In this document: one piece after another, positions 1 through 64,000 of the stretch
How positions within the stretch are numbered: the first letter of the stretch is position 1
How the letters are laid out: each line of letters starts with the position of its first letter
DNA from: Geobacteraceae bacterium
GTDB lineage: Bacteria > Desulfobacterota > Desulfuromonadia > Geobacterales > Geobacteraceae
Length of the DNA stretch: 64,000 nt
Direction: 5' to 3'
Assembly (NCBI GenBank): GCA_034933285.1
Contig: JAYFNT010000030.1
Span: 196 to 64,195 of the forward strand
Program-made: the position numbers and the translations under genes
Notes under the pieces: model-generated
What the model saw: the letters and a program-made list of their open reading frames with translations, nothing else
The model's database searches: none
Told to the model about the DNA's origin: nothing

Positions 1-37
1 ATCCTTCCGCTCGAACTTGTGGTGAACAGGAAACACA

Positions 38-979
38 ATGAAACGACTCCGTACTTTCAATCCGGTTTATGGGGCGGTGGCTGGGCTCATCCTCCTTGCG
101 CTAATCTGGGGCTACAACTGGGTGATCATGAAGATCGCCCTTAGGGATTGCGGCCCCTTCACCTTCTCCGCGCTGAGGAGTATGCTGGGGGCACTCGCGT
201 TGTTCCCCCTGCTTCCTTTTAAAGGCGGTATTGCAGCCCCCCCGAAAGCAATACCGGCGATTATCCTCCTCGGGTTGTTTCAGACCGCGGGTTTTCTCGG
301 CTTCACTTTCTGGGCGCTTGTTGAAGGCGGGGCGGGTAAAACCGCGGTGCTTGTCTACACCATGCCGTTCTGGGTACTGATCCTGGCCCGACTGTTTCTC
401 GGCGAGCGCATACGGCCGCTGCAATGGCCGGCGATCCTTCTGTCGTTTGCAGGGCTGTCGATGATCTTCGAGCCCTGGCATGCTCGGGGCAGCTTATTTC
501 CAGAGGTGCTGGCAGTAATGGCGGGAATATTCTGGGCCGCCGCCGTCGTCATAGCAAAACGGCTGTTGAAGAAAGATGAAATCCCTCTTCTTCAGCTGAC
601 CGCCTGGCAAATGCTGTTCGGCGCAATTCCCCTGGTGATTGTCGCCCTCATTGTCCCCGAGGTACCAATTAACTGGTCACCCTCGTTTATCGCGTCGCTC
701 CTGTACAACGTGATTCCGGGCAACGCCATCGCATGGCTCCTTTGGCTCTATATTCTGGAAAAACTGCCGGCCGGGGCCGCCGGAATGGGTTCAATGGCCA
801 TACCGCTGGTGGGGGTCATCTCCGCACGGCTCCAACTCGGGGAAAGGCCTGGACCGATCGAAGCGGCGGGCATGTTGTTGATTGGTATTGCACTGCTCAT
901 CCTTTCCGTATACGCTCTGCTGGCGAATAAGCTTCCGAAATCAGGCGCGGGAAGGATAGAGGGGGCAGAGGAAGGATAG
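38..979 (+). CDS. EamA/DMT-family membrane transporter
   Basis: 313-aa ORF with about 10 hydrophobic helices in two EamA-like halves (LIWGYNWVIMK..., TAWQMLFGAIPL...). The 3' end runs into a 16-nt tandem duplication (950-965 / 970-985). Confidence 0.85.
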   Translation: MKRLRTFNPVYGAVAGLILLALIWGYNWVIMKIALRDCGPFTFSALRSMLGALALFPLLPFKGGIAAPPKAIPAIILLGLFQTAGFLGFTFWALVEGGAGKTAVLVYTMPFWVLILARLFLGERIRPLQWPAILLSFAGLSMIFEPWHARGSLFPEVLAVMAGIFWAAAVVIAKRLLKKDEIPLLQLTAWQMLFGAIPLVIVALIVPEVPINWSPSFIASLLYNVIPGNAIAWLLWLYILEKLPAGAAGMGSMAIPLVGVISARLQLGERPGPIEAAGMLLIGIALLILSVYALLANKLPKSGAGRIEGAEEG

Positions 980-1036
980 AGGGGGCTACCACATTTCACA
1001 ACATTGAGGCTCCAACTCGCGGCTGGGAGAACAAGT

Positions 1037-1094
1037 GGGGTCAGGATTGCAATGTGTCATGAGGGTGTCAGGTGGAGACCTGACACCATTAGAC
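1037..1094. repeat. GTCAGGTCT-family hairpin repeat (collapsed copy)
   Basis: GGGGTCAGG at 1037. The 10-bp hairpin is GGTGTCAGGT-GGAG-ACCTGACACC (1064-1087). The flanks TGTCATGAGGGTGTCAGGT and GGTGGAGACCTGACACCATTAGAC match 54937-55001. Confidence 0.85.
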
Positions 1095-1181
1095 ATCTAT
1101 TAGACCTCCCTCCGCCGGTGCGCCTCGGCCACGTTACCGCCGTGACCGAATCTATTCACACCCATAAGGAGAATTCCCGAA

Positions 1182-1928
1182 ATGGACATTCCACGGATCT
1201 TCAACATCACCGAAAGTGCTCACCGCATCCATAACCCGTTCACACCCGAAAAGCTCGCCACTCTCGGCGCGGCGCTGCGTCTGGAAACGGGGACCCGAGT
1301 GCTCGACCTCGGCAGCGGTTCGGGGGAGATGCTGTGCACCTGGGCACGCGATCACGGCGTCATCGGCACCGGTATCGACATGAGCCGGTTGTTCACCGAG
1401 CAGGCGATACTCCGCGCTGAAGAACTCGGCGTCGCCGATCAAGTCAAGTTCATCCATGGCGATGCCGCCGGCTTCGTCTCTGCCGAGAAGGCCGGTGTGG
1501 CAGCCTGTGTCGGTGCCACTTGGATCGCCGGGGGAGTTGCCGGCACTATCGAGCTTCTGTCACGCAGTCTGGGCAGCGGAGGGATCATCCTCATCGGCGA
1601 GCCCTTCTGGCGGCAATTACCGCCGACGGAAGATGTTGCCAAGGGGTGTCTTGTCAACTCAATCTCCGACTTTCTCATGCTTCCAGAACTTCTCGCGTCT
1701 TTCGACCACCTTGGCTACGACGTCGTTGAAATGGTTCTGGCTGACCAAGACGGCTGGGACAGGTATGAGGCGGCCAAATGGCTCACCATGCGCCGATGGC
1801 TTGAAGCCAATCCCGGCGACGAGTTAGCCAAAGATGTTCGAGCCAAACTGACCTCGGAACCCGAGCGCTACGCTGCTTACACGCGTGAATACCTGGGCTG
1901 GGGCGTGTTCGCGCTGATGCCGCGGTGA
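1182..1928 (+). CDS. class I SAM-dependent methyltransferase
   Basis: 248-aa ORF with SAM-binding motif I VLDLGSGSGEM and a following acidic loop (GIDMS). AGGAGA RBS lies upstream of the ATG. Confidence 0.8.
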   Translation: MDIPRIFNITESAHRIHNPFTPEKLATLGAALRLETGTRVLDLGSGSGEMLCTWARDHGVIGTGIDMSRLFTEQAILRAEELGVADQVKFIHGDAAGFVSAEKAGVAACVGATWIAGGVAGTIELLSRSLGSGGIILIGEPFWRQLPPTEDVAKGCLVNSISDFLMLPELLASFDHLGYDVVEMVLADQDGWDRYEAAKWLTMRRWLEANPGDELAKDVRAKLTSEPERYAAYTREYLGWGVFALMPR

Positions 1929-1937
1929 ATGCGAAAG

Positions 1938-2064
1938 AGCATAAAAGAGTCAGAGCATAAAAGGGTCAGGTCTACAGATAACAGATAATTTGGAGCTAAC
2001 ATGAGGATGACTGACACTGGCTAATTGAAATTCAACTGTTTTCTGTGTTCTGTAGACCTGACCC
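1938..2064. repeat. GTCAGGTCT-family hairpin repeat with tandem 16-nt duplication
   Basis: AGCATAAAAG(A/G)GTCAG occurs twice (1938-1969). The arms are GGGTCAGGTCTACAGATAACAGA / TCTGTGTTCTGTAGACCTGACCC (1963-1985 / 2042-2064). A 15-nt direct repeat CCCTTATACGTTCTT is at 2062 and 2112. Confidence 0.85.
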
Positions 2065-2670
2065 TTATACGTTCTTCTTGGTTCTGTCATCTGTATAAAG
2101 CCGATGGTAGGCCCTTATACGTTCTTGCAACTGATTCGCCGTGGATTTGCTGGAACCTGTTGTGTCCCAGCTTAGAGGCCTGTATAGGGGTGCCCCTGTT
2201 TTTATTTGTTTTTTGCTTTTTCTGTTGATGATGATTGCAAAAGGGATAAAAATCACAACCGCAGTGACGGCAACAAAAAACATAATGGATGTTGTTCCGA
2301 TTAAACAGGTCAATCCAGTTTCGCCATGAAATGGATGCAACCCGGTTGATTGTAAGCGGTCCGGAATTGACCACATCAGGTAAGGAGGTATTGTGAAGCT
2401 GAAAGTGCAAATTGCAGTGTTCAATATTACGGCTGGCGTAATATGCAGTTTTTGTGCAGCTATCAGTGCCAAAAGAAGCCAGGCGACTCCTACGCAATTT
2501 GCTGTGCCGAAGCCTAGGCCACCCCAAATTATGATTGCTCCCAGAAATTCGTCGGCCCTGTATGATCCGGATTCCGCAGATGTGAACGTGACTAACTCAT
2601 CCTGCAAACCAAAGAGCAAGAAAATTACGAATATGAAAATCCAGATTATGATTGACGAAGACGCTTTCAC
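2065..2670 (-). CDS. hypothetical multi-pass membrane protein on an AT-rich cassette
   Basis: 201-aa ORF with 4-5 clear hydrophobic helices. Local composition is much more AT-rich than the flanks. The C-terminal tail overlaps repeat sequences at 2051-2126. Confidence 0.5.
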   Translation of the reverse strand: MKASSSIIIWIFIFVIFLLFGLQDELVTFTSAESGSYRADEFLGAIIIWGGLGFGTANCVGVAWLLLALIAAQKLHITPAVILNTAICTFSFTIPPYLMWSIPDRLQSTGLHPFHGETGLTCLIGTTSIMFFVAVTAVVIFIPFAIIINRKSKKQIKTGAPLYRPLSWDTTGSSKSTANQLQERIRAYHRLYTDDRTKKNV

Positions 2671-2913
2671 AATTCCTGCTCCAAGTGTGCCCGGCAGCCT
2701 GGTTCAATGGATTTCAATGAAATAATTTATATTTTGTTTTGATTGAATGCAATCGAAAATTCCCCCCCCTGGAAGGAAAAGAGTACTTGTTTGTTTGAGG
2801 GGCAAAGAGGGGTCACATTTCAAGCAGCAAACAGGGTATCCTGCAATCGACACGCCCTGCCGAAAAACAGGCCGTTCAGCCATATGGCGTTGGGTGCAAA
2901 GAAGGGAGACAAA

Positions 2914-4218
2914 ATGAAAAAGATATTGTCGGGTTTATTGTTCACTATTTTTGTGCTGCTCCCTGGGGCCGGACTGATGGCGGCGACGAATCCTCCCACC
3001 GTCATCCTGGCAGGCAATTATTGGGATGGGCTGTCGGACAAACCGCTCGGTTATGCTGAAATTGTCGTCGTCAACGGCAAAATAACCGGGGTCGCGAAAA
3101 AAGTCGTCAGGCCGAAAGATGCAAAAATCATTGACCTGTCCAGGCAATTCGTCATGCCCGGATTCATTGACTGTCACCTTCATCTAACCGGCAGCAGCAA
3201 GGTGATTGCCAACTTTGCAGCGATGAACGATGCCGCGCTGGCCATTGCCGGCGCGGGCGCCTGCGGGACGCTGCTTCATAACGGGTTCACCACCGTGCGG
3301 GATGCCGGCGATTTCAGCATCGTTTCCTGGGTTGTCCCGGTCCTTAAAGCGGCTGTCATTTCGGGAGACATCCGCGGACCGCGGATTATCTGTGGCGGAC
3401 ACATGCTGTCCGCCATCGGGGGGCACTTCGACTTCAGCGGTCCAATAAGGAACGGCATATCCATGGAACAACTCGCGGTTGTCGAAGGTGTCGACGGCGT
3501 CAGGCGCGCGGTTCACAATGAGTCGCAGCACGGGGCGGACTGGATAAAGTTTGCCGGAAGCGGTGGTTTACTGTCGCCTGCCGACACGCCCGAGGACGTT
3601 TCCTTTTCACAGGAAGAAATGAATGCGATTGTCAGCGCGTCCCGGGGGGTGGGGAAATACGCGTTTGTTCATGCATACGGGGATAAGGCGGTGCGCATGG
3701 CGGCGATTGCGGGAGTGCGTTCCGTTGAACACGGCAGCCTTTCATCGGTTGAAACACTGAAAATGCTGGAGCGAAAGGGCATCTACCTGGTTCCGACCCA
3801 GAGCGCGGTTGTCAGCAATGCCCGGATAACTTGCAGCGGCAGAATCAACCCGGCCACCCCGGAATGGGGACGGGCAAAGGCAATGAAGTACTGCGGTCAA
3901 TTTCTGGAATCTGCAAAGAATGTTTCAAAGAGCAAAGTCAAAATAGCCTTCGGCACGGATTTGGGGACATTTGATTATTCGACAAACGGTGCGGTGGAAT
4001 TTTCCGAAATGGTTCGAAACGGGATTGCGCCTTTGCGCGCGCTGAAGGCGGCAACGTCTGTAGCAGCGGAAATGCTTGAACTGAATACAGGGGCCATTGC
4101 TCCCGGAAAATGTGCGGATATCATTGCCATGCCCGGCAACCCGTTTGATGATATCTCCCTGACCGAACAAGTCAGGTTTGTGATGAAGGACGGCATGGTT
4201 TACCGCAACGACAAATGA
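2914..4218 (+). CDS. amidohydrolase-family metallo-hydrolase with signal peptide
   Basis: ORF 2743-4218. The ATG at 2914 is preceded by GAAGGGAGA and gives signal peptide MKKILSGLLFTIFVLLPGAGLMA. HxH motif PGFIDCHLHL and later HAYGD / FGTDLG motifs are typical of the amidohydrolase superfamily. Confidence 0.85.
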   Translation: MKKILSGLLFTIFVLLPGAGLMAATNPPTVILAGNYWDGLSDKPLGYAEIVVVNGKITGVAKKVVRPKDAKIIDLSRQFVMPGFIDCHLHLTGSSKVIANFAAMNDAALAIAGAGACGTLLHNGFTTVRDAGDFSIVSWVVPVLKAAVISGDIRGPRIICGGHMLSAIGGHFDFSGPIRNGISMEQLAVVEGVDGVRRAVHNESQHGADWIKFAGSGGLLSPADTPEDVSFSQEEMNAIVSASRGVGKYAFVHAYGDKAVRMAAIAGVRSVEHGSLSSVETLKMLERKGIYLVPTQSAVVSNARITCSGRINPATPEWGRAKAMKYCGQFLESAKNVSKSKVKIAFGTDLGTFDYSTNGAVEFSEMVRNGIAPLRALKAATSVAAEMLELNTGAIAPGKCADIIAMPGNPFDDISLTEQVRFVMKDGMVYRNDK

Positions 4219-4352
4219 TGATGGAACTCAATGCAGCTCATCAGGCGTATGCAGGTGAAGATAGTTCCGGGGACATCCATGACAAGTATCGTCAAGGAGA
4301 AAACAAGACGAAGGGGTTGGCCCTTGACATGAGATATTTTAAAGGGGTCTTT

Positions 4353-4423
4353 GGGGTCAGGTTAGAATTCTGGATATTTGTCAAAACTGAAAGTGGAAAT
4401 ATCTGAATCTCTAACCTGACCCC
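4353..4423. repeat. GTCAGGT-family hairpin repeat
   Basis: GGGGTCAGGTTAGA (4353-4366) / TCTAACCTGACCCC (4410-4423) with a 43-nt loop. Confidence 0.85.
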
Positions 4424-4434
4424 GAGGGGTCCTG

Positions 4435-4560
4435 ATGGCACCGGAGAAGACCCGTACGCTTCGCTTCAGCCGGTTCCATCCCACCATGAGACGCCGGTTC
4501 ACCTTCTTGGGATTTGAATTCTTTTGGAAAGAAGACCGGGAACGGTTCAAAACAGATTGT
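4435..4560 (+). pseudogene. short remnant resembling the C-terminal part of a group II intron/retroelement reverse transcriptase
   Basis: Translation PEKTRTLRFSRF...RRFTFLGFEFFWK resembles the conserved RT block (hPEKTRl..F....F.FLGF.F). There is no intact RT ORF. It lies next to hairpin repeat 4353-4423. Confidence 0.35.
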
Positions 4561-4643
4561 CATTACCGGGTGATACAACGGTGCCTACAGCAGCGTTACC
4601 GGATTTACCACGTTGAACGGAAAGCTGACGATCGGCAATTTGG

Positions 4644-5855
4644 CTATTGCTCCTGCCGGGATATGAAATTGTAAAGATATTTCGCCTTCAGCGCCATGAT
4701 CCTGCCGCACGCCTGGTCGATGCGCTCTCGACTGATCCTTCCGCTCTCCACCATTTTCCGCAGGGTTTCGATGGTCCTCGGAGCGATGTCCGGGCTGTTC
4801 TGCTTGTCGTTGGCAAGAAGCAGCAGGTCAACCCCGGCATTGATCGCCTTTTCCAGCACGGTTTCATAGCTGTAGTGCTGGGCAATCGCCCCCATGTAGA
4901 GATCGTCGCTGGCCACAACGCCATCATAACCGAGACGTTTGCGCAGAATGCCATCAATGGTATTTTTCGACAGGGTCGCGGGATAGTCCGGGTCAATGGC
5001 TGTATTGAACGTATGTGCCGTCATAACCATGTCCACAACCCCTAGGTCGATCAGGTTTTTGTAGGGCGCCAGTTCTTTTTCGCTCCAGGTCGAGGTCACA
5101 TCCACGAGCCCCATGTGAGAATCATCACGGGAACTGCCGTGACCCGGAAAATGCTTCAGACAGGTAACGACATTCCGGCGGTGGTGGCTCTTTATGACTT
5201 CGGCGGCATGGGCGGTTACGACTGCGGAGTCGGCGGAGTAGCTGCGTTGCTTGACTGCGATGACCGGGTTGGCGGGATTGAGATTCAGGTCGACCACCGG
5301 GGCCAGGTTGAGGTTGATCCGGTAATGCACCAGGTTATCCACCAGTTTGCCGGAAGCCGTCCTGGTAAGGTTCAGGTCATTTTTCTCTCCCAGATATGCC
5401 GCGGAAACCGAGGATGGAAAACCGTAGCGATCCTTGAGGCGGGAAATGATTCCCCCCTCCTCATCCACCGCGACGAAAATCGGGGTATCCGCGTATGACC
5501 ACAGTGAGTCAGTCAGGGTTTTCAACTGGGCGGGTCCGGTAATATTGCGGTCATGAACATCCAGATCGACATTGTTGTCGAAAAGCACCACCCCGCCGAT
5601 CTTGTAGTCGCGTATGGCCACGGAAATCTGGCTGTCCGGGGTAATCGTCTCACCCGGAAAACCGAGCATGAGCATCTGGGCGATTTTGCGCTCCAACGGC
5701 CAGGCGCGCCAATCGGGCAGCTTGCTTGACTGACTCGGAACAACGCTTTGCGTCCCGGCGCACCCAGGCAGCAACCACACAACCAGCAGAGTAAGCGCGG
5801 CCATGACAAAAATGCGTGGAACACGGCGATATGTGACAAGAAAATTGCACTGCAT
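4644..5855 (-). CDS. glycoside hydrolase family 3 beta-N-acetylhexosaminidase-like lipoprotein (NagZ-like)
   Basis: 403-aa ORF with the GH3 N-terminal signature KHFPGHGSSRDDSH and a lipobox LLPGC near the N-terminus. An alternative start is at 5804. Confidence 0.8.
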   Translation of the reverse strand: MQCNFLVTYRRVPRIFVMAALTLLVVWLLPGCAGTQSVVPSQSSKLPDWRAWPLERKIAQMLMLGFPGETITPDSQISVAIRDYKIGGVVLFDNNVDLDVHDRNITGPAQLKTLTDSLWSYADTPIFVAVDEEGGIISRLKDRYGFPSSVSAAYLGEKNDLNLTRTASGKLVDNLVHYRINLNLAPVVDLNLNPANPVIAVKQRSYSADSAVVTAHAAEVIKSHHRRNVVTCLKHFPGHGSSRDDSHMGLVDVTSTWSEKELAPYKNLIDLGVVDMVMTAHTFNTAIDPDYPATLSKNTIDGILRKRLGYDGVVASDDLYMGAIAQHYSYETVLEKAINAGVDLLLLANDKQNSPDIAPRTIETLRKMVESGRISRERIDQACGRIMALKAKYLYNFISRQEQ

Positions 5856-5869
5856 CGGAATACCCCTGT

Positions 5870-6643
5870 TTAAAAATGGTATCGCAGACCAATCAACATT
5901 CCATGTGCGCGCAGGGGAGCGGAGGTTCTGCCTATGGCCTGCGAACGCCTATCCATCCGCATTATTCCGGGATTGGTCTGCACCCTTCCCAGATCGGTAT
6001 AACGGTAGGAGACATCGAGCAGCAGGTGTTTCGTCAATTCGAAACCCGTTCCGGCGGTTGCCATGAAAGCCAGATCAGTCCTTGCTCCCCCCGGAATTAT
6101 GCTGTAGTTGTGATAGGCAAGTTGCGGAAAACGGTAGGTCATCTCTCCGATCCAGTTAACGGCAACACCAATGCCACCTCCCACGTACGGTTGAAAGCGG
6201 CCGAAACTGACGCCGGGCAAGGCATTGGCGTCAAAATATACGTTCAACAGACTGCTCAGGGAGTCGGCGCTTCCTGAAACAGGCTGGGAACCGGGGACGC
6301 CGTTGAAGTTTGCCTGCCCCGAGTAATGCATGCTGGGACGATAGGCCAGAGCCACCTCCAACCGTAGCCACGGCAAAAGTCGCATACCCGCGGCCCCCTC
6401 CACGAAACCGTAGGTATCGAAATCGCCATAAGCGCCGAGAGGTCTGCCGTCACTGCCATTACCCGCGCCAAACAATGCCGCGCCGTTGCCGCCGTCATCC
6501 CTGAAATTGGTGTCATTAAGCCAATCAACGCCGCCTGAAATACGAAGATAGTAGTCTGCGGCAAAAGCCGGCGAAGCGACAAACAGCATCAGAAACAAAT
6601 TCAGGAATACTACGCTGCTGTTTTTTTTCAAGAGATTCCTCAT
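5870..6643 (-). CDS. outer-membrane beta-barrel protein (OmpA-beta-barrel/OmpW-like porin family)
   Basis: 257 aa. Signal peptide ends ...ASPAFA/ADYY. Alternating amphipathic beta-strand pattern and a C-terminal ...GLRYHF aromatic terminus typical of BAM substrates. It lies downstream of the riboswitch at 6931-7020. Confidence 0.75.
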   Translation of the reverse strand: MRNLLKKNSSVVFLNLFLMLFVASPAFAADYYLRISGGVDWLNDTNFRDDGGNGAALFGAGNGSDGRPLGAYGDFDTYGFVEGAAGMRLLPWLRLEVALAYRPSMHYSGQANFNGVPGSQPVSGSADSLSSLLNVYFDANALPGVSFGRFQPYVGGGIGVAVNWIGEMTYRFPQLAYHNYSIIPGGARTDLAFMATAGTGFELTKHLLLDVSYRYTDLGRVQTNPGIMRMDRRSQAIGRTSAPLRAHGMLIGLRYHF

Positions 6644-6880
6644 TTCTCCGCGCCATGGCGTTATTCCGGTTCCAAATCAGAGATGATATCAAGGCGGCAA
6701 GGAAGAAGGCGACGGAGGCGTACGGATAGTACGTTGATGAGCCTTCGACGAGCCAACGAAGATAGCGCTTTGATTTGGAATTGGAATTACATCCGCCGCC
6801 GTGGGCATTCTGACTAATGTGAAGCAAATTCAAATGAAAACAGCTTGTATGCTGTTGAAGCTGACTCACAGCGTTGAAAC

Positions 6881-6918
6881 AAAAAAACGCCCTTCTTTCG
6901 TAACATCATGAAGGGCGT
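6881..6918 (-). terminator. intrinsic terminator forming the expression platform of the GEMM-I riboswitch
   Basis: Minus strand reads ACGCCCUUC-AUGAUGUUACGAAA-GAAGGGCGU followed by UUUUUUU. The upstream GAGGGCG (6931-6937) can compete for the CGCCCUU arm as an anti-terminator. Confidence 0.75.
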
Positions 6919-6930
6919 GACATCCATATT

Positions 6931-7020
6931 CGCCCTCTTTTCGGTAACCCGGCTATCCCTGTAGTGGATCCGTGGTTTTGCGTCCCCAGGTTTCCCCGGG
7001 TTTGCTCTTGTCATAGAGGA
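6931..7020 (-). promoter_or_regulatory. GEMM-I (cyclic-dinucleotide) riboswitch aptamer
   Basis: Minus strand reads CCUCUAUGACAAGAGCAAACCCGGGGAAACCUGGGGACGCAAAACCACGGAUCCACUACAGGGAUAGCCGGGUUACCGAAAAGAGG. It matches the GEMM-I hallmarks GCAAACC, a GAAA tetraloop hairpin, GGGACGCAAA(G/A)CC and (G/A)UAGC..GGGUUACCGA. P1 is closed by CCUCU/AGAGG. Confidence 0.8.
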
Positions 7021-7062
7021 TATATATCTCTCATCGATACCGCCGGCAACCGATTCTGTCAA
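7021..7062 (-). promoter_or_regulatory. candidate sigma70-type promoter(s) for the riboswitch transcript
   Basis: On the minus strand there are two options: TTGACA (7062-7057)-N17-TATCGA, or TTGCCG (7049-7044)-N17-TATATA (7026-7021), just 5' of the aptamer. Which one is used cannot be decided from sequence. Confidence 0.3.
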
Positions 7063-7090
7063 GACTTTAATTTGCTGAGGGTCGGATTTT

Positions 7091-7128
7091 GGGGACAGTT
7101 TATTTGATTCAGCGGAGATAAATATACT
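7091..7128. repeat. 38-nt conserved motif, copy 1 (GGGGACAGTTTATTTGATTCAGCGGAGATAAATATACT)
   Basis: 32/38 ungapped identity with 57876-57913. It is part of an 84-bp unit bounded by GGGGACA (7091) and TGTCCCC (7174). Confidence 0.8.
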
Positions 7129-7448
7129 CTACCCAGAATTACAGAATTATAATGTGGCGGATCATAATGTCCCCGTCATCACAAGTATCGTTCAGCAGCT
7201 TGACAAGCGGGCGTTATGGACATAACCTGTCCGGCAGTTGAAAAACTGTTGCGGAACCCACCTGCGGCGTTGGCGGTGTCCTCACCCTCGCCTGTCCAAG
7301 TAAAATGCCCCGGGTGCTGCGCTCCGTGCACCTTGCATCCGGACTTCCTCACGACGTTTTTCAACAGCGCTGCCGGAGCCGTTTCAATTGCTGAAACGCA
7401 AATAAAAGTGCAACCTGCAAGCAGGTATTAATGAAAGGAGAAAGTTCC

Positions 7449-8012
7449 ATGTCGTTTTCTGCCAGAATCATCTTATTCACCTCTCTAGCTCTCATCCCCA
7501 CTGTGGCATTCGCCTCTCCGAAAAAGCTCGTCAACGACAGCGAATACTCGGACAAGGATTTCCGCAAATGCATCATAAAGGATTACTCGGATATGGTGGA
7601 CGGTGACGACATTAAATGGGTCTGGACCAACCCGTCAGTCAAGCTTTCCGGATACAGGCTCAAGGAAGGGAAGGTGGAAAACAAGTCCGATTTGCGCAGT
7701 AAATCCATGCAGGAGACAGTCAAGAAAGTCTTCAAGGACACATTTGAAGACATGGAAGGAAAAGGGGCAAGCGGCATTCTTACCGCCGACATCTGTATCT
7801 ACGAAGCGCAGAATTTCAGCGGGGGGAAAGCATGGATACCTTTCGTCGGCTCGCATGAGATGCAGGCTGGTGTAGGGGTGGAAATGGTCTTGCGCGACGC
7901 GAAAAACAGGGTAGTAGGAAAATTCCGGCATTCAGCCCGTGAAGGCGCGCAGATCGAGAATGCAGCCCAGGAAGTGGCCAGCGACCTGATGAAGTATATC
8001 GGCAATCACTAG
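7449..8012 (+). CDS. secreted hypothetical protein
   Basis: ORF 7431-8012. The ATG at 7449 follows AAAGGAGAAA and gives signal peptide MSFSARIILFTSLALIPTVAFA/SP. I recognise no catalytic motif. Confidence 0.6.
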   Translation: MSFSARIILFTSLALIPTVAFASPKKLVNDSEYSDKDFRKCIIKDYSDMVDGDDIKWVWTNPSVKLSGYRLKEGKVENKSDLRSKSMQETVKKVFKDTFEDMEGKGASGILTADICIYEAQNFSGGKAWIPFVGSHEMQAGVGVEMVLRDAKNRVVGKFRHSAREGAQIENAAQEVASDLMKYIGNH

Positions 8013-8044
8013 CGTTCATTTTTATGGATAAAAACCTGGGAAAG

Positions 8045-8072
8045 AGAGCCCGCCTCGTGCGGGCTTTCTTCT
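8045..8072. terminator. bidirectional hairpin terminator between convergent genes
   Basis: AGCCCGC-CTCGT-GCGGGCT followed by TTCTT. It sits between the stop of 7449-8012 (+) and the stop of rlmD (-). Confidence 0.6.
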
Positions 8073-8141
8073 AGTTCCCCTCGCGGTGCTCACACATTTG
8101 CCTGCCCAGTTGATATGTCTCGGGTGCTGGGGGGCAGGCAG

Positions 8142-9578
8142 TTATCGTCCCTTTTCCACCAGCGCCACATTTTCCACATGGATCGTCTGGGGAAACATGT
8201 CCACCGGCTGAACCGCGTGGGTAACGTAGCCGAGTCCCGAAAGGATGTTCAGGTCCCTGACAAGTGTTTGAGGCGAGCAGGATACGTAGATGATCCGTTT
8301 CGGATCGAGGCCTGCGGCGCTTTTCAGCACTTCCTCGTCGCATCCCTTGCGCGGCGGGTTCAGGACCACCAAGTCCACTTTTACGCATTCTTCATGCAGT
8401 TCCGAGAGAAGTTCCGCCGCATCGCCCGCCTCGAAACGACAGTTCCTGAGCCCGTTCAGCCGGGCGTTTTTTTCCGCATCGGCCACGGCGGCGTCCACCG
8501 ATTCGAAGCCGATGACCTCCCGCGCGCCGGAAGCGAGATACAATGAAATGCCACCAACCCCGCAGTAAACATCCACGACAGTTTCACTGCCCGTCAGTTC
8601 CGCCCACTCCCTCACTTGCCCGTAAATAGTCCGCGCGCCGTCATTGTTCACCTGGAAGAACGACCTGGGCGAGATGGAGAAGCGAACATCGCCCACGGCT
8701 TCGGCAAGGGTCTGCTGTTTCGTGACGAAGTAGTCGCGGTCTCCCATGATGATGTTGCCGGCCGAGCTGTTGACGTTCTGGCAGACCACCGCCACTTCCG
8801 GAGCTTGTGCCTGCAGGTGCTTGGCCAGGTGGTGGATCTCGTTGTAGCTCCGCTCGCTGGTGACGAAAACCACCATAGCGCGGTTTTCAAGCTCCGAGAC
8901 CCTTACCGCCAGGTAACGGAGCAGGCCGTTGCGGGTTTTCGGGTTGTATATGGGCACTTTTCCCTTGATGATCCCTTCGCGGACAGCCAAGGCAATGCGG
9001 TTGATCAGGGGATGATGGAGGGGGCAGTCGGCGATGTCCATGACCTGGTGGCTGTTGCGGCGGTAGATGCCGATGACCGGGGATGCGAACCTGCCCGATA
9101 TTACCAGCTTGGCTGTGTTGCGGTAGCCGAGGGGCTTTGCCGAAGGTGCAACCGGCCCGACTTCAACACCGCGAAGAGAAGGGAAGCGTTTGATGGCGCT
9201 TTCCACCTGTTGTCTTTTCCAGTCCAGCTGGGCACGGTACTTCATGTGGATGAGAGGACATCCCTCGCAGGCGTTTCCCAGTCCGCAGGGAATCTGCGCC
9301 AGGCGGTCAGGCGAGTGCCGGAGGATCTTCAGGGTTTCGGCAAAAGTGTCCCGCTGGCCGGAAAAGGTGACTCTGGTCCGCACAGTTTCGCCCGGCAGCA
9401 CACCGGCGACCCTGACCCTTGACGTCTCATGCACCGAAAGGCCGTAGCCCTCTTCGTCAAGGGTGGTTATTGCGAGGTCGAGAACCTGGCCGACTTTCGG
9501 CTTCAGTTTCGACAAAGATGCGGTTCCGGATTTTTTCCGCTCAGTGTCATTTCGTTTTGGTATCTTTTTTTCTTTCAT
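8142..9578 (-). CDS. rlmD: 23S rRNA (uracil-C5)-methyltransferase RlmD/RumA family
   Basis: TRAM-like N-terminus, Cys cluster CGLGNACEGCPL for the 4Fe-4S centre, SAM motif VVDVYCGVGGISL and catalytic ...YVSCSPQTL. The start is uncertain (9578 ATG or 9620 TTG). Confidence 0.85.
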   Translation of the reverse strand: MKEKKIPKRNDTERKKSGTASLSKLKPKVGQVLDLAITTLDEEGYGLSVHETSRVRVAGVLPGETVRTRVTFSGQRDTFAETLKILRHSPDRLAQIPCGLGNACEGCPLIHMKYRAQLDWKRQQVESAIKRFPSLRGVEVGPVAPSAKPLGYRNTAKLVISGRFASPVIGIYRRNSHQVMDIADCPLHHPLINRIALAVREGIIKGKVPIYNPKTRNGLLRYLAVRVSELENRAMVVFVTSERSYNEIHHLAKHLQAQAPEVAVVCQNVNSSAGNIIMGDRDYFVTKQQTLAEAVGDVRFSISPRSFFQVNNDGARTIYGQVREWAELTGSETVVDVYCGVGGISLYLASGAREVIGFESVDAAVADAEKNARLNGLRNCRFEAGDAAELLSELHEECVKVDLVVLNPPRKGCDEEVLKSAAGLDPKRIIYVSCSPQTLVRDLNILSGLGYVTHAVQPVDMFPQTIHVENVALVEKGR

Positions 9579-9669
9579 GTGTACTACTAGAAAGGAAAAG
9601 GAGGTTTTTGTCAAATTCAAAATCCCCCCCGCCCCCCTTTGGCAAAGTGGGGAGAATCTTGATTTACGA

Positions 9670-9702
9670 AGACCTGCCAGGTTTTCAAAACCTGGCAGGT
9701 CT
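9670..9702. repeat. 33-nt perfect palindrome, copy 1 (AGACCTGCCAGGTTTTCAAAACCTGGCAGGTCT)
   Basis: 16-bp arms around a single central C. A near-identical 34-nt copy is at 45805-45838. Confidence 0.9.
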
Positions 9703-9809
9703 CAGAAGCTTAACCTATAATACTTTCCCCTTTAAGAAACGGTGACAGTGGGGAAATTACGGACCGTCTTCCTTGATTTTTCCGCATACTTTCGTTATTA
9801 TACTTCGTT

Positions 9810-10871
9810 ATGAAAAAAACGACCAAACAGATCCGGATCGGTAGCGTAGCCGTCGGCGGCGGGGCGCCCTGCTCGGTCCAGTCCATGTGCAGCACCGACA
9901 CCCGTGACGTGGCCGCCACCACGGCCCAGATCGCGCGCCTTTCCGAGGCAGGTTGCGAACTGGTGCGCTGCGCGGTTCTGGACATGCAGGCCGCGGAGGC
10001 TCTCGGCGCCATCAAGGCGAACTGCCCGATCCCGCTTATCGCCGACATCCATTTCGATTACAAGCTTGCCCTGAAGGCCCTGGAAATTGGAGTTGACGGC
10101 TTGCGCATCAATCCGGGCAACATCGGCGAGCGCTGGAAGGTGGCCGAGGTGGTATCTGCCGCATCTGAGCGCCGGGTCCCGATCCGCATCGGGGTCAACG
10201 CCGGTTCCCTGGAAAAGGAACTCCTTGAAAGGTACGGCCACCCCACAGCCGAGGCCATGGTGGAGTCTGCTCTTGGGCATGTGGCGATCCTTGAAGAACT
10301 GGGCTACGACCAGATCAAGATTTCCCTGAAGGCATCGGATGTCATGAAGACAGTGGAGGCCTATCGGTTGCTGTCGCAACGGGTGGATTATCCGCTTCAC
10401 ATAGGCATTACCGAGGCGGGCACCACGTTTTCCGGCACCATAAAGTCCTCGGTCGGACTCGGCATTCTCCTGGCAGACGGAATCGGAGACACCCTGCGGG
10501 TGTCCCTGACCGGAGATCCGGTGGACGAAATCCGGGTCGGTTTCGGCATCCTCAAGGCTCTCGGCCTTCGGCAGCGCGGCATCAACCTGGTTTCCTGCCC
10601 CACCTGCGGCCGCTGCCAGATCGACCTGATACCTGTGGCCGAAGAGGTGGAGCGGCGCCTGCAGAGGATCGTCAAGCCCATCAAGGTCGCGGTCATGGGG
10701 TGCGTGGTGAACGGCCCCGGCGAGGCCCGGGAGGCTGATGTGGGAATAGCCGGCGGCAAGGGCGAAGGGTTGCTGTTCCGTCACGGAGAGGTAATCCGCA
10801 AGGTTCCGGAAAGGGAGCTGGCCGACGCCCTGGTGGAAGAAGTGGAAAAAATGGCGGAGGAACCGCTGTAG
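9810..10871 (+). CDS. ispG: 4-hydroxy-3-methylbut-2-en-1-yl diphosphate synthase
   Basis: 353 aa. Typical IspG/GcpE sequence ([32 protein letters not shown]) with the C-terminal Fe-S cysteines. Confidence 0.95.
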
Positions 10872-10990
10872 GGGCGGGTCTCCAACCCGCCCTCGGTGTG
10901 TTTTGCCCACATCATGATATTTCAAGAAACGTAGGGGCAACCCCCCGTGGTTGCCCTTTCATTGGGCAGGCACAGGGGCCTGCCCCTACA
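10869..10990. repeat. GC-rich REP-like hairpins starting with GTAGGGGC
   Basis: GTAGGGGCGGGT-CTCCA-ACCCGCCC (10869-10892), and GTAGGGGCAACC..GGTTGCCC plus GGGCAGGC..GCCTGCCCCTAC (10931-10989). Related copies are at 27546-27571 and 32111-32140. Confidence 0.7.
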
Positions 10991-11014
10991 ATTATTGCAA
11001 AGGAAGCATACACC

Positions 11015-12732
<1,718 letters not shown>

Positions 12733-12736
<4 letters not shown>

Positions 12737-12787
12737 GCGATAGGCGATGGGCGATAGGTCATAACCTAAAACTTAAAACTTAAAACC
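12733..12787. repeat. heptanucleotide tandem arrays (GGCRATR x4 then AAAACTT x3)
   Basis: GGCAATA GGCGATA GGCGATG GGCGATA GG..., then CCTAAAACTTAAAACTTAAAAC. The latter 22-mer is repeated exactly at 21489-21510. The array overlaps the proS stop codon. Confidence 0.85.
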
Positions 12788-12817
12788 TATACCCACCGCC
12801 TTGTGCCAGGATTTTAT

Positions 12818-13543
12818 ATGACCCGAGATGAAGCACGTTCCAAAATAATATTCGCTCTTGACGTGGATTCCTTCAATGCCGCCAAGCACTGGGTTTCCCG
12901 GCTTTCCGGCAAGGTGGGTATGTTCAAGGTCGGCAAGCAGCTCTTTACCGCCTACGGTCCCGACATCGTCCGTATGATCGAGAACTTCGGCGCCGGGGTG
13001 TTTTTGGACCTGAAGTACCACGACATCCCCAACACGGTTGCAATGGCTTCACGTGAAGCTGCACGGTTGCGGGTAAAGCTTTTCAACCTCCATGCCCTGG
13101 GCGGCTACGACATGATGGCCCGGACCATGGAGGCAATCCACGAGGAATTCCCCGAAGCTGACCGTCCCAGGGTGCTGGCGGTTACCATCCTGACCTCTTC
13201 CACCGAAGAGACCCTGCGCGGGGTAGGAATCGAGCGCTCTGTCGAGGAAATGGTGGTGCGTCTTGCTCTTCTGGCGAAAAAGGCGGGCGTCGACGGTGTT
13301 GTGGCTTCCCCCCGCGAAGTGCCGCTGATCCGCGCGGCGTGCGGGAAGAATTTCCTCATCGTCACCCCTGGTGTCCGGCCTTCCTTTGCCTCTGCCGACG
13401 ACCAGAAACGGATCATGACCCCGGCCGAGGCAGTGGCTTCGGGCTCGGATTTCCTGGTTATCGGCCGTCCCATCAGCGCGGCGCCTGACCCGATGGTTGC
13501 GGTCGAGATGATCGTGGACGAGATAACTGCCACAAAATCCTGA
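12818..13543 (+). CDS. pyrF: orotidine 5'-phosphate decarboxylase
   Basis: Typical PyrF N-terminus (IIFALDV...KVG) with DLKYHDIPNTV and the catalytic Lys context. ATG 12818 has an AGGA 6 nt upstream. GTG 12803 is an alternative start. Confidence 0.9.
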   Translation: MTRDEARSKIIFALDVDSFNAAKHWVSRLSGKVGMFKVGKQLFTAYGPDIVRMIENFGAGVFLDLKYHDIPNTVAMASREAARLRVKLFNLHALGGYDMMARTMEAIHEEFPEADRPRVLAVTILTSSTEETLRGVGIERSVEEMVVRLALLAKKAGVDGVVASPREVPLIRAACGKNFLIVTPGVRPSFASADDQKRIMTPAEAVASGSDFLVIGRPISAAPDPMVAVEMIVDEITATKS

Positions 13544-13601
13544 AAACTGTATTCAAAGGGATGTACGGGACATAGCGGACTCCGGTTCCTGAAAGGAAAC
13601 A

Positions 13602-14345
13602 ATGAAAGAGGAGATCATCTACGGGCTCAACCCAGTGCTGGAAGCCCTTCGGGGAACGCGAAAGGTTTTCGAGCTGTTCATTGCCGGGACCGGCACTGAC
13701 AAGAGGCTGGAAAAGCTTCTGAAGCTGGCCGGAGACAAGGGAGTGCCGGTAAGGAACCGGGAACGGTCGGACATTGCCCGGCTCTGCGGCAGCGACCACC
13801 ATCAGGGCGTGGCGCTCCGGGCCGAAGCATTTGCTTACGCTGATCTGGAAGACATCCTGGTACGATGCCGGGCATTTCCGGGGGACGGACTGCTGCTGGT
13901 GCTGGACGGCGTTCAGGATCCTCACAACCTGGGCGCGCTGATCCGCAGCGCTGCCTGCGCAGGAGCTCACGGGGTGATCATTCCCAAGGACAGGGCCGTC
14001 GGGGTGACTCCCACGGTGGAAAAGGCATCGGCCGGCGCAGTGGAAACGATCCCTGTTGCCCAGGTGGTGAACATCGCCCAGGCGCTGGAGGAGCTCAAGA
14101 AAGAAGGATTCTGGATATACGGGGCCACGGACAATGCTTCGTCCATTCTCTACGGACAGAGATTTTCCGGTTCGGTCGCCCTGGTCATCGGCAGCGAGGG
14201 TGAAGGCATGCGGCCGCTGGTGCGGAAGAAATGCGACGCCCTGTTTTCCATCCCCATGCATGGCGGAGTGAGTTCGCTGAATGCCTCGGTTGCGGGAGGA
14301 GTGGCGCTGTTCGAGATTGTGAGGCAGAGATTGTCAGCACATTAA
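13602..14345 (+). CDS. rlmB: 23S rRNA (guanosine-2'-O)-methyltransferase, SpoU/TrmH family
   Basis: 247 aa. SpoU substrate-binding N-domain plus the LVLDGVQDPHNLGALIRSA and ALVIGSEGEGMR...IPM.G...SLN motifs. Confidence 0.9.
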   Translation: MKEEIIYGLNPVLEALRGTRKVFELFIAGTGTDKRLEKLLKLAGDKGVPVRNRERSDIARLCGSDHHQGVALRAEAFAYADLEDILVRCRAFPGDGLLLVLDGVQDPHNLGALIRSAACAGAHGVIIPKDRAVGVTPTVEKASAGAVETIPVAQVVNIAQALEELKKEGFWIYGATDNASSILYGQRFSGSVALVIGSEGEGMRPLVRKKCDALFSIPMHGGVSSLNASVAGGVALFEIVRQRLSAH

Positions 14346-14385
14346 CGGATAGCGGACACTGCGTCAACCATACAGCCATGACGAG

Positions 14386-14420
14386 AAAGCCGGTTCCCAT
14401 AATGGGACTCGGCTTTTTTC
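14386..14420 (+). terminator. intrinsic terminator after rlmB
   Basis: AAGCCGGTTCCCA-TAA-TGGGACTCGGCTT followed by TTTTT. Confidence 0.75.
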
Positions 14421-14492
14421 GTCAAGCTCGGGCAGACTGACAGCTTATCCATCATACCGCAACGGCCATATCCGGCATGGGAAAGCAGCTGG

Positions 14493-14804
14493 TCAGGAAT
14501 GGGGACAACTTGTTGTCAGGCTGTAAATGGCGTGATTGATGAGCCTGGAAATCTTTGACTGCTTCAGGTTCAACACCATGCCTATTTCGTTGAAATCAAG
14601 TTCTTCGTAAAAATGCAGCGAAAGCACGAGACGCTCAATTTCGGGCAGGTTTTCGATGGCTCTGCCCAGTTCAACGGGATCCTTTGCCGCAAGCGAGAGA
14701 CCGGGATCTGCTGCGGCAGCGCGGGTGATGTTCAGCTGGGGCTTCCCGATTGAAAGACCGACCGGATTGCCAATGGATTGATTCACTGCTGATATGGTTT
14801 CCAT
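14493..14804 (-). CDS. stand-alone sigma-70 region-4-like (FliA/sigma-28-type) HTH protein
   Basis: 103 aa. The C-terminal 55 aa, LPEIERLVLSLHFYEELDFNEIGMVLNLKQSKISRLINHAIYSL, match region 4.1/4.2 of FliA-type sigma factors. No regions 2 or 3 are found in any frame upstream. Confidence 0.5.
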   Translation of the reverse strand: METISAVNQSIGNPVGLSIGKPQLNITRAAAADPGLSLAAKDPVELGRAIENLPEIERLVLSLHFYEELDFNEIGMVLNLKQSKISRLINHAIYSLTTSCPHS

Positions 14805-15240
14805 AGTTGTTTCCTCTTTGCATCAATTGCGCGTTTATTTCCGCAGTATCTGGATCATTCTTCGGACTAACTTTGTTTGAGCAGCTGTGCAAAAGTTGAA
14901 CTTTACCGACCGCAACGATCGTTTATCGGCCCGGTCTTTCAATATGTCTGACTGCTTTTCAACTTATTGAGATCTGGAGTGTTTCCATTCGGCTTCTTTC
15001 TTTCGGGCTACGCTTCCGGGTCGATTCATGTCCTCTATGGCATCTTAATAGCAAGTTCTCTACCAACTTTGAAGGAATTTTGCACACAAATTTACGGGAA
15101 AGTGATTCCCGCATTGGTGGTCGTTTCTTTTTAGTTGGAATCCTGACGGGTTATCGCTTGCGTGATAGAATGTAGTCAATACCGTTTCGTGTTCAATTCC
15201 AAGGCTTGTCCAGTGTGCAGTCGACAAAGGAGGGAGTGCA

Positions 15241-16452
15241 ATGAATGATTTACTGGGGATTGTCCTGGCGGGTGGCGCCGGAGAACGTCTGAAGCCCCTC
15301 ACCGCGGTTCGTGCCAAGCCGGCGGTTCCTTTTGGCGGCAAATACCGGATCATCGATTTTGTCCTGAACAGCATGATCAACTCCGGCATCAGGAACATAA
15401 AGCTTCTGGTGCAGACACTGTCGCAGCCGCTCATCGTTCACGTGAGCACCATGTGGCCGTCGGCGCCGGTTTACAATTACTTTGTCCAATGCATACCCGC
15501 GCAGAAGCGGATGGGTGAACAGTGGTACAAGAGCACTGCTGACGCTGTCTATCAGAATCTGAACATCTTCATGGACAACCCATGCTTCAAGAGGGCGGCG
15601 ATCTTTTCCGGCGATCACATCTTCAAGGTGGACGCAAGCCAGATCGACAGCTTCCACAGGGCAAAGGGGGCCGATTTCACCATCTCCGCCATGGTGATAA
15701 AAAAGGAAGATGCCAGCCGTTTCGGTATCATCGAGGTGGATCAGCACGGCAGGGTGATCGGGTTCGAGGAAAAACCGGAGAATCCCAGGGAGATGCCTGA
15801 CATGCCAGGGTTCTGTCTGACTTCCATGGGGAATTACATTGCCAATATTCCTTCGCTGATCGAGATGGTGAGCGAGGATGCCGGCGTGGAGAAATCGTCC
15901 CACGATTTCGGCAAGGATATCATACCGTTAATGCTGAAAAAGGGACTCAAGGTGTTTGCCTATGATTTCAGCGAAAACTATGTTCCCGGCGAGGATCACA
16001 TCTACTGGCGCGATGTGGGCACCATCAAGTCCTACTGGGAAGCCAACATGGACCTGGTGAGCATCAAGCCGGAGCTGAACCTTTACAACCATTTGTGGCC
16101 GGTCAAGACGTCGCCCGACTTCGCCCCCCCGGCGAAACTGGTGATGAGGCAATCGCTCATAGACAATGCCATAATCAGTGGCGGGTGCATAATCACCCAG
16201 GCAGAGATCAGCAACTCGGTGCTCAGCCAGAGTGTGCGCGTTGAAAAAAAATCGCTGGTCAGTGAGAGCATCATTTTCGCAGGCGTTACCATCAGTGAGG
16301 GAGCCCAGGTGCGCAAAGCCATAATCGACAAGAACGTTCTCGTTCCCCCCAATACCCGCATCGGATTTTCCAAGGAAGAAGACGAGGCGCGGGGATTCAG
16401 GGTTTCCGACGGGATCACCGTCGTGCCCAAGAGCTACATTTTCCCCGCATGA
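15241..16452 (+). CDS. glgC: glucose-1-phosphate adenylyltransferase
   Basis: 403 aa. The N-terminal signature LAGGAGERLKPLT..RAKPAVPFGGKYRIIDF and a C-terminal left-handed beta-helix region. Confidence 0.9.
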   Translation: MNDLLGIVLAGGAGERLKPLTAVRAKPAVPFGGKYRIIDFVLNSMINSGIRNIKLLVQTLSQPLIVHVSTMWPSAPVYNYFVQCIPAQKRMGEQWYKSTADAVYQNLNIFMDNPCFKRAAIFSGDHIFKVDASQIDSFHRAKGADFTISAMVIKKEDASRFGIIEVDQHGRVIGFEEKPENPREMPDMPGFCLTSMGNYIANIPSLIEMVSEDAGVEKSSHDFGKDIIPLMLKKGLKVFAYDFSENYVPGEDHIYWRDVGTIKSYWEANMDLVSIKPELNLYNHLWPVKTSPDFAPPAKLVMRQSLIDNAIISGGCIITQAEISNSVLSQSVRVEKKSLVSESIIFAGVTISEGAQVRKAIIDKNVLVPPNTRIGFSKEEDEARGFRVSDGITVVPKSYIFPA

Positions 16453-16461
16453 CATAAAAGC

Positions 16462-16500
16462 AAAAAGGGGATGGTCCATTGAAGAACCATCCCCTTTGTT
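16462..16500. terminator. bidirectional intrinsic terminator
   Basis: AAAGGGGATGGT-CCATTGAAGA-ACCATCCCCTTT flanked by A-run and T-run. It sits between the convergent glgC and the ferritin-like gene. Confidence 0.8.
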
Positions 16501-16559
16501 CATTGCCATTTCATTCGGCTGTTGGGACAGATCGCAAGATCTGCCAATGTGGCTGTGAA

Positions 16560-17012
16560 CTACCAGACTTCAACATATGCCATATCGCTGTAAATTCCCT
16601 CAAGCCTGACTTTGTGGCCCTGCTCCATGCGGGAAAGCTGCCCGAACATTTCCTTCTGTTCCTTGTCGGCACTGGCCTTGGCCAGTTCTGCGTACATTAC
16701 CATTGCCTCTTCTTCGTTCTTCATGGCCAGCGCCATGGCGTCAGCCGGTTTCATGGCTATGCTGAGCGCAGGCTTGCCTACGGTTTCGGCAATCTTGTAG
16801 TCCGCATTCTCATCGAATTTCATGGGTTTTGCCTGGGTGAGAAGACCCTGCAGGAAATCCTGGTGCTTCTTTTCCTCGTCAGCCAGATCCTTGAAAATGG
16901 ACTTCAGATTGGCGTTTTCCAGCTTTTCGCCTGCGGCCTTGTAGAAGTTGTAAGCTTCGATTTCATTTCCGACTGCCATTGATATAACTTTTTTGTAATC
17001 TTCTGCGTTCAT
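16560..17012 (-). CDS. ferritin-like / rubrerythrin-family protein without a rubredoxin domain
   Basis: ATG 17012 follows AAAGGGGA. Two ExxH-type di-iron half sites (NEIEAYNFY...EEKKHQDF and NEEEAMVMY...MEQGHKVRL). Confidence 0.75.
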   Translation of the reverse strand: MNAEDYKKVISMAVGNEIEAYNFYKAAGEKLENANLKSIFKDLADEEKKHQDFLQGLLTQAKPMKFDENADYKIAETVGKPALSIAMKPADAMALAMKNEEEAMVMYAELAKASADKEQKEMFGQLSRMEQGHKVRLEGIYSDMAYVEVW

Positions 17013-17122
17013 TGCATCCCCTTTCTTCCCGAGAAATTTATTGCCATAAGCAAACAAATGATATCACACAGTACCAATATGGGTATGTTATGTCAATATA
17101 TTGGAATAGATTTTGCCGGTAT

Positions 17123-19075
17123 TCACTCCCTGCCCACCAGGTTTTCCCCTTCAGCCACCATAAGTTCGCTGATGAGCCGGGTGAAACGCAGGGGGTCTCT
17201 TACCGGCGTCCCTTCCGTGAGCAGTGCCTGGTCGTAGAGGAGTTCGCAGTAGTCGTCCAGCTTTTTGTTCCCTTTGTCCTTGTCGAACAGTTTCTGCATG
17301 ATCAGGGTGATGGGGTGCCCCGGGTTCAACTCCAGGATGCGCTTGGATTCCGGAACGTCCTGGTTCATCGCCTTGAGGATCCGCTCCATGTTCGCGTTCA
17401 TGCCGTATTCGTCGGCCACCAGGCAGCAGGCGCTGTCGGTGAGGCGGCCGGAAAGACGCACTTCCTTGACGCGGTCATCCAGTTTTTCCTTGATAAAGCC
17501 CAGGAGATCGCCAAACTGCTTTTCCGCTTCCTTCTTCTCTTCCTCGTGCTGTTTTTTTTCCTCTTCGGTCTCGATCTCCAGTTCCCCCTGGAGCACCGAT
17601 TTCAGTTTTTTCCCGTCATATTCCGTCAGGCTCTGGACCAGCCATTCATCGATGGGATCGGTGAGGTACAGGACTTCGTACTCTTTCTTCCGGCAAATCT
17701 CCAGATGGGGCGAGTTTTCCACCACTGCCCGGCTGTTGCCGGTTATGTAATAGATTTCCTTCTGTCCCTCGGGCATACGCTCCAAATACTCCTTCAATGA
17801 GACGTATGCGCCCGGGTCGGTCCTGGTGCTCTCGAACAGGACCAGCTCCTGCAGTTTTTCACGGTTGGCATGGTCGAAGTGGATGCCTTCCTTCAGCACC
17901 GGCCCGAACTCCTTGTAGAATTTCAGATAATCCTCCGGCTCTTTGTCCTTCATTTCGGCCAGCGTGCCGAGGATCTTGCCCACCAGGTTCTTCTGGATCC
18001 TGCGGATCTGGACGTCTTCCTGGAGGATTTCGCGGGAAACGTTCAGGGGCAGGTCGCTGGAGTCGACCACACCCTTGACGAAGCGGAGGTAGTCCGGGAG
18101 GAGGTGCTCGCACTTGTCGGTGATGAAGACCCGCTTCACGTAAAGGTGGACGCTCTTGCGGTGCTCGGGCATGAACAGGTCGAAAGGCTTGTGCTCGGGG
18201 ATGTAGAGAAGCGCCTTGAATTCGCTGGTTCCCTCGGCTGAGTAATGAATCGTGCGGAGCGGTTTGCCGTAGTCATGGGAAATGTGATTGTAGAATTCGT
18301 GGTACTCTTCTTCGGTAATCTCGCTCTTCGGCCGCGCCCAGATGGCTTTCATGGAGTTGAGGGTCTCTTCCTCGGTCTTGCTGATCTTCTCCGCCCCTTC
18401 GATGGGCTTGCCGTCTATGCCGCGGGGATATTCCTCCCGGGTAATGTCCATGGTCACGGGGTACTGGACGTAATCCGAATATTTTTTCACGATGGAGCGG
18501 ATGTGCCACTCGTCGAGGAATTCCTTCATTTCGTCCTTGAGGTGCAGGATGACATCGGTGCCCCTGGTTTCCTTCTCGCATTCTTCTATGCTGTATGTGC
18601 CGTCGCCCACGGATTCCCATCGCGTAGCCAAGGCTTTGTCGCCTGCACGGCGGGTGACGAGGATAACCTTGTCGGCAGCCATGAAAGAGGCATAGAAGCC
18701 GACCCCGAACTGCCCGATCAGTTCCGGGTGGTCCTTGGCGCTCTGCTCCTTGAGATTCTGGAGAAACGCCTTGGTTCCGGACTGTGCGATGGTGCCGATA
18801 TTGTTTTCCACTTCTTCCATGGTCATGCCGATACCGTTGTCACGGATGGTCAGGGTACCTGCCTCCTTGTCCGGGATCAGCTTGATCTTCCAGTCGGGAT
18901 CGTTTTCAAGGATCGCCTTGTCGATGTGCGACTCGAAGCGTGCCTTGTCAACGGCATCCGATGCGTTGGAGATCAGCTCGCGGAGGAATATCTCCTTGTT
19001 GGAATAGAGGGAGTGGATCACCAGATCCAGGAGCTGCTGGACCTCGGTCCGGAAATGCTTAGTGGTCTTGGTCAT
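17123..19075 (-). CDS. htpG: molecular chaperone HtpG (Hsp90)
   Basis: 650 aa. The canonical HtpG N-terminus ([33 protein letters not shown]) and GHKL ATPase motifs. Confidence 0.95.
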
Positions 19076-19361
19076 TTGTGGTAGTTCTCCTCGTTCAGAT
19101 GTTCAATTTTGCGCAGATGTTTTCATCGTGAATTAAAATAATCATTTGGCTGCCCATTTGCAAGGGGCGCTGATGATTTTTCTTTCTGCTCCGGTTCGAG
19201 CTTTGTCTCGCAGATTTGAAAGCCGGGTTTCCAAAGATGCTCTACTGCCGCATCAAGTTGACACCGGATAACCGCTATGATAGGGTGAAAATTTAAATAT
19301 TTGCCCGACCGCACAGATGGGGATGCCCCTACCCAGCGCCTTTCAACACTCCGGAGACGTT

Positions 19362-20840
19362 ATGTATCAACCCGATTTTCCAACTTTCAGCCAACTTGCC
19401 GGCAGGGGCAACCTGATACCTGTCTACCGGGAAATCATGGCGGACATGGACACACCGGTCAGCGCTTTCAAGAAGATCGATGACGGCAGGTACTCCTTTC
19501 TGCTGGAGAGTATCGAGGGCGGGGAAAAATGGGCGAGATACAGTTTCCTCGGCTCCAATCCGGAGGTTATCATCCGTTCCAGGGGCAACAGGGTGGAAGT
19601 GCTTTCGGCGGACGGAGTGTCCCAATCCCGGGAGGTGGACGATCCGCTCGCTTTCGTCAAGGATTACCTTGCCCGATACGTACCAGTGGAAGTGGAAGGC
19701 CTGCCACGTTTTTTCGGCGGGGCGGTAGGATACGTCGGCTACGACATGGTGCGCTATTTCGAGCGGATTTCACTGGCAAAGCCGGTAGAACTGGAAGCCT
19801 TCGACAGCTATCTGGTCATAACGGATACCATCCTGGTTTTCGACACCATCAGGCAGAAGATAAAGGTCGTTTCCAACGCCCACCTGGATGAGGGGAAGGC
19901 TCCCGAGGAGGCTTACGAAGAGGCAAAGTCCAAGATCGACGCCATAATAGGAAAACTGCGGGCGCCCCTTTCCCTGCCCGCGCCCGCCCGTCCGGAAGTC
20001 AAGGCCGACTTCGTATCCAATGTCCTTCGGCAGGACTTCGAGGCCGCGGTTAAATCCGCCAAGGAGTACGTGAGATCCGGCGACGTGATACAGATTGTCT
20101 TGTCGCAGCGCTTTTCGGCTGATCTAACCGTTGATCCCTTTGACATCTACCGCTCTCTCCGCACGTTGAACCCCTCTCCCTACATGTTTTTCCTGCGGCT
20201 GGACGATACGCTGGTGGTGGGGGCTTCGCCCGAGGTCATGGTCCGCAAGGAGGGGGAGCAGGTGGAGCTCCGCCCCATCGCCGGCACCAGGCCGCGCGGC
20301 ATGTCGCGGGAAGACGACGAACGGCTGGAAACAGATTTGCTGGCAGATCCCAAGGAGCGTGCTGAACACGTCATGCTCGTCGACCTGGGGCGCAACGACC
20401 TGGGAAGGGTCTGCGACATCGGCACCGTTCGGGTTACCGAGCTGATGGTGGTGGAGCGCTATTCACACGTCATGCACATCGTCTCGAATGTCCAGGGAAA
20501 ACTTCTGGCGGGCAAGGATGCGTTTGACGTTCTCCGGGCCACTTTCCCAGCCGGGACGTTGTCCGGAGCGCCAAAGGTGCGGGCCATGGAGATCATCGAG
20601 GAGCTGGAGCCGGTGCGCAGGGAGATCTACGGCGGCGCGGTGGGGTATTTCTCTTTTTCCGGCAACATGGACATGGCCATCGCCATCCGCACCCTGGTGG
20701 TAAAGGACGGCAGGGTCTTCCTCCAGGCCGGAGCCGGAATCGTCGCCGATTCGGATCCGGCTGCCGAATACCAGGAGACCGTCAACAAGGCCAGGGCCGT
20801 GGTCAAGGCGATTGAGATGGCGGAACAGGGCCTGGATTAA
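19362..20840 (+). CDS. trpE: anthranilate synthase component I
   Basis: ORF 19317-20840. ATG 19362 follows GGAGA. TrpE motifs [16 protein letters not shown] and ...[18 protein letters not shown]...RG.YGGAVGY. Confidence 0.9.
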
Positions 20841-20859
20841 ACAGGGTAATGGGGCGCAC

Positions 20860-21432
20860 ATGCTGTTGATGATTGATAACTATGACTCTTTCACGTACAA
20901 CCTGGTCCAGTATTTCGGCCAGCTCGGAGAAGAGGTGGTGGTCCACCGCAACGACCGGATCACCCTCGATGAAATCGAGAGGCTTTCCCCGGAGCGGATC
21001 GTGATCTCGCCGGGGCCGTGCACCCCGGCCGAAGCCGGCATATCGGTGTCTGCCATTCTGCGTTTTGCGGGGAAGGTGCCGCTCTTGGGCGTCTGCCTGG
21101 GTCACCAGGCGATCGGAGCTGCGTTCGGTGGCCGGGTGACCCGCAGCGAATACCTGATGCACGGCAAGACATCTCCCATTCACCATAACGGCAAGGGCCT
21201 TTTCAGAGGCCTTCCCAACCCTTTCGAGGCGACCCGCTATCATTCACTGATCGTTGAGCGCGAAACATTTCCCGATTGTCTCGAAGTGACCGCCTGGATC
21301 GAGAGCGGCGAGATCATGGGACTGGCCCACAGGGAACTCCCCATTTGGGGGGTACAGTTCCATCCGGAATCGATCCTGACCGAGCGGGGCATGGATATCC
21401 TGAGGAACTTTCTGGAGATGAGTAGGGGATAG
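20860..21432 (+). CDS. trpG: anthranilate synthase component II (glutamine amidotransferase)
   Basis: Starts [19 protein letters not shown]. Catalytic GVCLGHQ and the HPES triad are present. Confidence 0.9.
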
Positions 21433-21530
21433 TTTTAGGTTTTAAGTGTTAAGTAAAAACCCTTAGTCCTAAAACATAAAACTTAACACCTAAAACTTAA
21501 AACTTAAAACTTATAAGTTATAACTTAAAA
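21431..21530. repeat. AT-rich heptamer array arranged as an imperfect long inverted repeat between cistrons
   Basis: AGTTTTA GGTTTTA AGTGTTA AGTAAAA ... TAAAACA TAAAACT TAACACC TAAAACT TAAAACT TAAAACT TATAAGT TATAACT TAAAACG. The left and right blocks are reverse complements. It lies between trpG and trpD. Confidence 0.85.
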
Positions 21531-21548
21531 CGTTCTTTTGGTGTTTTT

Positions 21549-22601
21549 ATGATCAAAAAAGCCATCGCAAAGGTAGTGGAACGTCAGGACCTCACTGAAG
21601 CCGAGATGATAGAGGTCATGGATCAGATCATGTCCGGCGAGGCGACCCCGGCCCAGACGGCATCCTTCATCACCGCGCTGCGGATGAAGGGTGAGACGGT
21701 CGACGAGATTACCGGGGCGGCAAGGGTTATGCGCGACCACGCGACCCGCATCAACGTGGGGAGAAATGTCCTGGACATCGACCGCGAGGACATCAACCTG
21801 GACCTGGAAACCGTCCTTGACACCTGCGGCACCGGCGGCAGCGGCACCAACACCTTCAATGTTTCCACCACGGTGGCTTTCGTGGTTTCAGCCTGTGGGG
21901 TCATGGTGGCCAAGCACGGCAACCGTTCGGTTTCGTCCACCTGCGGCAGCGCTGATGTACTGGAAGCTTTGGGGGTCAATCTGGACGTCACTCCCCTGAT
22001 GGTGGAGCGTTGCCTGACGGACATTGGCATCGGCTTCCTGTTCGCGCCGGCACTGCACGGAGCAATGAAGCATGCAATCGGGCCGAGGAAAGAGATCGGT
22101 ATCCGCACCATCTTCAACATCCTCGGCCCTCTGACCAATCCGGCCGGTGCGCAGTGCCAGGTGCTGGGAGTTTACCGCGAGGACCTGGCAGAGAAGCTTG
22201 CCCACGTGCTGAGAAAACTCGGCTGCAAGCGGGGCTTTGTCGTGCACGGCCTGGATGGCATGGACGAGATCACCCTGACAACCCAGACCAGGGTTGCGGA
22301 AGTGACTCCGCAAGGGGTCGGCACCCGGCTGTTCAGCCCCGAAGAACTGGGCTTCACGCGCAGCGTCATGGCCGATCTCAGGGGCGGGGATGCCGTTGCC
22401 AACGCCGCCATCGTGCGGGACGTCCTGGCCGGGGTCCCCGGTCCGAAACGGGATATCGTGCTGCTCAATGCCTCCTTCGGCCTGGTGGCCGCCGGCAAAG
22501 CGGAAGACCTGGCGGAAGGATTGCGCCTTGCCGTTGATGCGATAGATTCGGGCCGGGCAATGGCCCAGTTGGAGAAGCTGGTGGCGATGACCAACGAGTA
22601 G
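21549..22601 (+). CDS. trpD: anthranilate phosphoribosyltransferase
   Basis: 350 aa. Motifs [17 protein letters not shown] and [19 protein letters not shown]. Confidence 0.95.
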
Positions 22602-22610
22602 TTCGAGGAG

Positions 22611-23225
22611 GTGACCATGGGACCTCTTGCGGAAGACATGGGGAAGCGCTTCACCTACGCGGAGTATTGCACATGGGACGACGAACAGCGATGGGAGCTG
22701 ATCGACGGCGTTCCCTACAACATGACCCCGGCTCCGGCAACCAGACATCAGAGGATTTCGAGCAACATTCATCTGATGATTTCCGAATTCCTTCGAGGGA
22801 AGCAGTGTGTGCCGTTCTATGCTCCCACTGACGTGGTGTTCGACGAGCATAACGTGGTCCAGCCGGACCTGCTGGTGGTCTGCGACCGGGAGAAGATAAC
22901 CGAGGCCAACATCCAGGGCGCGCCGGATCTGGTAATCGAGATCCTTTCGCCCGCCACCGGCCGGAAGGACCGGCGCGAAAAGAAGGCGCTCTATGAACGT
23001 TTCGGCGTGCGGGAATACATAGTGCTCGATCCTTTCAACGAGACGGTGGAGCGCCTTTCCCTGACAGACTGCCGGTATGGGCCACCGGACGTGTTCGGCT
23101 GGGATGAGACCATGAGATTCGTTGTCCTGCCTGAGCTGGAGCTGGAACTCTGGAGCATATTCGAAAAGGAAAAGACCGAGGCGGTAAATGAGCGGTACCC
23201 CGGATATATTACGGAAAATAGTTGA
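22611..23225 (+). CDS. Uma2-family (DUF820) PD-(D/E)xK-type endonuclease embedded in the trp operon
   Basis: 204 aa. ELIDG....MTPAP...HQRIS...L, then PTDVVF......VQPDLLVV and APDLVIEILSP....D...K...Y...GV.EY..LDP are the Uma2 hallmarks. A GAGGAGG RBS lies 9 nt after the trpD stop. The 3' end overlaps the trpC start. Confidence 0.8.
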   Translation: MTMGPLAEDMGKRFTYAEYCTWDDEQRWELIDGVPYNMTPAPATRHQRISSNIHLMISEFLRGKQCVPFYAPTDVVFDEHNVVQPDLLVVCDREKITEANIQGAPDLVIEILSPATGRKDRREKKALYERFGVREYIVLDPFNETVERLSLTDCRYGPPDVFGWDETMRFVVLPELELELWSIFEKEKTEAVNERYPGYITENS

Positions 23226-23991
23226 GTACAAGAGGCATGAACTGGCATCCGCCAAGTCGCACAGTTCTAAGGCCGAACTGAAGGCCCGATGCGGCGATAT
23301 GCCGCCGGTGCGCGGATTCCGGGAATCCCTTGAGCGGGTGGATGGAGCCGGGCGGACCGCTTTGATCGCCGAAGTGAAGAAGGGTTCTCCCAGCAAGGGG
23401 GTGATCTGCGCCGACTTCGATCCGGTTGCCATTGCCGGGATCTATGAACGGAACGGGGCTGCATGTCTGTCGGTGCTCACCGATGAGCATTTCTTCCTCG
23501 GTCACCTGGACTATCTCACCCGAATTCGAACCGCCGTGAACATTCCACTTTTGCGGAAGGATTTCATTTTCGACGAATACCAGATCTGGGAGGCGCGTGC
23601 CGCCGGAGCGGATGCCGTACTCCTGATCGCAGCAATGCTGGGTCTTCCCCAAATGCTGGAATTCATCGCCGTAGCCCGCGAGCTGTCTCTTGATATCCTG
23701 CTGGAAGTCCACGACGAGGCGGAACTGGAGAAGGCCCTGGAAACCGATTGCCGCCTGGTCGGCATCAACAACCGCAATCTCCGCACATTCGAGCTCGATC
23801 TGGCGACAACTGAAAGGCTCTGCGCCCTCATGCCGCCAGGGCGCTTCCCGGTTGCGGAGAGCGGTGTCCATACCCGGGACGATGTTCTCCGGCTTCATGC
23901 TGCCGGGGCACGGGCCTTCCTGATCGGCGAGTCGCTCATGCGCGAGCCCGACATCGGAACGAAAGTGCTGGAAATCCTTGGAGAGAAATAA
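23188..23991 (+). CDS. trpC: indole-3-glycerol phosphate synthase
   Basis: 267 aa. Motifs LIAEVKKGSPSKG, LSVLTDE.FF.G and LLRKDFI.D.YQI.EAR..GADAVLLI. Confidence 0.9.
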   Translation: MSGTPDILRKIVEYKRHELASAKSHSSKAELKARCGDMPPVRGFRESLERVDGAGRTALIAEVKKGSPSKGVICADFDPVAIAGIYERNGAACLSVLTDEHFFLGHLDYLTRIRTAVNIPLLRKDFIFDEYQIWEARAAGADAVLLIAAMLGLPQMLEFIAVARELSLDILLEVHDEAELEKALETDCRLVGINNRNLRTFELDLATTERLCALMPPGRFPVAESGVHTRDDVLRLHAAGARAFLIGESLMREPDIGTKVLEILGEK

Positions 23992-24050
23992 GTAGTCCGC
24001 TTGTGCCATTCCTAGTGCCCGTTTGATACCATTCATTTGCAGGAGGTTCC

Positions 24051-25406
24051 ATGACGACCAAGATTCTGCTCCCCGAAGACCGGATTCCGAAACAGTGGTA
24101 CAACATCATTCCCGACATGCCGGGTCCACTGGCGCCGGTCATCAACCCTCAGACTCTGAAGCCGGTCACACCGGACGACCTGCTTCCCATATTTCCCATG
24201 TCGCTGATAGAGCAGGAGGTTTCGCGGGAGCGCTGGATCGATATTCCCGACGAGATTCGCGAGATCTACCAGTTGTGGAGGCCGACCCCACTTTACCGGG
24301 CGCGGAGGCTGGAAAAGGCGCTGGGCACACCCGCACGCATTTATTACAAGCACGAAGGGGTGTCTCCCGCGGGATCCCACAAGCCAAATTCCGCCATACC
24401 GCAGGCATGGTACAACAAGCAGGCCGGCATCCGGAGGCTTGCCACCGAGACCGGCGCCGGCCAGTGGGGCAGTTCCCTGGCCCTTGCCTGTACCTTCTTC
24501 GGCATGGAGTGCACGGTCTACATGGTAAAGGTCTCGTTCACCCAAAAGCCTTACCGCAAGAGCATGATGCAACTCTGGGGAGCCACCGTGATCGCGTCGC
24601 CATCCGAGTTCACCAATGCCGGCCGCTCCATACTTGCACATGACCCGGACAACCTGGGCAGCCTGGGAATCGCGATATCAGAGGCGGTGGAGGATGCCGC
24701 GACCCATGAGGATACCAATTATGCCCTGGGCAGCGTTCTGAACCACGTCTGCCTGCACCAGACTGTCATCGGCCAGGAGGCCAAGGCCCAGATGGAGATC
24801 GCTGGACACTATCCTGACGTGGTCATTGCCTGTTGCGGTGGTGGTTCCAATTTCTCCGGGCTTTCGTTTCCCTTCATCGCGGACCGCGCTACGGGGAAAA
24901 AGGTCCGGTGTGTTGCAGTGGAACCCACTTCCTGCCCCACGCTGACCAAGGGTGTCTATGCCTTCGACTACGGCGATACCGCGAAAATTTCTCCCATTGC
25001 CATGATGTATACCCTGGGCCATGATTTCATGCCGCCGGGCATCCATGCCGGTGGGCTGCGCTATCACGGCGAATCTCCGTTGGTATCGCAGCTGTGCCAT
25101 GCGGGAGAGATCGAAGCCAAGGCCTACAGCCAGAATGCCTGTTTCGAAGCTGCCGTGCTCTTTGCCCGCAGCGAAGGGATCGTTCCGGCGCCCGAATCAT
25201 CTCATGCCATACGCGCTGCAATTGACGAGGCCGTGATGGCAAAGGAAGAGGGAAGGGAAAAGACCATCCTGTTCGGTCTTTCCGGCCACGGACAGGTGGA
25301 CATGGCTGCCTATGACGCTTATCTTTCAGGGGCTCTGGAAGACTACGAGTATCCCGAGGAAAAGATCCGGGAGGCGCTGGACCGACTGCCGAAAGTGTCC
25401 TTGTAA
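24051..25406 (+). CDS. trpB2: TrpB2-type tryptophan synthase beta-subunit paralog
   Basis: 451 aa. This is longer than TrpB1, with the TrpB2-type N-terminal extension ([13 protein letters not shown]...) and the PLP lysine context [18 protein letters not shown]. Confidence 0.85.
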
Positions 25407-25423
25407 CACGGAAATCCCCCTCG

Positions 25424-25492
25424 ATCCCCCTTTCTCAAAGGGGGATGACTGACCGCTCATCTTTGATACCCCCCCTTTATGAAAGGGGGGGT
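25424..25492. repeat. two C-run/G-run hairpins (ATCCCCCTT..AAGGGGGAT; ACCCCCCCTT..AAGGGGGGGT)
   Basis: Seen directly between trpB2 and trpF. A related degenerate copy is at about 9620-9655. Confidence 0.7.
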
Positions 25493-25528
25493 AGGGGGGG
25501 GATTTGAAACGGAAAAAAGGTGCCGGTT

Positions 25529-26140
25529 ATGGTCAAAGTCAAGATCTGCGGGATTACAAACGAGGATGATGCTCTGCAGGCGGTGGACGCGGGCGCCGAT
25601 GCCCTGGGTTTCGTATTCTACAACCTGTCACCCCGCTGCATTACCTTCGAGGCGGCGGAGAGGATTATTCGCAGACTGCCGCCGTTCGTCGCGGCTGTCG
25701 GGGTCTTCGTCAACAATCCCGCCACTTTCATTGCCAGTGCGGTAGAGCGCAGCGGTATAGGAATCGTCCAGCTTCACGGCGATGAGTCGCCTGCATTTTG
25801 TTCGGGGCTCCGGCACAAGGTGGTAAAGGCTTTTCGTGTCCGGGACATCACCAGCCTGGACGCAATTCGGAATTACCCCGTATCCGGCTATCTTCTCGAT
25901 GCCTATGTGCCCGGGGCTTACGGCGGAACCGGCCTGACCTTCAACTGGGAAACCGCCAGGTTAGCCAAGCAGTATGGCCCCATAATACTGGCAGGCGGTT
26001 TGAACCCTACCAACGTTCTCAAGGCTGTGGAGACTGTGGAGCCATACGGGATCGACGTTTCCAGCGGGGTGGAGGCTTCACCCGGAAAGAAGGACCACGC
26101 CAGGGTGACGGAGCTGATAAGGCGTGCGAAACGTCTGTGA
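25529..26140 (+). CDS. trpF: phosphoribosylanthranilate isomerase
   Basis: Starts MVKVKICGIT..EDA. Also contains GADALGFVF...SPR and QLHGDE. GTG 25520 is an alternative start. Confidence 0.9.
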   Translation: MVKVKICGITNEDDALQAVDAGADALGFVFYNLSPRCITFEAAERIIRRLPPFVAAVGVFVNNPATFIASAVERSGIGIVQLHGDESPAFCSGLRHKVVKAFRVRDITSLDAIRNYPVSGYLLDAYVPGAYGGTGLTFNWETARLAKQYGPIILAGGLNPTNVLKAVETVEPYGIDVSSGVEASPGKKDHARVTELIRRAKRL

Positions 26141-26346
26141 TAACTTGGTCCTGAATACGTGACGTCGGAGAGCCTTGCGAACGGAATGGCGGGGTCCAAC
26201 GCCGCTGACTCCGTTACGTGCCTGTTACGTCAGGTGAACGTTGATGGGGGGCCAAAAATGCCCGGAATGCAAAACAAGAGGCATTAACCGTTCGCGAAGG
26301 CGCGAGGCGTTGCGGATTCAGGTTGGTGTGAAACTTCGGAGGTTAT

Positions 26347-27537
26347 ATGAAATTACCCGATAAATCCGGCCACTTTGGCAGTTTCGGCGGCAGGTTCGTT
26401 CCCGAGACTCTCATGCCGATCCTGCTGGAACTGGAAAAGGCATACGCGGGCATCAAGAACGACCGCGACTTTAAGGATGAGTTCAACTATTATCTCAAGG
26501 ATTACGTGGGGAGGCCCAATCCGCTCTATTTCGCCGAGAAGCTGACGAAGAAGCTCGGTGGGGCGAAGATCTACCTGAAGCGTGAGGACCTGAACCATAC
26601 CGGTGCGCACAAGATCAACAACACCATCGGCCAGGGTCTCCTGGCGAGGCGGATGGGCAAGAAGCGGGTCATTGCCGAAACCGGCGCCGGTCAGCACGGT
26701 GTGGCGACGGCGACCATAGCGGCCCTGTTCGGCATGGAATGCGAGGTCTTCATGGGCGAGGAGGATATCCGCCGCCAGTCCCTCAACGTGTTCCGCATGA
26801 AGCTGCTGGGCGCCAAGGTGACGCCGGTCTCTTCCGGGACCGCGACCCTCAAGGACGCCATGAACGAGGCGCTCCGCAACTGGGTCACCTACGTCAGGGA
26901 CACGTTCTACGTCATCGGCACCACCGCCGGCCCCCATCCCTATCCCATGATGGTGCGCGACTTCCAGTCGGTCATCGGGCGAGAAGCCAAGCTGCAGCAC
27001 GACCGGGCGGAAGGACGGCTGCCGGACTACCTGGTGGCCGCGGTAGGCGGCGGCAGCAATTCGTTGGGACTTTTCCACCCCTTCATCGATGAGCCGGATG
27101 TACGCCTGATCGGCGTCGAGGCGGCCGGTTTCGGGATTTCCACCGGCAAGCACGCGGCCCCGCTCTGCGCGGGGCGCGTCGGGGTGCTTCACGGCAACAA
27201 GACCTACCTGCTCCAGGACGACAACGGCCAGATAGCCTTTGCCCATTCAATTTCCGCGGGCCTGGATTACCCGGGCGTCGGCCCCGAACATGCCTGGCTC
27301 AAGGACACGGGACGCGCAGAGTATGTTTCCGTCACCGATGATGAGGCCATGGAAGGGTTCCGGGCCCTGACACAGGAGGAGGGCATTCTCCCTGCCCTGG
27401 AATCGTCCCACGCCATTGCCCATGTGCTGAAGCTTGCGCCGACCCTGCCGTCCGACAAGACCATAGTGGTCTGTCTGTCAGGACGTGGGGACAAGGACAT
27501 CCATACCGTTGCCGATTACATGGGAGTCGAATTGTAG
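26347..27537 (+). CDS. trpB: tryptophan synthase beta chain (TrpB1 type)
   Basis: 396 aa. Motifs [32 protein letters not shown] and [14 protein letters not shown]. Confidence 0.95.
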
Positions 27538-27660
27538 CAGGCTGTCAGGGGCGTGATGAATCACGCCCCTGCACCCGCATCATTCCTTGCCCAGGCTCTT
27601 CACGTCGACTAATGGCATTGCACATCCGCCAGCTTGGGCATGTGCCCGCCCGTTGGAGGT

Positions 27661-29016
27661 ATGAGAGGCGTGGTGGTGAATCGGAAGAGAATCGTGTCTG
27701 CCTGGCATGGCGCTTCAACGCCTGGTCCGGTCGTTTACTGGATGAGCCGGGATCAGCGGGCTGACGATAACTGGGCGTTGCTGCATGCCCAGGAGTTGGC
27801 GCTGGAACGCAAAGCGCCTCTCGGTGTCGTATTCTGCCTGGTTCCCCAATACCTGGGTGCGACGATCCGTCACTACGGTTTCATGCTGCGGGGCCTGGAA
27901 GGGGTGGCCGGGCGTCTTGCAGGGAAGGGTATCCGGTTTTCCCTGCTGGTGGGGGACCCGGAAAAAGAAATTCCCCGTTTCATCGGGGAGCAGGGTGTAT
28001 CCTGCCTGGTTGCGGACTTTAATCCGCTGCGGGTCAAGCAGTGTTGGGACCGGAAGGTGGCAGAGGGAATCACGGTCCCGTTCGAGGTGGTCGATGCCCA
28101 TAACATAGTTCCCTGCCCGGTGGCCTCTTCGAAACGGGAATTCGGCGCCCATACGTTCCGGCCGAAGATCCGTAAGGCGCTTCCGGAATTCCTGACCGAT
28201 TTTCCACCGCTCCGGGAACATCCCTTCCCATGGAAAGGAAAGCCGGAGCATATTGACTGGGAGCATCTCCGAAATGGGCTGCGGCTTGATTGCTCAGTCG
28301 GAGAAATATCCTGGCTTGAACCGGGAGAACGGGCCTCTCGCCTGGCCTTGCGGGACTTCCTGGAAAACCGGCTTGCCTCTTGCTATGGAACAAGGAATGA
28401 TCCTGCACGCAATTGTCAGTCAAACCTCTCTCCCTATTTCCATTTCGGACAGCTCGCTCCCCAGCGGGCAGCCCTGGCAGCGCAACGGTTCGACGAGAAC
28501 TTCCAGGCTCTGGAATCATTCCTGGAGGAGCTGATCATAAGGCGGGAACTCTCGGACAACTTCTGCCTCCACACTCCCGACTACGACAGGTTCAGCTGTT
28601 TCCCCGCCTGGGCCCGGGAAACACTGGAACTTCACAGGAATGACCAGCGCGGATATCTTTACGGCCGGGAGCAATTGGAGAGGTCTGAAACCCATGATCC
28701 TTTGTGGAACGCGGCCCAGGCGGAGATGGTGAAGTACGGAAAGATGCACGGCTACCTGCGGATGTACTGGGCAAAAAAGATCCTGGAATGGACCGCCTCG
28801 CCGGAACAGGCGATGGAAACGGCCGTTTACCTTAATGACCGTTACGAACTGGACGGCCGTGACCCCAACGGCTATGCCGGGATCGCCTGGAGCGTGGGCG
28901 GTGTCCATGACAGGCCCTGGCCGGAACGCTTGGTCTATGGCAAGATACGTTCAATGACCTACCAGGGATGCAAGAAGAAATTCGATGTGGACGCCTACAT
29001 AAGAAAGGTGGGGTAA
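27661..29016 (+). CDS. phr: class II CPD deoxyribodipyrimidine photolyase
   Basis: ATG 27661 directly follows GGAGGT. Class II hallmarks are present: VVYWMSRDQRADDNWAL, NLSPYFHFGQL, THDPLWNAAQ.EM...GKMHGYLRMYWAKKILEW, DGRDPNGYAGIAWS.GGVHDR.W. Confidence 0.9.
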   Translation: MRGVVVNRKRIVSAWHGASTPGPVVYWMSRDQRADDNWALLHAQELALERKAPLGVVFCLVPQYLGATIRHYGFMLRGLEGVAGRLAGKGIRFSLLVGDPEKEIPRFIGEQGVSCLVADFNPLRVKQCWDRKVAEGITVPFEVVDAHNIVPCPVASSKREFGAHTFRPKIRKALPEFLTDFPPLREHPFPWKGKPEHIDWEHLRNGLRLDCSVGEISWLEPGERASRLALRDFLENRLASCYGTRNDPARNCQSNLSPYFHFGQLAPQRAALAAQRFDENFQALESFLEELIIRRELSDNFCLHTPDYDRFSCFPAWARETLELHRNDQRGYLYGREQLERSETHDPLWNAAQAEMVKYGKMHGYLRMYWAKKILEWTASPEQAMETAVYLNDRYELDGRDPNGYAGIAWSVGGVHDRPWPERLVYGKIRSMTYQGCKKKFDVDAYIRKVG

Positions 29017-29056
29017 AGGCAGGGCGGAAAGGTCTTCCAGGCATGATTCTCAGGGG

Positions 29057-29530
29057 TTAACCGGGCTGGCTTTCTCCTGTCCTTTCAGCCGGTACCGGAC
29101 TGCCCAGGATGTTTTCCAGTGTGGCGAACAGGTCCTTGAGCACAATCGGCTTGATGATGTTGCATGTTACATTCAGTTTTTTAGTTTCCTCGACGAAATC
29201 CGCATCCTCATTCGCGGTGATGAAGATAATGGGTATGTCCGGGTTCAATTCCCTGATGGCCCTTGACATGTGAATCCCGTCCATGAGCGGCATGCGCGTG
29301 TCGGTTATGACAACATCGGGATGGTGCGTTTTGTAAAGTTCGAGCCCTTCTCTGCCGTCACCGGCCTGGTAGATCGTTGTATATCGGGCCTGCAGCATTT
29401 TGTGGACGGTCATGCGGGTGATTGCTTCATCTTCCACGTAGAGAATCGAGGCTTTCTGTTTCTCTCGTTTTTTGATGCTTCTCAAGGCTGACCCCTTCAG
29501 ATGACCGGTGTTCCGGTCGCTCTCCTTCAC
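29057..29530 (-). CDS. single-domain response regulator (CheY-like receiver)
   Basis: 157 aa. ILYVEDE, the phospho-acceptor context VVITDTRMPLMDG, IIFITA and a conserved K in IIKP. No output domain. Confidence 0.8.
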   Translation of the reverse strand: MKESDRNTGHLKGSALRSIKKREKQKASILYVEDEAITRMTVHKMLQARYTTIYQAGDGREGLELYKTHHPDVVITDTRMPLMDGIHMSRAIRELNPDIPIIFITANEDADFVEETKKLNVTCNIIKPIVLKDLFATLENILGSPVPAERTGESQPG

Positions 29531-29677
29531 CGTTTTCCCTGGATGTGCGCCATGCTGCCGTCTGGGGGACTTGTCAAGAAATTTTCAATTTGTGGGATGT
29601 CACTAGAAAAACATGAATCACTGAATGATGTCAAGACATCAGTGCGGTTTTTCATACATTTGTCAAGATGATATTGG

Positions 29678-30805
29678 TCAGAGGGTTTTCCGGAAGCGGT
29701 TTACGGCAAATGAAAGGATTACGGTCCCGAGCAGGAACAGGGCGAGGAACTGCTGCCAGAGGATGGTGATTCCCACACCCTTGAGGAAGATCCCACGGAT
29801 GATGACAAGGTAATATCGGAGAGGGTTGATCAAGGTGAGCCACTGGACCGTCTGCGGCATGTTCTCGATGGGAAATGCGAATCCGGAGAGGAGCATGGCC
29901 GGGAAGATGAAGAAAAAGGCGCTCATCATGGCCTGCTGCTGGGTCCTGCTGACCGTGGAGATGAGAAGGCCGAAGCCGAGGCTGCTCATGAGGAAGAGGG
30001 CAGTCGCCCCGAACAGAAGGACAAGGCTTCCACGGATGGGGACGTCGAACCAGAAGGCGGCCACCAGGGTAATGAGCGCAACATCGATAAAACCGATTAG
30101 TATGAACGGGATGGTCTTGCCGAGGATGAATTCGCCCCTGCGGATGGGGGTGACGATGATCTGCTCCATGGTTCCGATCTCTTTTTCCCGCACCACCGCC
30201 ATGCTGGAAAGGAGTATGGTGATGATCAAAACTATGTTGGCGATGACTGCCGGGACATAGTAGTTCCGGCTTTCCAGGTTTTCGTTGAACCAGGCGCGGC
30301 TCTCCATCCCCACCCCTCCCGGCCGGTAAGCGGGGCCGAAGGCCCGGGCCGCCTTTTCCATCAACACCCGTTCACTGTAACGCCCTGCAATCCTTGCTGC
30401 GTAGTTCAGGGCAATTCCTGCGGTGTTGGAATCGGTTCCATCCAGGATCATTTGCACCGGCGCTTCCCGTCCGGAGCGAAGGGCTGCGCCAAAACCGCTG
30501 TTCATGCGCAGGACGACTTTTGTCTTGCCTTGGTCCATGAGTTCAACCAGTCGCTGTTCTCCGTAGAGATGCTCCACGATATGAAAATAGCCCGACCCTG
30601 AAAAGCGTGCAGTGAGGTCCCGGCTTTCCGGGCTGTTGTCAAGGTCGTAGACAGCCATCTTTACGTCCCTGACATCTGTGTTCACAGCGTAGCCGAACAC
30701 AACGGTCTGGAACACAGGCACGATGAATATGATGAAGCGCATCCGGGGGTCGCGCAGCACCTGGATGAATTCCTTTTTGAGCATGGCCTTCAGACGTTCG
30801 AGCAA
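29678..30805 (-). CDS. ABC-2 type transporter permease (YbhS/YbhR-like)
   Basis: 375 aa. N-terminal KEFIQVLRDPRM, a large periplasmic loop, then 5 C-terminal TM helices. Confidence 0.85.
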   Translation of the reverse strand: MLERLKAMLKKEFIQVLRDPRMRFIIFIVPVFQTVVFGYAVNTDVRDVKMAVYDLDNSPESRDLTARFSGSGYFHIVEHLYGEQRLVELMDQGKTKVVLRMNSGFGAALRSGREAPVQMILDGTDSNTAGIALNYAARIAGRYSERVLMEKAARAFGPAYRPGGVGMESRAWFNENLESRNYYVPAVIANIVLIITILLSSMAVVREKEIGTMEQIIVTPIRRGEFILGKTIPFILIGFIDVALITLVAAFWFDVPIRGSLVLLFGATALFLMSSLGFGLLISTVSRTQQQAMMSAFFFIFPAMLLSGFAFPIENMPQTVQWLTLINPLRYYLVIIRGIFLKGVGITILWQQFLALFLLGTVILSFAVNRFRKTL

Positions 30806-30837
30806 ATTGAAACTCCGGATACAGGAGATAGAATTCA

Positions 30838-30900
30838 GGAGTCAGAATAAAACCGAAAAACAATAAAGTTTTTGGTTTATTTTGCTTTTATTCTGACTCC
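30838..30900. repeat. AT-rich 15-bp perfect inverted repeat between the two permease cistrons
   Basis: GGAGTCAGAATAAAA (30838-30852) and TTTTATTCTGACTCC (30886-30900), with an inner AACCGAAAAAC/GTTTTTGGTT stem. Confidence 0.85.
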
Positions 30901-30923
30901 CGACTCTTGACCCCTAATTTTTA

Positions 30924-32060
30924 TCATTCAATCCTTTTACGGAATTTCATAACGGACAATCCCAGCACTACTACAGCGAACACAGCAAGCAGGGCCACTT
31001 CCCAGGCCATGACGTCCAGCCCGACGTCCTTCAGATAGATGCCCCGCAAGATGGACACGAAATAGCGGGCAGTGACGATGTGAGTGATGACCCGTATCGG
31101 GCCGGGCATGCTGTCAATGGGAAAGATGAAGCCGGAGAGGAGAAAGGCCGGGAGCATAGTGGCAACCAGCGCCAGCTGGCTTGCCACGAGCTGGGATTTG
31201 GTGACGATGCTGATCAGTATTCCCAAAGATAGAGCCCCGACTAGAAAGACCAGGGAAAGCCCGAACAAAAGCGGCAGGCTTCCGCGCAGCGGGATGTCGA
31301 AGATGAATTCTCCCACCAGCACCGACAGGACCAGGTCGAGGATGCCGATCGTGAAATAGGGGATGAGTTTGCCCGTGATCAGTTCCGCTCCGGTGAGCGG
31401 GGTGGAAATGAGTTGCTCCATGGTGCCCGTTTCCCATTCGCGGGCAATGGTCAGAGATGTAAGCAAGGCGGCGATGATCATCATGATGACCGCGATAAGG
31501 CCCGGGAAGATGTAGTTTTTCGAGACCATGTCGGTATTGAACCAGACACGCGGCCTCACATCGAGGCGTGACAGTCGGGGCTCGGCGCCCGATACGCGGC
31601 GCCACTGTTTCACTGCCATTTCCCCGGAGTAGCCGGATACTACGCTTTCAGCGTATCCTTGGGCGAAAGTGGCCGTATTGGGGTCGCTTCCGTCCAGGAT
31701 CACCTGCACGGATGTTTTCCGCCCCGCTTCGACGCTTCGGCCGAAATCAGCGGGGATGACGAGGGCGATGAGCGCCTCCCGGGTGTCGATGGCCCGTTCG
31801 ATGGCCCGATAGTTGTCGGTGTAGCCATGCAGAGAGAAATAACGGGACCCGGCGAAGCGGCTTGCCAGTTCGCGGCTGGCATGGGTGCCGCTCTGGTCCC
31901 AGACGATCATGGGGACCCTGTCCACATCAAGAGTCAGGGCATAACCGAAAAGGAACAGCATTAACAAGGGGATGGCGATGCCCATGCCCAGGCTGCGCGG
32001 GTCACGGATGATGTGGAGAAACTCTTTTTTCGCAATTGCCTTTACGCGTCGAGGATTCAT
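30924..32060 (-). CDS. ABC-2 type transporter permease (YbhR/YbhS-like)
   Basis: 378 aa. KEFLHIIRDPRS and the same architecture as 29678-30805. Confidence 0.85.
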   Translation of the reverse strand: MNPRRVKAIAKKEFLHIIRDPRSLGMGIAIPLLMLFLFGYALTLDVDRVPMIVWDQSGTHASRELASRFAGSRYFSLHGYTDNYRAIERAIDTREALIALVIPADFGRSVEAGRKTSVQVILDGSDPNTATFAQGYAESVVSGYSGEMAVKQWRRVSGAEPRLSRLDVRPRVWFNTDMVSKNYIFPGLIAVIMMIIAALLTSLTIAREWETGTMEQLISTPLTGAELITGKLIPYFTIGILDLVLSVLVGEFIFDIPLRGSLPLLFGLSLVFLVGALSLGILISIVTKSQLVASQLALVATMLPAFLLSGFIFPIDSMPGPIRVITHIVTARYFVSILRGIYLKDVGLDVMAWEVALLAVFAVVVLGLSVMKFRKRIE

Positions 32061-32164
32061 TGTCCGCTTTCCCGTGTCCCAGGTGGCAGGCCATTGTTGG
32101 CTGCCCGAAAACGGGCGCCCGCAGGGGGCGCCCCTACATCGCTCTTTCCCTGTCGCTTCCTTTG

Positions 32165-33151
32165 TCAGCCCGCATATTCCTGCTGCCGCTCTTCCATCCG
32201 GTCGCGCTCTTCGATGAGGGAAACGAAGACGTCTTCCAGTGACGGCAGGATCTTTTCCATGCCGCGCAAGCTTACCCTGAGCCGTGTCAGAGTGCGCTCA
32301 ATTGCCGGCATGGCTGCGACAGAGTCGTCAGTGACCACGTGCAGCCCGGCGCCGAACAAAGCCGCATGTTTCACTCCCTGTATTTCTTCAAGGCCGTCAA
32401 TTGCCTCATGAGGCCGTTCACAGAGGACTTCGATGACTTCCTCCTTCATGAAGCGGGTTTTCAATTCATCCGGCGCGCCGCTGGCAATCAGTTCGCCCCG
32501 GTAAATGAGGCCCAGGCGATCGCAGTATTCCGCTTCGTCCATGTAATGGGTTGTTACGAAAACGGTAGTTCCGCTTTCCGCCAAACGGTAGATGAGTGCC
32601 CAGAAATTTCTCCTGCTGATGGGGTCCACGCCCGAGGTCGGTTCGTCGAGGAAAATGACCGGCGGTTCGTGGAGAAGGGCGCAGCCCAGGGCCAGCCTTT
32701 GTTTCCAACCGACGGACAGGATCCCTGTGCGTGATGCCCGGTGCGCCTGGAGCCCTGCCATGGCGATGACCCATTCCTTGCGTTCGAGTTTCTTTTCCGG
32801 AGAAATTTTGTAGATGCCGCTGTAGAAGTCGATGTTCTCTTCCACGGTGAGGTCTTCGTAGAGGGAGAACTTCTGGCTCATGTAGCCGATGACGGCTTTG
32901 ATCTGCTCCGGTTGCCGGACGATATCGAATCCCGCGACAGTCCCGGTGCCCGCCGTCGGCGCCAGAATACCGCACAGCATGCGGATGGTGGTGGATTTGC
33001 CTGCGCCGTTCGGACCCAGGAAACCGAAGATCTCGCCTCTTTTAACATCGAGGCTGACCCGGTTCACGGCTGTGAAATCGCCGAAACGACGGGAAATGTC
33101 CCGGAGGGTTACTGCATAGTCGTTCGTTCCCAAGTCGTGGGTAGTATTCAT
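32165..33151 (-). CDS. ABC transporter ATP-binding protein
   Basis: Walker A GPNGAGKST, signature LSVGWKQRL, Walker B IFLDEPTSGVD. Confidence 0.9.
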   Translation of the reverse strand: MNTTHDLGTNDYAVTLRDISRRFGDFTAVNRVSLDVKRGEIFGFLGPNGAGKSTTIRMLCGILAPTAGTGTVAGFDIVRQPEQIKAVIGYMSQKFSLYEDLTVEENIDFYSGIYKISPEKKLERKEWVIAMAGLQAHRASRTGILSVGWKQRLALGCALLHEPPVIFLDEPTSGVDPISRRNFWALIYRLAESGTTVFVTTHYMDEAEYCDRLGLIYRGELIASGAPDELKTRFMKEEVIEVLCERPHEAIDGLEEIQGVKHAALFGAGLHVVTDDSVAAMPAIERTLTRLRVSLRGMEKILPSLEDVFVSLIEERDRMEERQQEYAG

Positions 33152-33161
33152 GGCAATCCGG

Positions 33162-34106
33162 TTATTTCAGTTCTTTTCCTGTTTCGGTTGCACTGTCGCT
33201 CAGCATCGAAACGAACACGTCTTCCAGTGACGGCTCGATGATCCGTCTCCCCAGAACGGAGACCCCTTCCTGTGTGCAGAGGGTTTCAATCTCGCGTCCC
33301 ATGCCGTCCGGATCTGCGGTCACCACATGGATCTTGTCCCCGAACAGCCCCACGGTTGTCTCCGGCAGCCGTTCGCGGAGCAGGCGCGCGGCCCGGCGCG
33401 GTTCTCCGGTCCGGACTTCGATGATCGTGCCGCTCATCAATCCTTTCATGGCTGCCGGCGTGTCGCAGGCGAGAAGCTTTCCCTGGTGGATCAGCCCAAC
33501 CCGGTTGCAGCGGTCAGCCTCGTCCAGGTACGCAGTTGAAACGAAGATCGTCACCCGCTCCTTCAACAGGTGGTACAGGATGCGCCAGAAATCGCGCCGG
33601 GAAACCGGGTCCACGCCGTTGGTCGGCTCATCAAGGAAAAGCACCTTGGGAGTATGGACCAATGCGCAGGCGAGGCCCAGCTTCTGTTTCATGCCGCCGG
33701 ACAGGTTGCCGGCCCGCCTTTTCCTGAATGGGACGAGGTTGCTGAATGCAAGCAGTTCTTCGATCTTCTTCTCACGCCCCCTGCGTGGAAGGCCGAAAAT
33801 ATCTGCGTAGAAATGGATGTTTTCCTGCACGGTGAGATCGGGATAGAGGCCGAAGCGCTGGCTCATGTAGCCGATTTCACTCTTGACGGCCTCTGCATCA
33901 CGTCCGGTGTGCAGACCCATAACCCAAGAGTCCCCTGCTGTCGGCTCCATGATGGCGGACAAGAGGCGCATGGTGGTGGTTTTGCCCGCACCGTCCGAGC
34001 CGACAAGGCCGAACAGCTCCCCCTCGGCCACGGACAGGGTCAGGCCGTCGACCGCGGTCAGGTCGTTGAACTTTTTCGTAAGGTTTTCGGTTCGGATGGC
34101 TTCCAT
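33162..34106 (-). CDS. ABC transporter ATP-binding protein
   Basis: Walker A GSDGAGKTT, signature LSGGMKQKL, Walker B LFLDEPTNGVD. Confidence 0.9.
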   Translation of the reverse strand: MEAIRTENLTKKFNDLTAVDGLTLSVAEGELFGLVGSDGAGKTTTMRLLSAIMEPTAGDSWVMGLHTGRDAEAVKSEIGYMSQRFGLYPDLTVQENIHFYADIFGLPRRGREKKIEELLAFSNLVPFRKRRAGNLSGGMKQKLGLACALVHTPKVLFLDEPTNGVDPVSRRDFWRILYHLLKERVTIFVSTAYLDEADRCNRVGLIHQGKLLACDTPAAMKGLMSGTIIEVRTGEPRRAARLLRERLPETTVGLFGDKIHVVTADPDGMGREIETLCTQEGVSVLGRRIIEPSLEDVFVSMLSDSATETGKELK

Positions 34107-34109
34107 GAA

Positions 34110-34318
34110 TATATGTTATGGGCACAAGGCCAAAGGTGAAAGCAGGCACAAGGCGCTGGGCACTAGGCACAAGGTAATGGGCAAAAAAGTTTTTATACCG
34201 GTTGAAGGCGCAACAATGTAACTCATTGGACGATGTTTTATGAAATTCACCAGTACCGCATCAGGTCGAGAATCCTTGTTTACCCTTGAGCCTTGCGCCC
34301 TGTGCCTTGTGCCTGTTT
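34110..34318. repeat. inverted heptamer arrays (GGCACAA-type) flanking a 100-nt spacer between cistrons
   Basis: The left array is GGCACAA GGCCAAA GGTGAAA .. GGCACAA GGCGCTG GGCACTA GGCACAA GGTAATG GGCAAAA (34110-34175). The right array, in opposite orientation, is CCTTGAG CCTTGCG CCCTGTG CCTTGTG CC (34283-34318) and also encodes the last residues of the HlyD-family protein. Confidence 0.8.
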
Positions 34319-35302
34319 TATATCTATTTCCGCATCTGCCGGCATGCCCGGCTTCAGTTCCCCTGCCTGATTGGGGACGACGATTTTGATCCTGTAGACC
34401 AGTTTCACTCTCTCTTTAGCGGTCTGCACGCTCTTCGGCGTGAATTCCGCCTCGGGTGAGATGAAGGAAATATGCCCCTGATATTTCCTGCCCGGCCAGG
34501 TATCGGTGGTGACGGTTGCCTTTTGGCCGACCTTTACGCGCCCAAGGTCGGTTTCGCTGATATAGGCGCGCAACCAGACTTCGTCGAGCAAACCGACGGT
34601 CACAACCGGTGTCCCTGCTGCCACCTGCTCTCCCGGTTCGATGTTTTTCGAAAGCACCATGCCGGCTGCGGATGATGGCAGGGTGGCGTAGCCCAGCCTG
34701 GTCTCGGCCAGGGCAAGGACCGCTTTGGCGCTTTCAAGGCGCGCGCGGGCCTGGTCGATGGTTTCCTTTCTCGGCCCGCTCCTGAGAAGGTTCAAGCGTT
34801 CCCTGGCTTCGCGAACGCTTGCCTGAGAAGCTTCAAAGGCCGCCTTGGAAGAATCGAAATCCCTGGCCGATATGACTTCCCTCCTGTATAGCTGCTGCTG
34901 ACGGCCGAAATCCGTACGAAGGCGGTCCTCCTCAGCTTTGATCCTGCGCAGGGCAGCCTCGGCCTGGGCTATTTCCTCCTTGCGATAGCCCGTTTCCAGT
35001 TCGACAAGAGCTGCTTTGGCAGCCAGGACCTCGGCCCGGCGGCTTTCCGCTTCGTGGAGCAGGTCTTCGGGATCCAACCGCGCGACCAACTGCCCCTGTC
35101 TGACCAGGGCGCCCTCATCCACGAGGCGTTCTTTCACCCTTCCGGGGACCTTGAAGCTCAGCTCGACGGTGGTGACTTCGATATTGCCCGAGACGCGGAT
35201 TTTCCTGCCGTCGTCTTTGCGAAAGTTATGGAAGATGAACCATAGTGCGATCGATAAAATGGAAACAATGAGCAGTATGAGAAGCAGCAATCTTTTATTC
35301 AT
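34280..35302 (-). CDS. HlyD-family periplasmic adaptor (YbhG-like)
   Basis: 340 aa. N-terminal TM anchor, a coiled-coil hairpin rich in A/E/R, and a barrel-sandwich lipoyl-like motif (G.V....V.EG..V..GQ.LA.LD). Confidence 0.85.
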   Translation of the reverse strand: MNKRLLLLILLIVSILSIALWFIFHNFRKDDGRKIRVSGNIEVTTVELSFKVPGRVKERLVDEGALVRQGQLVARLDPEDLLHEAESRRAEVLAAKAALVELETGYRKEEIAQAEAALRRIKAEEDRLRTDFGRQQQLYRREVISARDFDSSKAAFEASQASVREARERLNLLRSGPRKETIDQARARLESAKAVLALAETRLGYATLPSSAAGMVLSKNIEPGEQVAAGTPVVTVGLLDEVWLRAYISETDLGRVKVGQKATVTTDTWPGRKYQGHISFISPEAEFTPKSVQTAKERVKLVYRIKIVVPNQAGELKPGMPADAEIDIKQAQGTGRKAQG

Positions 35303-35500
35303 GGAAATCTCCCGACGGTCGGCTGCGTCTGTTCCCGAGCCTGAATTTACAGTGTATCATATCTAGCGCAAATGCAGGTTTGTGTGAAGACGGTTTCTTG
35401 CCCGGCCGGACGGAATTACTATCCGCTTGATGATATACTTTATCAGCGCACTTATTTCTCATGACATGGAAAATGATCACTCGAACGCAGGGAGGGAAAC

Positions 35501-36331
35501 ATGGCATTCTTTTCGAGGTATTTGGCTCTTGCGGCCTGCTTTGCAACAATTTCCGGATGTTTCCAGGTGGAGACCACCGTTCGGGTAAATCCGGACGGCA
35601 GTGGCACGATTGAGGAAAGGATGCTTCTCAGCAGGAAGGTCATCAGCCAGTTCGACGAAATGGCCAGGTCCTTTGCCGGCCCCGACGAGAAACCGAAACC
35701 TTTCACCCTGCACGAAGAGGAAAAGCTGCGCAAGCAGGCGGCGGATTTTGGGCCGGGAGTGGTTTACGTCAAGAGCCGCGTGATTGAAGATGAAGCATAC
35801 ACCGGATATCGGGCGACCTATTCCTTCGCCGACATCAACAAGGTGCGCTTGAGCAGCCGAGGGAGCGAATCCATGGCGGGCAAGGAGGAGAAACAGGCCG
35901 GAAGCGACGCCGATGCTGTTGCTTTTCGCTTTGATACTGGTCCGGAATCACGTCTGGTCATCTTCATGCCCCGGAACGGGAAGGCGGCACAGGCTTCGGA
36001 CCCGAAGGGCAACGACAGCGAAGAGCCGGCCATGACGCCGGAGCAGAAGCAGGCTTTTGCCGACATGATGAAAGGGATGCATTTTTCCCTTGCCGTTGAG
36101 GTTAAGGGCACGGTGGTGAAGTCCAACGCGACACATCTGGCTGGCAATCGTATTACCCTGTTCGATTTCGACCTGGACCGCATGGGCGGAAGCTTCGAAG
36201 ATTTGAGCAAGCTCCGGGCAGGGGGAGGATCGCAGCCGCCGACCTTTGCCGAGGCCAGGGATTTGCTGAAGGATTTGCCCGGCGTAGCGATCGAGTTGCA
36301 TGACCGGGTCGAGGTGCGATTCAGGAAATAG
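35501..36331 (+). CDS. hypothetical lipoprotein
   Basis: 276 aa. Lipobox ATISGC after a hydrophobic signal. No recognisable domain. Confidence 0.6.
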   Translation: MAFFSRYLALAACFATISGCFQVETTVRVNPDGSGTIEERMLLSRKVISQFDEMARSFAGPDEKPKPFTLHEEEKLRKQAADFGPGVVYVKSRVIEDEAYTGYRATYSFADINKVRLSSRGSESMAGKEEKQAGSDADAVAFRFDTGPESRLVIFMPRNGKAAQASDPKGNDSEEPAMTPEQKQAFADMMKGMHFSLAVEVKGTVVKSNATHLAGNRITLFDFDLDRMGGSFEDLSKLRAGGGSQPPTFAEARDLLKDLPGVAIELHDRVEVRFRK

Positions 36332-36410
36332 TTCGTGCGGGAAAAGTTGCCTTGGCAAAATCTAATTTATGCGGTAAATTAATCTGATCTAACTGTATCG
36401 GAGTCCCAAT

Positions 36411-37940
36411 ATGCTTGCCAAGGTGATCAGCAGTTCGCTCATAGGCATCGATGCAATCTGCGTCGATGTCGAGGTGGATATCTCGCAGGGTCTTCCCCAG
36501 TTCGCCACGGTCGGGCTTCCGGACGGTGCGGTCAAGGAATCCAAGGACCGGGTGAAGTCAGCTCTGAAGAACGCCGGCTATGAGTTCCCGAGCCGCAGGA
36601 TCACGGTAAACCTGGCCCCTGCCGACATCAGGAAGGAAGGGGCGGCTTTCGACCTGCCCATATCAGTCGGCATTCTGGCTGCAACCGGCGTCGTGAAAGG
36701 TCGCCTGCTGAAGGATTATCTCCTCCTCGGGGAGTTGAGCCTTGACGGCGGGGTGAAGCCGGTGCACGGGTGCCTGTCGGTGGCCGTGGCGGCACGGAAG
36801 GCGGGGTTTGCCGGAATCGTCGTGCCGCGTGAAAACGCCTGCGAAAGCGCCGTTGTGGAGGGGATCGATGTCATCGGTGTATCCGAACTGGCGGAGGTCG
36901 TGGAGTTCCTCAACGGAGACCGTTCCATCGAACCGTGCACGCTGGACGTCAGGGCGCTTTTCCATGAGACAGCGGAACAGGGTGACGATTTCTCCGAGGT
37001 GAAAGGGCAGGAGCACGCCAAGCGGGCCATAGAAGTTGCCGCCGCAGGTGCTCACAACCTCCTAATGATCGGGCCGCCCGGTTCGGGTAAGACCATGCTG
37101 GCCCGCAGGATCCCGGGCATACTGCCGCGCATGTCCTTCGACGAGGCGATCGAAACCACCAAGGTCTACAGCGTCATGGGCATCCTTGAGCGTGACCGGG
37201 CCCTGATTACCCAGCGGCCTTTCCGTGCGCCCCACCATACAATCTCCGACATAGGGCTGATCGGGGGCGGCAACACACCGCGGCCCGGAGAGGTTTCTCT
37301 TTCTCACAACGGTCTGCTTTTCCTGGACGAACTTCCCGAGTTCAAGAAGCATGTGCTGGAGGTGCTGCGCCAGCCGCTGGAGGACGGCAGGGTCACCATT
37401 TCGCGCGCGCTCATGTCCATCACCTACCCGTCGCGCATCATGCTCGTCACAGCAATGAACCCCTGCAAGTGCGGCCAGAGCGGTGAAAATCCGAACAATT
37501 GCACCTGTACACCCCGTGAAATCCATCAATACCGGTCGCGGATCTCCGGGCCTCTTCTCGACCGTATCGACATCCATATCGAGGTTCCGGCGGTCAAATA
37601 CCGTGACCTGGCCGACCGGGCGGAAGGGGAATCTTCCGCGACTATCGCAAAAAGGGTGGAAAGAGCCCGGGAGGTCCAGCTGGAGCGGTTCCGCGGCACC
37701 AGGGTCCACTCCAATTCCCAGATGGCCTCCCGCCAGATACGCAGGTTCTGCGAGCCCGACGCTGCCGGCCATCGCCTGCTGGAGCTGGTGACCGAACGGC
37801 TCGGTTTCTCTGCCAGAGCCTATACCCGCATCCTCAAGGTGGCCCGCACCATCGCCGACCTGGAGGGAAGCGAAAATGTGCGCGAACAGCACCTGGCCGA
37901 GGCCATCCAGTACCGGAGCCTGGACAGGAAGACGTTTTGA
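36411..37940 (+). CDS. yifB: YifB/ComM-family Mg-chelatase-like AAA+ ATPase
   Basis: 509 aa. Lon-protease-like N-domain, Walker A GPPGSGKTM, Walker B LFLDELPEF and a C-terminal ChlI-like domain. Confidence 0.9.
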   Translation: MLAKVISSSLIGIDAICVDVEVDISQGLPQFATVGLPDGAVKESKDRVKSALKNAGYEFPSRRITVNLAPADIRKEGAAFDLPISVGILAATGVVKGRLLKDYLLLGELSLDGGVKPVHGCLSVAVAARKAGFAGIVVPRENACESAVVEGIDVIGVSELAEVVEFLNGDRSIEPCTLDVRALFHETAEQGDDFSEVKGQEHAKRAIEVAAAGAHNLLMIGPPGSGKTMLARRIPGILPRMSFDEAIETTKVYSVMGILERDRALITQRPFRAPHHTISDIGLIGGGNTPRPGEVSLSHNGLLFLDELPEFKKHVLEVLRQPLEDGRVTISRALMSITYPSRIMLVTAMNPCKCGQSGENPNNCTCTPREIHQYRSRISGPLLDRIDIHIEVPAVKYRDLADRAEGESSATIAKRVERAREVQLERFRGTRVHSNSQMASRQIRRFCEPDAAGHRLLELVTERLGFSARAYTRILKVARTIADLEGSENVREQHLAEAIQYRSLDRKTF

Positions 37941-38098
37941 AGGAGTTGAATTGTCGTCTTCGCGCCAGGATTTGGTAACCGTTGGAATTGTTGTCAGCTA
38001 CAACTCGAGAAAAGGCTGCCTTTACGGTTTATGCAGTCTAAGCATGTGAGAGGAATTTATTAATTGGAGGCCTGGCTTGCCGCCAATTTGGCCGGAGG

Positions 38099-38674
38099 TT
38101 AGTGGGCTGCTTCCTTGTCGAAAACCTTTCTCATCTCTTTCAACATTACCACGGCTCTGCAACGATCAGGTTCCGTCATGCTTTTCAGAACCGATAAAGC
38201 TTCCCGAATCGCGATGTTTTCTGCCGGGGCACTTCCAGTGCGGGACACCCAGGCATTCATCTTTCCCGTGCCTTGCATAATATATTCTTCATTGGTGCCG
38301 AAGGCCGCGCAAACAGCTTTCACGAATCGAGAATTAATCGGCGCCTTGCCGGAAAGCATGTCCGAAACCCGGCTCTTCGAATAGCTGGTGGCCTTGGAAA
38401 TTTTGGTGCAGACTCCCGGGTATTCCTCAAGGCCCACGCTTTTCAACGCATCCAGGAGCCGCAAAACTTTTACGAAACCATGCGCTTTTTGCTCTTGTTC
38501 GATGTCCAAACCATGGATTCCTGTAGGCAATTTCATGAAGCGTCGGTCCGTTTTCTTCATCAATTCGCAAATTTTTGCCCGATAATTCGTTCTCCGTCCC
38601 ATCTGAGCTCCTGAAGCAATTTGTTGAATTTGTGGGGGAACCATTCCGCAGGCCGGTTTGGATATGGTGAACAA
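38099..38674 (-). CDS. helix-turn-helix (XRE/phage-repressor-like) DNA-binding protein
   Basis: A central HTH-like stretch ISKATSYSKSRVSDMLSGKAPINSRFVKAVCAAFG. The start is uncertain; 38602 is an in-frame alternative. Local GC is slightly lower than the core. Confidence 0.5.
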   Translation of the reverse strand: MFTISKPACGMVPPQIQQIASGAQMGRRTNYRAKICELMKKTDRRFMKLPTGIHGLDIEQEQKAHGFVKVLRLLDALKSVGLEEYPGVCTKISKATSYSKSRVSDMLSGKAPINSRFVKAVCAAFGTNEEYIMQGTGKMNAWVSRTGSAPAENIAIREALSVLKSMTEPDRCRAVVMLKEMRKVFDKEAAH

Positions 38675-38949
38675 TCAAGCCGGGCTGCAATGCCATGAGA
38701 AGTTCTGTAGAGGCGGCGACTTCTCAATTTGTAATTCAGCAACTCGCATGCCAATGTGGGGGAGAATCTGCCGAATGGTGGGGACTGGCACAATAATGCC
38801 GGTTTGTTGTGCATTTGTGTTGCTTGGGGCAGGGGGAATTGTTGCGCATGTGCTCGTTTGTCCTGCCTTCAAGCACATCAGTTGTCGCTTTTCTGCGACA
38901 ACTGTATTGAAGTCCGGAAAGCATTTGCAACCTGTTGCGACTGTATGAA

Positions 38950-39414
38950 TTATTGGGCCTGAGGCGTTATTGCGGGATGCGGGGAAGCCGGTTTGACCAC
39001 ATTGGGCGCTCCCTCGATCCCGGTGTAGAAAACCGCCAGCCTTACCGGCACTTTTCCAAGATTCCTGCCGTTATGCAGGGTATTGACCACTTCGAAAATG
39101 GCATCTCCTTCTTGGTAGGTCGTGGCCCGTCCATTTTCCAGTTCCACAGTGAGAACCCCCGACACGACATAGGCATAGACGGGTATCGGATGGCTGTGCC
39201 AGCCGGTTTCGGCGCCGACCGCGAGGTCAACCGTAACGGCCGTAACCTCTGCCCGGTCAGTGACAGGGTAGGCTATCTTCCGGCCATTGTCGGTTACAAG
39301 GCTTTTCTTCAGCACTGTCGCGGAAACGCCGTTTTTGTAATCAGCGGCAAGGCTGATGGTTAGGGTTAAGCAGAATGCGACCATAGCTGTGGTCAGAGTC
39401 GATATTGTCTTCAT
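38950..39414 (-). CDS. secreted cupin-domain protein
   Basis: 154 aa. Signal peptide ...LTISLA/ADY and cupin motifs G.ETGWHSHP...YVVSG and ...NTLHNG.N. Confidence 0.7.
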   Translation of the reverse strand: MKTISTLTTAMVAFCLTLTISLAADYKNGVSATVLKKSLVTDNGRKIAYPVTDRAEVTAVTVDLAVGAETGWHSHPIPVYAYVVSGVLTVELENGRATTYQEGDAIFEVVNTLHNGRNLGKVPVRLAVFYTGIEGAPNVVKPASPHPAITPQAQ

Positions 39415-39648
39415 CGTGTGTTCCTTTCTTTGCGTTCCCTCAATCTTATTAAATCAGATCCTTCATGGCAAACTGTTTGTTTACGGATTGAAACAGGCAT
39501 CGGCAAGAAGCACTCTTGAGGCCACGTTCGTGGAGGAAGCAGGTTTGGGAATCGGTAGGGGAATCGGTAGTTGCGCATAAGTTCGACTTCCCGTATAGTC
39601 TGCAGGACATATTTTCGATTGAGAATGACATTGAGTAATGACAGGGGA

Positions 39649-40482
39649 ATGGAAATGGTGAACTGGAAACTGATTTTGGGCAGCGCAGTGATCATTGCGG
39701 GGCTGGTGATACCCGTATCGGGGCATACTGCCGGGAACCTGCCTGTGACGTCCGATACCCGCCAGAGCTACGCGGACCTGAAAAATGCCGTCGTATCTGC
39801 CTATGCAGGCAAAAAGCCTGTGGAATGGGGTGAAACGGTGACCGGGGTGAAGACTTCCCTTGCCACGAAGGAGCGGGTGATAGCCCTGACCCTGGATGCC
39901 TGCGGAAGCCCGACGGGCAAGGGCATTGATGCCCGGTTGATCGATTTCCTGGTCAGGGAACAGGTGCCTGCAACGCTGTTCATCAACTCCCGCTGGATCG
40001 ACGCAAATCCGGAACTGTTCCTGAAACTGGCGCGGAACCCGCTGTTCACTATCGCCAATCACGGTCTGCTTCACAAACCGGCGTCGGTCAACGGCAGGTC
40101 GGTTTACGGTATCAGCGGCACGAAGGACCTTGGCGAACTGGTGGACGAGATCGAGTTGAATGCGGAAAAGATCCGCAGGCTTACCGGCAAACGGCCCGTG
40201 TTCTATCGCTCGGGCACCGCCTATTATGATGAGATCGCCGTGCAGGTGGCTGAAAAGCTGGGCCACAAGGTCATCGGCTTTTCCGTGCTTGGTGACGCAG
40301 GCGCAACCTTTACCAGGGAGCAGGTAACCGCTGCCTTTCTGAAATCCGTTCCAGGGTCCATCGTGATAGCCCATATGAACCACCCGGAAAGCGGGACCGG
40401 AAAGGGGATCATGGCAGCGGTACCCCAGTTGAAAAAGAAAGGCTTTCGTTTCGTCAGCCTGTCAGACTACCCGTTGCGGTAA
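39649..40482 (+). CDS. polysaccharide deacetylase (NodB homology domain) family protein
   Basis: N-terminal TM/signal, then ALTLDACG (TFDD-like motif 1), ATLFINSRW, ANHGLLH (H-x-x-x-H type motif 2) and FYRSGTAYYD. Confidence 0.8.
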   Translation: MEMVNWKLILGSAVIIAGLVIPVSGHTAGNLPVTSDTRQSYADLKNAVVSAYAGKKPVEWGETVTGVKTSLATKERVIALTLDACGSPTGKGIDARLIDFLVREQVPATLFINSRWIDANPELFLKLARNPLFTIANHGLLHKPASVNGRSVYGISGTKDLGELVDEIELNAEKIRRLTGKRPVFYRSGTAYYDEIAVQVAEKLGHKVIGFSVLGDAGATFTREQVTAAFLKSVPGSIVIAHMNHPESGTGKGIMAAVPQLKKKGFRFVSLSDYPLR

Positions 40483-40654
40483 TGAGGGCTGTTTCGGGGC
40501 CGCTGGAAATCCCTCCTTCGGCAAGCCCCTGCCGCTCTTCCTCGATCGCTGCCAGCATGAATATATCCACGGTTCCTCCTTGTTTGTCCCTGCCGTTTCA
40601 AAACTTCAATCAAACTCCTTTTCTTTTTTCGGACTGGCCGGCATTCAAGTTTTA

Positions 40655-42403
40655 ATGAAAAGTGCCGATGAGATTTTGCGTAAATGCGAAAAATGGTATT
40701 CGCCTCCCTTTGCCATGGCTGCTGAGAAGGTGGAGTTATCATACGTTGAGGGCATGACAGTGGATGCTGAAATGGTTCAAAAAGGCGCGCCGGGCGCCGG
40801 ATTATCCTTCCGGATCGGGGAAGACGGGAAAAAGCTTGTGGCCGTATTCGAGGCAGCCGGAGTAATGTCGCCGATAGATACGGACACGGCGAACCGGATG
40901 CTTGCCAGGCAAGGTTTCGCGGACCTGTTCATTTTTGCCGATGCCATTGAAAGGATGGTGAAACAATACAATTCCGGCACAGGGTTCACTCTTGTTGTTG
41001 GAGAGCGGCGCGACGGAGCTTTTTCCATAAACATCGCCCCCGACCTTATGTGTGCGCAACTGACCATGACGCCTGCTTATGGCGGGAAACCGGTTACGGG
41101 CGATGAGATTTATGAGGCATTGCGTCAAAAAGGTATTGCATTCGGGATACTCGACGATACTATTCAGTCCGCAGTTGCAAAAGGCTATGCCCGGAACAAA
41201 GTCATTGCAGAAGGGGTTCCCCCGGTTCAGGGGGATGACGCCCAGTTTGTCAGCCTGATCCGCGAGCTCAAAAATTCCCTGCCTGATACCGACGAGAATG
41301 GAACGATTGATTATCGCAATATCGGCAACCTCATTACGGTCAACCCCGGTGACCCGCTGATGCGGCGCGTGCCGCCCACTGAAGGGAGACCTGGCGCCAA
41401 TATTCTCGGGACCCCGGTACCGGCGCCCATGGGGGTCGACATCCCGTTTTCGCCGCTCTTGGGGGGGGTGTCAGTTCACGTGAACGACCCCGATCTGCTG
41501 GTGGCTGCAATTTCCGGGCAACCGTTTCTGCTGCAAAACGGCGTGAATGTGGAGCCGGTAATTAACATAAAGGATGTGGACCTGTCTACAGGCAACCTTG
41601 ACATCAAGGGAACGCTCAATATTGCCGGCGACGTCAAACCCGGGATGCAGGTGAAAGCTTCAGCCGATATCGTTATCGGAGGCATGGTGGAAGCGGCGCT
41701 TGTCGAGGCGGGCGGCGATGTGGAAGTCAGGGGCGCGGTAATCGGGCACGGCGAGCCCAGAACCGGGGCCGGGGAAGTCAACACGGTGGCGGCCATGATA
41801 CGGGCAGAAGGCTCCGTGAAGGCTCTGTTCGTGGAAAACGCCATTATCTGCTCCGGCGCGGATGTAATCATCCGTGAGTTTGTCATGAAGAGCGAACTGA
41901 ACGCGGGCAACGGTATCATGGTCGGCGAGCCGGGATCGGGCAAAGGACGCATCATCAATTCGCTATGCCGTGCAGGCGGAAGCATCGAAGCGATCACCAT
42001 CGGGTCGCTGTCGGATACCGGCACCGTGCTGGAAGCCGGCGCGGACCCGTCGATCAAGGATAAATTGACGTCGGCGAAACAGATGCTGCACTGCAAGGAA
42101 AGAGAACTGGAAGAGGCGTCAAAAGCGCTTGAGTATTTCCGGAATAACCCGGACAGGAACTCACCGGAAGCGATAATAGAAAAAGAAAAAACCTTGCGCC
42201 GGATTCAGACGGAAATCCAGGAACTGAAGGGACAGCTGAAGCGGCTGAATAAAAGGTTTGAACAGCTGGGCAGCGCCTGGATCAAGGCGGAACGCCAGGT
42301 TTATTGCGGGGTGAGGATCGGCATCGGGGAGAAAGTGATGCTCCTGGATAATGATATGGAGAGGGTCACTTTCACATTGGGAGAAGACGGGATAACGTTC
42401 TGA
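40655..42403 (+). CDS. FapA-family (DUF342) protein
   Basis: Characteristic DUF342 core (IDYRNIGNLITV..GD.L......EG.PG.NILG..VP) with a repetitive beta-helix region (GNLDIKGTLNIAGDV..GM.V.A..DIVIGG.VE.A.VEAGGDVEVRG) and a C-terminal coiled coil. The start is uncertain (40580, 40655 or 40715). Confidence 0.8.
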   Translation: MKSADEILRKCEKWYSPPFAMAAEKVELSYVEGMTVDAEMVQKGAPGAGLSFRIGEDGKKLVAVFEAAGVMSPIDTDTANRMLARQGFADLFIFADAIERMVKQYNSGTGFTLVVGERRDGAFSINIAPDLMCAQLTMTPAYGGKPVTGDEIYEALRQKGIAFGILDDTIQSAVAKGYARNKVIAEGVPPVQGDDAQFVSLIRELKNSLPDTDENGTIDYRNIGNLITVNPGDPLMRRVPPTEGRPGANILGTPVPAPMGVDIPFSPLLGGVSVHVNDPDLLVAAISGQPFLLQNGVNVEPVINIKDVDLSTGNLDIKGTLNIAGDVKPGMQVKASADIVIGGMVEAALVEAGGDVEVRGAVIGHGEPRTGAGEVNTVAAMIRAEGSVKALFVENAIICSGADVIIREFVMKSELNAGNGIMVGEPGSGKGRIINSLCRAGGSIEAITIGSLSDTGTVLEAGADPSIKDKLTSAKQMLHCKERELEEASKALEYFRNNPDRNSPEAIIEKEKTLRRIQTEIQELKGQLKRLNKRFEQLGSAWIKAERQVYCGVRIGIGEKVMLLDNDMERVTFTLGEDGITF

Positions 42404-42837
42404 CAGCCTGTTAAAGCGTTTTGCTGTCGATTTCATTGAAATTGGTAATTCCAACGGATTTGCACTATTGACGAAAACCATTCTATCGTGAAAAAAGTCG
42501 CAATAACCACTCACCGGATTAATATGCCTCGCTATTGTCCTGATAACGGCGTACAGTAACTGCTGACCTGCCATTCGGAATCCATTCCTCCAAGTCTTTT
42601 CGAATTCCCGCTTTTTCCAGGCCGTCTACCTCCACCTCTCAGTCGATTTCTCCGGAACATCATGCACTGTTCCTTTATTGAGTTTTTCCGTCACGTGAAA
42701 CCCCTGACAGCAAAGCTCTCCCACACTCATCCATCTTTTACGGAAAATTTACATCGCCGACACAGCATCTTGAAGAAACAGGTCTACAATTGGATCTGGC
42801 ATGTAATCGCGTAAAACGCGTCACGGGAGTGTACCAA

Positions 42838-44355
42838 ATGAAAATTCTGCTCGTTTATCCCCACTATCCTGATACCTTCTGGAGCTTTCGGCACGCACTG
42901 AAATTCATCGGCAGGAAGGCAAGCTTCCCGCCGCTTGGGCTTTTGACGGTGGCTGCCATGCTCCCCGGCGATTGGGAAAAGAGGCTCGTGGATATGAACG
43001 TCCGTCCACTCGCTGATAGCGACCTGGCGTGGGCGGATTACGTATTCATCAGCGCCATGGCCATCCAGCTGGAATCGGCGCAGGAGGTGATCGCCCGCTG
43101 CCGTAGGCTTGGAGTCAAGACCGTCGCCGGTGGTCCCCTCTTCACCGCCTGCCATGAGGATTTCCCCAACGTGGACCACCTGGTGCTGGGCGAGGCGGAG
43201 ATAACCCTTCCCCTGTTCCTGGAGGACCTGCGCAGAGGAGAAGCCGGTCACCTGTATGCTGAAGAGCGGCGGGCGGACCTGGGAGAGACTCCGATACCGC
43301 TCTGGGAATTGGCCGATGTCCGTAAATACGCCTCCATGAACATCCAGTATTCGCGGGGATGCCCCTTCGACTGCGAATTCTGCGATATCACCGCCCTGTT
43401 CGGCAGAAAACCGAGGAGCAAGAGCAGGGAACAGCTGCTCGCCGAGCTTGACAGCCTGTATGTGCGGGGATGGCGCGGAGCGGTCTTTTTCGTGGACGAT
43501 AACTTCATCGGCGACCGGGGCAAGCTGAAACGTGAAGTCCTGCCCTCCATAATCGACTGGATGGAGGAGCGTGGGCGGCCGTTCTACTTTTACACCGAGG
43601 CGTCCATCGACCTGGCGGACGATCCCGGACTGATGGAGCTCATGGTCAGGGCGGGGTTCGAGGAGGTGTTCATCGGCATCGAGACCCCCTACGAGGGCGG
43701 CCTGGCCGAAAGCGGCAAGGTGCAGAACAGGAACCGCGACATGCTGGCTTCGGTGAAGCTGATCCAGCAGGCCGGTCTGCAGGTGCACGCGGGGTTCATC
43801 GTGGGTTTCGACAGCGATCCGTCATCTATTTTCGACAGGCAGATCCGCTTCATCCAGGAAAGCGGCATCGTTACCGCCATGGTCGGGATGCTGACCGCGC
43901 TGCGTGGCACCAGGCTCTATCAGCGGCTGCTCAGCGAGGGACGACTGCTGGGGGACGCCTCCGGCAACAACACGGAGATTGCCCTGAACTTCATTCCGCG
44001 CATGGATCCCAAGACGCTCATACGCGGTTACCGGACCATTCTGGACACCATCTATTCGCCGAAGAACTATTACCTGCGGGTGATCAGGCTCCTAAGCGAG
44101 TACCGACCGCTGCATCTGGGGAAATTCCATTTCCAGCGTGGTTATTTGGGGGCGCTCTTCAAATCCGTCATGTTCCTGGGAGTGATCGGCAAAGAGAGAC
44201 TCTACTTCTGGAAATTGTTTTTCTGGTCTCTCATCAGGAAGCCGCGGCTTTTCCCGCTGGCCATAACCTATGCCATTTACGGATTCCATTTCAGAAAGGT
44301 AGCGGAGAAGATCGGGGAGCACGGGATGCCCGGGGGGAGCGGATTTGGCGATTGA
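42838..44355 (+). CDS. B12-binding-domain radical SAM protein (DUF4070-type C-terminus)
   Basis: ATG 42838 follows GGGAG. The N-terminal cobalamin-binding-like domain starts MKILLVYP..., and the radical SAM motif is RGCPFDCEFCD. Confidence 0.85.
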   Translation: MKILLVYPHYPDTFWSFRHALKFIGRKASFPPLGLLTVAAMLPGDWEKRLVDMNVRPLADSDLAWADYVFISAMAIQLESAQEVIARCRRLGVKTVAGGPLFTACHEDFPNVDHLVLGEAEITLPLFLEDLRRGEAGHLYAEERRADLGETPIPLWELADVRKYASMNIQYSRGCPFDCEFCDITALFGRKPRSKSREQLLAELDSLYVRGWRGAVFFVDDNFIGDRGKLKREVLPSIIDWMEERGRPFYFYTEASIDLADDPGLMELMVRAGFEEVFIGIETPYEGGLAESGKVQNRNRDMLASVKLIQQAGLQVHAGFIVGFDSDPSSIFDRQIRFIQESGIVTAMVGMLTALRGTRLYQRLLSEGRLLGDASGNNTEIALNFIPRMDPKTLIRGYRTILDTIYSPKNYYLRVIRLLSEYRPLHLGKFHFQRGYLGALFKSVMFLGVIGKERLYFWKLFFWSLIRKPRLFPLAITYAIYGFHFRKVAEKIGEHGMPGGSGFGD

Positions 44356-44376
44356 CGAAAGCGGAATGCCTTCCGG

Positions 44377-45783
44377 CTATGTCGCAGGCGCCGTTTTCAT
44401 ATCGCCGCCCAGTGCCTGATAAAGCTTCATGATGTTTTTCAGCCGGTTCAGCCGGTTCTCGTCCAGCGTGGTCTCTGCGCTGCGCCGCCGCTCCTGCTCG
44501 TCCAGCCAGTCCTGAACGCCGGTTGCACCGGCGCGGTAGCGGATTTCAGACAGCAGTTCGGCTTTCCGTGCAGAGGAAAGCGCCTGTTCCAGCTGGACCC
44601 GCTCTTCCTCGTAACGGGCCTGGGCGGAGAGGGCGTTCTCCACGTCGCTCAGGGCCTTGTAGAGGGTCTGGCGGAAATTGACCACTGCCTCTTCATAGTG
44701 GGTCTCGGAAATTTTGACGGTAAGGCGGGCGGTGTTCCACTGCACGAAGGGGAGGGCAAGTCCCACTCCCAGCGTCGTGACCGGATTTCGCAGCACGTTC
44801 TCCAGGCTGATGCTGCTGCCCCCGGCAGAGCCGGTCAGGGTGAACGAGGGATAGAAGCTGGCTTTTGCATAATCCGTGTCTGCCAGGTATTCCCGCAGCC
44901 TCAACTCCGCGGCTCGCAGGTCGGGACGGCGGCCCAGGAGCGAGACGGGCATGCCAGCCTTGACTGCGGGGAGCGGGCCGTCCGGAAGGGCTTCCCGCTC
45001 AGATACAGCGTTTTCGGGCGCCTGGTCGAAGAGGATCGCCAGGGCATTGCGGGCTTCGGTACGCTGCTGCTCCAGCTGGGTCAGGTTTGCCTTCTGGGTA
45101 GCGACCGTCTGCTCGGCCTGGGCCAGGTCCAGGGCGGAAACCGCTCCGGCCCGGTATTTTGCTTTGACCAGGTCCAGTGTCTTCTCCGCATAGGCAATGC
45201 TGGCCTTTTCCGTGTCGATCCTCTGGTTCAGAAACGCCACCTGCCAGTAAGCCGAGGCGGTGGTGCCGATCAGCGACAGGGCCGTGTTCTGCCGGTCCGC
45301 TTCCGTGGCTTCGGCCTCCCAGCGGTCTGCGTCGCGGGCTCTGGCCAGCTTTCCCCACAGATCCAGCTCATAGCTGAGCGCGCCGGTGACACTGTGGGAC
45401 TGGGTGAGTTCACCGTGCGCCAATGTCCCGACACTGCTTGCCGTTACATTCACATTAGGGGTCAGGTTGGTGTCGGTCAGTTTCGACTGCAGTTGCGCGC
45501 GCTTGACCTTGACGGTTGCCGCGGCCAGGTCGTTGTTGGTGCGCAGGGCGCGGTCGATCAGCTGGTCCAGGACGGGATCGTTGAAATTCTTCCACCACTG
45601 CGTGCCGTTGGCGACGGCGGTACCGGTTGCGGCCTGGTTCTGCCATTTTTCCGGAACAGAAACCTGAGGCTGCCTGAACTCGCTTCGAGGCAGCAGGCTG
45701 CAGCCGGATAACAGGGATGCAGCAAGAAGCACAGCTGCAAGATTTCGGCAATTTGGAGAGAACAGTCCAAACATGATTTCCAC
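44377..45783 (-). CDS. efflux outer-membrane factor lipoprotein, NodT/TolC family
   Basis: 468 aa. Lipobox LLSGCS and two TolC-like repeats with long alpha-helical coiled segments. Confidence 0.9.
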   Translation of the reverse strand: MEIMFGLFSPNCRNLAAVLLAASLLSGCSLLPRSEFRQPQVSVPEKWQNQAATGTAVANGTQWWKNFNDPVLDQLIDRALRTNNDLAAATVKVKRAQLQSKLTDTNLTPNVNVTASSVGTLAHGELTQSHSVTGALSYELDLWGKLARARDADRWEAEATEADRQNTALSLIGTTASAYWQVAFLNQRIDTEKASIAYAEKTLDLVKAKYRAGAVSALDLAQAEQTVATQKANLTQLEQQRTEARNALAILFDQAPENAVSEREALPDGPLPAVKAGMPVSLLGRRPDLRAAELRLREYLADTDYAKASFYPSFTLTGSAGGSSISLENVLRNPVTTLGVGLALPFVQWNTARLTVKISETHYEEAVVNFRQTLYKALSDVENALSAQARYEEERVQLEQALSSARKAELLSEIRYRAGATGVQDWLDEQERRRSAETTLDENRLNRLKNIMKLYQALGGDMKTAPAT

Positions 45784-45804
45784 CGTACGTTATTTTCTGA
45801 ATTC

Positions 45805-45838
45805 AGACCTGCCAGGTTTTCGAAACCTGGCAGGTCTC
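45805..45838. repeat. 34-nt perfect palindrome, copy 2 (AGACCTGCCAGGTTTTCGAAAACCTGGCAGGTCT)
   Basis: It lies between macB and the outer-membrane factor gene. It is identical to copy 1 (9670-9702) apart from the centre. Confidence 0.9.
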
Positions 45839-45862
45839 CTGTCATTGAAGCCGATTCATTCC

Positions 45863-47824
45863 CTATTCCCTGGCCAGCGCTTGTATGGGATCGAGGCGGG
45901 CCGCGTTGCGGGCCGGCAGGAAGCCGAACATCACCCCGATCAGCGATGAGCAGAAAAAGGCTGCAACGACGGAAACTGTCGAAAACTTCATGGTTATGGC
46001 GGTGACGAAGAGCGGGAAAACCAGGCCCACGCCATAAGACAGCAGTATGCCGATCAATCCCCCCATCAGGCAGACCAGCACTGCCTCGATGAGGAACTGC
46101 TGCAGGATGTCGCTCTGCCTGGCGCCCACCGCCATGCGGATGCCGATTTCAAAAGTCCGTTCGCTGACCGACACCAGCATGATGTTCATCACCCCGATGC
46201 CTCCCACTACCAGCGAGATCACGGCAATGGCTGAAATAAGCAGGGTCAGTGTGGCGGTTGTCTTGTTGACCGTTTTCAGGATGGTGTCGCTGCTGCTGGT
46301 GTAGAAGTCCTTGGTTCCGTGGCGACGGGTGAGAAGGGTGATGATGTTCTGCTCCGCGACCTGGTTCGACAGCCCTTCCCGTACCCGGACGGTCGCGGAG
46401 CTCAGGTACTGTTGCCCCAGCAGCCGTCCCATGGCGGCGGTATAGGGAATCCAGACGCTCAGGTTCTGGCTGTTGCCGAACGGGCTTTCCTTCTCCCTGG
46501 TCACGCCGATCACCCGGCAGGGGAGGGCGCCGAGAAAGATCACCCGGCCTATCGCGTCACTGCTGCCGGAAAAGAACTTTTTCGCAGTGTTCTGGTCTAT
46601 GACCACTACCTGGGTCTGCCTTCTCACGTCGTCTTCCAGGAAGATCGCTCCCTGGTCGATTTCAAGCCCCCGGACCCGGAAGTACTGCTCTCCCACTCCG
46701 CTCACGGAAGCGTTTGCGGTTATGTTGCGGTATCTCACCAGGACGCTGCCGTTGAGAACAGGAGTGACGCTGTCCACGTAGGTTTCGCTCTTCAGCGCGT
46801 CCATGTCGGCCGGGACCAGCGTATGTATGGTGGATGCCTTTTCATCCCCCCAGTCCTTGCCGGGTAAGACATCGATCACGTTGGTTCCCATGGAGCTGAT
46901 GTCGTTGATAACCTTCTGCCTGGCCCCCTGTCCGATGGCCACCACGGAGACCACGGCGGTTATGCCGATGATGATCCCCAGCATGGTGAGCAGGGTGCGG
47001 AGGCGGTGGGAGACCATGGCGATCCATGCCATCTTGAATGCTTCGCCGAAACGGCTCCAGGTCACGCGCAGGATGTTTGCCCGGCGATCTTCCCGGGCCG
47101 GTTCGTGCATCCGGCCCTGATCGCCCGCGGGCCTTGCTGGATTCACTTCGTCGCGAACGACGGCGCCGTCGCTGAGTTCGATGATCCGCCCGGCATGGGC
47201 CGCGACGTTCATGTCGTGGGTTACCAGGATGACGGTGTGTCCGCGGCCGTGCAGCTCGTGGAGGATGTCCATCATTTCCAGGCCGCTCTTCTTGTCCAGT
47301 GCCCCGGTGGGCTCGTCCGCCAGGATCACGTTGCCGCCGTTCATGAGCGCCCGGGCGATGCTCACCCGTTGCTGCTGGCCGCCGGAAAGCTGGCCGGGAC
47401 GATGGTCGAAGCGGTCGCCGAGCCCCAGGCGGCAGAGCAGTTCGCGTGCACGCGCCCGCCGCCGGTTTTTTTCGACCCCTGCGTAGACAGCCGGGATTTC
47501 CACGTTGCGGACGGCATCCAGGTGGGGCAGCAGGTGGTAGCGCTGGAAGATGAAGCCGAAATATTCCCGGCGCAACCTGGCCAGGGCATCGTTGTCCAGT
47601 TCGCCCGTTTCCCGTCCGTTGACCAGGTACCGGCCGCTGCTCGGCCGGTCCAGGCAGCCGAGAATGTTCATCAGCGTGGACTTGCCGGAGCCGGACGCTC
47701 CCACTATGGCAACCATCTCGCCCGGCCTGATGGACAGGCTTACCCGGTCAAGTGCCGCGACTTCCTGGTCGCCGGCAGGGAACCTGCGCGAGACTTCCCG
47801 AAGTTCGATAATCGGCGTTTCCAT
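45863..47824 (-). CDS. macB: MacB-type ABC transporter (fused ATPase + FtsX-like permease)
   Basis: ATG 47824 gives METPIIELREVSRRF. Walker A GASGSGKST, signature LSGGQQQRV, Walker B ILADEPTGALD and a C-terminal 4-TM FtsX domain with a large periplasmic loop. Confidence 0.9.
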   Translation of the reverse strand: METPIIELREVSRRFPAGDQEVAALDRVSLSIRPGEMVAIVGASGSGKSTLMNILGCLDRPSSGRYLVNGRETGELDNDALARLRREYFGFIFQRYHLLPHLDAVRNVEIPAVYAGVEKNRRRARARELLCRLGLGDRFDHRPGQLSGGQQQRVSIARALMNGGNVILADEPTGALDKKSGLEMMDILHELHGRGHTVILVTHDMNVAAHAGRIIELSDGAVVRDEVNPARPAGDQGRMHEPAREDRRANILRVTWSRFGEAFKMAWIAMVSHRLRTLLTMLGIIIGITAVVSVVAIGQGARQKVINDISSMGTNVIDVLPGKDWGDEKASTIHTLVPADMDALKSETYVDSVTPVLNGSVLVRYRNITANASVSGVGEQYFRVRGLEIDQGAIFLEDDVRRQTQVVVIDQNTAKKFFSGSSDAIGRVIFLGALPCRVIGVTREKESPFGNSQNLSVWIPYTAAMGRLLGQQYLSSATVRVREGLSNQVAEQNIITLLTRRHGTKDFYTSSSDTILKTVNKTTATLTLLISAIAVISLVVGGIGVMNIMLVSVSERTFEIGIRMAVGARQSDILQQFLIEAVLVCLMGGLIGILLSYGVGLVFPLFVTAITMKFSTVSVVAAFFCSSLIGVMFGFLPARNAARLDPIQALARE

Positions 47825-47825
47825 G

Positions 47826-49031
47826 CTATCGCCTCCCCGGCGGCGGCCCCGGATGTTGCCCGGCGGAGCTGGACGTGGACACCTGGGACGCAGCATCTCC
47901 GATTATGACTTTTTCGCCTTCCCGCAAACCGCTGATAAGCTGAACGTTGACGTTATTGGATATGCCGACCCGGACGGTGCGATCTTCCGCCTTGCCGTTG
48001 ACCAGCACCTTGACTTTCTGTTGCCCGTTCTTCCCCTTGTCGCGCAATGCTGATACGGGGATGGAGAGCACCTGCCTGGCTTCGGAGAGGACCACGGCAA
48101 CCTGGGCTGTCATGGAAACGCGAAGCTTCCTGTCAGGGTTTCTCACGTCGAACAGGCCGTTGTAGTAGATTGCCGTGCTGCTGCTGGAACTGCTCGAAGA
48201 GGTGCTGCTGGTACTGCTGGCGGCTTCGGTAGCCGGTTCGATGGCGCGCAACACGCCGTAGTGGCGGGTGTCGGGATCGCCGAGAATGGTGAAATAAACT
48301 TTCTGGCCCGGTTTCACCTTGATGACGTCGGCTTCGGAAATCTCCGCTTTGACAGTCATGGTGCCGAGGTTGGCAAGCTTGAGGATGGTAGGTGCCGTCT
48401 GTGCGGAATTGACGGTCTGCCCTTCCTCGGTGACAATGCCGATGACCACGCCATCCATGGGGGCAACGATCCGGGTGTAATCCAGGTTGGCCTTGGCGGT
48501 TTCAACGGCTACTTTCGCCTTCCTGTGCTGTGCTTCGAGTGCGGCCAGGTCCGCACGCGTGGTGTCGTACTGGGCCTGGGCGGTTTCCAGGTCGGCACGC
48601 GACCCCGCGTCCTGCGCGGCAAGCTCTTTCTGTCGCTTGTAGGCCAGGTCGTACTGGCGCAGCAGCGCCTTTTTCGCCTTGATCTGCGCCGCCACGTTTT
48701 CCCGCGAGGCCTCCGCGTCCTTCAGGGAATTCTCCTGGAGCACCGGGTCGATCACTGCCAGGAGCTGGCCCTTCCTGACTTCATCCCCCAGCTTTACATA
48801 CAGTTTTTTCAACTGCCCGGAGACCTGGGCGCCCACATCCACCGTCTTAAGCGCCTCCATCGTGCCGCTGGCGAGAACGCTTTCCTCGATGTCCATGCGA
48901 GTGACGGACGCCGTTATGAATGCGGGGGCGTCCCGGGAAAACAGGAGCTTTTTGCCCAGGATGCCGGTCACGAGCAAGACGGCTGCCGCGATAAGAATTA
49001 TGATGACCTGTTTGCGCTTGATTTTCCTCAT
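47826..49031 (-). CDS. macA: MacA-type periplasmic adaptor (RND/MFP family)
   Basis: TM anchor, coiled-coil hairpin and beta-barrel domains, with an unusual poly-Ser stretch (ASSTSSTSSSSSSSS). The stop abuts the macB ATG. The start is 49031 or 49085. Confidence 0.85.
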   Translation of the reverse strand: MRKIKRKQVIIILIAAAVLLVTGILGKKLLFSRDAPAFITASVTRMDIEESVLASGTMEALKTVDVGAQVSGQLKKLYVKLGDEVRKGQLLAVIDPVLQENSLKDAEASRENVAAQIKAKKALLRQYDLAYKRQKELAAQDAGSRADLETAQAQYDTTRADLAALEAQHRKAKVAVETAKANLDYTRIVAPMDGVVIGIVTEEGQTVNSAQTAPTILKLANLGTMTVKAEISEADVIKVKPGQKVYFTILGDPDTRHYGVLRAIEPATEAASSTSSTSSSSSSSSTAIYYNGLFDVRNPDRKLRVSMTAQVAVVLSEARQVLSIPVSALRDKGKNGQQKVKVLVNGKAEDRTVRVGISNNVNVQLISGLREGEKVIIGDAASQVSTSSSAGQHPGPPPGRR

Positions 49032-49281
49032 GCAATCGTTTCCGTTTCCGACCCGTGCGAACCGCAACGCACGGGCCATGAACATGCTCTATGCCCCCCC
49101 TCATCCGTGCCTGCTCCGCCGAAGTCGCCTGGCTACGAAGACCGGGCCCTTCGGGCCACCTTCTCCCTTAATGGAGAAGGTTTTCATTCATTACCCTCTC
49201 CATTAAGGGAGAGGGTGTCGCTCAGCGACGGGTGAGGGGTGACGATTTTACGAGTTCATGTTTCTTTGATTTACCGGAGGC

Positions 49282-49788
49282 TCATGGTTGCTGTTCGCCA
49301 TGGAAGAAGGGCGGATGGCCCGGTCCCGGTTCCATGGGGGGGCGGAGCTTCTGCTGCAGTTTTCGCTGTTCGGGGGTCAGCACGGAATTGATCCGGCTCT
49401 GCATCCGGGCATGGGAAACGCTCAATTCTACCTCTGCCTGGGCCTGCCTGGCGGCTATGGACCTTACTGACGCCTCATCGAAGGGGGTTTTCTCCGCCGC
49501 GTCGCGCAGCTGTTTACGGTATTCGCCGATCTTTTTCATGAACGGGCCGCTCTTCTCGTGTTCGCTCTTTTCAATGTCCCTGATCTGTTTCTGCTGGGCA
49601 TCGCTCAGGCCCAACACCTCGGCCATGCGGGCGAGGTGGCCCTCATGCGGCGCCTTGCCGCATGGTCCTTGACCCATTTCGGCTGGCGGCGCCGGCATTG
49701 GCCGGATCTCGTCAGCTGCCCAGGCTCCAAGGCTGCCGGCAGTCAGGGCAGCCACCAGCAGTGTTTCAAGCAGGATCTTACGTTTCAT
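49282..49788 (-). CDS. periplasmic Spy/CpxP-family (LTxxQ motif) protein
   Basis: Signal peptide ...GSLGAWA/AD, and LSDAQQKQI and LTPEQRKLQ repeats. Confidence 0.7.
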   Translation of the reverse strand: MKRKILLETLLVAALTAGSLGAWAADEIRPMPAPPAEMGQGPCGKAPHEGHLARMAEVLGLSDAQQKQIRDIEKSEHEKSGPFMKKIGEYRKQLRDAAEKTPFDEASVRSIAARQAQAEVELSVSHARMQSRINSVLTPEQRKLQQKLRPPMEPGPGHPPFFHGEQQP

Positions 49789-50155
49789 GTTGTTCTCCTT
49801 TCCGGAATGATCGCTATCGGCAAGACCACATTTTTTTCCCGTTGCCTCGTGATGAATGATTAACAGGCAAATGTGCGCCGAATGTGAAAGAAATGAGGAA
49901 ATTGCGCCATGGATTGTTTTTTGGGGCTGACTTGATGAGCAATTGGAGGGAAACAGGAGTGTTCAACAGGCCTCTTTATGGCTTATATTGAGTAAATCAG
50001 GAAGGAATTACTGCTTGAGGAAATACAGGGACACCATGCCAATGAAGAAAGAATGGTAATAGTGTCCCTTTTCGCCATCCCTGCAAATATCCCGGTTGTC
50101 CAGGGGAAAAGGACTTGAAAAAAGAAATGATGATGACGTTGGACGCGAAGGCGGG

Positions 50156-51280
50156 TCACTTCCGGTAATAAATCCGGTAGACGGCTCCCGCCTTGTCATC
50201 CGAGACCAGCAGGCTGCCGTCCGGCATGACCTCCAGGTCCACCGGCCTTCCCCATGCCGTTCCCGCCCGCAGCCATCCCTCGGCGAAAACCTCGTAGGAG
50301 ACGGCTCGATTGTTTTTCAGCCGGACCAGCGTGACCCGGTAGCCGATGGGCTCGGAGCGGTTCCACGAGCCGTGCTCGGCGATGAAAACTTGGTTGCGGT
50401 ATTCCGCGGGGAACATGGAGCCGGTGTAAAACCTCATGCCGAGCGCAGCAACGTGGGGGCCCAGCTCCTGTTCCGTCGGCACGAAATCCGCTTTGTTCCT
50501 CCCCTTGCCGAACTTCGGGTCGGCAATATTCTTGCCGTGGAAGTAGGGGAAACCGAAATGGAGGCCCGGCGACGGGGCCCGGTTGAGCTCGTCGGGCGGA
50601 AGGTTGTCCCCCAGCCAGTCCCTGCCGTTGTCGGTGAACCACAGCTCGCGGGTTTGGGGATGCCAGTCGAAGCCGACGGTGTTGCGCACTCCCCGCGCGA
50701 AGATCTCCAGGTTCCTGCCGTCCGGGTCCATGCGCATGATGGAGGCGAACCTCGGGTCGCGCTCATCGCAGACGTTGCATGGCGCCCCGACCGGGACGTA
50801 GAGCTTGCCATCCGGTCCGAAGCGGATGAACTTCCAGCCATGGTGGGTTTTATCGGGGAACGAGTCGTTCACGACCACCGGCCGGGGAGGATTCGCCAGG
50901 CGGTTTTCGATGTCGTCATAGCGGAGCACCCTGCTCACTTCCGCCACGTAGAGGGAGCCGTTGCGGAACGCGACCCCGTTGGGCATCTCCAGGCCCCGGG
51001 CGATGGTGAAGACCTTCCTGTTCCGCCCCGTGCCGTCCCCGGGCGTGACGGCATATACCTTTCCTTCTTCCCTGGTGCCGACGAACAGGGTGCCCTTCGC
51101 TCCCAGGGCCAGGGAACGCGCACCGGGGAGCCTTCCTTCGTAGAGTTCGATGGCGAATCCCTTCGGCAGCCTTACTTGGTTCAGCTGTGGCCCGGCGCTT
51201 GAGCAGACGGGCAGGAAAAGCAAGAACAGCAGCAGGGTCACGGGGGAACATTTGGACGGCAGCCTGGGAATTGATGTCAT
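50156..51280 (-). CDS. PQQ-dependent sugar (sorbosone/glucose) dehydrogenase-family beta-propeller
   Basis: ATG 51280 follows GGGAGG and is followed by a signal peptide. The protein contains ARGVRNTVGFDWHP.T.ELWFTDNGRD...D..PPDELN and HFGFPY. Confidence 0.85.
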   Translation of the reverse strand: MTSIPRLPSKCSPVTLLLFLLFLPVCSSAGPQLNQVRLPKGFAIELYEGRLPGARSLALGAKGTLFVGTREEGKVYAVTPGDGTGRNRKVFTIARGLEMPNGVAFRNGSLYVAEVSRVLRYDDIENRLANPPRPVVVNDSFPDKTHHGWKFIRFGPDGKLYVPVGAPCNVCDERDPRFASIMRMDPDGRNLEIFARGVRNTVGFDWHPQTRELWFTDNGRDWLGDNLPPDELNRAPSPGLHFGFPYFHGKNIADPKFGKGRNKADFVPTEQELGPHVAALGMRFYTGSMFPAEYRNQVFIAEHGSWNRSEPIGYRVTLVRLKNNRAVSYEVFAEGWLRAGTAWGRPVDLEVMPDGSLLVSDDKAGAVYRIYYRK

Positions 51281-51720
51281 AGAGACCTCCCGAGTTGAGC
51301 ACATCAGACTTGCATGTTTGATGCATTCGAAAAAGTCGTCTCCCCGTTGCAAAACGGGGTCCAGTGATCTTAGATCTGATTGAAAAGACTGGATTCCGGC
51401 TTTCGCCGGAATGACGATAGAATGTTTTATGTCCTTTTTGCGATAGCATCACATTTTCTCAGTATACCAGGCGAATGGCCGATCTGAAGTGCCTCCTGCG
51501 GGGTTGTGCGCCTCCGCCGTGTCTTAATTGAAAAAAATTAAATGGTATTGAGGGTTTGGATCTGGTACAAAATGAACATTCCTTTAGTGTAAGAAAGATT
51601 ATTAGCAAGACCGTTGTATGGATGCCTGCAAAACGCCATATTGCCGCAGTTTGACGTGATTTGTTGAGGGCTCGTGATGGACGAGTACGACGAACAGATA
51701 ACTGATTGCGCACGATAACT

Positions 51721-51765
51721 GAAGCCGCCAATACCGGAATATTCCGGAGGCGGCTTTTTCTTTTG
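51721..51765 (+). terminator. intrinsic terminator with no annotated upstream gene
   Basis: AAGCCGCC-AATACCGGAATATTCCGGA-GGCGGCTT followed by TTTCTTTT. Only 13-codon ORFs lie upstream on this strand. Confidence 0.6.
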
Positions 51766-51957
51766 CCGGTATTCGTTCTTATAGATTCCCCCTGGATGAT
51801 GAAAATGGCTCTTCGGGGATGTCGTTGATTTATTGCAATAATCTTACAAGAGGTTGGGAACGCACTAAAGCAAGAATGTTCTTGAAGGGGTCCACCCTAG
51901 GGGTACCCTCGCGGGGGACTTCGACTGTCGCATAACTGATTCCAAAGGAGATGCCAT

Positions 51958-53100
51958 ATGCCAGACGACCTTACACCACTGAGAGAGCCTGCATTCGCTT
52001 CGGCTCTGAATGATTTAGACGACCTCTTGATGCAGAGCGGAAAGGCATTCCTACTCGGTGCCGGATGCAGTAAATGCGCAGGCCTCCCATTGACCGCAGA
52101 ACTCACGGTCAAAACCCTCGCTAGTGCGCACTTGGATGCGACAACGAAAACAATTTTAACTGCAATTGAAGGGCTGTTTGCAGGCGCAAAGGCTGCAAAC
52201 ATAGAGGACTACCTGAGCGAATTGGTTGATTTGGTCGCAATAGCCGAACGTCGTGGCGCTCGCGGCGCCACAACAAGCACAGCCACACTCAACGGTGTCG
52301 ATTATTCCGCAATACAGCTTAAAGATGCGGTTGACCAAATCAAAGTGGCGATAGCAGAGGTGATTGATATCGCAGTTAATCTGGAAGTTCATTGGAAGTT
52401 CATCCAAGCGGTGCATAGGCCTGCACGGCCCGGTAGATCCGTTGCTACTCGGCCAGTAGATTATCTTGTGCTGAACTACGACACATTGATCGAAAGCGCG
52501 CTTGCTCTTCAAAAGCTGCGTTATGCCGATGGAATGAACGGTGGTAATAGTGCGTGGTGGGATACAACAACATTCGAGACGGATGGACTTGCTGCGCGCG
52601 TCCTAAAGCTACACGGGTCGATTGATTGGAGTGAAATATCGGGTGACCCATTGCCTCGGAGAATTGCGAAAAGCCTCACGCTGCCGACGGGGAACGACCG
52701 AAAGGTTCTCATTTGGCCTGCCTCGACGAAATATCGAGAAACTCAACGAGACCCGTATGCTCAGTTATCAAGCCTTGCTCGCCGCATTCTTCGACCACAA
52801 TCCAGCAGTCAAACTGTACTGACCGTCTGCGGATACAGCTTCAGCGACTCTCACATCAACATTGAAGTTGAAAGAGCTCTGCGCGAGTCTGGAGGGGAAT
52901 TGACAGTTGTGGTGTTCACGTTCGACGAGGTACCGGTTGGCGAACTGAGGCGGTTACATGAGGACAAGGAAATCACAGACCAAGTGAGAATCTATGCTCG
53001 CAGAGGATTCTTCCACGGGAGCACTGCAGCGAAGTCGGCCAAGGACCTGCCATGGTCGAAATTTGAAAATATAACCAGATTGCTTGGAGGAGAACGATGA
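51958..53100 (+). CDS. SIR2-like (SIR2_2 family) protein, NADase component of a SIR2-HerA defence pair
   Basis: 380 aa. FLLGAGCSKCAGLP (Rossmann GAG loop), VLNYDTLIESAL and LKLHGSIDW. RBS AAAGGAGA. The stop overlaps the HerA start (ATGA). Confidence 0.8.
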   Translation: MPDDLTPLREPAFASALNDLDDLLMQSGKAFLLGAGCSKCAGLPLTAELTVKTLASAHLDATTKTILTAIEGLFAGAKAANIEDYLSELVDLVAIAERRGARGATTSTATLNGVDYSAIQLKDAVDQIKVAIAEVIDIAVNLEVHWKFIQAVHRPARPGRSVATRPVDYLVLNYDTLIESALALQKLRYADGMNGGNSAWWDTTTFETDGLAARVLKLHGSIDWSEISGDPLPRRIAKSLTLPTGNDRKVLIWPASTKYRETQRDPYAQLSSLARRILRPQSSSQTVLTVCGYSFSDSHINIEVERALRESGGELTVVVFTFDEVPVGELRRLHEDKEITDQVRIYARRGFFHGSTAAKSAKDLPWSKFENITRLLGGER

Positions 53101-54794
53101 AACACAACCCTAATGCTCCTGTCGAGAATCTAGCAATTGGGACAATTATTGAGGTTGACGGCTCTCACATTGTGGCCGAACTGAAGCCGGGGATCACTGA
53201 GCTGTCGCGTATCTTTGGTGGCGATACTTATCCCATAGGTCAGTTTGGGTCTATCTTAAAGATCCATTTCGGCCGGAAGATCATCTTTGCGTTTGTCGGA
53301 CGCCTCCGCATGAAGGCGGAATATGAATTGGAGCACGGCATTGTACCGCAGGCAGCGAGCGACGAGCGCGTGATTGAAGCAGATCTATTTGGCGAGGGTG
53401 AATGGCTCAGCGATACATCAGGCACCCCGGTTCGTTGGGATCTCAAATTCGATCGTGGTGTTGCAACCTACCCCCTCCCCCAGCAAACGGTATACCTTAC
53501 ACCCAAACGGGAACTTCGATACATCTATGGTCATGGGAAAGGCTCTTCCGTCCACCTCGGCGAACACGTCGGAACCGGAGGGACTAAGTGTTATGCCGAA
53601 ATGAATGAACTGCTTGGAAAACACACTGCTATTCTGGGCTCAACTGGAGCGGGAAAGTCAGGAACTGTTGCAGCTGTTCTTCACAGTCTCCTCGAGAGGG
53701 GCGCTGAAGCAAGTTTGGCCAATTGGAAACCACGCATTGTCGTGCTCGATCCGCATAACGAGTATTCAGCTGCATTCCCAGGCCATCAGAAACTTTCGAC
53801 GGACGATGGCTCGTTGTTCTTGCCCTATTGGCTTTTGAATTTCACCGAAACGATAGCATTGGTAATTGGAAAGACCGAATTCGTCGCAACATCTCAAGCC
53901 AATATTGTTAAAACAGCGTTACTTAAGGCCAGAATAGAGGGCGCAACGATACTCGGACTGACTGCTTCAAAAATTACAGTGGATTCTCCCGTGCCTTACA
54001 AGTTAGCGACGTTCATCGCCGCCGTTGAAGCCGACAAACCACCGCAGGCCAGCAAGCAGGACTCGCACAACTCAATTTTAGAGAAGCTCGATGTTTTGAT
54101 TCGTGATGCGCGCGTTGCTTTTATGATGAAGGAGTGGGACGGAGTCGCTCAAGATCCGTTTCCGGCAATATTGTCCCAACTTGTAAGTGATGGGGCTCAG
54201 CCGAGGATCGTCGATCTTTCCGGAGTTCCAAACGAGGTCGCAGGTGTTTCAAGTGCGGTAATCGCGAGGGCCCTCTTTAATTTGAAAGTTTGGCAGACTG
54301 CAGACGAGCGCCAAAATGATCCGGTTTTGCTCGTTTGTGAAGAAGCCCACCGATATGTTCCAAATCGCGGTGAGGCTCAATACGAAGCCGCTCAAGAAGC
54401 GATTCGAAGGATTGCAAAGGAAGGGCGGAAATATGGTATTGGACTTCTGTTGGTCTCTCAGAGACCAAGTGAGATCGAGGCGACGGTGCTATCGCAGTGT
54501 AATAGTTGGATCATTCTCCGAATTACAAATGACGCAGATCGTGAGCATGTCCGGGCAATTCTTCCCGATTCGATGTCGGGTCTAACAAAAATGCTTTCGA
54601 GTTTACGGCGGCAAGAAGCTATTTTTGTTGGCCAAGCGGCAGCCCTGCCTTCGAGAATTCTCATTCGCTCCCTCACGCCAGAGCAATTACCTCGGTCGAA
54701 CGACATCGACTTCGATAAAGGTTGGCAGGTTGCGGCCATGACGGAGGCACAACTCGCAGCCATAGCGAACAAATGGCGTTATCAGACAAAGTGA
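53097..54794 (+). CDS. HerA-like (DUF87) hexameric ATPase/translocase, partner of SIR2
   Basis: 565 aa. N-terminal HAS-barrel-like region, Walker A GSTGAGKSGT, Walker B LLVCEEAHRYVP and KYGIGLLLVSQRPSEI. Confidence 0.85.
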   Translation: MKHNPNAPVENLAIGTIIEVDGSHIVAELKPGITELSRIFGGDTYPIGQFGSILKIHFGRKIIFAFVGRLRMKAEYELEHGIVPQAASDERVIEADLFGEGEWLSDTSGTPVRWDLKFDRGVATYPLPQQTVYLTPKRELRYIYGHGKGSSVHLGEHVGTGGTKCYAEMNELLGKHTAILGSTGAGKSGTVAAVLHSLLERGAEASLANWKPRIVVLDPHNEYSAAFPGHQKLSTDDGSLFLPYWLLNFTETIALVIGKTEFVATSQANIVKTALLKARIEGATILGLTASKITVDSPVPYKLATFIAAVEADKPPQASKQDSHNSILEKLDVLIRDARVAFMMKEWDGVAQDPFPAILSQLVSDGAQPRIVDLSGVPNEVAGVSSAVIARALFNLKVWQTADERQNDPVLLVCEEAHRYVPNRGEAQYEAAQEAIRRIAKEGRKYGIGLLLVSQRPSEIEATVLSQCNSWIILRITNDADREHVRAILPDSMSGLTKMLSSLRRQEAIFVGQAAALPSRILIRSLTPEQLPRSNDIDFDKGWQVAAMTEAQLAAIANKWRYQTK

Positions 54795-54920
54795 GCCACA
54801 AAGGTTTCATCATTTTGGCATTTGGCCTCCTGCTGGCCCATTGAAGGGGTAGTCCATCGGGTCAGGCTTTGAAGATTTGAACTTTTGGCAAAATGAAGTT
54901 TTTGGTGGTGAAATATTTTA

Positions 54921-55001
54921 TGTCATGAGGGTGTCATGTCATGAGGGTGTCAGGTCTCCACCCATGACATTGTCACAGGTGGAGACCTGACATCATTAGA
55001 C
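54921..55001. repeat. GTCAGGTCT-family hairpin repeat with a tandem 16-nt duplication
   Basis: TGTCATGAGGGTGTCA occurs twice (54921-54952), then 15-bp perfect arms TGTCAGGTCTCCACC / GGTGGAGACCTGACA (54948-54962 / 54978-54992). The flanks match the copy at 1055-1094. Confidence 0.9.
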
Positions 55002-55150
55002 CGTAAAAAACGGTATTGTGTCACCGGAAATTCACAGGAAGAAAGCAAAATTAAGAAAAAGCGCCAGGTGCCAGCCAACCAACGGAGACAGACGGGCAAG
55101 CCTCTGCGACTGGAAGCGTTAAATGCTGGAATTACAGAGAGGAGAGAGCA

Positions 55151-55495
55151 ATGAGCAACGAACTGGTGGCACCTGAGACCAAAGGTGTTACGGTGAAGGT
55201 ACTTGCAACTGTTGACCTGGGCCCTGAGATCGAGGGCATGGCAGGGCGCCAACTTCGAATGCGCAAGGTGACCATCGAGCCTGGGGGCGTCTACGGCCCG
55301 ATTCACGACCATAAAGACAGGCCAGGCGTTGTTTACATACTGCAAGGAACGATCACTGACCATAGAAATGGAGTCGCTACGGACTATGGGCCGGGAGTGG
55401 GCTGGCCCGAGGATAGGAACACCACTCACTGGCTTGAGAACAGAGGAACGATTCCGGCGGTGGAGATCTCGGTCGATATAGTCAGGCAAGAGTAA
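55151..55495 (+). CDS. small cupin-domain protein
   Basis: 114 aa. Cupin motifs G...GP.HDH and ...THWLEN.G. GAGAGGAGAG RBS. Confidence 0.7.
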   Translation: MSNELVAPETKGVTVKVLATVDLGPEIEGMAGRQLRMRKVTIEPGGVYGPIHDHKDRPGVVYILQGTITDHRNGVATDYGPGVGWPEDRNTTHWLENRGTIPAVEISVDIVRQE

Positions 55496-55647
55496 GCTCA
55501 GGCCCGACATCTAAGACGGTCGGAAAACAGGGATACTTCCCTATTTTGTTATTGATAAATGCAGCCAGGGGGAAGGTTACCGGTGCGCCTCACAACGTTG
55601 TCCGCAAAAAAGAGAAGATAGATTTATTGGATTTTGAGGAATCTCAA

Positions 55648-56730
55648 ATGATATCTGCATCTGAAAAATTGAATCAATTTGGATGGAATGAATGGTTTGA
55701 TGCAAAGGCACAGGAAATAATCTTGGCAGGACACCGTCTTGCTCGTGTTGTTGCAGTGGATCGTGAACAACTTCTTGTAATAGATGAAGCTGGTGAATAT
55801 CGCGCAAAGCTTGCCGGCCGTTTTCTCTATACAACTGAGCGACCGAGTGATTTCCCTTGTGTTGGAGACTGGGTATCCGTTCAATACGGAGGCTCTGACG
55901 ATTTCGGAATAATTCATGACGTCGTGCCGAGAAAGTCGTTTCTTCGGCGCAAGGCTGCAGGAGATACCGTTGAATACCAGATGATCGCGTCGAATATTGA
56001 CGTGGCGTTAATTGTCCAGTCCTGTCAGTTCGACTTCAATGTTAACAGGCTTGAGCGTTACCTGGTTATGGTGAGAAATGGGCAAGTAGACCCGGTCATT
56101 TTGATCACAAAAACCGACCTGGTCAGTCCCGAAGCGCTCCAAGAACTAATTGATGAAATTAGAAATGCCGGAATAACTACGGAGGTAATCTCGCTTAGCA
56201 ATATCACCGGAGAAGGGGTGAACAATGTGCGCGAAATATTGCAATCCGGGAAAACCTACAGTCTTTTAGGTTCATCAGGGGTTGGCAAAAGCACTTTAAT
56301 AAACCAGCTGATCGGCCGTCAAATGCTAGAGACCAAAATGGTGAGTGGTACTGGAGAAGGACGACATACGACGGTGCGACGCGAACTCATACTATTGAGC
56401 AATGGTGCAATGCTGATTGATAACCCCGGAATGCGTGAGTTCGGCATTATGGGAGCTGAGGAAGGGATGGGCGACAGCTTTGCTGATATCTACAAGTTGG
56501 CATCGAAATGCAAATATCGAGATTGCTCTCACTTGAAGGAAAAAGGTTGCGCTGTTTTGCGCGCAGTTGAGGAAGGAACCCTCCATCGGGCACGCTATCA
56601 GAGCTTTATCAAATTAAGGACTGAATCGGAGTTTCATGACCTGTCGTATCTTGAAAAGCGGAACAAAGATAAGGCATTTGGTCGTTACCTTAAGTCTGTC
56701 AAAAAAGACCTGGGAATCAACCGTAAATAA
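55648..56730 (+). CDS. rsgA: ribosome small-subunit-dependent GTPase A, low-GC copy
   Basis: OB-fold N-terminus, circularly permuted GTPase (TKTD, GSSGVGKSTL, DNPG) and a C-terminal zinc knuckle CKYRDCSHLKEKGC. GC is visibly lower (about 45% by eye) than in core genes. Confidence 0.85.
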   Translation: MISASEKLNQFGWNEWFDAKAQEIILAGHRLARVVAVDREQLLVIDEAGEYRAKLAGRFLYTTERPSDFPCVGDWVSVQYGGSDDFGIIHDVVPRKSFLRRKAAGDTVEYQMIASNIDVALIVQSCQFDFNVNRLERYLVMVRNGQVDPVILITKTDLVSPEALQELIDEIRNAGITTEVISLSNITGEGVNNVREILQSGKTYSLLGSSGVGKSTLINQLIGRQMLETKMVSGTGEGRHTTVRRELILLSNGAMLIDNPGMREFGIMGAEEGMGDSFADIYKLASKCKYRDCSHLKEKGCAVLRAVEEGTLHRARYQSFIKLRTESEFHDLSYLEKRNKDKAFGRYLKSVKKDLGINRK

Positions 56731-56747
56731 TTAGGAAGTGAAGGGGG

Positions 56748-57548
56748 TCATGTCCCCTTGTAATAGCGCAATGCCTCTGGGACCAACCGCCTGATGTTGT
56801 CGATTCGATCCGAATCCGAGGGATGGGTGCTGAGGAACGGCGGGGGCGACTGCCCGTTTTTCTGTGCTGACATCCGCTGCCAAAAGGTTACGGCTTCGTT
56901 CGGATCATAGCCAGCCATGGCCATGAAGATCAGACCCAGGTGATCGGCCTCGTTCTCCTGCAGGCGGTTGTATGGCATGATGGCGCCATACTGCGCACCG
57001 ACCCCGTAAGCCGCCATCCAGAGCTGCTGTGCCGCGGCCGGTTGAGATGACAGCGCTTCTGCCAGTGCTATGCCCCCGAATTGTGCCAGAAGCCCCTGGC
57101 TCATCCGCTCGTTGCCGTGCTCCGCCACTGCATGCGCGATCTCGTGGCCCATCACTACCGCGAGGCCTGCCTCACCTTTAGCCACTGGCAGAATACCGGT
57201 GTAAACGACAACCTTGCCACCGGGCATGCACCAGGCGTTGACCTCCTTGTCCTCCACCAGGTTGAACTCCCATTGATAACCCGACAAGCGACTGCTCATG
57301 CCGACGGAGGCGAAATAGCGTGCGACTGCATCCTGTATCCTCGCGCCGACACGCTTTACCATGTCGGTCTGCTTCTTGTCGCTGCTGACCTTGTGTCCCT
57401 TGAGGAAAGTGTCGTACTCCTGCAAACTCATTGATATCATGGAGTCCCCGGGTATCAGGTTCAGTTGGGACCGGCCGGTTATCGGTACCGTAGTGCAAGA
57501 AGCCAACGCAAACATGGCACAAGCCGTGAAGAAATAGCGTTTGACCAT
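56748..57548 (-). CDS. M48-family zinc metallopeptidase lipoprotein
   Basis: Lipobox ALASC, HEIAHAVAEH (HExxH) and a distal E in NEADHLG. AGGAGG RBS. It is preceded by a leader of about 320 nt. Confidence 0.85.
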   Translation of the reverse strand: MVKRYFFTACAMFALASCTTVPITGRSQLNLIPGDSMISMSLQEYDTFLKGHKVSSDKKQTDMVKRVGARIQDAVARYFASVGMSSRLSGYQWEFNLVEDKEVNAWCMPGGKVVVYTGILPVAKGEAGLAVVMGHEIAHAVAEHGNERMSQGLLAQFGGIALAEALSSQPAAAQQLWMAAYGVGAQYGAIMPYNRLQENEADHLGLIFMAMAGYDPNEAVTFWQRMSAQKNGQSPPPFLSTHPSDSDRIDNIRRLVPEALRYYKGT

Positions 57549-57875
57549 AAGTGATGACCTCCTGAATCATAATGAATAATTTTGAGCCCATCCGGAAAAT
57601 CTCCCAGAAGCCGGAGCGGAACATCACGGGAGCTCGTGATAATCTGTCGACTCATGACTCACTGGTCGGGGCTTTCACTGGTTTCAAGCGCTTTCCCAGT
57701 TTTCGAGGTCTTGCACTTAAGCCGTATCACGATCTCCTCGAAAGACCAGCTCCTGCCTTCAATAGCCGTTACCAGGGTTTCCGGAGGGAAACTGCTTGGA
57801 TCCCGCAAAGCCACAGGCAACAGTTTAACACACTTTCCCGCTCATTTCTGAAAAGACCAAATGTGCAGGAATTTC

Positions 57876-57913
57876 GGGGATAGTTTATATAATTCGGTAG
57901 AGATAAATATACT
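57876..57913. repeat. 38-nt conserved motif, copy 2 (GGGGATAGTTTATATAATTCGGTAGAGATAAATATACT)
   Basis: See copy 1. It lies upstream, in minus-strand sense, of the M48 peptidase leader. Confidence 0.8.
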
Positions 57914-58139
57914 GGTTGAATGCATAAGAAGGGATTGAAGAGGAAGCCTCCGGTTGGTATTGATAGCTTGTATGGGCAAGCTGTCGGACCGGCACAGCCG
58001 TCCGGGATCACCAGTTTAAGTTCAGTTCAAAATTAAATCGTCAAGGTGTCCCCCGAAAAACCGACACTACCATGCAGTTCCGTGCAATTTCTGACCCCTT
58101 TGCAGTTCTGGGCCCGTACGGCTGGACAGATCGTTTTTT

Positions 58140-58183
58140 ACCTTGAAAATCCTGCTTGACATGCGGGATTTTCAAGGTAATAT
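58140..58183 (+). promoter_or_regulatory. sigma70-type promoter embedded in a 13-bp perfect inverted repeat (operator candidate)
   Basis: TTGACA (58156-58161)-N16-TAATAT (58178-58183). ACCTTGAAAATCC (58140-58152) and GGATTTTCAAGGT (58166-58178) bracket the -35 box. Confidence 0.6.
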
Positions 58184-58190
58184 GTTGGCC

Positions 58191-59333
58191 ATGATCCAGA
58201 GACCCACCCTTATCTCCGCTATCCGCACGGCTCTCGACCGAAGCCGCATCGTGGCGCTTCTAGGGCCGCGTCAGTGCGGGAAAACAACCCTGGCGCGCCA
58301 GTTCGTCAACCCGGATTCACTCAATTATTTCGACCTGGAAGATCCGCTGAGTCTTGCCCGGCTCGATGAGCCGATGACGGCACTCGGAGCGCTGAACGGG
58401 CTCGTGGTGATCGATGAAGTGCAACGGCGGCCCGAGCTGTTTACGGTATTGCGCGTACTGGCCGACCGGGACCCGCTTCCGGCGCGGTTCCTGATCCTGG
58501 GGAGCGCATCACCGTCTCTATTGCGGCAATCGTCCGAATCTCTCGCCGGCAGGCTGGAAACCGTTACCATCGGTGGATTCAGCCTCGGTGAGGTGGGGAC
58601 GGCGGCATGTGAACGACACTGGCTGCGTGGCGGGTTCCCCCTTTCTTTCCTGGGGGCCGCTGATTCAGACAGCCTGGCCTGGCGCAGGAATTTCATCCAG
58701 ACATTCCTGGAGCGTGACATGCCGCAATTCGGCATCACTACTCCCGCACCTACGCTCCTCAGATTCTGGACCATGTTGGCCCACTACCACGGCCAGATCT
58801 GGAATGCCGCCGAGCCCGCCCGTTCCCTCGGGGTGAACGAATCGACCACCCGCCGCTATCTCGACCTCATGGAGGGTGTGTTCATGGTACGGCAGCTTCA
58901 GCCCTGGCATGCCAACCTGAAAAAGCGGCAGATCAAATCTCCCAAGATCTACTTCCGCGACAGCGGGCTCCTCCACCAGCTGCTCGGTATCCGTACCATG
59001 GACGACCTTCTGCGCCACCCGAAGAGCGGCGCTTCATGGGAGGGATATGTCATCGAGGAAATCATCAAGCTGTCGGCGCCGGACGAGGTCTATTTCTGGG
59101 GGACTCACGGCGGAGCGGAACTGGATCTTCTTCTGATCAGTGATGGCCACCGTTTCGGCGTGGAGGTCAAGAGGATGGATGCGCCGAAGCTCACCCCGTC
59201 CATGCGGAACGCCCTGGAGGACCTGGAGCTCGACAGGCTCAAGGTGTTGTATCCCGGGAACAGGCGTTACCGCCTGGCTGAGCAGGTCGAGGTTATTCCC
59301 ATGGTGAATTTGGAAGAAGCAATGACAATGTAA
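58191..59333 (+). CDS. AAA+ ATPase with DUF4143-type C-terminal domain
   Basis: Walker A GPRQCGKTT, Walker B VVIDEVQ, and a C-terminal part typical of the AAA_14/DUF4143 family. ATG 58191 lies about 8 nt after the -10 box, so the transcript may be leaderless. ATG 58182 and TTG 58143 are alternatives. Confidence 0.8.
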   Translation: MIQRPTLISAIRTALDRSRIVALLGPRQCGKTTLARQFVNPDSLNYFDLEDPLSLARLDEPMTALGALNGLVVIDEVQRRPELFTVLRVLADRDPLPARFLILGSASPSLLRQSSESLAGRLETVTIGGFSLGEVGTAACERHWLRGGFPLSFLGAADSDSLAWRRNFIQTFLERDMPQFGITTPAPTLLRFWTMLAHYHGQIWNAAEPARSLGVNESTTRRYLDLMEGVFMVRQLQPWHANLKKRQIKSPKIYFRDSGLLHQLLGIRTMDDLLRHPKSGASWEGYVIEEIIKLSAPDEVYFWGTHGGAELDLLLISDGHRFGVEVKRMDAPKLTPSMRNALEDLELDRLKVLYPGNRRYRLAEQVEVIPMVNLEEAMTM

Positions 59334-59496
59334 GTTTACGAAATATTGTCTCCGGCTTGCATTTTTGCATTCCCCTAAATCATAAGCCTGATAAAATCTG
59401 TGCTGAAACAGGAACGTTGCTTGCAAAACTACTAAAACTCTATTAGAAAGATAGCAAGCAGCGTCCCTGATTGACCCGTTAATCAGGAGGACTTAC

Positions 59497-59973
59497 ATGA
59501 AAGAGAAGATGAAGGACCTAGCCGAGAAGGCTAAAGAGGCAATGTCTTCAGCAGCAGTCCTTGTTGGTGACCTTAATGGAGATGGAAAGGTTGATCATGA
59601 GGATGCCAAGATTGCTGCTGAATGGGCGAAAAAACGTGCATCAGTAATTGGGGATGAAGCTGCAAAGCTTGGGAAAGAGGCCCTGGAATCAACCATGGTA
59701 AAAGATGCTGCTGCTGGTGCTGTTGTTGGTGCTGCCATTGCGATTCCAGTACCGGTGATCGGGCCTTTAGCTGGTGCAGCAATAGGTGCAGGACTCGGCG
59801 TTTACAAGAATATAGTTACAAGAGAACCTAATAGGAACCAGACAAAAGAACAACCACTCACTTCTATGGACGTACATGCGGAGCTAGTAAAATTTGATGA
59901 CCTTAGACAAAAAGGCATAATATCTGAGGAAGAATTTGAAGCGCACAAAAAGAGGCTATTAGCGACCTGCTAA
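59497..59973 (+). CDS. small membrane protein with EF-hand/dockerin-like DxNxDGxxD loop, glycine-zipper TM segment and C-terminal SHOCT domain
   Basis: GDLNGDGKVDHED, then AAAGAVVGAAIAIPVPVIGPLAGAAIGAGLGVY, then the SHOCT-like L.KFDDLRQKGIISEEEFEAHKKRLL. AGGAGG RBS. Confidence 0.6.
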   Translation: MKEKMKDLAEKAKEAMSSAAVLVGDLNGDGKVDHEDAKIAAEWAKKRASVIGDEAAKLGKEALESTMVKDAAAGAVVGAAIAIPVPVIGPLAGAAIGAGLGVYKNIVTREPNRNQTKEQPLTSMDVHAELVKFDDLRQKGIISEEEFEAHKKRLLATC

Positions 59974-60233
59974 AAAAGAAGCAACGATGTACGCTGTGAG
60001 TTCAAAAGCTGTATCTGTACGCAAAATATTATACATCGACAAGATCCTCCGAGGGCAGGTTAACCTCTGCCGGTTGGCAAATACAGGACCTTCGGGGGAC
60101 ATTCTTGTCTATTTATTTAAACATCTAAGGACCTTCCGGAATTTCCGGGGACATAATACCAATTTGAATTCACCAGTAACCGTATTTTTCATGACCCCTC
60201 CTTGCACTGACCTTTGGTGGTCCTACGAGGTTT

Positions 60234-60554
60234 TTATTCAATCAAGTCGTATATTTTTTCTGCCAGTTTACAAGAGTGAATGTTTTTGTACATATTCTCA
60301 GCAAGATCAGATATTTTATCAAATATCTGATCTTGCTTAAAACTAAAGTTTGCATATTGTGTCATAGCTCCAGAATTCATTAATCGTTTTAATACTACTT
60401 TCATTCTAGCATTGTTATTAGTCGTCAATATTTTGTTCTTAACTGATATGAAATAATCAGCTGTCGACATTTTTCCTGATTCATGCAATGATTTAATCAT
60501 CTCATCCATTAAATCCAACAAGCACAGCCAAGGGGGCAGGGCTACACTTTTCAT
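60234..60554 (-). CDS. hypothetical small protein (possible orphan immunity gene)
   Basis: 106-aa AT-rich ORF in the same orientation as the RHS gene. It contains a 17-19-bp perfect hairpin (60300-60337), so coding status is uncertain. Confidence 0.3.
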   Translation of the reverse strand: MKSVALPPWLCLLDLMDEMIKSLHESGKMSTADYFISVKNKILTTNNNARMKVVLKRLMNSGAMTQYANFSFKQDQIFDKISDLAENMYKNIHSCKLAEKIYDLIE

Positions 60555-60631
60555 ATTTTGAATAGTTCCTTGATCTGGGCCACCATTTCCCCCAGATTCT
60601 CATCCCTTTCCATTTTCGCTTGAAAAGGGTA

Positions 60632-60690
60632 GGGGGCAGGTCTCAACACTTGACATTGAATGTTGATTGTTGAGACCTGACCCCTGGGGT
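60632..60690. repeat. GTCAGGTCT-family hairpin repeat
   Basis: CAGGTCTCAACA (60637-60648) / TGTTGAGACCTG (60668-60679), followed by ACCCCTGGGG. A half-copy, CCCTGACCCCTGGGGG, is at 61131-61151. Confidence 0.8.
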
Positions 60691-60735
60691 TCCCGGGTGG
60701 ACTGTCGGGTGATTACCATCTCTGTATAAATAGAA

Positions 60736-61077
60736 TTATTTACCATATGATGTTTTCAGAATATTGCCCGTTATGGGATCGATAGTTACATCTAAACCAT
60801 CCCAGTTACACAGTATCAACTCATTGTTCATTATTTTCATGCCAGTATATGGGCTGTCTTGATATACATGGTCAATTTTGGGAATCTGCCATAATAGGTT
60901 GCCATTATGTGATATTCCATATACGTTTTCATTGAACAAAACTTTGTATGGAATATCGAGTCGTACAATTATAACTTCTGGAAATATCATTAATTCAGTA
61001 ATATTATGCTGAAATGGAATGGTTATTCCTGATTTTAAAAAGAGAATATTTGATTTGAAAACAATATTTTCTGCCAT
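60736..61077 (-). CDS. hypothetical small protein (possible orphan immunity gene)
   Basis: 113-aa AT-rich ORF with predicted beta-rich sequence, downstream of the RHS toxin in the same orientation. Confidence 0.4.
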   Translation of the reverse strand: MAENIVFKSNILFLKSGITIPFQHNITELMIFPEVIIVRLDIPYKVLFNENVYGISHNGNLLWQIPKIDHVYQDSPYTGMKIMNNELILCNWDGLDVTIDPITGNILKTSYGK

Positions 61078-61184
61078 TTATAAATCCCTTGTATTTTTAT
61101 AAGCTGACTCAGGAAGCCTATCTTGAAATGTGTAGCCCTGACCCCTGGGGGTGTCCCTTGTAGTTCTTCGTGCTAACAGTATTT

Positions 61185-61439
61185 TCAAATTGATTTACTT
61201 AGCTTATTAAGCAGACTATACCATTCACTTATTGATAAACTTTTTACATACAAGTCACCAAGCCATTTAGGGTGACACATATCTTTTATTTTACGTGCAA
61301 TGATAATTTTATCTTCCTTAGAAGAGGAAAAATAATTTACAACCAAGTCTTCAAGTGTATCCGCTTCTTCTGATAAATTATTTTCTGTCAGTATCTCTAA
61401 TATTCTGGCAATAGCTTCTGTGTTCAAAATTATCCTCAT
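61185..61439 (-). CDS. hypothetical small helical protein (possible orphan immunity gene)
   Basis: 84-aa AT-rich ORF in the same orientation. The upstream segment 61440-61650 contains a degenerate RHS-boundary-like peptide. Confidence 0.4.
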   Translation of the reverse strand: MRIILNTEAIARILEILTENNLSEEADTLEDLVVNYFSSSKEDKIIIARKIKDMCHPKWLGDLYVKSLSISEWYSLLNKLSKSI

Positions 61440-61650
61440 TATAGCGCAACTGCGCCGTCATATCTGCCAGCTTTAGTTACACTTGCCAATCGCCACCTGT
61501 CCTCTCTGTGCCCCATGTCGGTTGAGGAGCAACACGTCCTACGAGTAACAATTGATCTCGTGTTAAGAATATTGTTTCTAAAATCTGTGCAGTATTGGAT
61601 GGAGGTGACCTCTCGGGTTTCCTAACCTACCTACGTCCCCTTATTCCTTT

Positions 61651-62094
61651 TTATTTTACTCGCACTTTAATCTGCCAAGTTTCTTTCACACTATCACCAA
61701 CAACCACAGCTCCATCAATTAGTATTATTCTAGAATCATAAATACGAACTTTCAAATCCTTAACTCCGTCATTATAAGGTAGCTCCTTTTTGCAATGAGG
61801 GCACTTTACGTTTGCCCAAAGGGTAAATTGCCCACCATCTAAAGCTGGTGGAGCATCTTTTAGACATTCTTTCCAGATGATTTCAAGCTCAGCTAGTAAT
61901 AGTTTTTTATTCTCTAATATTTCGTGTACTTTTTCTCCATCGCTTTTTCTAAGCAAGACATCATTGCTTGAATCTGAATAAAAAAATGGAGTTGGTACAA
62001 ACCAATTGACAAAATAGGTGTATAGAATTGTTTTGCTGCAGAATGGACATTCCAATGTCCATCCATCACGTATTATTTGTTCCGGTTCGTTCAT
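61651..62094 (-). CDS. zinc-ribbon protein, candidate cognate immunity protein of the RHS C-terminal toxin
   Basis: 147 aa with two CxxC pairs (CPFC, CPHC). Its ATG overlaps the RHS TGA (ATGA at 62091-62094). It shares the AT-rich composition of the toxin tip. Confidence 0.55.
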   Translation of the reverse strand: MNEPEQIIRDGWTLECPFCSKTILYTYFVNWFVPTPFFYSDSSNDVLLRKSDGEKVHEILENKKLLLAELEIIWKECLKDAPPALDGGQFTLWANVKCPHCKKELPYNDGVKDLKVRIYDSRIILIDGAVVVGDSVKETWQIKVRVK

Positions 62095-64000
62095 GGTTCA
62101 ACCTCCACAATAATCTGCCGAATACCCGGCCCTCCAGCACTTGGAATCCCTTGTATGGTTATCTCAGGTCCACCTCCAGGAAGGCCATTTCCTCCACCTT
62201 TAAATATAACATTTCCTGATATAGGTGAAGCGGGCGTACGCTTTGGAATGTCACGAACAATAGACAAAATATTTCTTGATTCTAACGATTTTGGAATTAA
62301 CCCCAACTCATTTTCAAGTTGGCGAGCTTGTGCGTTTGTAATTCGTATTCGATTTCCTTTTGGAAGTTTCCCAATTATTTTGGTTATTGCCTCGGGTGTC
62401 GTCACGAATGTTCGCCCGCCTCTACCAATTATTCGATATTTCACAGCCACGCTTCGTGGTGTTATATTTGCTCCGGTTTTAAAAATAGAATTCTTGCACA
62501 ACCCCAACGGATCGACCCACTGCATGGGGTCATGCACATAACCATGGGTCCTGAGCCCTCCTTCCAGCCCGATGGGGTCGGGGCTCAAATACTGCCCGCT
62601 GTCTGGATCATAATACCGATTCAGGTTGTAGAAAAGACCTGTTTCCGCATCCTCCCACTGGTTCTGGAACCTGAGGCTGCAGCCGACAAGGGGCAGATGG
62701 CTGTCTGGCCTCGTCTTCAGCGGCTTGACGGTTGTTCTTCCCCACAGCTCCTGATCTGCCTGCCACAGACATTCGCCGTCGGCGTCGAACATCTCCTTCG
62801 GCGTACCCAGGTGATCGGTGACGATGAGGTGGAAGTTCGCCTCCGTGTCTTCCTTGCCTGAAACGGTGCGCGTTTCCTTGGCGACCGGGTTGAACGTTCC
62901 CGGCTCGAAGTGCCAGCGGGTGGTGGCAAGCAGCGAGTCGTCTTCACGGGGATCGGTTTCCCATTCTTCGATAAGCGTGGCGCCCTGCCAGAAATAATAT
63001 GTCGATAGTTGTTTGCCGGACTCTCCCGCCTTGAGGCATTCTTTCCTGATGCGCCTGCCGAAGGCGTCGTAGGTGTAGCGCCAGACGGCGCCGTCCGGCG
63101 TTCTGGTTTCGACGAGCCGGTCAAAATCATCCCAGAGGTATCTCCAGGTCTTGGGTCGGAAGCCGTTGCGCTCGATTCTTTTTTCCGTCACCCGGCCGCG
63201 GACGTCATAGCGGTAGCTGGTCGGTCCGATGGCCCGGACGGTCCCGTCCCGGTAGCGGTGACTCTGGCCGGAGCTCTCGGCCAGGTTGAGGAGCTCGTCG
63301 TAGCTGAACCGCTCTTCGACGTGCTTGTTCAGGCCGGTCTGGCGGATGATGCCGGTGACCTGGTCGCGCGGATCGTAATGATAGCTGCTTGAACCACGCT
63401 TGTTGTCGCTTATCCCGATCAGCCTCCCGGACTTGTCCAGGCGGTAGCGGCGCGACACCTCGGCCAGCCGCTCATGGGTCGAGAGCTGCCGCTCCCGCCC
63501 GGCCAGCTGGCGCTTCAGCCGTCCGCACGGGTCGTAGCTCTGCTTCAGGGTGAAAGCGTCGAGCGGCTTTTTGTCTTCTGCCCGGTACTGCCTCTGGGTT
63601 TCCAGCCCCCGCTCGTCCCTGGTGAAATCCAGGCTGTGGCCGTTGCTTTCCAGCCCTTTCAGCTGACCTGCCTTGTCGAAGCCGTAGCGCGTCGCGCCTG
63701 TTGGGCTGGTGCGGCTGATGCAGCGGCCCGAGGCATCGTACGCGTATTCGAAGTCAATGCCGTTCTGGATCTCTTTTGCCAGCCATCCCTTGTCGTCGTA
63801 AACGAACTGCAGGTCGCTTTCCCGCTCCTCGTTTTCCTTGCCGAAGGTCGATGCCCTGACGAGACGGTCGGAATTGTCGTATTCATAGCTGATGCGCTGT
63901 TTTTCGGTATCGACTGCAGCAATCCGGTCCTGTTCGTCCCAGGTGAGGCGCTGCTCGACGCCGTCGGGCAGCCGCTTGGAGATGACGCGGCCTATCGCGT
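62091..64000 (-). CDS. RHS/YD-repeat polymorphic toxin, 3' part (5' end outside the window)
   Basis: YD repeats (YRYD..GR., WRYTYDAFGRR). By my own partial translation the frame is open at least to about 63700, and no annotated ORF boundary interrupts it. The core-end motif is RYYDPDSGQYLSPDPIGLEGG...YVHDPMQWVDPLGL. A 135-aa C-terminal domain follows (62094-62498). Confidence 0.85.
   Translation of the reverse strand, partial: AIGRVISKRLPDGVEQRLTWDEQDRIAAVDTEKQRISYEYDNSDRLVRASTFGKENEERESDLQFVYDDKGWLAKEIQNGIDFEYAYDASGRCISRTSPTGATRYGFDKAGQLKGLESNGHSLDFTRDERGLETQRQYRAEDKKPLDAFTLKQSYDPCGRLKRQLAGRERQLSTHERLAEVSRRYRLDKSGRLIGISDNKRGSSSYHYDPRDQVTGIIRQTGLNKHVEERFSYDELLNLAESSGQSHRYRDGTVRAIGPTSYRYDVRGRVTEKRIERNGFRPKTWRYLWDDFDRLVETRTPDGAVWRYTYDAFGRRIRKECLKAGESGKQLSTYYFWQGATLIEEWETDPREDDSLLATTRWHFEPGTFNPVAKETRTVSGKEDTEANFHLIVTDHLGTPKEMFDADGECLWQADQELWGRTTVKPLKTRPDSHLPLVGCSLRFQNQWEDAETGLFYNLNRYYDPDSGQYLSPDPIGLEGGLRTHGYVHDPMQWVDPLGLCKNSIFKTGANITPRSVAVKYRIIGRGGRTFVTTPEAITKIIGKLPKGNRIRITNAQARQLENELGLIPKSLESRNILSIVRDIPKRTPASPISGNVIFKGGGNGLPGGGPEITIQGIPSAGGPGIRQIIVEVEP

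Follow-up and report, generated by a model that had tools for sequence, protein, structure and literature searches.

GEMM-Ib riboswitches and Hypr-GGDEF cGAMP signalling were described in the Geobacteraceae. Of the 17 GEMM-I riboswitches of Geobacter sulfurreducens, 13 belong to the GEMM-Ib group (PMC6456294, PMC8835794), and Hypr GGDEFs are reported to be conserved across Geobacter species (PMC6456294). The Geobacter GEMM-Ib riboswitches characterised so far are all ON switches (PMC6456294, PMC9262584). The nucleotide of interest in these RNAs is the partner of the ligand alpha base. According to PMC6140456, G20 of the Vibrio cholerae Vc2 aptamer pairs with G-alpha and the equivalent nucleotide of Gs1761 is A14; the Gs1761 boundaries are given in PMC6274999 as J1/2 A9-A14, P2 C15-G40, J2/3 A41 and J1/3 G74-C75. 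For the Clostridioides difficile aptamer Cd1, the supplement of PMC9262584, which prints the Cd1 and pilM sequences, identifies the selectivity nucleotide as G11, the G directly 5′ of GCAAA.

Two riboswitches outside the Geobacteraceae are also relevant for comparison. Vc2 is specific for c-di-GMP and has been treated as a translational switch (PMC9262584). Cd1 is a c-di-GMP sensor of the Firmicutes that controls flagellar genes, and it acts as a transcriptional OFF switch with the strand order P-A-T-H, in which P1 and the terminator form together with ligand and the alternative is an anti-terminator made of the P1 3′ strand and the terminator 5′ arm (PMC9262584).

The element described here lies on the minus strand at 6881–7062 of the window (the whole stretch of 64,000 nucleotides that was analysed), beginning with a TTGACA −35 box and ending with the last U of a terminator. 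Judged from its sequence, it is a genuine riboswitch for cyclic dinucleotides, conserved in relatives, and falls into the known A20 group (GEMM-Ib, cGAMP-type). Published work already covers this class, its A20 determinant and the lineage of the host; what is new is the conserved target operon, the predicted OFF polarity and the combination of A20 with a Vc2-like core. The host is an uncultured Geobacteraceae bacterium: its prolyl-tRNA synthetase (ProS, 10898–12736) shares 91% identity with proteins of Geobacteraceae MAGs, 83% with that of Geotalea daltonii FRC-32 and 82% with that of Geobacter sp. AOG1. The identical locus is also present in assemblies of SRR27243496 and SRR9590235.

With the Geobacter GEMM-Ib riboswitches (Gs1761/pgcA, G. 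metallireducens pilM and Gmet_0970) the element shares the three-helix GEMM-I fold, an A at the position of the ligand alpha-base partner (A14 = A20), the retained A41/A47 and C75/C92, a Geobacteraceae host, control by an intrinsic terminator and targets at the cell surface or envelope. It differs from them in the polarity predicted for it, in a GAAA tetraloop on P2, in its target genes and in the neighbours of position 20, where G19, G21-C46 and A91 match Vc2 and not Gs1761 or pilM (U13, C15-G40 or C-U/G-G, and G74). The junction is nearly identical to that of Vc2 except at position 20, and Vc2 also has the GAAA tetraloop on P2; P3, however, is shorter than in Vc2 and lacks the Vc2 receptor sequence. 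The strand order of the platform is that of Cd1, and unlike Vc2 the element is predicted to act on transcription. The features of the locus are collected in Table 1.

Table 1. Features of the riboswitch locus, all on the minus strand and numbered by position in the window
Feature	Position	Strand	Details and basis
Sigma-70-like promoter	−35 7062–7057; −10 7039–7034	minus	−35 TTGACA (perfect), 17-nt spacer, −10 TATCGA
GEMM-I aptamer including full P1	6933–7020	minus	cmscan 65.4 bits, E 3e-13
P1 distal	7020–7015 / 6938–6933	minus	UCCUCU / AGAGGG
P1 proximal	7013–7012 / 6943–6942	minus	two pairs
J1/2	7011–7006	minus	ACAAGA; last nucleotide A7006 = position 20
A at Vc2-G20 / Gs1761-A14 position	7006	minus	covariance-model alignment and mapping via PMC9262584 supplement and PMC6274999
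P2	7005–6980	minus	opens G7005-C6980, C7004-G6981; 6-bp hairpin with GAAA loop 6994–6991
J2/3	starts A6979	minus	A47 equivalent
P3	6977–6946	minus	
J1/3	6944–6945	minus	A6945 = A91 equivalent, C6944 = C92 equivalent; covariance-model alignment
Anti-terminator hairpin (predicted)	6937–6931 / 6917–6911	minus	GAGGGCG / CGCCCUU, 7 bp, −10.3 kcal/mol
Intrinsic terminator (predicted)	6918–6910 / 6895–6887; U7 6887–6881	minus	ACGCCCUUC / GAAGGGCGU, 9-bp stem, 14-nt loop, −14.7 kcal/mol
Leader	6632–6880	minus	~250 nt; long-range stem 6788–6771 / 6679–6663; palindrome CGCCATGGCG 6660–6651 before ribosome-binding site
Outer-membrane beta-barrel gene	5870–6631	minus	253 aa from conserved TTG 6631; mechanical ORF from ATG 6643
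NagZ-type GH3 beta-N-acetylhexosaminidase gene	4644–5855	minus	403 aa, lipoprotein-like N-terminus; 14 nt downstream of barrel gene

A cmscan of the whole 64 kb against Rfam at gathering thresholds returned a single match, 7015–6939 on the minus strand, to family RF03167 (c-di-GMP-I-GGC), with 65.4 bits against a gathering score of 59, an E-value of 3.2e-13 and the complete model (1–80) covered. The same aptamer was found again in a permissive Rfam scan of the neighbourhood. A second family of clan CL00126 also exceeds its own gathering score at the aptamer, as a lower-scoring, overlapping match that is masked by the clan filter, and the near-identical orthologue L005 is matched by RF01051 with 63.2 bits against a gathering score of 35. 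Full-model matches above the gathering score thus place the RNA in the GEMM-I fold (clan CL00126, RF01051), and it has the three-helix junction with the conserved GCAAA, GACGCAAA and the CCG closing segment, whose pairs are kept in the relatives. An earlier note on this DNA had proposed a minus-strand GEMM-I aptamer within exactly the interval that we delimit as promoter to terminator, and had made the call depend on an RF01051 match. A match of that type exists, and all of the motifs named in the note (GCAAACC, CCCGGG-GAAA-CCUGGG, GGGACGCAAAACC, AUAGCCGGGUUACCGA and the P1 strands CCUCU/AGAGG) are found when the minus strand is read.

The name of the top-scoring family would put the element in the c-di-GMP-I-GGC variant class, the ligand of which is unknown. 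We regard this assignment as scarcely credible despite the 65.4 bits. Among the ligand-contact positions the consensus of RF03167 differs from that of RF01051 solely at position 47, where RF03167 has GACGCGAA (G) and RF01051 has GACGCAAA (A), and the window reads GACGCAAA with A6979. The G47 that defines RF03167 is therefore absent, the match line is blank at this position and also at position 20, and the label is best read as an artefact of the backbone: the score derives from the common P2/P3 sequence (CCACGG...AGCCGGG) that the element does share with that family. The assignment of the L005 orthologue to RF01051 instead also speaks against membership in RF03167, which we reject. Automated Rfam annotation would nevertheless mislabel the RNA as an orphan "GGC" variant.

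In the covariance-model alignment, A7006 is the nucleotide directly 5′ of the G-C and C-G pairs that open P2, and J1/2 is ungapped. Both RF03167 and RF01051 have a G in the consensus at position 20, where the window has an A. The identity of this column can be traced through the published constructs. The Cd1 G11A construct changes AAATAGGCAAATC to AAATAAGCAAATC according to the PMC9262584 supplement, which places the selectivity nucleotide immediately before GCAAA, on its 5′ side, and the mapping through Cd1 and pilM together with that through Gs1761 makes A7006 the equivalent of G20 and A14. The earlier note had claimed an A at the G20 equivalent and had singled out columns 20, 47 and 92 for inspection; the alignment bears it out, with A7006, A6979 and C6944. 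The signature A-A-C is that of GEMM-Ib, with A47 and C92 retained, and the G20 of canonical c-di-GMP-specific GEMM-I RNAs, the Hoogsteen partner of G-alpha, is replaced. From the role described for C92 in PMC5888326 and PMC6140456, C6944 would form a Watson-Crick pair with G-beta of the ligand. Of 122 aptamers with the same backbone in a metagenome sample, 111 have G at position 20, 7 have A and 4 have C, while all four orthologous loci aligned below have A. The A at this position is thus kept as a minority variant and is not what the backbone carries by default.

Conservation of the element was studied by collecting homologues of the barrel protein encoded downstream, fetching their contigs and looking for the riboswitch in each. 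It is present in three diverged orthologous loci, L004 (barrel protein 86% identical), L005/L006 (80%) and L010 (75%), in each case with the same promoter, A20 aptamer, anti-terminator and terminator upstream of the same barrel gene. More distant barrel homologues, with at most 71% identity (L007, L009 and L011–L014), lack it, and a scan of genome contigs with the barrel protein gave one relative, a Geobacteraceae MAG with 66% identity, that is without the riboswitch. An alignment of the four orthologous loci from promoter to terminator (A1) has a mean column identity of 86%. The promoter motifs CTTGACAGAAT and TAxCGA are kept in all four loci, and CTTGACAGAAT, J1/2 including A20, the anti-terminator and the terminator 5′ arm are invariant.

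The predicted pairs are occupied in 98.6% of the cells of this alignment, compared with at most 51% when the partners are slid. P2 shows one compensatory change (C-G to U-A), the base of P3 runs through A-U, G-C and G-U, and a U.G pair of the proximal P1 becomes C-G. Three one-sided changes in the terminator stem each keep the pairing. The anti-terminator does not vary among the four orthologues and hence has no covariation support, and the shuffle control is weak (73/500, with four sequences only). Conservation thus supports a function of the element, and covariation contributes little to that conclusion.

The promoter in Table 1 was not listed by a consensus promoter scan because its −10 box lacks the T at position 6; we infer from its position a transcription start near 7027. 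Downstream of the aptamer, the U-tract terminator and the competing anti-terminator that the earlier note had announced were both located. The P1 3′ strand and the 5′ arm of the anti-terminator share bases, and the 3′ arm of the anti-terminator is the 5′ arm of the terminator. By prediction, then, the platform has the makings of a Rho-independent riboswitch, namely a G+C-rich hairpin with a U tract that is mutually exclusive with a helix sharing a strand with P1. The minimum-free-energy structure of a transcript ending at 6930 contains P1. That of transcripts ending at 6905–6896, in which the 3′ arm of the terminator is not yet made, contains the anti-terminator, which the ensemble at these ends prefers to the aptamer with P1 by about 6 kcal/mol. 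If ligand binding contributes −8 to −11 kcal/mol, this preference is inverted in the ensemble calculation by 20- to 5000-fold. A second terminator-like hairpin (6856–6839) is no more than expected by chance and is not conserved, and was discarded.

The layout of the strands points to an OFF switch, in which the ligand is predicted to lock P1 and the terminator to form. Since it is the anti-terminator, not the terminator, with which the P1 3′ strand shares bases, stabilisation of P1 can only free the 5′ arm of the terminator. We infer the OFF polarity from this order, which is the P-A-T-H order of the Cd1 OFF switch and contrasts with the pilM cGAMP ON switch. Transcription would begin at the TTGACA/TATCGA promoter and the aptamer would fold first. 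Without ligand, CGCCCUU would capture the P1 3′ strand AGAGGG to give the anti-terminator hairpin, and RNA polymerase would read through the leader of about 250 nt into the barrel gene and the gene of the NagZ-type GH3 lipoprotein. With ligand, P1 would be locked, leaving CGCCCUUC available for pairing with GAAGGGCG; the U7 terminator would form and the operon would be off. The ON-type platform that is typical of GEMM-Ib, though not strictly defining, is thus not what the layout shows. An OFF switch would be without precedent in the Geobacter lineage and unusual for the Geobacter A20 group. A transcriptional A20 GEMM-I riboswitch of OFF polarity, with 3′3′-cGAMP from a Hypr GGDEF as the most likely ligand, is the explanation to which we lean, if by a small measure.

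Could the aptamer be as described and the switch nevertheless be ON, or the terminator constitutive and regulation exerted elsewhere in the 250-nt leader? The uniform ON polarity of the characterised Geobacter relatives would fit the former, and for the full-length RNA at equilibrium the terminator is favoured with or without P1; the long structured leader is also left without an explanation. Both variants seem improbable to us in view of the sharing of bases between the P1 3′ strand and the anti-terminator instead of the terminator, and of the switch arrangement, which is conserved base for base in the four loci whereas the leader is not.

A more serious competitor keeps the riboswitch and its OFF platform and changes the ligand: the RNA would be functionally bispecific or would prefer c-di-GMP, and the operon would be repressed by this sessility signal, alone or together with cGAMP. 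A20 would then be protonated and in this form pair with G-alpha of c-di-GMP, as happens in the engineered RNA Vc2-G20A and in the natural A20 RNA Cbe 1-2. In the binding data of PMC6140456 both are bispecific, Vc2-G20A with 53 nM for c-di-GMP and 120 nM for cGAMP, and Cbe 1-2 with a preference for c-di-GMP (30 nM, against 463 nM for cGAMP), so that c-di-GMP is bound as well as cGAMP or better. The junction core of our element (AGAGCAAACC, GGGACGCAAA and GGGUUACCGA) is almost the Vc2-G20A sequence and is closer to this bispecific mutant than to Gs1761 or pilM. That c-di-GMP should repress hydrolases which are secreted or sit at the surface would follow a familiar logic, and in L005 the same riboswitch also stands upstream of a papain-family peptidase. 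Even so, we consider a role of this kind for c-di-GMP rather unlikely. The A20 GEMM-I RNAs of the Geobacteraceae are reported to respond to cGAMP, and G20 copies coexist with them for c-di-GMP (PMC6456294, PMC8835794). The A20 is invariant across four diverged orthologues whereas the same backbone elsewhere has G20 in about 91% of cases, which argues that the A was selected for something other than the binding of c-di-GMP, a ligand better served by G20.

Sequence does not settle the choice of ligand. An A at position 20 is necessary but not sufficient for cGAMP selectivity. Mutations of the lower P2, outside the binding pocket, are reported to alter selectivity (PMC9262584), and selectivity is reported to depend on the lower P2 and on the stability of P1. 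cGAMP is in our estimate probably the main physiological ligand, and the RNA possibly cross-responds to c-di-GMP. The earlier description of the element as a candidate 3′3′-cGAMP switch therefore holds in the word "candidate", which agrees with A20, A47, C92 and the Geobacteraceae host and is the right word because Vc2-G20A and Cbe 1-2 are bispecific despite A20; as a proof of selectivity the A20 alone does not serve. The motif GG[DE][DE]F is absent from all ORFs of at least 100 aa in the 64-kb window, so that a cGAMP synthase in this genome is presumed from the family only.

The first gene of the operon encodes a protein with a match to PF13505 (OMP_b-brl, E 3e-13), and the gene call of L002 likewise gives it 253 residues. 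Its AlphaFold model (pLDDT 91) has the OmpA transmembrane domain, OprG, OmpW and omptin as the best folds, with TM-scores of about 0.5. The earlier note had called this protein porin-like; an outer-membrane beta-barrel it is, but the model suggests a small OmpA/OmpW-like barrel and no classical trimeric porin. The second protein matches PF00933 (E 5e-67), and its best NCBIfam match, NF003740 (beta-N-acetylhexosaminidase, E 7.5e-51), is below the curated cutoff. Its translation contains the motif KHFPGHGSSRDDSH and the sequence LLPGC. We take the former (KHFPGHG...DDSH) to be of the NagZ type and the latter to mark a lipobox-like N-terminus, in keeping with the NagZ-like lipoprotein that had been proposed.

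The gene order behind the riboswitch differs in L005, where a 775-aa papain-family (C1) peptidase with a lectin-like domain is followed by the barrel gene and the GH3 gene. A visible remnant of the peptidase gene, 26 codons long, occurs in L010 only. From these sequences the regulated unit would comprise exported or surface hydrolases and the barrel protein. As the earlier note had remarked, such genes are not the classic targets: characterised Geobacter GEMM-Ib riboswitches control cytochromes and pili, whereas the present element precedes an OMP_b-brl barrel and a NagZ-type GH3 enzyme, with the C1 peptidase added in one orthologue. The known regulon does include envelope targets: G. sulfurreducens has a YkuD L,D-transpeptidase lipoprotein operon behind tandem riboswitches.

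With this locus, the A20/GEMM-Ib regulon of the Geobacteraceae gains a conserved target operon that had not been listed before. We tentatively suggest, as a reading that may well prove wrong, that the element represents a repressive (OFF) arm, the first in the cGAMP regulon of this family, shutting a surface-remodelling operon as cGAMP rises, or else a natural bispecific integrator of cGAMP and c-di-GMP. In the former case the operon would consist of a small outer-membrane barrel, a NagZ-type glycosidase of the periplasm or the surface and, in its ancestral form, also a secreted peptidase of the papain type that bears a lectin domain. If the switch is OFF and responds to cGAMP, then cGAMP would repress envelope-remodelling functions besides activating electron-transfer genes; on either form of the suggestion, metal reducers would use cGAMP signalling both to repress and to activate genes. 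The Vc2-like junction also makes the RNA a natural test case for determinants of selectivity between cGAMP and c-di-GMP beyond A20.

The leader between terminator and barrel gene has a fold z-score of −2.5. A second riboswitch or a mobile repeat was considered for it and rejected, as a permissive Rfam scan gave noise only and the window holds no second copy. A decayed peptidase gene was rejected as well, since a tblastn search with the L005 peptidase returned nothing, either in the leader or anywhere else in the window. The part of the leader that is common to L004 and L010 is confined to its last ~60 nt.

The best Rfam label of the RNA at window 6939-7015, the aptamer of the riboswitch, is the orphan variant c-di-GMP-I-GGC (RF03167), and the RNA is without the G47 that marks this family. 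A20 aptamers (those having an A at position 20, Vc2 numbering) with the same backbone would receive the wrong label from automated annotation. Coordinates of some of the features considered here are collected in the table.

Features of the window and further A20 aptamers at other loci
Feature	Location	Strand	Remark
Leader, unusually long (~250 nt)	window 6632-6880	minus	riboswitch terminator to barrel gene
Palindrome CGCCATGGCG	window 6651-6660	minus	just 5' of ribosome-binding site of barrel gene
Inverted repeat GGGGTCAGGTTAGAG ... CTAACCTGACCCC	window 4342-4428	minus	downstream of GH3 stop codon
193-aa ORF, divergent	window 7431-8012	plus	upstream of riboswitch promoter
A20 aptamer	L038 4464-4525		GC-rich organism
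A20 aptamer	L075	minus	GC-rich organism
A20 aptamer	L072 1860-1924		GC-rich organism

At the orthologous locus L005 (1405-6121), the A20 riboswitch is followed by a 775-aa papain-family (C1) peptidase, which also has a lectin-like domain, and then by the barrel gene and GH3. In a second orthologous locus, L010, the peptidase gene is reduced to a 26-codon remnant (MQRSGFRF..., 480-580). The peptidase gene of the one and the remnant of the other suggest that the lineage of the window has lost the C1 peptidase gene.

The leader has no Rfam match and no second copy elsewhere within the 64-kb window, and its homology to the leaders of the orthologues is confined to the last ~60 nt. It contains a long-range stem in which AAUUCCAAUUCCAAAUCA (6788-6771) pairs with UGAUUUGGAACCGGAAU (6679-6663), with a fold z-score of −2.5. 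In two of the orthologous loci (L004 4088-4116 and L010 628-668), a longer hairpin, CCGCCATGGTG...CACCATGGCGCGG, has the palindrome as its 3' arm. The palindrome may be a conserved intercistronic element for processing, stability, or translation.

The three further A20 aptamers have the same J1/2 (GACAAGA or GATAAGA). Within the 3' strand of their P1 sits the Shine-Dalgarno sequence for large secreted proteins, among them one pro-kumamolisin/sedolisin-type protease. They resemble translational switches that act on secreted proteases. Metagenome GEMM-I aptamers of three other loci (L027, L032, L117), and possibly of L106, have C at position 20, with a J1/2 of ...AAAC immediately 5' of GCAAAC; C20 corresponds to neither the c-di-GMP state (G) nor the cGAMP state (A). 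Two loci, L044 (1211-1440) and L099, carry tandem GEMM-I aptamers, two on the same strand, ~100–180 nt apart.

The inverted repeat beyond the GH3 stop codon may represent the operon end or a repeat element; a canonical U-tract terminator was not seen in that region. The divergent ORF has no Pfam or NCBIfam matches; it likewise adjoins the riboswitch at L002, the locus with a 253-aa barrel gene call. Elsewhere in the window, an intergenic heptamer, TAAAACT, is tandemly repeated 8.9 times (21470-21531).

What the first reader, a model, noticed from the sequence alone, without database searches (positions are those of the whole stretch)
51958..54794. SIR2-HerA two-gene anti-phage system at the start of the accessory island
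A 380-aa SIR2_2-type protein (GAGxS loop, NYD, KLHGS) is ATGA-coupled to a 565-aa HerA/DUF87 ATPase (Walker A GSTGAGKS, Walker B LLVCEEAH). This matches the architecture of the described SIR2-HerA NAD+-depleting defence system. The family is known, so this is not novel in itself. It marks the region as a defence or competition island and makes the unexplained neighbours worth testing (cupin, low-GC RsgA, DUF4143 ATPase, SHOCT protein). Its GC is intermediate, between the core and the RHS tip.
Basis: partly seen in the sequence, partly recalled or inferred. Interest (0 to 1): 0.6.

Follow-up and report, generated by a model that had tools for sequence, protein, structure and literature searches.

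The report
Ordinary SIR2-HerA anti-phage gene pair
Two overlapping genes in a Geobacter genome are an intact copy of the known SIR2-HerA anti-virus system, which kills the infected cell by destroying NAD+; it is an ordinary new member that arrived alone as a 2.9-kb cassette normally found inside restriction-enzyme operons.

Summary
A 380-aa SIR2_2 protein (51958-53100) and a 565-aa HerA/DUF87 ATPase (53097-54794) overlap by ATGA, and every quoted motif is present.

Both proteins match PADLOC's SIR2 and HerA models over their full length (2e-63 and 5e-129). The putative catalytic residues N173, D175 and H219 are invariant in 50 relatives. The predicted SIR2 fold is closest to SIR2 subunits of solved SIR2-HerA complexes. 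It is a divergent clade of a known system, so it counts as a new member of a known kind.

What I add:
- The pair is a self-contained cassette. DNA similarity to 89 other copies never runs beyond 51911-54801.
- In about 70% of copies it sits directly behind hsdS of a type I restriction operon. Here only a decayed ~30-nt hsdS tail may remain.
- It is absent from 19 other species of the genus. In the two closest Geobacter genomes the neighbourhood of this slot holds other defence genes.
- rsgA and the DUF4143 ATPase are conserved in the sister genomes and were not co-acquired, so the "island" is a mosaic.
- HerA residues 271-360 are hypervariable and may be a specificity region (speculative).

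This scan has already noted SIR2-HerA nested in type I restriction operons on other DNA.

The parts
51882..51891 (+). Left copy of the 10-bp direct repeat TTGAAGGGGT. Similarity to sister genome G007 ends inside it, at 51889.
   Evidence: This 10-mer occurs only twice in the 64-kb window (expected 0.13) and the two copies bracket the cassette. The G007 junction was read.
51911..51939 (+). Possible decayed relic of the 3' end of a type I hsdS gene (last ~9 codons plus TGA), carried in with the cassette.
   Evidence: DNA similarity to other cassette copies starts at 51911. The aligned stretch in L001 encodes the intact HsdS end ...LLPKLLSGELRPTQN* and 22 of 29 nt are identical. At protein level the relic is not distinguishable from chance here (4 of 15).
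51958..53100 (+). SIR2_2-family predicted NADase effector, 380 aa. NAD-binding loop GAGCS 34-38; putative catalytic N173, D175, H219.
   Evidence: PADLOC SIR2 PDLC04088 2.1e-63 over the full length. Pfam SIR2_2. Aligns to PsSIR2 N163/D165/H212 (PMC11472057). These residues are invariant in 50 relatives. AF2 pLDDT 93, and the top 39 Foldseek hits are SIR2 chains of SIR2-HerA entries.
53097..54794 (+). HerA/DUF87 hexameric ATPase partner, 565 aa. Walker A GSTGAGKS 181-188, Walker B LLVCEEAH 411-418. It has no C-terminal arm domain.
   Evidence: PADLOC HerA PDLC04105 4.6e-129 over the full length. Pfam DUF87. PDB 8wiv (Paenibacillus HerA) 7e-65, with residues 13-545 aligned to 13-586 of 696.
53907..54176 (+). 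Hypervariable block of HerA (aa 271-360) in the alpha-helix-bundle domain. It comes in two allele classes.
   Evidence: Column entropy is 1.1-1.7 here against 0.1-0.5 in the RecA core across 85 sequences. Identity is 35-55% to L002, L021 and L022 in this block but above 85% elsewhere. dN is 0.5-0.6 here against ~0.1 in the flanking parts.
54841..54850 (+). Right copy of the 10-bp direct repeat TTGAAGGGGT, 47 nt after the HerA stop.

Best explanation
The two genes are an intact SIR2-HerA abortive-infection defence system of a divergent, short-HerA clade. By analogy with the solved Paenibacillus, E. coli (Nezha) and S. aureus systems, the expected mechanism runs as follows. HerA forms a hexameric ATPase ring. 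A double ring of SIR2 (12-14 subunits) docks on its N-terminal beta-barrel face. Complex formation, together with a phage cue (phage SSB-type proteins, DNA ends or ATP decline in the studied systems), releases the SIR2 NADase. NAD+ is then destroyed, possibly with ATP hydrolysis and DNA nicking or cleavage, and the infected cell stops growing before phage progeny are made. Shown here: the gene identities, intact putative catalytic and Walker residues, the fold, obligate pairing, strong purifying selection, defence-type genomic company, and acquisition as a 2.9-kb two-gene cassette. Inferred: complex assembly, NADase activity, the trigger, and expression in this host. The cassette belongs to a lineage that normally lives between hsdS and hsdR of type I restriction operons. 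In this Geobacter it landed alone between the sorbosone-dehydrogenase-like gene and rsgA. In the two closest species the neighbourhood of that slot holds other defence genes.
For: Family identity:
- PADLOC SIR2 2.1e-63 and HerA 4.6e-129, both over the full length.
- Pfam SIR2_2 and DUF87.
- Best PDB sequence matches are the two subunits of the same solved SIR2-HerA complex (8w9l 4.8e-14; 8wiv 7e-65).
- N173/D175/H219 align with PsSIR2 N163/D165/H212 (PMC11472057) and are invariant in 50 relatives of 25-52% identity.
- AF2 model pLDDT 93, pTM 0.92. Foldseek ranks 1-39 are all SIR2 chains of SIR2-HerA entries (TM 0.6-0.78), while DSR2 and ThsA reach only ~0.49.

Pairing and selection:
- SIR2 is found upstream of HerA in 83 of 89 related loci, the rest lacking room; the ATGA overlap is seen in 36 of 38.
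- dN/dS is 0.05-0.08 for SIR2 and 0.02-0.07 for the HerA core, with dS of 0.6 up to saturation.

Defence context of relatives:
- Type I R-M operons in L002, L004, L021, L024 and Shewanella plasmid pS22302.
- Cas1-Cas2, DruA, GmrSD and HEPN neighbours in other copies.

Accessory status here:
- The HerA family is present in 1 of 20 genus genomes.
- There is no DNA match to the cassette in 30 relatives.
- Other defence genes lie after the same left junction in G007 and beside rsgA in G016.
Against: - There is no experimental data for this clade. Identity to any characterised SIR2 is only ~20-30%.
- NCBIfam's anti-phage equivalogs are hit far below their cut-offs (55 of 500 bits; 291 of 850 bits).
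- Expression in this host is unproven. In most relatives the pair is read through from hsdS, whereas here there is no upstream gene.
- An intrinsic-terminator-like hairpin lies ~190 nt upstream.
- The sigma-70 consensus scan found no + strand promoter before SIR2.
- HerA lacks the C-terminal arm domain that stabilises the Paenibacillus hexamer (PMC11472057).
Confidence: 0.85

Rival explanations
1. The cassette is intact but silent. It was torn out of its hsd operon, lost its promoter, and is a transcriptionally inert passenger in this Geobacter that will decay.
For: No sigma-70-like promoter was found upstream on the + strand. In 27 of 39 relatives hsdS ends within 150 nt of the SIR2 start (in the copies read, within about 20 nt), which implies co-transcription. 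Decayed copies exist elsewhere: HerA is broken in L023 and cut by Tn3 in Shewanella.
Against: Both frames are complete with all motifs and good ribosome-binding sites. The left flank up to 51889 is conserved with G007, where a different, co-oriented cargo follows, so the flank may supply an outward promoter. The simple consensus scan is not tuned to Geobacter promoters.
Confidence: 0.12
2. The pair is not autonomous. It works only together with a type I R-M complex, for example as a suicide back-up when restriction is blocked, as PrrC does with EcoprrI. It would then be non-functional, or differently regulated, when orphaned here.
For: There is a strong positional link to hsdS and hsdR: an hsdS tail in 27 of 39 copies and an hsdR head directly at the HerA stop in 17 of 80 copies. 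This holds even for a 52%-identical relative on a Shewanella plasmid. PrrC is the precedent for an hsd-embedded, Hsd-regulated effector (established knowledge; named as almost exclusively type I R-M-embedded in bioRxiv 10.1101/2024.01.29.577857).
Against: Characterised SIR2-HerA systems protect as two-gene clones without R-M genes (PMC11472057, PMC13434337). About 30% of copies of this clade, including L020, L022 and the window, have no hsd genes beside them yet keep intact frames. TgvAB, another type I R-M-embedded pair, works alone (bioRxiv 10.1101/2024.04.04.588119). An hsdR-like gene exists elsewhere in this genome on contig C3, so even this model would not force inactivity.
Confidence: 0.05
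3. This is a housekeeping HerA-type DNA-end-resection or DNA-translocation ATPase with a regulatory sirtuin, not a defence system.
For: HerA is homologous to the archaeal repair HerA (PDB 4d2i 1.7e-20; NCBIfam helicase_HerA 130 bits).
Against: There is no NurA partner. The repair equivalog is hit far below its cut-off (130 of 970 bits). The pair is absent from 19 of 20 genomes of the genus. The SIR2 is of the SIR2_2 defence type, not a deacetylase sirtuin. The genomic company of relatives is defence genes.
Confidence: 0.02

Closest known systems
SIR2-HerA of Paenibacillus sp. 453MF (PDB 8W9L, 8WIV, 8WLD; Liao et al. 2024, PMC11472057)
   Same: It is the best sequence and fold match for both subunits. 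It shares the two-gene operon, the SIR2 putative catalytic N/D/H, and a HerA with beta-barrel, RecA-like and helix-bundle domains. [quoted passage not shown]
   Different: SIR2 is only ~20-30% identical. The HerA here is 565 aa, not 696, and lacks the C-terminal arm domain (Ps residues 576-696). A ~50-residue stretch of the Ps helix bundle has no counterpart here.
E. coli Nezha / SIR2-HerA (PDB 8J4U, 8SU9, 8SUB, 8UAE) and E. coli types I-III (Zhang et al. 2026, PMC13434337)
   Same: The architecture and SIR2 fold are the same (TM ~0.65). It is an abortive-infection NAD+ depletion system gated by ATP, and phage SSB-type triggers are known for type III.
   Different: The HerA match is much weaker (2.3e-30 against 7e-65 for Paenibacillus). 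There is no DNA match in 5,426 E. coli genomes. Which E. coli type it resembles could not be tested, and the types differ from each other by 13-22% identity.
S. aureus Sir2-HerA (PDB 8YHX, 8YHO; Zhen et al. 2024, PMC11514289)
   Same: A short HerA of 562 aa. HerA binding allosterically opens the SIR2 active site.
   Different: It is distant: SIR2 1.5e-6 and HerA 1.1e-26.
DUF4297-HerA systems (PDB 9C1M, 8XAU, 8ZIQ)
   Same: Their HerA subunits are nearly as close to this HerA (~2e-60) as the Paenibacillus one.
   Different: The effector is a DUF4297 nuclease, not SIR2.
Defence genes embedded in type I R-M operons (PrrC; TgvAB, bioRxiv 10.1101/2024.04.04.588119; 'guilt-by-embedding', Payne et al. 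2024, bioRxiv 10.1101/2024.01.29.577857)
   Same: Most copies of this cassette lineage occupy the hsdS-hsdR slot.
   Different: The window's copy is outside any hsd operon. Only a decayed ~30-nt hsdS tail may remain.

Membership tests
SIR2-HerA anti-phage system (Gao 2020 / Nezha) | SIR2_2-type SIR2 protein with the NAD-binding loop and the Asn/Asp/His active-site residues | tested here: met
   Pfam SIR2_2 3.6e-12. GAGCS 34-38, N173, D175, H219. These align to PsSIR2 N163/D165/H212 and are invariant in 50 relatives.
SIR2-HerA anti-phage system (Gao 2020 / Nezha) | HerA/DUF87 ATPase with Walker A and B and an N-terminal beta-barrel | tested here: met
   DUF87 1.1e-27. Walker A 181-188 and Walker B 411-418. 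Residues 13-304 and 326-545 align to PsHerA, including its beta-barrel region 1-132.
SIR2-HerA anti-phage system (Gao 2020 / Nezha) | The two genes are adjacent and co-oriented, and the pairing is conserved | tested here: met
   4-nt ATGA overlap. SIR2 lies upstream of HerA in 83 of 89 related loci, and the same overlap is seen in 36 of 38.
SIR2-HerA anti-phage system (Gao 2020 / Nezha) | Match to curated defence-system profile models for both proteins | tested here: met
   PADLOC SIR2 PDLC04088 2.1e-63 (positions 10-384 of 390). PADLOC HerA PDLC04105 4.6e-129 (positions 9-573 of 576). DefenseFinder itself is not available here.
SIR2-HerA anti-phage system (Gao 2020 / Nezha) | SIR2 fold of the HerA-associated kind rather than ThsA, DSR or deacetylase sirtuins | tested here: met
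   AF2 pLDDT 93. Foldseek ranks 1-39 are all SIR2 chains of SIR2-HerA entries (TM 0.6-0.78). DSR2 and ThsA reach ~0.49.
SIR2-HerA anti-phage system (Gao 2020 / Nezha) | SIR2 12-14-mer plus HerA hexamer complex, NADase activity, NAD+ depletion and phage protection | not testable with these tools
   This needs protein biochemistry and phage challenge.
NCBIfam equivalogs SIR2_antiphage (NF042942) and HerA_antiphage_2 (NF042944) | Whole-protein score above the curated cut-off | tested here: not met
   55.2 bits against a 500 cut-off, and 291 bits against 850. This is a different clade from the ones those models were built on, so public annotation calls relatives only 'SIR2 family protein'.
Paenibacillus-type SIR2-HerA (long HerA) | C-terminal arm domain of HerA (Ps residues 576-696) | tested here: not met
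   HerA ends at residue 565. The alignment reaches Ps residue 586 of 696 (domain limits from PMC11472057).
E. coli Sir2-HerA types I-III (PMC13434337) | Sequence clustering with a type representative | not tested
   The representative sequences are not on hand. There is no DNA-level match in E. coli genomes.
Type I R-M-embedded defence cassette | Located between hsdS and hsdR of a type I operon | tested here: not met
   The neighbours are a GSDH-like gene, cupin and rsgA. The hsdS-tail score is 4 of 15 and the hsdR-head score 5 of 18, both at chance level. Only a DNA-level relic remains at 51911-51939. Most sister copies do meet the feature.
HerA-NurA DNA-repair module | NurA nuclease partner and a repair-type HerA | tested here: not met
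   The partner is SIR2. NCBIfam helicase_HerA scores 130.6 bits against a 970 cut-off.

The most novel reading that the evidence does not exclude
The 90-residue hypervariable block of HerA (aa 271-360, helix-bundle domain at the face of the ring away from SIR2) is the trigger-recognition module of this clade. It is exchanged by recombination between otherwise near-identical cassettes, which gives allele classes with different phage specificities. The conserved hsdS 3' end and hsdR 5' start would then serve as portable homology arms that let whole cassettes swap between type I operons across phyla.
Probability: 0.2. Interest if true: 0.5.

Novelty: new member of a known kind. Interest (0 to 1): 0.22.

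Why it matters
It matters mainly as annotation. Standard NCBI naming would leave this as 'SIR2 family protein' plus 'ATP-binding protein', whereas it is a complete NAD+-depleting defence system in an environmental Geobacter. The clade is abundant in metagenomes: more than 120 protein clusters at 80-95% identity, from MAGs named Acidobacteriaceae, Chromatiales, Hyphomicrobium, Paceibacterota and Geobacter. It is very strongly conserved and has never been tested, so a representative would be a reasonable choice for biochemical comparison with Nezha-type systems. The sharp cassette borders (hsdS tail, hsdR head) and the variable HerA block offer testable leads on how such modules move and how they might recognise phages. 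Nothing here challenges current understanding.

Tried and rejected
- Rfam over 51300-58200 at E<=0.1 found no RNA family. There is no tRNA in the window as an integration site.
- The promoter and terminator consensus scan gave nothing above shuffled expectation, and no + strand promoter before SIR2.
- I tested whether the region upstream of rsgA is a family-wide defence hotspot. Among 97 ORFs from 24 further Geobacteraceae loci only a handful hit PADLOC families, each once. The claim is therefore limited to the two closest genomes.
- I checked for a conserved third gene in the cassette. The small ORFs after HerA in L021 and L024 are duplicated hsdR N-termini, not a partner gene.
- The 186-aa minus-strand ORF 54950-55510 was rejected as spurious: no family hit and a low-complexity translation. 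The + strand cupin is the real gene.
- My first HerA dN/dS calculation was wrong because of an N-terminal indel offset. It was redone on a codon alignment.
- The protein-level test for an hsdS relic in the window is negative, so the relic rests on a short DNA alignment only.
- Phage and E. coli collections gave no close relatives.
Full report
**1. Observation**

The SIR2 stop and the HerA start overlap as ATGA, and each ATG is preceded by a good ribosome-binding site (AAGGAG; GGAGGAG). All quoted motifs are present:
- SIR2: GAGCS 34-38, NYD 173-175, KLHGS 217-221.
- HerA: GSTGAGKS 181-188, LLVCEEAH 411-418.

GC is 0.51 for both genes, against 0.57 for the first 50 kb and 0.37 next to the Rhs tip.

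**2. Identity**

Profile matches:
- PADLOC's defence models match both proteins end to end: SIR2 PDLC04088 at 2.1e-63 and HerA PDLC04105 at 4.6e-129.
- Pfam gives SIR2_2 and DUF87 above threshold.
- NCBIfam's anti-phage equivalogs are hit but far below their cut-offs (55 of 500 bits and 291 of 850 bits). This is therefore a different clade from those models, and public pipelines name relatives only 'SIR2 family protein'.

Solved structures:
- The best matches for the two proteins are the two subunits of one and the same complex, Paenibacillus sp. 453MF SIR2-HerA (8w9l at 4.8e-14; 8wiv at 7e-65).
- In that alignment N173, D175 and H219 fall on N163, D165 and H212, the putative catalytic residues named by Liao et al. 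(PMC11472057).
- A full-database HMMER search found 98 representative clusters at E<1e-30. In an alignment of 50 full-length relatives of 25-52% identity these three residues, and G36 of the NAD loop, are invariant.
- An AlphaFold2 model built on that alignment is confident (pLDDT 93, pTM 0.92).
- Its 39 best Foldseek hits in the PDB are all SIR2 chains of SIR2-HerA entries from Paenibacillus, S. aureus and E. coli (TM 0.6-0.78). Other defence sirtuins (DSR2, ThsA) reach only about 0.49.

HerA aligns to PsHerA from the beta-barrel through the RecA core, but it ends where the Paenibacillus C-terminal arm domain (576-696) begins. This is a short-HerA clade.

**3. The unit that moves**

I collected 89 other copies: 4 from genome contigs, 6 by exact-protein look-up (five of them are in the 89, and L023 was left out because its HerA is broken) and 80 from metagenome contigs.
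- Wherever there is room upstream of HerA there is a SIR2 gene (83 of 89). The ATGA overlap is kept in 36 of 38 copies.
- DNA similarity to the window never extends left of 51911 or right of 54801. The mobile unit is just the two genes plus 47 nt upstream and 7 nt downstream.
- SIR2 is under strong purifying selection (dN/dS 0.05-0.08), and so is the HerA core (0.02-0.07). Synonymous divergence runs from 0.6 to saturation. The wide spread, across MAGs named Acidobacteriaceae, Chromatiales, Hyphomicrobium, Paceibacterota and Geobacter, therefore reflects old and repeated transfer of a highly constrained protein pair rather than one recent sweep.
- Identity ranks differ between the two genes (for example L003: SIR2 82%, HerA 93%; L022: 90% and 81%). 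The cassettes are therefore mosaic.

**4. Usual habitat of the lineage**

- In L002, L004, L021 and L024 the pair sits between hsdS and hsdR of a type I R-M operon.
- The canonical HsdS C-terminus (LRDTLLPKLLSGELR) is found within 150 nt upstream of SIR2 in 27 of 39 copies. The threshold was at least 8 of 15 identical residues, and the maximum in 780 shuffles was 7.
- An HsdR N-terminus begins right at the HerA stop in 17 of 80 copies (19 of 80 have one within 1.7 kb downstream).
- Where other passengers have been inserted, duplicated hsdR heads or decayed hsdS tails are left behind.
- Even a 52%-identical relative on the conjugative Shewanella baltica plasmid pS22302 lies directly behind hsdS. 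Its HerA is cut off by a Tn3-family element.
- Embedding of defence genes in type I operons is a documented habit: TgvAB (bioRxiv 10.1101/2024.04.04.588119) and Payne et al. (bioRxiv 10.1101/2024.01.29.577857). Earlier notes of this scan describe the same nesting of SIR2-HerA on other DNA. This part is confirmation, not discovery.

**5. The window's copy**

- The host is a Geobacter. The rsgA neighbours carry record names such as Geobacter sp. GAC1 (= G007) and UBA5735 (= G016).
- No hsd gene flanks the pair.
- The first 29 nt of cassette similarity (51911-51939) align, 22 of 29 identical and without gaps, to the last codons and stop of the intact hsdS of L001. I read this as a decayed relic of the donor context. 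It is too short and too degraded to be significant at protein level.
- The cassette is bracketed by the only two copies in the window of the 10-mer TTGAAGGGGT, at 51882 and 54841 (expected 0.13 copies). My rough estimate of a chance pair landing at both junctions is about 0.2%. This suggests microhomology or a duplicated target but does not prove it.
- The HerA family is present in only 1 of 20 species genomes of the genus, and none of 30 relatives has DNA matching the cassette.
- In G007 the flank is 92-95% identical up to 51889. It then continues with a different, co-oriented cargo: two small ORFs, an HNH protein, an FRG-domain PDC-S15 candidate (8.7e-54) and an NsnA-like GmrSD_N protein (2.4e-26).
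- In G016 a Gabija GajB gene (1e-46) abuts rsgA.
- The slot between the sorbosone-dehydrogenase-like gene and rsgA, or its immediate neighbourhood, therefore carries defence cargo in the three closest genomes. This could not be generalised to 24 more distant Geobacteraceae.

**6. Neighbours**

- rsgA is a core gene (73-93% aa identity across Geobacteraceae) despite its low GC.
- The AAA_14/DUF4143 ATPase lies next to rsgA at 98% aa identity in G007 and G016. It matches the PADLOC candidate PDC-S01 (9e-87).
- The M48 peptidase segment is missing from that position in both sister genomes.

**7. Mechanism**

Shown here: two intact enzymes with conserved active sites, obligate pairing, and defence company in the genome.

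Inferred from the characterised systems (PMC11472057, PMC11514289, PMC13434337): HerA hexamerises and a SIR2 double ring docks on its beta-barrel face. Complex formation, together with a phage cue, unleashes the NADase. Depending on subtype this is accompanied by ATPase, helicase, nuclease or nickase activity, and the outcome is abortive infection.

The trigger for this clade is unknown. Expression in this host is also open:
- The usual hsdS read-through is gone.
- No consensus promoter was found.
- Read data could not be consulted.

**8. A lead**

HerA residues 271-360 map to the helix-bundle domain (Ps 228-396). They are the longest variable block in an otherwise very conserved protein: entropy is 1.1-1.7 against 0.1-0.5 in the RecA core across 85 sequences. 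The block occurs in at least two allele classes, which are 35-55% identical there but above 85% identical elsewhere. It may be a specificity surface. No published binding site exists to compare it with, so this remains speculation.

**9. Verdict**

The finding is real and correctly identified. It is an ordinary, untested member of a known family and is already covered by PADLOC models, so I score it of low interest.

Noticed in passing
window 54920-54992: A 16-nt unit (ATGTCATGAGGGTGTC) occurs twice in tandem and runs into a 22-nt near-perfect hairpin (54948-54992). The hairpin recurs at 92-98% identity in several related genomes (G001, G003, G010, G015, G028), so it looks like a REP- or MITE-like repeated element.
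   Followed up: partly
window 55151-55495 (+): The real gene between HerA and rsgA is a 114-aa Cupin_2 protein. The longer minus-strand ORF 54950-55510 is spurious. The cupin DNA recurs at ~90% identity in several families of the order and twice on one contig of G007, which is unusually conserved and multi-copy for a small gene.
   Followed up: partly
window 55522-55559: A 38-nt hairpin element (AAAACAGGGATACTTCCCTATTTTGTTATTGATAAAT) sits just upstream of rsgA. The same element ends the alternative defence cargo on G007 contig C11 and also precedes rsgA on G007 contig C18. It may be the right-hand landmark of the variable slot.
   Followed up: partly
window 57587-57793: A ~205-nt sequence in the long leader of the M48 peptidase gene recurs at 76-86% identity on at least six other contigs of this genome and in many copies in G006, G007 and others. 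It is a dispersed repeat. The Rfam search of 51300-58200 found no RNA family.
   Followed up: no
window 57913-58010: A ~97-nt element just upstream of the DUF4143 ATPase gene is present at 84-90% identity at one or two places in many genomes of the genus (G003, G004 twice, G010, G015, G017, G021). There is no Rfam match.
   Followed up: no
window 56760-58124: The M48 peptidase gene and its leader are absent from between rsgA and the DUF4143 ATPase in G007 and G016, where those two genes abut. In G007 the M48 gene lies on another contig (C1) at 92% identity. This is a local rearrangement or insertion.
   Followed up: partly
window 58143-59333: The AAA_14/DUF4143 ATPase matches the PADLOC phage-defence candidate PDC-S01 (9.3e-87). 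It is vertically conserved with rsgA in the sister genomes.
   Followed up: partly
L012 1857-3314 (G007 contig C18, next to rsgA): A 485-aa protein has a weak Sir2-family match (PF02146, 2.6e-4) and no PADLOC hit. It occupies the position next to rsgA in the sister genome and may be another NAD-related defence gene.
   Followed up: no
L003 upstream of SIR2; L023 8140-9200; L095 8145-9440: Three scars of cassette history. L003 has an HsdR helicase motif (HTTGSGKT) fused in frame to an HsdS tail. L023 has a broken HerA next to an intact SIR2. On the Shewanella plasmid HerA is truncated by a Tn3-family transposase.
   Followed up: partly
cassette copies L002, L003, L022 versus window: The SIR2 and HerA identity ranks disagree (L003: 82% and 93%; L022: 90% and 81%). 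This points to recombination between cassette variants near the gene junction and around HerA residues 271-360.
   Followed up: partly

Follow-up and report, generated by a model that had tools for sequence, protein, structure and literature searches.

The stretch of Geobacteraceae DNA analysed here (64,000 nucleotides, hereafter the window) ends in a polymorphic-toxin cassette: an Rhs protein gene with a compositionally foreign C-terminus. In the ORF list of the window, the Rhs frame on the minus strand has its stop end at 62091 and stays open past the window end at 64000 (Table 1). Pfam recognizes RHS_repeat (E 3.5e-31) and RHS (E 1.6e-12) in its product. The core is closed by DPIGL (62565-62579) and DPLGL (62499-62513), which are spaced by 17 residues; no further DPxGL motif occurs anywhere in the window. 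The arrangement DPxGL-x17-DPxGL is the canonical signature of C-terminal autoproteolysis in Rhs proteins. GC content is 0.611 in the core, 0.425 in the tip domain that follows and 0.359 in the downstream ORF, and the fall from 0.61 to 0.43 coincides exactly with the DPLGL motif.

Table 1. Features of the cassette and of the adjoining AT-rich island (window coordinates)
Feature	Position	Strand	Basis
Rhs (YD-repeat) core gene, 3' part	62499..64000	-	Pfam RHS_repeat/RHS; DPIGL-x17-DPLGL; GC 0.611
C-terminal toxin domain (tip), 135 aa	62094..62498	-	ART-like predicted fold; Tne5/SPN-like predicted NAD(P)+ glycohydrolase
Rhs stop codon TGA	62091..62093	-	Read from sequence; overlaps start codon of downstream gene (ATGA)
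Predicted cognate immunity protein, 147 aa	61651..62094	-	Conserved adjacency to tip; two CPxC motifs
Small ORFs of the AT-rich island, 84 / 113 / 106 aa	61185-61439 / 60736-61077 / 60234-60554	-	ORF list

The 5' part of the Rhs gene is missing: the window cuts it, and so does the source contig, which stops 986 bp further on. The identical immunity protein is encoded on a 64,986-bp contig of a Geobacteraceae MAG, from which we infer that the gene is truncated by the contig's end; the N-terminus with its delivery domain is absent from the assembly. The cassette is also present on further contigs, each of 6.6 kb or less. The closest relatives of the Rhs core (59-66% identity) are PAAR-Rhs proteins in VgrG/DcrB(EagR)/TssFG contexts, with the gene arrangement TssF/G - VgrG - DcrB - PAAR-Rhs. 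Their tips differ, and the present tip is lacking from L011-L018. Different tips on closely related cores are what cassette exchange predicts. Three features of an Rhs polymorphic toxin are present: a YD/RHS core with motif and variable tip, a tip that is exchangeable, and a predicted immunity gene directly downstream. A preliminary description of this DNA had proposed an Rhs polymorphic toxin with a canonical DPIGL...DPLGL boundary, a switch from GC-rich core to AT-rich tip exactly there, and a displaced or newly acquired C-terminal toxin. The Pfam matches and the motif spacing, the GC values, and the foreign composition together with the other tips on related cores bear out these three claims in turn.

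The predicted immunity gene and its surroundings

The start codon of the downstream ORF overlaps the Rhs stop codon, which suggests translational coupling, and tip and downstream ORF likewise abut or overlap in L004, L005 and L009. Homologs of the 147-residue product lie directly downstream of the tip in seven independent contexts (the window, L004, L005, L007, L009/L010, L019 and L021). That the ORF behaves as a cognate immunity gene, as implied earlier, is consistent with its conserved adjacency. The protein family comprises 59 clusters found in our searches and carries two invariant CPxC knuckles, C16/C19 and C98/C101. It matches no curated family and no PDB sequence, and its Pfam matches to zinc ribbons are sub-threshold only. 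An immunity-protein profile gave no match in contexts of the L006 type. We predict that these CPxC...CPxC proteins form a new, zinc-ribbon-like family of putative immunity proteins.

Beyond this gene, the remainder of the AT-rich island (60234..61439) holds three co-directional small ORFs with a GC content of 0.23-0.51, which may be putative orphan immunity genes. Neither a DPxGL motif nor a YD remnant lies ahead of any of them, and the surroundings of the island yielded no orphan core remnant, no tRNA and no long flanking repeat. A precomputed match of the 113-residue product to DUF7957 was not reproduced by hmmscan. Short GC-rich intergenic repeats are the only repeats found around the island.

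The tip and its sequence family

Which kind of toxin would such a partner neutralise? The tip contains no His, no Trp, no Met and a single Asp, a composition that had been noted before and that we confirm, and its pI is ~11. It matches nothing in Pfam or NCBIfam at E<=1, nor any PDB sequence, and searches of Pfam, NCBIfam and PDB sequences with tip profiles built from 9 and from 86 sequences found no match either. None of the 86 family members matches TNT (PF14021) or any other family in Pfam. The lack of His, the lack of a profile match and the ART-like fold predicted below also rule out an HNH, GHH, SHH or other His-metal nuclease and a deaminase, both of which the preliminary description had already disfavoured. 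An MBF1/HTH-like match to the segment ITxxQARQLExxLGL (E 0.13) was dropped; it is non-significant, and the segment forms one of the helices of the predicted ART fold.

Clustered at 50% identity, the tip family has 203 representatives or more; the domain sits at the extreme C-terminus in 143 of the 154 members examined. Its carriers include Rhs proteins and TPS/CdiA-like proteins; the pair of tip and immunity protein also caps CdiA-like proteins in Pandoraea and Paraburkholderia, among them the cultured strains of Pandoraea pulmonicola and Paraburkholderia graminis at L019 and L021. Judged from these sequences, the cassette is mobile between delivery platforms. Hosts include MAGs of Geobacteraceae, Verrucomicrobiota and Kiritimatiellota as well as cultured Burkholderiales. 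Orphan cassette fragments occur, for instance beside a Y1 transposase in L004.

Among 133 members, the net charge lies anywhere between -12 and +11 (median 0), and only 51 are free of His. The basic, His-free character emphasized earlier is accordingly true of the present copy and not a trait of the family. We therefore no longer read the high pI as a hint at nucleic-acid targets; a charge left unconstrained across the family fits a small-molecule substrate. Some 20 positions show family-wide conservation, and in the window the tip is encoded by an intact ORF that continues the reading frame of the core. Positions conserved in at least 90% of members include G9, N11, P14, G25, E62, G66, N96 and F99 (tip numbering), together with a motif G-x-G-x-(G/H)-L-P-G-G-x-P-E that ends at E112.

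Predicted fold and kinship with SPN and Tne5

An AlphaFold (AF2) model of the tip, built from the 86-sequence alignment, reached a pLDDT of 95.4 and a pTM of 0.89. It replaced an earlier AF2 model from 9 sequences (pLDDT 71), whose best fold match (E 0.66) was unusable. Compared with the PDB by Foldseek, the best three matches of the new model are all structures of the Streptococcus pyogenes NAD+ glycohydrolase SPN (3pnt, 4kt6, 7wvh). They span the whole domain with 136-139 aligned columns, probabilities of 0.89-0.99 and TM scores of 0.46-0.57 (0.57 for 4kt6_A), at individual E-values of only 0.014-0.09. Other ART-fold enzymes follow in the PDB ranking, Tpt1 being next, and the top four matches in BFVD include an RNA 2'-phosphotransferase and DarT. 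The tip is confidently predicted to adopt an ART-like fold of the SPN/Tne5 type.

Tne5 is the Rhs^Pg-CT of Pluralibacter gergoviae ATCC 33028 (Desjardins et al., J Biol Chem 2026, PMC13285283). This Rhs-borne, ART-fold protein was shown by experiment to be an NAD(P) glycohydrolase, and its closest PDB structure is SPN 4KT6 (PMC13285283). With hhalign, the tip family aligns to Tne5^Pg at 95.2% probability (E 2.6e-8) and to the Tne5 family profile at 97.4% (E 1.1e-11, 100 columns). The pairwise BLASTP comparison of tip and Tne5 is non-significant (E 0.06). When HMMs of one family are scored against sequences of the other, the result is 8-29 bits, with 8 bits for the Tne5 HMM on the present tip, as against at least 73 bits within the tip family. 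The single-iteration JackHMMER search by which the Tne5 family was defined (PMC13285283) would probably miss this tip. The profile-profile comparisons support homology of the tip family to Tne5, to which it would be a remotely linked sister family; BLASTP and the HMM-to-sequence searches do not connect the two.

The preliminary description had left the tip unassigned to any toxin family. This stands as far as standard profile libraries are concerned, but not against the hhalign link to Tne5. Its suggestion of a new effector fold or activity fares worse: the fold is predicted to be ART-like, SPN takes the top three places, and there is profile-profile homology to Tne5. It had itself named a confident match of the tip to a known toxin family, by profile or by structure, as refuting, and such a match has in substance been found in the SPN fold and the Tne5 alignment.

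The nine residues that line the modelled NAD pocket of Tne5 are K1392, I1393, R1399, P1404, F1409, L1434, N1467, E1482 and Q1487 (PMC13285283). Four of the positions placed around NADH in that paper are aligned and conserved in the tip family (E112/E1482, N96/N1467, F31/F1409 and L65/L1434; PMC13285283). Four others are changed in the tip (K1392 to P14, R1399 to Y21, P1404 to R26 and Q1487 to G117). P14, which stands opposite K1392, is invariant in the tip family. K1392 is the sole Tne5 residue whose mutation attenuated activity, mutation of E1482 had little effect, and the K1392A and E1482A mutants left the catalytic residues of Tne5 unpinned (PMC13285283). N96, F99 (Trp in Tne5), E62 and E112 are common to both families.

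Could the tip carry some other, undescribed activity on an ART-like scaffold, or be a non-enzymatic or decayed remnant? The superfamily's catalytic residues are not established, the tip belongs to no curated family, and orphan fragments such as that in L004 exist. Against this stand the conserved positions and the intact frame described above, and the conservation of the NAD-pocket residues that tip and Tne5 have in common. The retention of the immunity gene in seven contexts argues, in addition, for an active and dangerous enzyme. We regard this possibility as quite improbable.

A second possibility is an ART-fold ADP-ribosyltransferase that modifies RNA, DNA or protein in the manner of RhsP2, Tre23, Tre1 or DarT, and is not an NAD+ hydrolase. 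Such an enzyme would have the predicted fold, Tpt1/KptA and DarT recur as secondary matches, and the present copy is very basic. Moreover, the Glu that opens the strand after the long loop is invariant in 133 of 134 cases, like the catalytic Glu of the transferases, and yet Tne5 can do without the same Glu in its NADase activity (PMC13285283). However, the best structural neighbours (SPN three times) and the sole characterised relative detectable by sequence, Tne5, are strict hydrolases. Tne5 neither labels proteins nor inhibits transcription or translation (PMC13285283). The basic charge is not kept in the family, and neither an R-S-E nor an H-Y-E triad is evident, so that we consider a transferase of this kind unlikely. 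Doubtful, too, is a more radical variant in which the family would be a distinct branch of the SPN/Tne5 superfamily. It would comprise ADP-ribosyltransferases whose acceptor, a macromolecule or a small molecule, is new, and the zinc-ribbon immunity proteins would form a new class with a mode of action unlike that of the loop-insertion inhibitors of NADase toxins.

One could also liken the GLPGGGxE stretch of the tip to the GGGxQ motif of TNT-type NADases, and place the tip with Tne1-4 (Tse6, Tne2, Rhs1CT). Tne2 (6b12) did match the first, low-confidence model at a TM score of 0.29. For the confident model, however, no TNT, Tse6, Tne2, Rhs1CT or AfNADase structure is found among the 50 Foldseek matches listed, and 0 of 86 members match PF14021. 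We rejected the motif assignment. The Tne5 paper, for its part, puts the SPN-like clade outside Tne1-4 (PMC13285283), and membership of the tip in the TNT group is in our judgement extremely improbable.

Proposed mechanism and comparison with known systems

We favour, at a probability of roughly 0.63, the reading that the tip is an NADase of a Tne5/SPN-like sister family, carried by an Rhs cassette together with its CxxC...CxxC immunity partner. The Rhs shell would enclose the 135-residue tip, and the aspartyl autoprotease motif DPIGL-x17-DPLGL, itself seen in the sequence, would free it by cleavage. To judge from the closest core relatives, a T6SS VgrG/PAAR spike would most likely carry the tip into an adjacent cell. 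There, the domain predicted with confidence to adopt the ADP-ribosyltransferase-like (ART) fold of SPN/Tne5 type would most likely hydrolyse NAD+ and NADP+ to nicotinamide and ADP-ribose. Depletion of the cofactor pool would then stop growth; both steps are proposed from homology and fold. The pocket is probably lined by N96, F99 and the GLPGGGPE loop with E112, all invariant in the family, and in addition by F31, L65 and E62. In the producer, the 147-residue CxxC...CxxC protein, taken as the immunity protein from its conserved adjacency, would probably form a 1:1 complex with the tip that closes off the NAD cleft.

The novelty lies in the sequence family, which is separate and uncurated, and in the immunity family; the toxin itself is of a known kind, and the understanding of Rhs toxins is unchanged by the finding. 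If the favoured reading is true, a large uncurated sister family (at least 203 representatives) joins the SPN/Tne5-type NADase toxins, and a previously undescribed zinc-ribbon-like immunity family is added. Comparison of tip and Tne5 narrows the candidates for the catalytic residues of the superfamily to N96, F99 (Trp in Tne5), E62 and E112. A profile from the tip-family alignment would let pipelines label tips that are now called 'hypothetical'.

Like the tip, Tne5 forms the C-terminus of an Rhs protein and follows DPxGL-x17-DPxGL, with an ART-like split-sheet fold in which a long loop takes the place of beta4 and to which SPN 4KT6 is closest. The two have the motifs IG..G.FV, LE..LGL..G.L, G(A)N..F/W and GG.PE..I in common, and both families use Rhs and CDI platforms and are absent from Pfam. 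The tip is shorter (135 residues versus 174) and has an extra C-terminal strand (residues 126-134). Its 147-residue immunity protein with CPxC...CPxC is unrelated to Tni5, which has ~72 residues and lacks Cys knuckles. NADase activity is demonstrated for Tne5, whereas that of the tip is a prediction.

SPN/NGA (3PNT, 4KT6, 7WVH), the best whole-domain structural match to the tip model, hydrolyses NAD+, belongs to the ART superfamily and has an immunity factor of its own that neutralises it, as is predicted for the tip. In contrast to this likeness of fold, sequence identity is 14-15%, and no sequence-profile search links the tip to the PDB. The catalytic domain of SPN is larger, it enters host cells through streptolysin O and not by way of Rhs or CdiA, and the SPN inhibitor IFS has no relationship to the CxxC immunity protein of the tip. 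Tpt1/KptA, DarT and Rhs toxins of the Tre23/RhsP2 type have the ART scaffold in common with the tip, as secondary fold matches (TM 0.33-0.42). They score below SPN, have no sequence-profile link to the tip, and move ADP-ribose to nucleic acid or protein, not to water. Tne1-Tne4 (Tse6, Tne2 and Serratia Rhs1CT; PMC10539506) differ in structural subtype, being absent from the listed fold matches and from the Pfam results for the tip family, where no TNT match occurs. They nevertheless resemble the tip in the predicted outcome, NAD(P)+ depletion, in the logic of Rhs/PAAR delivery and in their tight 1:1 immunity proteins (PMC10539506).

The Rhs gene and its C-terminal cassette

Translation of the truncated Rhs gene reveals seven RHS_repeat stretches (E 3.5e-31) and an RHS core-end domain (E 1.6e-12) by Pfam search. 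A six-frame scan of the 64-kb window found just two DPxGL motifs, both in this gene. They are spaced by 17 residues, an arrangement (DPxGL-x17-DPxGL) quoted as an autoproteolysis signature for Rhs proteins (PMC13285283). Directly after DPLGL, GC content drops from 0.611 in the core to 0.425 in the C-terminal toxin domain, here called the tip, and low GC continues, at 0.359 in the next gene and then in an island of ~2.3 kb down to about 60200. The tip is devoid of His, Trp and Met, contains a single Asp and has a pI of ~11. Boundary, GC drop and composition thus bear out, at the coordinates given, what the preliminary description had observed. Together with the downstream ORF, which encodes the predicted cognate immunity protein, the tip almost certainly constitutes an Rhs toxin/immunity cassette.

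Features of the window and of compared loci (L004-L021: metagenome or MAG contigs and genomes)
Feature	Locus	Position	Strand	Remark
Partial Rhs ORF	window	62091-64000	-	ORF translation; enters at 64000, stops at 62091
DPIGL motif	window	62565-62579	-	motif scan
DPLGL motif	window	62499-62513	-	motif scan
Tip	window	62094-62498	-	135 aa
Predicted immunity ORF	window	61651-62094	-	147 aa; ATG start overlaps Rhs TGA
Three small ORFs	window	60234-61439	-	84, 113 and 106 aa
CCCCAGGGGTCAGGGCTACA-like elements	window	60528-60553, 60631-60685, 61124-61150		~22-27 nt
SHOCT-domain gene	window	59497-59973	+	borders AT-rich island, side away from Rhs gene
AAA_14/DUF4143 ATPase gene	window	58143-59333	+	borders AT-rich island, side away from Rhs gene
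Inverted repeat	window	58138-58180		21-nt arms; start of ATPase gene
Orphan Rhs fragment	L011	12263-14416		~715 aa
Orphan Rhs fragment	L017	10478-12616		~715 aa
Orphan tip and immunity gene	L004	4860-6923		tip in 161-aa ORF
CdiA-like protein, immunity homolog 3'	L019, L021	1-9339 each

Three more co-directional small ORFs lie 3' of the immunity gene in the same AT-rich island, with neither Rhs-core nor DPxGL remnants found ahead of them; they may be orphan immunity genes. The 113-aa product has a precomputed match to DUF7957 that was not reproduced by hmmscan. A GC-rich, partly palindromic element resembling CCCCAGGGGTCAGGGCTACA is repeated in the intergenic gaps that separate the AT-rich ORFs, and may represent a REP-like element or terminator.

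A 64,986-bp contig of a Geobacteraceae MAG carries the annotation of an immunity protein identical to the window's; the assembly itself therefore lacks the N-terminus of the Rhs protein. Among metagenome sequences, the closest Rhs cores (59-66% identity) belong to PAAR-DUF6531-Rhs proteins of 1,461-1,507 residues, none of those examined carrying this tip or its immunity gene. Genes for a DcrB/EagR-type chaperone and VgrG are located 5' of them, in one case with TssF/G too. Because these core relatives are PAAR-Rhs proteins with chaperone and VgrG nearby, the T6SS would be a likely delivery route for the window toxin. In L011 and L017, an orphan Rhs C-terminal fragment follows a full PAAR-Rhs gene and its immunity gene. 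Since these fragments match the window core as well as the main genes do, the window copy could itself be an orphan fragment rather than a main gene.

Distribution of the tip and its predicted immunity partner

Can the tip be assigned to a toxin family? Searches of Pfam and NCBIfam (hmmscan, E<=1) and of PDB sequences (phmmer) returned no match, and the initial impression of an unassignable domain holds for these standard libraries. A word-indexed search retrieved only 8 relatives (52-79% identity), with the domain C-terminal in all and one of them named 'filamentous hemagglutinin' by its source. An exhaustive profile search of 1.84 billion cluster representatives yielded 203 proteins with the cutoff set at E<=1e-3, of which 161 also passed E<=1e-10. 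Of the 154 proteins listed, 143 have the domain ending at most 15 residues from the C-terminus. Carriers include Rhs proteins with RHS_repeat, DUF6531, lectin or LysM N-terminal parts, as well as a TPS/hemagglutinin-repeat protein of 4,898 aa. Across 134 sequences, G9, N11, G25, G66, N96, F99 and E112 (the latter in 133) are invariant or nearly so; P14, G43, E62, L67, L72, P92, G95, G101, G103, L106, P107 and G109 are kept in at least 90%, and T30, T33 and P89 are slightly less conserved. No Pfam model matched any of 86 diverse members at E<=1, and the family profile found nothing among PDB sequences. The family is real, sizeable and uncurated.

Homologs of the immunity protein are encoded directly 3' of the tip in an orphan cassette next to a Y1 transposase gene (L004), in a Verrucomicrobiota MAG (L005), a Pontiellaceae MAG (L007) and two soil metagenome contigs (L009, L010). 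A shorter homolog of 112 aa follows CdiA-like TPS proteins from Pandoraea pulmonicola (L019) and Paraburkholderia graminis (L021). These proteins are ~3,800-4,000 aa long, and their C-termini reach 167-181 bits with the tip-family profile. L008, the most divergent of the tip homologs examined, is paired with an unrelated partner. The immunity family comprises 59 clusters, in which two CPxC knuckles are invariant; Pfam gave only sub-threshold zinc-ribbon matches, and PDB sequences contained no relatives. We infer a protective role and metal binding.

In P. pulmonicola, an island of further small genes, among them Imm74 and one resembling bacterial RNase A, follows the immunity homolog; both this host and P. 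graminis are cultured and usable for experiments. The L004 cassette, which lacks an Rhs core, lies directly 3' of a Y1_Tnp gene (REP-associated-type tyrosine transposase) amid housekeeping genes, a neighbourhood that hints at one route of cassette movement.

Predicted fold and activity

With 9 sequences, AlphaFold2 produced a mediocre model (pLDDT 71) whose fold match lacked significance; with the 86-sequence alignment, the model reached a pLDDT of 95.4 and a pTM of 0.89, with no segment below 50. The preliminary description had proposed profile searches of Pfam, which came back empty, and structure prediction with Foldseek, which placed Streptococcus pyogenes NAD+ glycohydrolase (SPN) on top. 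The three best PDB matches of the tip model are all this one protein: 3pnt_A (E 0.014, probability 0.97, query TM 0.46), 4kt6_A (E 0.024, 0.99, 0.57) and 7wvh_A (E 0.088, 0.89, 0.50), each over 136-139 columns, which amounts to the entire domain. Tpt1 forms the next coherent group; it is an RNA 2'-phosphotransferase and NAD-using enzyme of ADP-ribosyltransferase-like (ART) fold (TM 0.33-0.41). Searched against a library of viral structures, the model has an RNA 2'-phosphotransferase and a DarT ADP-ribosyltransferase within its four best matches. Taken singly, the E-values are not strong, yet all meaningful matches, from two libraries and two models, are NAD-utilising enzymes of the ART superfamily, with SPN consistently first. 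Judged from the model, the tip very probably adopts the ART fold of SPN/Tne5 type, Tne5 being the Rhs-borne NAD(P)+ glycohydrolase tip of Pluralibacter gergoviae.

The predicted activity is NAD(P)+ glycohydrolysis (probability roughly 0.6-0.65). A macromolecule-directed ADP-ribosyltransferase, the activity that DarT represents among the matches, is the main alternative and seems unlikely. Neither basic charge nor absence of His is conserved across the family: the earlier description of a basic and histidine-free tip is accurate for the window copy, fails as a family trait and carries no mechanistic weight. Such freely varying surface charge suits a small-molecule substrate, as a glycohydrolase would use, slightly better than a nucleic-acid one.

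Relation to Tne5 and to Tne1-4

Tne1-4 are families of NADases of the TNT type (PMC10539506). Assignment of the tip to them was rejected because they are absent among the fold matches listed and Pfam gave no TNT match.

The Tne5^Pg gene was retrieved from the type-strain genome (ATCC 33028) through a back-translated pattern of the K1392 mutagenesis oligo. Aligned by hhalign with the single Tne5^Pg-CT sequence, the tip-family alignment gave 95.2% probability (E 2.6e-8, 99 columns), and with an alignment of 27 sequences (Tne5^Pg-CT plus 26 homologs of the prototype's own family) 97.4% (E 1.1e-11, 100 columns). Aligned pairs are E112/E1482, N96/N1467, F31/F1409, L65/L1434 and E62/E1431; four of the nine residues surrounding NADH in Tne5 (PMC13285283) are kept in the tip family, namely F1409, L1434, N1467 and E1482. 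In Tne5, the Glu that is invariant across the superfamily is reportedly dispensable (PMC13285283). The four residues following the cleavage motif are common to the two families (Tne5 DPWGL\SCKNS, window tip DPLGL\CKNS, the backslash marking the end of the motif), a match that could stem from a common junction or linker or be fortuitous.

Does the tip then belong to Tne5 proper? Compared by BLASTP, tip and Tne5^Pg-CT reach E 0.064. With the Tne5-family HMM, the tip scores 8 bits and no tip-family member exceeds 29; with the tip-family HMM, members of the Tne5 family stay at or below 23 bits, against at least 73 (median 167) for the tip family's own sequences. Unlike Tne5^Pg, which stops ~21 residues past the Glu, the tip family has an extra C-terminal strand (residues 126-134). 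In Tne5, only mutation of K1392 attenuated toxicity (PMC13285283); this residue pairs with Pro14 of the tip, a Pro in 123 of 134 family sequences, and the immunity proteins of the two families are unrelated. Because of these weak cross-family scores, the extra strand, the K1392/Pro14 exchange and the unrelated immunity proteins, we file the tip as a putative sister family inside an SPN/Tne5-type superfamily and outside Tne5 in the strict sense. The earlier interpretation is borne out in part: standard libraries do leave the tip unassigned, but the suggestion of a new effector fold or activity is not supported, given the ART/SPN fold match and the distant Tne5 homology. The tip is remotely related to an already described kind of toxin and is predicted to be new in neither fold nor activity.
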